DNA of 8,695 nucleotides, from the IMG/VR virus record IMGVR_UViG_2690316148_000010; one strand, written 5' to 3'. This DNA is from a virus. Taxonomy: Duplodnaviria; Heunggongvirae; Uroviricota; Caudoviricetes. Of this stretch, positions 1 to 8,695 are shown piece by piece. The notes below the pieces were generated by a model that was given only the letters and a program-made list of their open reading frames with translations, did no database searches and was not told the DNA's origin. Each line of letters starts with the position of its first letter. Positions within the stretch are counted from its first letter, which is position 1. Position numbers and translations under genes: made by a program.

Positions 1-217
1 TGGTAGTGTCCGCTATTGCCAGTACACCTCAATGCGCCGTATCGTCGCTGTATTCCCTCATTAACAGAGACCGCAGCCCGACTAAGTTATATTAATTATA
101 ACAAATAATTTTCTGTGTTATTTTTTCAGGCTATCCCGTCAGAGGGGAAGCCTGTACTGCCAGGGAGCGAATGGAAAACTGATGTGTCCGGTAACTGCGT
201 GTTCTGTGAACACCATG

Positions 218-403
218 TTACTTAATTATGTAATTCATACCCGAACTCTCTGTTGACAGCCTTCTTCTGCAGGCTTCAATAACCCACGCTGAAAAGTTTC
301 CTGAACCTTTCAGATCAAGAGCGATGTTAATTTGTTCAATCATCTGGTTTGGAAATCGGATGTTGCGGGTTGTTGTTCTGCGGGTTCTGTTCTTTGATGA
401 CAT
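218..403 (-). CDS. Small ribbon-helix-helix (Arc/CopG/MetJ-like) DNA-binding protein, moron-like, 61 aa
   Basis: ORF-track translation MSSKNRTRRTTTRNIRFPNQMIEQINIALDLKGSGNFSAWVIEACRRRL... shows a basic N-terminus, a short beta-strand-like RNIRFP, then two helices separated by a G-S-G turn (NQMIEQINIAL / NFSAWVIEACRRRL), the pattern of RHH repressors. Stop TAA (plus-strand tta at 218-220) and ATG (plus-strand cat at 401-403) verified; a GGGGA Shine-Dalgarno-like motif lies just upstream on the minus strand. From memory it resembles small DUF3950-type proteins (YlcI/YnfO) found beside terminase genes in E. coli cryptic prophages; not verifiable here. Confidence 0.5.
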   Translation of the reverse strand: MSSKNRTRRTTTRNIRFPNQMIEQINIALDLKGSGNFSAWVIEACRRRLSTESSGMNYIIK

Positions 404-557
404 AATGTTTCCCCATATTCAGTGTTGCTGATTTGTATTATCTGAAGTTGCTTTTACGTTAATTTGATGCAGATCAATTAATACGATACCTGCGTCATAA
501 TTGATTATTTCTCGTGGTTTGATGGCGTACACACATGTTGTGATAAACCTTATATAG

Positions 558-574
558 ATGATAATAATTATCAT
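558..574. repeat. 17-bp perfect palindrome ATGATAATAATTATCAT in the AT-rich segment, 36 bp upstream of cosN
   Basis: Read directly: positions 558-565 (atgataat) are the reverse complement of 567-574 (attatcat), with a central A at 566. Confidence 0.6.
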
Positions 575-609
575 TTCGTGAGTCCTTTCCGGCGATCCGA
601 CCGGTTACG

Positions 610-621
610 GGGCGGCGACCT
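610..621. other. cosN cohesive-end site, lambda-type 12-nt GGGCGGCGACCT, with lambda-like flanks
   Basis: Positions 610-621 read gggcggcgacct, matching the lambda 12-nt cohesive end as I recall it. Flanking sequence (about 583-647, gtcctttccggcgatccgaccggttacg | gggcggcgacct | cgcgggttttcgctatttatgaaaat) is near-identical to my recollection of the joined lambda right and left ends. Position is as expected, roughly 180 bp upstream of the small terminase gene. Confidence 0.8.
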
Positions 622-647
622 CGCGGGTTTTCGCTATTTATGAAAAT

Positions 648-726
648 NNNNNNNNNNNNNNNNNNNNNNNNNNNNNNNNNNNNNNNNNNNNNNNNNNNNN
701 NNNNNNNNNNNNNNNNNNNNNNNNNN
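648..726. other. Run of 79 undetermined bases (N), gap or masked; covers the expected cosB region
   Basis: Literal n characters in the sequence. By lambda geometry (cosN to the Nu1 start is about 180 bp) this is where the terminase small-subunit binding sites and IHF site would lie. Confidence 0.95.
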
Positions 727-781
727 GGTCTTCTGTGAACCGGACATGACCGGTTTTGTTGTGATTGTGAGGTGAGAGTTT

Positions 782-1324
782 TTGCGAGGTGAGGAGTGGC
801 TANNNNNNNNNNNNNNNNNNNNGCAGACTGAAGTTGCCAGGCATTTAAGTCTGACCGATCGCCAGCTTCGCAGATTGCAGAAATTGCCGGGTGCCCCGAT
901 ATCGAATAAGCGAGGGCAACTGGATCTGGATGCCTGGCGCGATTTTTACATATCGTATCTGAGAAGAAGTAAAAACGATGTGCCTGATGGCGATAGCGAA
1001 GACGACTATGAGGAAAAATTGCTTATTGCCAGATGGGAACTGACAGCAGAACAGGCTGTTACACAGCAGTTAAAAAATGAGGTGTCAAAAGGAAAACTTA
1101 TTGACACCGGGTTCTGTATTTTTGCCCTCAGCAAGCTGGCAATGGCGTTATCCAGTACGCTTGATTCCATCCCTTTATCCATGCAACGACAGTTTCCTGA
1201 TTTAACACCACGCCATCTTGACCATCTGAAAACCCTTATTGCGAAGGGGGCAAATCAGTGTGCGCGGGCAGGGGATAAATTACCGGATTTACTCGATGAA
1301 TATATCAGAGCAACAACTGAATAA
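782..1324 (+). CDS. nu1: Terminase small subunit (lambda Nu1 homologue); true start probably lies in or beside the N-run
   Basis: Translation after the gap, QTEVARHLSLTDRQLRRLQKLPG..., aligns with the lambda Nu1 N-terminal helix-turn-helix (KKQLADIFGASIRTIQNW...). The C-terminal half (IDTGFCIFALSKLAMALSSTLDSIPLSMQRQFPDLTPRHLDHLK, ending DLLDEYI) parallels lambda Nu1 (ETAFCTFVLSRIAGEIASILDGLPLSVQRRFPELENRHVDFLK, ending GLLSEYI). The track start at 782 is TTG; a strong Shine-Dalgarno (gaggag, 791-796) sits 6 nt before the N-run, so the real start codon is likely masked near 803-810. Stop TAA at 1322-1324. Confidence 0.85.
   Translation: MRGEEWLXXXXXXXQTEVARHLSLTDRQLRRLQKLPGAPISNKRGQLDLDAWRDFYISYLRRSKNDVPDGDSEDDYEEKLLIARWELTAEQAVTQQLKNEVSKGKLIDTGFCIFALSKLAMALSSTLDSIPLSMQRQFPDLTPRHLDHLKTLIAKGANQCARAGDKLPDLLDEYIRATTE
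803..822. other. Run of 20 undetermined bases (N) within the 5' end of the small terminase gene
   Basis: Literal n characters. The reading frame is continuous across the run only if its length is real. Confidence 0.95.
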
Positions 1325-3224
1325 TATGATGAGTGCTGTCACAACAGCATTACAGCCCCTGATAAGGGCATTGCCGGTGACGCCAGTTGAATGGGCTGAT
1401 CAAAATTATTATCTGCCTAAAGAATCTTCATATGGTGAGGGAGAATGGAAAACGCTGCCGTTCCAGGTCGCCATTATGAACTGTATGGGTAACGACCAGG
1501 TTCGCACGGTTAACCTGATTAAATCTGCCCGTGTTGGCTATACAAAGATGTTGCTGGGGGTGGTCGGGTATTTTATTGAGCATAAATCACGAAACAGTCT
1601 GCTTTTTCAGCCCACGGATTCTGCCGCTGAAGATTTTATGAAGTCTCACGTGGAGGCGACGATTCGGGATGTGCCATGCCTGAAAGACCTTTCCCCATGG
1701 CTGGGTCGTAAACATCGTGATAATACCCTCACGCTGAAACGTTTTTCATCGGGCGTGGGCTTCTGGTGCCTGGGCGGGGCTGCCGCTAAAAACTACCGTG
1801 AAAAATCCGTGGACGTGGTCTGCTATGACGAACTTTCCTCGTTCGAACCGGATGTCGAAAAAGAGGGGTCGCCAACCCTGCTTGGGGATAAACGTATTGA
1901 GGGCTCTGTATGGCCCAAATCCATTCGCGGCTCGACGCCTAAAATCAAAGGCACCTGCCAGATCGAAAAAGCGGCCAACGAGTCGGCGCATTTTATGCGT
2001 TTTTATGTGCCCTGCCCACACTGTGGGGAGGAGCAGTATCTGAAATTTGGCGATGAGTCCACGCCTTTTGGGCTTAAATGGGAGAAGGACAGTCCCGAAA
2101 GTGTTTTCTACCTCTGTGAACATCATGGCTGCGTGATCCATCAGTCTGAACTGGACCAGAGCAACGGGCGGTGGATCTGTGAAAACACGGGCATGTGGAC
2201 CCGTGACGGTCTGACGTTTTTCAGCGCTGCGGGTAATGAAATTCCGCCGCCGCGCTCCATCACGTTCCATATCTGGACGGCGTACAGTCCGTTTACCACC
2301 TGGGTACAGATAGTCTATGACTGGCTGGATGCACTGAAAGATCCCAACGGCGTGAAAACCTTTGTGAACACCACGCTGGGCGAGACCTGGGAAGAGGCCG
2401 TGGGCGAAAAACTTGATCACCAGGTGCTGATGGATAAGGTCGTGCATTATACGGCGGCGGTACCTGCCCGGGTGGTTTATCTGACGGCGGGCATTGACTC
2501 GCAGCGAAACCGTTTTGAGATGTATGTCTGGGGATGGGCACCGGGAGAGGAAGCTTTTCTGGTGGATAAAATCATCATTATGGGGCGTCCTGATGAGGAA
2601 GAGACGCTGTTACGTGTGGATGCGGCGATCAACAAAAAATACCGCCATGCGGATGGCACCGAGATGACCATTTCCCGTGTCTGCTGGGACACCGGGGGGA
2701 TCGATGGCGAAATCGTTTATCAGAGGTCAAAAAAACACGGTGTTTTCCGGGTGCTGCCGGTAAAAGGTGCATCTGTTTATGGCAAGCCGGTGATCACCAT
2801 GCCAAAAACCCGCAATCAGCGGGGCGTGTATCTGTGCGAAGTGGGGACGGACACCGCAAAAGAAATTCTCTATGCCCGTATGAAAGCCGATCCCACGCCT
2901 GCGGATGAAGCCACGTCGTATGCCATCCGTTTTCCTGATGAGCCGGAGATTTTTTCGCAGACAGAGGCGCAGCAACTGGTGGCGGAAGAGCTTGTGGAGA
3001 AGTGGGAAAAAGGAAAGATGCGTCTGCTGTGGGATAACAAAAAGCGGCGTAACGAAGCGCTGGACTGCCTGGTGTATGCCTACGCGGCATTACGTGTGTC
3101 CGTGCAACGCTGGCAGCTTGATCTGGCTGTACTGGCAAAATCCCGGGAAGAAGAGACGACCCGGCCACCCCTTAAAGAACTGGCAGCGAAGCTGTCCGGA
3201 GGAGTGAATGGTTACAGTCGCTGA
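1296..3224 (+). CDS. A: Terminase large subunit (lambda gpA homologue; ATPase and cos-cutting endonuclease), 642 aa
   Basis: Strong co-linear similarity to lambda gpA along the full length, e.g. MNIS..., VEWADQNYYLPKES, KSARVGYTKMLLGV, KRFSSGVGFWCLGGAAAKNYREKSVDV, GDKRIEGSVWPKSIRGSTPK, FYVPCPHCGEEQYLKFGD, FHIWTAYSPFTTWVQIV, FVNTTLGETWEE, YLTAGIDSQ, KGASVYGKPV, LWDNKKRRNEALDC. Start placed at ATG 1296 (MNISEQQ...), which matches the lambda gpA N-terminus (MNISNSQ) and overlaps the end of nu1 by 29 nt as in lambda; the track's upstream ATG at 1239 lies inside nu1. Confidence 0.95.
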   Translation: MNISEQQLNNMMSAVTTALQPLIRALPVTPVEWADQNYYLPKESSYGEGEWKTLPFQVAIMNCMGNDQVRTVNLIKSARVGYTKMLLGVVGYFIEHKSRNSLLFQPTDSAAEDFMKSHVEATIRDVPCLKDLSPWLGRKHRDNTLTLKRFSSGVGFWCLGGAAAKNYREKSVDVVCYDELSSFEPDVEKEGSPTLLGDKRIEGSVWPKSIRGSTPKIKGTCQIEKAANESAHFMRFYVPCPHCGEEQYLKFGDESTPFGLKWEKDSPESVFYLCEHHGCVIHQSELDQSNGRWICENTGMWTRDGLTFFSAAGNEIPPPRSITFHIWTAYSPFTTWVQIVYDWLDALKDPNGVKTFVNTTLGETWEEAVGEKLDHQVLMDKVVHYTAAVPARVVYLTAGIDSQRNRFEMYVWGWAPGEEAFLVDKIIIMGRPDEEETLLRVDAAINKKYRHADGTEMTISRVCWDTGGIDGEIVYQRSKKHGVFRVLPVKGASVYGKPVITMPKTRNQRGVYLCEVGTDTAKEILYARMKADPTPADEATSYAIRFPDEPEIFSQTEAQQLVAEELVEKWEKGKMRLLWDNKKRRNEALDCLVYAYAALRVSVQRWQLDLAVLAKSREEETTRPPLKELAAKLSGGVNGYSR

Positions 3225-3414
3225 ACTGCAGGCGCTGCGTCAGGCGCGCCTTGATTTATTAACCGGTAAACGGGTGGTGTCTGTCCAGAAAGATGGTCGC
3301 AGAATTGAATATACGGCGGCTTCTCTGGATGAGCTTAACCGGGCGATCAATGATGCGGAGTCGGTACTGGGGACAACCCGGCGTCGCCGTCGTCCGCTGG
3401 GAGTGAGGTTATGA
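3208..3414 (+). CDS. W: Head-tail connector / head-stabilising protein (lambda gpW homologue), 68 aa
   Basis: MVTVAELQALRQARLDLLTGKRVVSVQKDGRRIEYTAASL... parallels lambda gpW (...[24 protein letters not shown]...) at the same length and position between A and B. Overlaps the end of A by 17 nt; its stop overlaps the B start (ATGA at 3411-3414). Confidence 0.85.
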   Translation: MVTVAELQALRQARLDLLTGKRVVSVQKDGRRIEYTAASLDELNRAINDAESVLGTTRRRRRPLGVRL

Positions 3415-5003
3415 AACGAACGCCTGTCCTGATTGATGTGAACGGCGTTCCGCTTCGGGAGAGCCTCAGCTACAACGGGGGCGGCGCAGGATTTGGCGGG
3501 CAAATGGCGGAGTGGTTGCCACCCTCGCAGAGTGCCGATGCGGCCCTGCTGCCCGCGTTGCGTCTGGGGAATGCCCGGGCAGATGATCTGGTGCGCAATA
3601 ACGGGATAGCGGCCAATGCGGTGGCCCTGCATAAGGATCACATTGTCGGGCATATGTTTCTTATCAGCTACCGTCCGAACTGGCGCTGGCTGGGGATGCG
3701 GGAGACCGCGGCAAAAAGTTTTGTCGATGAGGTGGAGGCGGCCTGGTCAGAATACGCAGAAGGGATGTTTGGTGAGATCGACGTGGAAGGGAAACGCACG
3801 TTTACGGAATTTATCCGTGAAGGTGTGGGCGTTCATGCGTTTAACGGCGAAATCTTTGTGCAGCCGGTCTGGGATACGGAAACCACGCAGTTATTCCGTA
3901 CGCGTTTTAAAGCCGTGAGTCCGAAACGGGTGGACACGCCAGGACACGGTATCGGGAACCGTTTTCTGCGGGCCGGTGTGGAGGTCGATCGATATGGCCG
4001 TGCCGTTGCGTACCATATCTGTGAGGATGATTTTCCTCGCTCCGGGAGTGGACGATGGGAACGGATCCCGCGTGAACTACCCACCGGGCGTCCGGCCATG
4101 CTGCATATTTTCGAGCCGGTGGAGGACGGGCAGACCCGTGGGGCCAATCAGTTTTACAGCGTCATGGAACGGCTGAAGATGCTCGATTCCCTGCAGGCAA
4201 CACAGCTTCAGTCGGCCATAGTGAAGGCGATGTATGCAGCGACGATTGAAAGTGAACTGGATACCGAAAAGGCCTTTGAATATATCGCCGGTGCGCCGCA
4301 GGGGCAGAAGGATAATCCGCTTATTAATATTCTGGAGAAGTTCTCCAGCTGGTATGACACGAATCACGTGACGCTGGGCGGTGTCAAAATTCCGCACCTT
4401 TTCCCTGGTGATGATCTGAAACTGCAGACAGCGCAGGATTCAGACAATGGATTTTCGGCGCTTGAACAGGCGCTGCTGCGGTATATCGCCGCCGGTCTTG
4501 GCGTTTCCTACGAACAGTTGTCCCGTGATTACTCGAAGGTCAGTTACTCAAGTGCCCGCGCCTCCGCCAATGAGTCGTGGCGCTATTTTATGGGGCGGCG
4601 AAAATTTATTGCGGCCCGACTGGCCACGCAGATGTTTTCCTGCTGGCTGGAAGAGGCACTTCTTCGGGGGATTATTCGTCCGCCACGGGCTCGTTTTGAT
4701 TTTTATCAGGCGCGATCAGCCTGGTCACGGGCAGAGTGGATTGGTGCCGGAAGAATGGCCATTGACGGGCTCAAGGAAGTCCAGGAATCAGTGATGCGCA
4801 TTGAGGCCGGACTGAGCACGTATGAGAAAGAGCTGGCGCTGATGGGCGAGGATTATCAGGACATTTTCCGCCAGCAGGTCAGGGAATCTGCAGAGCGGGA
4901 AAAAGCCGGACTCTCACGCCCGGTGTGGATAGCGCAGGCGTATCAGCAGCAGATAGCGGAGAGTCGCAGGCCGGAAGAGGAGACAACACCACGTGAGACG
5001 TAA
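3411..5003 (+). CDS. B: Portal protein (lambda gpB homologue), 530 aa
   Basis: Long conserved blocks shared with lambda gpB: GNARADDLVRNNG, FEPVEDGQTRGAN, FYSVME, MLDSLQATQLQSAIVKAMYAATIESELDT, LQTAQDSDNG, LLRYIAAGLGVSYEQLSRDY, YSSARASANESW, FMGRRKF, WIGAGRMAIDGLKEVQESVM, IEAGLSTYEKE. ATG at 3411 preceded by a ggagtgagg Shine-Dalgarno. Confidence 0.95.
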   Translation: MKRTPVLIDVNGVPLRESLSYNGGGAGFGGQMAEWLPPSQSADAALLPALRLGNARADDLVRNNGIAANAVALHKDHIVGHMFLISYRPNWRWLGMRETAAKSFVDEVEAAWSEYAEGMFGEIDVEGKRTFTEFIREGVGVHAFNGEIFVQPVWDTETTQLFRTRFKAVSPKRVDTPGHGIGNRFLRAGVEVDRYGRAVAYHICEDDFPRSGSGRWERIPRELPTGRPAMLHIFEPVEDGQTRGANQFYSVMERLKMLDSLQATQLQSAIVKAMYAATIESELDTEKAFEYIAGAPQGQKDNPLINILEKFSSWYDTNHVTLGGVKIPHLFPGDDLKLQTAQDSDNGFSALEQALLRYIAAGLGVSYEQLSRDYSKVSYSSARASANESWRYFMGRRKFIAARLATQMFSCWLEEALLRGIIRPPRARFDFYQARSAWSRAEWIGAGRMAIDGLKEVQESVMRIEAGLSTYEKELALMGEDYQDIFRQQVRESAEREKAGLSRPVWIAQAYQQQIAESRRPEEETTPRET

Positions 5004-6498
5004 TCTTTCACACATTATTGCCGCAGCATTCAATGAACCGCTGCTTCTGGAGCCCACCTATGCGCGGGTTTTCTTTTGCGCGCTCGGGCGCGAGATGGGG
5101 GCAGCAAGTCTTTCGGTACCACAACAACAGGTACAGCTTGATGCTCCCGGAATGCTGGCTGAAACGGACGAGTACATGGCCGGAGGTAAACGACCGGCCC
5201 GTGTTTACCGGGTGGTGAACGGTATTGCTGTACTGCCGGTGACCGGCACGCTGGTGCACCGGCTGGGCGGTATGCGGCCATTTTCCGGAATGACAGGCTA
5301 TGACGGCATTGTCGCCTGTCTTCAGCAGGCAATGGCAGATAGCCAGGTGCGGGGCGTACTGCTGGACATTGACAGTCCGGGCGGGCAGGCCGCCGGCGCG
5401 TTTGACTGCGCTGACATGATTTACCGCCTCCGTCAGCAGAAGCCGGTCTGGGCACTGTGCAATGACACGGCCTGTTCTGCAGCCATGCTGCTGGCGTCGG
5501 CCTGCTCCCGACGGCTGGTTACCCAGACATCCCGTATCGGCTCCATTGGCGTGATGATGAGCCATGTCAGCTATGCCGGTCATCTGGCGCAGGCCGGTGT
5601 GGATATCACGCTGATTTATGCCGGGGCGCACAAGGTGGATGGCAATCAGTTTGAAGCGTTGCCGGCAGAGGTTCGCCAGGATATGCAGCAGCGGATTGAT
5701 GCGGCGCACCGGATGTTTGCCGAAAAAGTGGCGATGTATACCGGGTTGTCTGTGGATGCGGTCACGGGAACAGAGGCCGCCGTTTTTGAAGGTCAGTCCG
5801 GCATTGAGGCCGGGCTGGCGGATGAATTAATCAATGCGTCGGATGCCATCAGCGTGATGGCTGCGGCGCTGAACACTCATGATACAGGAGGCACTATGCC
5901 GCAATTAACTGCAACGGAAGCTGCCGCGCAGGAGAACCAGCGAGTGATGGGGATCCTGACGTGTCAGGAAGCGAAAGGACGTGAACAGCTTGCCACGATG
6001 CTGGCAGGACAACAGGGCATGAGCATTGAACAGGCCCGGGCGATTCTGGCCGCGGCGGCACCACAGCAGCCGGTGGCATCCGCGCAGAGTGAAGCCGATC
6101 GCATTATGGCGTGTGAAGAAGCGAAAGGTCGTGAACAACTGGCGGCAACGCTGGCGGCGATGCCGGAGATGACGGTGGAAAAAGCACGCCCGATCCTGGC
6201 GGCTGCACCACTGGCGGATGCCGGGCCCTCACTTCGTGATCAGATCATGGCCCTGGATGAGGCAAAAGGGGCAGAAGCGCAGGCTGAAAAACTGGCGGCC
6301 TGCCCGGGAATGACCGTGGAGAACGCCCGGGCTGTGCTGGCTGCGGGATCAGGTAAGGCCGAACCGGTCTCTGCATCCACAACCGCCCTGTTTGAACATT
6401 TCATGGCGAATCATTCACCGGCAGCGGTGCGGGGTGGCGTGTCACAGACGTCAGCAGACGGTGATGCGGACGTGAAAATGCTCATGGCCATGCCATGA
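4993..6498 (+). CDS. C: Head maturation protease / minor capsid protein (lambda gpC homologue, ClpP/S49-like) with a C-terminal scaffold region, 501 aa
   Basis: N-terminal half parallels lambda gpC: AFNEPLLLEPTYARVFFCAL, VVNGIAVLPVTGTLV, SGMTGYDGIV, GVLLDIDSPGGQAAGAFDCADMI, KPVWALCND, RRLVTQTSRIGSIGVMMSH, ITLIYAGAHKVDGN, EAAVFEGQSGIEAGLADELIN. GTG start at 4993 overlaps the end of B by 11 nt. The C-terminal third carries three tandem copies of an ...EAKG.E...M(T/S)(V/I)E.AR.(I/V)LAA... module. Confidence 0.9.
   Translation: MRRNLSHIIAAAFNEPLLLEPTYARVFFCALGREMGAASLSVPQQQVQLDAPGMLAETDEYMAGGKRPARVYRVVNGIAVLPVTGTLVHRLGGMRPFSGMTGYDGIVACLQQAMADSQVRGVLLDIDSPGGQAAGAFDCADMIYRLRQQKPVWALCNDTACSAAMLLASACSRRLVTQTSRIGSIGVMMSHVSYAGHLAQAGVDITLIYAGAHKVDGNQFEALPAEVRQDMQQRIDAAHRMFAEKVAMYTGLSVDAVTGTEAAVFEGQSGIEAGLADELINASDAISVMAAALNTHDTGGTMPQLTATEAAAQENQRVMGILTCQEAKGREQLATMLAGQQGMSIEQARAILAAAAPQQPVASAQSEADRIMACEEAKGREQLAATLAAMPEMTVEKARPILAAAPLADAGPSLRDQIMALDEAKGAEAQAEKLAACPGMTVENARAVLAAGSGKAEPVSASTTALFEHFMANHSPAAVRGGVSQTSADGDADVKMLMAMP
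5896..6498 (+). CDS. nu3: Nested in-frame scaffold protein (lambda Nu3-like), sharing the C-terminal 200 codons and stop of C
   Basis: Internal ATG at 5896 is in frame with C ((5896-4993)/3 = 301) and preceded by a strong Shine-Dalgarno (aggagg, 5886-5891) at 4-nt spacing. The 200-aa length matches lambda Nu3, which is translated in frame from within C. Independent initiation is inferred, not demonstrated. Confidence 0.6.
   Translation: MPQLTATEAAAQENQRVMGILTCQEAKGREQLATMLAGQQGMSIEQARAILAAAAPQQPVASAQSEADRIMACEEAKGREQLAATLAAMPEMTVEKARPILAAAPLADAGPSLRDQIMALDEAKGAEAQAEKLAACPGMTVENARAVLAAGSGKAEPVSASTTALFEHFMANHSPAAVRGGVSQTSADGDADVKMLMAMP
5941..6349 (+). repeat. Three imperfect in-frame tandem coding repeats (~37-43 aa each) within the C/Nu3 scaffold region
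   Basis: Copy 1 (5941-6063) RVMGILTCQEAKGREQLATMLAGQQGMSIEQARAILAAAAP; copy 2 (6100-6210) RIMACEEAKGREQLAATLAAMPEMTVEKARPILAAAP; copy 3 (6235-6349) RDQIMALDEAKGAEAQAEKLAACPGMTVENARAVLAAGSG. Nucleotide similarity is visible, e.g. gaagcgaaaggacgtgaacagctt versus gaagcgaaaggtcgtgaacaactg. Confidence 0.8.
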
Positions 6499-6534
6499 AG
6501 TCAGTGCTGACCATCAATATGAGGTTTTAACAAA

Positions 6535-6882
6535 ATGGTGACGAAAACCATCACTGAACAGCGTGCGGAAGTACGTATTTTTGCTGGTAATGATCCGGCT
6601 CATACCGCCACAGGCAGCAGCGGGATTTCTTCTGCAACACCGGCTCTGACGCCCCTGATGCTGGATGAAGCCACCGGGAAACTGGTGGTCTGGGATGGAC
6701 AGAAAGCCGGTAGTGCGGTTGGCATACTGGTACTGCCGCTTGAAGGCACAGAGACGGTGCTGACCTATTACAAGTCGGGGACCTTTGCGACGGAGGCAAT
6801 CCGCTGGCCTGACAGTGTGGATGAACACAAAAAGGCAAATGCCTTTGCCGGCACAGCCCTGAGTCACGCGGCTCTGCCGTAA
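6535..6882 (+). CDS. D: Head decoration protein (lambda gpD homologue), 115 aa
   Basis: NDPAHTATGSSGISSATPALTPLMLDEATGKLVVWDG...VGILV...YYKSGTFATEAIRWP...KANAFAGTAL parallels lambda gpD ([26 protein letters not shown]...KLVAWDG...FYKSGTF...FAGTAI). ATG at 6535; stop TAA at 6880-6882. Confidence 0.9.
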   Translation: MVTKTITEQRAEVRIFAGNDPAHTATGSSGISSATPALTPLMLDEATGKLVVWDGQKAGSAVGILVLPLEGTETVLTYYKSGTFATEAIRWPDSVDEHKKANAFAGTALSHAALP

Positions 6883-6890
6883 CACGTTAT

Positions 6891-6910
6891 CAGGCCACCA
6901 TGGTGGCCTG
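6891..6910 (+). repeat. 20-bp perfect palindrome CAGGCCACCATGGTGGCCTG in the D-E intergenic region (potential RNA hairpin)
   Basis: Read directly: caggccacca (6891-6900) is the reverse complement of tggtggcctg (6901-6910). It lies 8 nt after the D stop and 30 nt before the E start; there is no strong downstream T-run. Confidence 0.6.
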
Positions 6911-6939
6911 ACTGATTTCTGAATGAAAGGAACTGATTT

Positions 6940-7968
6940 ATGGGATTGTTTACGACCCGCCAGTTACTCGGTTATACCGAACAAAAAGTTAAATTTCGTG
7001 CGCTGTTTCTGGAACTGTTTTTCCGCCGTACGGTGAATTTCCACACCGAAGAGGTGATGCTGGACAAAATTACCGGAAAAACGCCGGTGGCGGCCTATGT
7101 CTCCCCGGTCGTTGAAGGAAAAGTGCTGCGTCATCGTGGGGGTGAAACCCGCGTGTTACGTCCGGGCTACGTCAAGCCGAAACACGAATTTAATTACCAG
7201 CAGGCGGTTGAACGCCTTCCCGGTGAAGATCCGGCTCAGCTGAACGACCCGGCCTACCGTCGTCTGCGTATCATCACTGATAACCTCAAACAGGAAGAGC
7301 ACGCTATTGTGCAGGTGGAAGAAATGCAGGCGGTGAATGCCGTGCTGTATGGCAAATATACGATGGAAGGAGACCAGTTCGAGAAAATTGAAGTCGATTT
7401 TGGCCGATCGACGAAGAATAACATCATACAGGGTAGCGGTAAGGAGTGGTCAAAACAGGATCGTGACACGTTCGACCCGACATATGATATCGACCTTTTC
7501 TGTGATCAGGCCAGTGGTCTTGTGAATATTGCCATTATGGACGGTACCGTCTGGCGTCTGCTGAATGGCTTTAAGCTTTTCCGCGAAAAACTGGATACCC
7601 GTCGCGGTTCAAATTCACAACTCGAAACGGCAGTGAAAGATCTGGGCGCAGTGGTATCCTTCAAGGGGTATTACGGCGATCTGGCTATTGTGGTAGCGAA
7701 AACGTCTTATGTGGCAGAGGACGGTACCGAAAAACGTTATCTGCCGGAGGGCACGCTGGTGCTGGGGAATACGGCGGCAGAGGGGATTCGTTGCTATGGA
7801 GCCATTAAGGATGCACAGGCGTTGTCTGAAGGAGTGGTGGCTTCTTCCCGTTACCCGAAACACTGGCTGACCGTGGGCGATCCGTCCTGTGAATTCACCA
7901 TGACGCAGTCCGCGCCGCTGATGGTGCTGCCGGATCCGGATGAGTTTGTGGTGGTACAGGTGAAATAA
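6940..7968 (+). CDS. E: Major capsid protein (lambda gpE homologue), 342 aa
   Basis: Co-linear similarity to lambda gpE: YVSPVVEGKVLRHRGG, PGYVKPKHE, DPAYRRLRII, EEHAIVQVEEMQAVNAVLYGKYTMEGD, KLDTRRGSNSQLETAVKDLG, YGDLAIVV, FLPEGTLVLGNT, FTMTQSAPLMVLPDPDEFV. ATG at 6940 with an aaagga Shine-Dalgarno; stop TAA at 7966-7968. Confidence 0.95.
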   Translation: MGLFTTRQLLGYTEQKVKFRALFLELFFRRTVNFHTEEVMLDKITGKTPVAAYVSPVVEGKVLRHRGGETRVLRPGYVKPKHEFNYQQAVERLPGEDPAQLNDPAYRRLRIITDNLKQEEHAIVQVEEMQAVNAVLYGKYTMEGDQFEKIEVDFGRSTKNNIIQGSGKEWSKQDRDTFDPTYDIDLFCDQASGLVNIAIMDGTVWRLLNGFKLFREKLDTRRGSNSQLETAVKDLGAVVSFKGYYGDLAIVVAKTSYVAEDGTEKRYLPEGTLVLGNTAAEGIRCYGAIKDAQALSEGVVASSRYPKHWLTVGDPSCEFTMTQSAPLMVLPDPDEFVVVQVK

Positions 7969-7976
7969 TCCGTGAG

Positions 7977-8004
7977 CGGGGGCGAAATGCCCCCGTGTTT
8001 TTTT
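7977..8004 (+). terminator. Intrinsic-terminator-like hairpin immediately downstream of E (likely partial terminator or RNA-stability element)
   Basis: Stem cgggggc (7977-7983), loop gaaat (7984-7988), stem gcccccg (7989-7995): a 7-bp GC-rich perfect stem, followed by tgttttttt (7996-8004). Sits between the E stop (7968) and the FI start (8020). Confidence 0.5.
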
Positions 8005-8019
8005 CACAGGGAGCTGGAT

Positions 8020-8388
8020 ATGGCAACAAAAGAAGAAAATCAGAAACGTCTTCGTGAACTGGCTGGTCTGCTGGGGCGCGAGGCGGATATGTCGGGGAGT
8101 GCTGCGGATATCGCACAGCGTGTGGCAGAGTGGGAAGAGGAGGTTTGCGCCTCGGAAAATGAAATCGCAGATGTTGATGATACCGTTCATGAGCAGGCAT
8201 GCAGGCACACCGGTGAGGATGACGTTGGTATTCTGGAACGTATCAGGCTTCTGAAGTGTTTTTACCTGTGCGGTGTTGACGATGAAACAGGTGAGCCTGT
8301 TGAGCATGTTGATGCTGGCAGAGTAATTCTGATGCCCCCCTCAGTGGCAAAAGACATGGTCAGGAGCGGAATGGCCGTTTATGCATGA
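8020..8388 (+). CDS. FI: DNA-packaging / head-assembly accessory protein (lambda gpFI-like), acidic, 122 aa
   Basis: Position between E and FII matches lambda. N-terminus MATKEENQKRLRELAGLLGRE loosely parallels lambda FI (MTKDELIARLRSLGEQLNRD). Start set at ATG 8020 with an upstream gggag Shine-Dalgarno rather than the track's GTG at 7972, which would read through the terminator-like hairpin. Stop TGA at 8386-8388. Confidence 0.7.
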   Translation: MATKEENQKRLRELAGLLGREADMSGSAADIAQRVAEWEEEVCASENEIADVDDTVHEQACRHTGEDDVGILERIRLLKCFYLCGVDDETGEPVEHVDAGRVILMPPSVAKDMVRSGMAVYA

Positions 8389-8695
8389 TTTTGAGAATTC
8401 CTTTGATGCTGCCCTTGCCGGGGTGGACAGAACGATTGTTGAAGTGATGGGGCTCTGTGCGCAGTTCACCTCGGGGGCACAGTGTGGCAGCGAAGTTCAG
8501 GGGGTTTTTGACGATCCGGAGTCGCTGGGGTTTGCCGGTAGCGGGGTCCGTATTGAAGGAAGCAGCCCGTCATTATTTGTGCGGACGGATACGGTTCGTG
8601 CCGTGCGGCGTGGTGACACGCTGACCATTAATGGTGAGACATTCTGGGTGGATCGTGTTTCTCTGTCAACGCCACGATGTTTGACCGTTATTTGC
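8381..8695 (+). CDS. FII: Head-tail joining protein (lambda gpFII homologue), 3'-truncated by the window end
   Basis: My own translation from ATG 8381: MHDFENSFDAALAGVDRTIVEVMG...VQGVFDDPESLGFAGSGVRIEGSSPSLFVRTDTVRAVRRGDTLTINGETFWVDRVS..., closely paralleling lambda gpFII (MADFDNLFDAAIARADETIRGYMG...GVFDDPENISYAGQGVRVEGSSPSLFVRTDEVRQLRRGDTLTIGEENFWVDRVS). No stop before the window end, so it is absent from the ORF track; overlaps the FI stop (ATGCATGA). Confidence 0.85.
   Translation, partial: MHDFENSFDAALAGVDRTIVEVMGLCAQFTSGAQCGSEVQGVFDDPESLGFAGSGVRIEGSSPSLFVRTDTVRAVRRGDTLTINGETFWVDRVSLSTPRCLTVIC

Follow-up and report, generated by a model that had tools for sequence, protein, structure and literature searches.

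The DNA window analysed here (the whole stretch of 8,695 nucleotides; the protease, scaffold, and module coordinates below are on its plus strand) carries three in-frame copies of a 41-aa module in the common C-terminal part of a prohead protease and its nested scaffold, and by sequence these copies correspond to the "Tri boxes" annotated for phage 21. The setting appears to be a lambdoid Escherichia coli prophage or phage with analogues of lambda C and Nu3. The explanation that we favor, with moderate confidence, is a phage-21-type pair of gene 5 and nested gene 6 in which the Tri-box modules act as repeated scaffold docking units.

The gene order and domain content of the window are those of a lambdoid head operon. 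The ORF list gives a 501-aa reading frame with a GTG start (positions 4993–6498), homologous to gene 5 of phage 21 and to lambda C, which matches phrog_53 ("head maturation protease," E = 5e-227) and is 96% identical at the amino acid level to phage 21 gp5. It lies between a portal gene (3411–5003) and a decoration gene (6535–6882), within the order terminase small, terminase large, W-like, portal, protease/scaffold, decoration, major capsid, FI (the last confirmed by PF14000), as annotated in GenBank M81255.1 ("Bacteriophage 21 head gene operon") and in PhiR12 records. The N-terminal two thirds contain a Peptidase S49 (SppA-like) catalytic domain (aa 146–293, positions 5428–5871; Pfam PF01343, E = 1.5e-35) that matches the SppA structures 3rst and 4kwb at E ~1e-16. 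Rfam matched nothing in the window, leaving the region without an RNA-element explanation, and the antisense ORFs at 5894–6079 and 5905–6138 were dismissed as short, unsupported, and opposite a strongly conserved coding frame.

Downstream of the S49 domain, an internal in-frame start appears to define a separate scaffold gene. The Shine-Dalgarno motif AGGAGG, read from the sequence at 5886–5891, stands 4 nt before an ATG at 5896 and agrees with the gene 6 ribosome-binding site of the M81255.1 annotation. The resulting 200-aa frame (5896–6498, 24% Ala) coincides with M81255.1 CDS 5475–6077 after a 421-nt offset, and its predicted product, the phage 21 gene 6 homologue and Nu3 analogue, would be the C-terminus of the protease. 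An independent 200-aa gene call in public data (P0001) is 97% identical to it, and phrog_8399 ("head scaffolding protein") and phrog_8940 ("capsid assembly protein") each match it in three stretches. Both products end in a nonrepeated tail (6352–6495; …FEHFMANHSP…DADVKMLMAMP) that is kept among three-copy homologues, with a common F-x-x-F-M motif and an (L/M)-L-M-x-(M/I)-P end.

The three copies occupy aa 316–356, 366–406, and 413–453 of the 501-aa frame: copy 1 (QRVMGILTCQEAKGREQLATMLAGQQGMSIEQARAILAAAA) at 5938–6060, copy 2 (SEADRIMACEEAKGREQLAATLAAMPEMTVEKARPILAAAP) at 6088–6210, and copy 3 (SLRDQIMALDEAKGAEAQAEKLAACPGMTVENARAVLAAGS) at 6229–6351. A first-pass annotation of this DNA had described three tandem, in-frame, diverged modules at 5941–6349, all inside the nested Nu3-like frame; our measurements agree on each point and shift the boundaries only slightly, to 5938–6351. 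Ungapped amino acid identity between copies is 22/41, 18/41, and 24/41 (44–59%), and sixteen columns are invariant in register, EAKG.E among them. Copy 3 has Ala in place of the Arg of EAKGRE, a residue kept in at least 90% of family members, which counts against reading the modules as docking units.

Similarity of this kind could in principle reflect Ala-rich, low-complexity composition with no true repeats, since the Nu3-like region is 24% Ala and Tandem Repeats Finder detected no array over it. We consider the chance of this negligible. Local BLOSUM62 scores between copies are 107, 81, and 102, compared with means of 22–24 (sd 4–5) for composition-preserving shuffles (z = 12–20); the observed score was reached in 0/2000 shuffles, so the copies are not mere Ala-rich composition. 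The invariant columns in register point the same way, as does the 41-position profile, which matches 1519 protein clusters in public data (E ≤ 0.001). A self-alignment check for low-complexity similarity thus comes down on the side of true repeats. The repeat is detectable at the protein level only: DNA identity between copies is 62%, 53%, and 59%, third codon positions match at near-random rates (34–41%, vs. 61–76% for first and second positions), the longest exact run common to copies is 8–11 nt, and a DNA repeat search of the region returned only fragments of 13–17 nt.

The three-copy architecture had already been recorded in phage 21. According to the GenBank feature table, which is our source for the prior description, gene 6 of M81255.1 carries three repeat_region features, the "Tri1 box" (5542–5645), "Tri box" (5682–5792), and "Tri3 box" (5823–5936), with the note "function unknown." With the +421 offset these fall at 5963–6066, 6103–6213, and 6244–6357 of the window, where they overlap copies 1, 2, and 3, respectively, translate to the three modules, and match at 101/104, 104/111, and 106/114 nucleotides (93–97%). 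The window is ~94.5% identical at the DNA level to the phage 21 head operon, and PhiR12-type phages are closest to it, at 95.5%. Phage 21 genes 5 and 6 have the same gene order, the same nested 501-aa and 200-aa products, and three repeats at the same positions, and they differ by point changes only (e.g., K/N within the EAKG motif of copy 2, plus a few in the tail). The architecture also occurs in phage D2 and Gifsy-1, and the three-copy 603-bp segment matches over at least 80% of its length in 1865/5426 complete E. coli genomes (about a third). The novelty implied in the first-pass annotation therefore falls away. By sequence comparison, three copies are already known and ordinary within the phage 21 lineage, although lambda itself has one.

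Copy number in this lineage looks old and stable. Forty rows were sampled throughout the ranked list of 1875 matching E. coli records, and all 38 full-length ones among them are exactly 603 bp and gapless. For each of copies 1, 2, and 3, the closest match is the copy at its own position in the Salmonella homologue and not one of its own paralogues; copy 2, for instance, is 78% identical to copy 2 of Salmonella P0028, and copy 1 has its orthologues in copy 1 of other proteins and is nearest to lambda's single copy, with which it has the RVMGIL signature in common. The low DNA identity between copies (53–62%) and the longest exact run of 11 nt therefore indicate old duplications that make poor substrates for homologous recombination. 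In the 21/Gifsy lineage, three copies were fixed long ago.

Exceptions to this stability are few. Among E. coli prophages, L006 (NZ_AP022003.1), aligned to the window, has a 57-nt in-frame deletion corresponding to 6139–6195, bracketed by two 8-nt direct repeats (CTGGCGGC, 6139–6146 and 6196–6203) inside copy 2; P0008 and P0009 have the same deletion, and P0018 and P0013 lack copy 2 entirely. Partial or complete loss of copy 2 thus occurs in some natural genes that carry an intact annotation, and microhomology-type deletions are rare but do exist. Such variants, and a four-copy relative whose copies are 80–85% identical to each other, might suggest a recent, unstable expansion in which the repeat DNA causes unequal recombination, and with it changes in copy number, at high frequency. 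We find this very unlikely and regard it as largely refuted: the copies here are too diverged, with exact runs of 8–11 nt, the 57-nt deletion lies inside one copy between 8-nt microhomologies and not from copy to copy, the E. coli and Salmonella copies are orthologous position by position, and the 603-bp length is kept across the sampled E. coli matches, with at least 80% coverage in 1865 genomes. The earlier view of the repeat as a recombination-prone substrate is accordingly not upheld: the identity and exact runs common to the copies fall short of what homologous recombination needs, the 38 full-length rows do not vary in length, and only rare deletions of the microhomology type appeared.

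Beyond this lineage, the module is widespread and usually present once. Homologue searches queried with the 200-aa scaffold yielded truncated gene calls for the most part; these revealed two- and four-copy variants but were unfit for a census, and we instead counted copies by profile search of a representative library, the source of the 1519 clusters above. Among the top 150 clusters, 138 have one copy, nine have two, and three have three; a four-copy form occurs in E. coli (P0024). One copy is the usual state, and two-, three-, and four-copy forms occur. The family consensus spans about 45 aa (..ER.R...IL.C.EAKGRE.LA..LA...GMTV..AKA.LAAAP.), and the three copies here fit a 41-position pattern (I..(C)..EAKGRE.LA..LA....M......A...L.AAP); the copies of P0001 score 80–84 bits against the first three-copy profile. 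PF01343 was found in 9/9 scanned carriers of at least 380 aa, with the module C-terminal to the S49 prohead-protease domain, and the module is also present in short scaffold-like proteins of 100–230 aa. Parts of phrog_53, 8399, 8940, and 17040 cover the EAKGRE module; Pfam and NCBIfam searches returned no match within aa 300–501.

Structure prediction suggests that a single module is a compact three-helix bundle. AlphaFold with a 70-sequence alignment gave pLDDT 91 and pTM 0.72, with helices at residues 2–15, 24–31, and 38–47. We used only this model for fold searches; its fold was seen again among predicted S49 proteases from Salmonella phage 37 and from Synechococcus virus S-ESS1 (TM 0.89–0.92). 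Fold searches of the PDB returned only generic three-helix bundles. These include protein A domains, GA modules, and Ebh/Embp, tandem three-helix modules of bacterial surface proteins, which score as any small three-helix bundle does (4–18% identity), have unrelated biology, and have no evolutionary link to the scaffold module. Searching PDB sequences with the module profile turned up chance matches only and no solved relative; we set aside a hemoglobin match (E = 0.003, 24 residues) as chance, and dropped 9hqv_Un, a 24-residue chain sharing AKGREALAE, because 9hqv is absent from the entries matched by the window's capsid protein. Prediction of the whole 200-aa scaffold was poor (pLDDT 54), an observation that counts against a docking-unit role. 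Lambda gpNu3 is termed intrinsically disordered in a paper title (Medina et al. 2011), and the bundle may therefore not be stably folded.

How might such modules work? Under the docking-unit explanation, each module would adopt, possibly only once bound, a small three-helix-bundle fold that exposes the conserved charged EAKGRE turn and serves as a protein-docking unit. In this way gp6, the abundant scaffold, and gp5, the rare protease that ends in the same C-terminus, could co-assemble inside the procapsid; putative partners are the major capsid protein, the portal, or gp5 and gp6 themselves. Nu3–E, Nu3–Nu3, Nu3–C, and Nu3–B interactions, all reported for lambda (PMC3224144), favor this explanation. 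Three units on flexible Pro/Ala/Gln linkers may raise valency or reach while the T=7 head stays unchanged, and the S49 protease would remove the scaffold after assembly. For lambda gpC, titles in the literature describe proteolytic removal of the scaffold and self-processing in prohead maturation. A capsid-interaction role, as raised in the first-pass annotation, is plausible but putative. The partial or complete loss of copy 2 from genes with an intact annotation counts against the explanation; perhaps not all three units are needed.

One alternative is that the modules are length or spacer elements that add helical mass and reach and lack a specific binding site, their copy number offsetting other length differences. 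Phage 21 gp6 has 200 aa, and lambda Nu3, at 201 aa (in line with the phrog_8940 profile length), is of nearly the same length despite carrying one copy and not three; moreover, a 36-aa insertion sits just ahead of lambda's single module. The copy 2 deletions in genes annotated as intact and the missing Arg of copy 3 also fit a spacer. However, each copy retains the specific EAKGRE...GMTV..A..LAAAP pattern, as do more than 1500 clusters, against a background of saturated synonymous sites, and a spacer would have no such need. We therefore judge this alternative unlikely.

Alternatively, the modules could be units of self-association or protease recognition and not contacts with capsid protein, either driving gp6–gp6 and gp5–gp6 oligomerization or offering their Ala-rich ends (LAAAP, LAAGS) as S49 cleavage sites through which the scaffold would be removed. 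Every module does end in a small-residue run adjoining a Pro-rich linker, and a lambda two-hybrid study found Nu3–Nu3 and Nu3–C interactions, and C is said to degrade Nu3 (PMC3224144). Yet the two-hybrid study also reported a Nu3–E interaction (PMC3224144), and the idea overlaps with the docking-unit explanation; we hold it to be about as improbable as the spacer alternative.

A broader version of the docking-unit explanation, which we put forward only tentatively and think rather doubtful, is that the EAKGRE module, so far uncatalogued, forms a three-helix domain that folds independently and serves as a universal procapsid-docking unit of S49 protease/scaffold proteins, its copy number of 1 to 4 acting as an evolvable valency dial. 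If this is true, the phage 21 Tri boxes would be a natural experiment on the multivalent scaffold–capsid contacts that control lambda-like head assembly. For genome scanning, the window carries little weight, because its head gene is a standard lambdoid one whose repeat is already annotated. The remaining value is modest: the module behind the "function unknown" Tri boxes is widespread, has a confidently predicted fold, has no entry in Pfam, NCBIfam, or the PDB, and ranges naturally from one to four copies.

Comparison with other scaffolds places these modules within a lambda-like plan. The P22 scaffold exits intact, without proteolysis, and the C-terminal coat-binding helix-turn-helix of P22 gp8 is a functional analogue only, as a small charged helical element of a scaffold removed after assembly. 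Sequence and fold searches matched it to the module in neither respect, and the module here is a predicted three-helix bundle, repeated and then followed by a 48-aa tail. Helix-turn-helix elements have a described role in both P22 and phi29 scaffolds (PMC11922011). Much closer are Gifsy-1 STM2605 and the Salmonella S49 peptidases P0028 and P0042, which have three modules in the same order, orthologous by position. The Gifsy-1 major capsid protein is 86% identical, whereas STM2605 is 65% identical overall, with a canonical EAKGRE in copy 3 and a longer C-terminus. Lambda and phage 21 give viable hybrids, and lambda gpC and gpNu3 likewise combine an S49 domain, a site between the portal and D/E genes, and an in-frame nested scaffold that is the protease C-terminus, although lambda starts Nu3 at a more upstream point within the protease domain, which fits the phrog_8940 match at aa 235–297. 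Overall identity is 57%, and lambda has its 36-aa insertion ahead of the module and a shorter, dissimilar C-terminal tail. As the first-pass annotation had stated, the lambda record contains one clear copy (ENSRIMGILNCEEAHGREEQARVLAETPGMTVKTARRILAAAP), where the window, like phage 21, has three.

The window, 8695 bases long, covers the left end of a lambdoid head operon. Its plus strand carries a small terminase gene (782–1324, partly masked by runs of N), a large terminase gene (about 1296–3224), a W-like gene (3208–3414), a portal gene (3411–5003), a 501-aa protease/scaffold ORF (4993–6498), and decoration-protein (6535–6882), major capsid (6940–7968) and FI-like (7972–8388) genes. By megablast, positions 1378–8141 are 95.5% identical to PhiR12-type coliphages and about 94.5% identical to phage 21 itself (OL657228.1, M81255.1). 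The N runs (648–726, 79 bases; 803–822, 20 bases) hide part of the stretch that, by a 421-nt offset to the GenBank phage 21 head operon M81255.1, corresponds to cosB (R3-I1-R2 sites) and the beginning of the small terminase gene; the terminase ORF translation has X residues there. Upstream of cos, a 61-aa minus-strand ORF (218–403) matches DUF3950 (YlcI/YnfO-like; PF13132, E = 9e-19), a small gene common in lambdoid prophages.

Downstream of its Peptidase_S49 domain (aa 146–293), the protease/scaffold ORF carries a 41-aa module three times in the same frame: copy 1 at aa 316–356 (nt 5938–6060), copy 2 at aa 366–406 (nt 6088–6210) and copy 3 at aa 413–453 (nt 6229–6351). Pairwise ungapped amino acid identities are 22/41, 18/41 and 24/41, with local alignment scores of 107, 81 and 102. 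The first-pass annotation had proposed three such tandem modules and named mere Ala-rich low complexity as the competing explanation; self-alignment upholds the former, at the coordinates it gave (5941–6349), and rejects the latter, because shuffles of the same residues score only 22–24 ± 4–5 (z = 12–20; 0/2000 reach the observed score) and 16 columns, among them I, EAKG, E, A, LA, M, E, AR, and LAA, do not vary from copy to copy. In DNA, identity between copies is only 53–62%, with matches at 34–41% of third codon positions versus 61–76% of first and second positions, which accounts for the failure of Tandem Repeats Finder to detect the array.

The repeats already have a public annotation. 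In M81255.1, gene 6 holds three repeat_region features, each labeled "function unknown; putative", which translate to exactly the three modules. Gene 5 (the phage 21 homologue of lambda C) lies at 4572–6077 there and at 4993–6498 in the window, an offset of 421 that places the Tri1 box (5542–5645) at 5963–6066 (101/104 bases match), the Tri box (5682–5792) at 6103–6213 (104/111), and the Tri3 box (5823–5936) at 6244–6357 (106/114). M81255.1 further places the nested gene 6, the in-frame Nu3 analogue, at 5475–6077 (window 5896–6498) and marks its ribosome-binding site; in the window, AGGAGG (5886–5891) lies just before ATG 5896. All three boxes thus fall inside gene 6, as had been proposed for a nested Nu3-like ORF, and because they match the modules the triplication is a recorded property of the phage 21 Nu3 analogue.

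Comparison among homologues shows that the triplication is old. The nearest relatives of window copy 1 are the first copies of other proteins (73–80%) and the single copy of lambda; copies 2 and 3 each pair best with the copy in the same position of a Salmonella homologue (78% and 66%, versus 59% to each other). Because copies pair by position across species, the triplication predates the divergence between the 21-type genes of E. coli and the Gifsy-type genes of Salmonella. The first-pass annotation also considered the repeat DNA recombination-prone. This is not supported: the longest exact run common to two copies is 8–11 nt, well below the length that RecA requires for efficient homologous recombination, and the rare length variants are microhomology events, not unequal crossing-over between copies. 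One such variant is a 57-nt in-frame deletion (window 6139–6195) between two CTGGCGGC octamers within copy 2, carried by a complete genome in which the gene is annotated as intact (L006, NZ_AP022003.1 298–1746; 482-aa protein) and by the homologous proteins P0008 (4 member sequences) and P0009 (53 member sequences). Two other homologues, P0018 and P0013, have lost the whole of copy 2.

Across the wider family, one copy is clearly the norm. A 41-column profile of 22 modules, searched against 1.84 billion cluster representatives, matches 1519 clusters at E ≤ 0.001. When the best 150 of these were re-scored, with at least 30/41 profile positions required for a copy, 138 proteins had one copy, 9 had two and 3 had three, even though multi-copy proteins sum their scores and so rank high among the 150. 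There is also a four-copy E. coli form (the S49 peptidase fragments P0024, with 48 member sequences, P0097 and P0078), whose copies 2–4 share 80–85% mutual identity; its sequences suggest a younger, independent expansion. The module is associated with S49 prohead proteases, with PF01343 in 9/9 scanned carriers of at least 380 aa; short carriers (100–230 aa) appear to be stand-alone scaffolds or else fragments. In a 23.7-kb Logan contig (SRR25568644, L007 5001–5588), a compact phage-like element encodes a stand-alone 195-aa protein that has two modules but lacks a protease domain. Upstream of it is a small-terminase-like gene, and downstream are a 297-aa gene without a family assignment and a tape-measure gene; the element may represent a separate-scaffold phage or be satellite-like. 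Three module-bearing fusions (portal N-terminus with S49, P0125; S49 with tail protein L, P0130; tape-measure N-terminus with S49, P0136) probably reflect chimeric assembly or gene calling, or prophage decay, and not real architectures. No Pfam or NCBIfam model matches the module; in PHROG it falls under families named head scaffolding protein, capsid assembly protein and head maturation protease, each of which matches the window protein in three stretches.

AlphaFold modeled the whole 200-aa scaffold poorly from 12 sequences (pLDDT 54), with helix in each module, which fits lambda gpNu3, reportedly described as intrinsically disordered in published work. A single module with flanks (55 aa), predicted from a 70-sequence alignment of diverse modules, reached pLDDT 91 and pTM 0.72, with helices at 2–15, 24–31 and 38–47 and the EAKGRE motif at the turn after helix 1. 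Among predicted viral structures, the best three of 23 matches listed are the same module (TM 0.86–0.92, E 0.005–0.13) in S49 prohead proteases of Salmonella phage 37, Synechococcus virus S-ESS1 and an uncultured siphovirus; no solved gpC/Nu3-type scaffold region was found in the copy of the PDB searched. The only mildly new points are the single-module prediction, confidently three-helical, and the family-wide picture: usually one copy, a range of one to four, over 1500 clusters and no domain model.

In lambda, Nu3 serves as the scaffold; its reported partners are E, B, C and Nu3 itself, and C is said to degrade it (PMC3224144). We propose that each module could be a small helical docking unit that, being common to gp5 and gp6, would bring protease and scaffold both into the assembling shell, and that three units on flexible linkers may add valency or reach. 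The identity of these as phage-21-type genes with Tri-box repeats is nearly certain; the docking mechanism is tentative, at or just under even odds, and the two blended as one claim are somewhat favored. Three copies of a conserved module are old and selected. Copy 3 has Ala where at least 90% of family members keep Arg, and this, with the damage to copy 2 in apparently intact genes, cuts against a need for all three. Alternatively, it could be the non-repeated C-terminal tail (6352–6495), and not the modules, that truly binds capsid or portal. Among three-copy homologues this tail has conserved F-x-x-F-M…SP and terminal (L/M)-L-M-x-(M/I)-P motifs, and the lambda C-terminus (LLNTPV) resembles its end.

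Alignment with the actual records gives three modules each in phage 21, phage D2 and the Salmonella prophage Gifsy-1, like the window. In contrast, lambda has the single module that the first-pass annotation gave it, with a 36-aa insertion ahead of it and a shorter tail behind. The D2 gene (L005, OM475427.1 486–2003) is a mosaic, lambda-like over its first ~100 residues and 21-like over the remainder including the three modules, so recombination has occurred within the gene yet outside the repeats. Among 5426 complete E. coli genomes, 1865 have a match to the 603-bp three-copy segment that covers 80% or more of it (of 40 rows taken along the ranking, 38 align as one piece over the full 603 bp), and 3195 carry the one-copy lambda Nu3 segment. 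The finding is real and correctly placed; it rediscovers a publicly annotated feature that a third of complete E. coli genomes carry. Both forms occur commonly, the three-copy form being the second standard type beside that of lambda.
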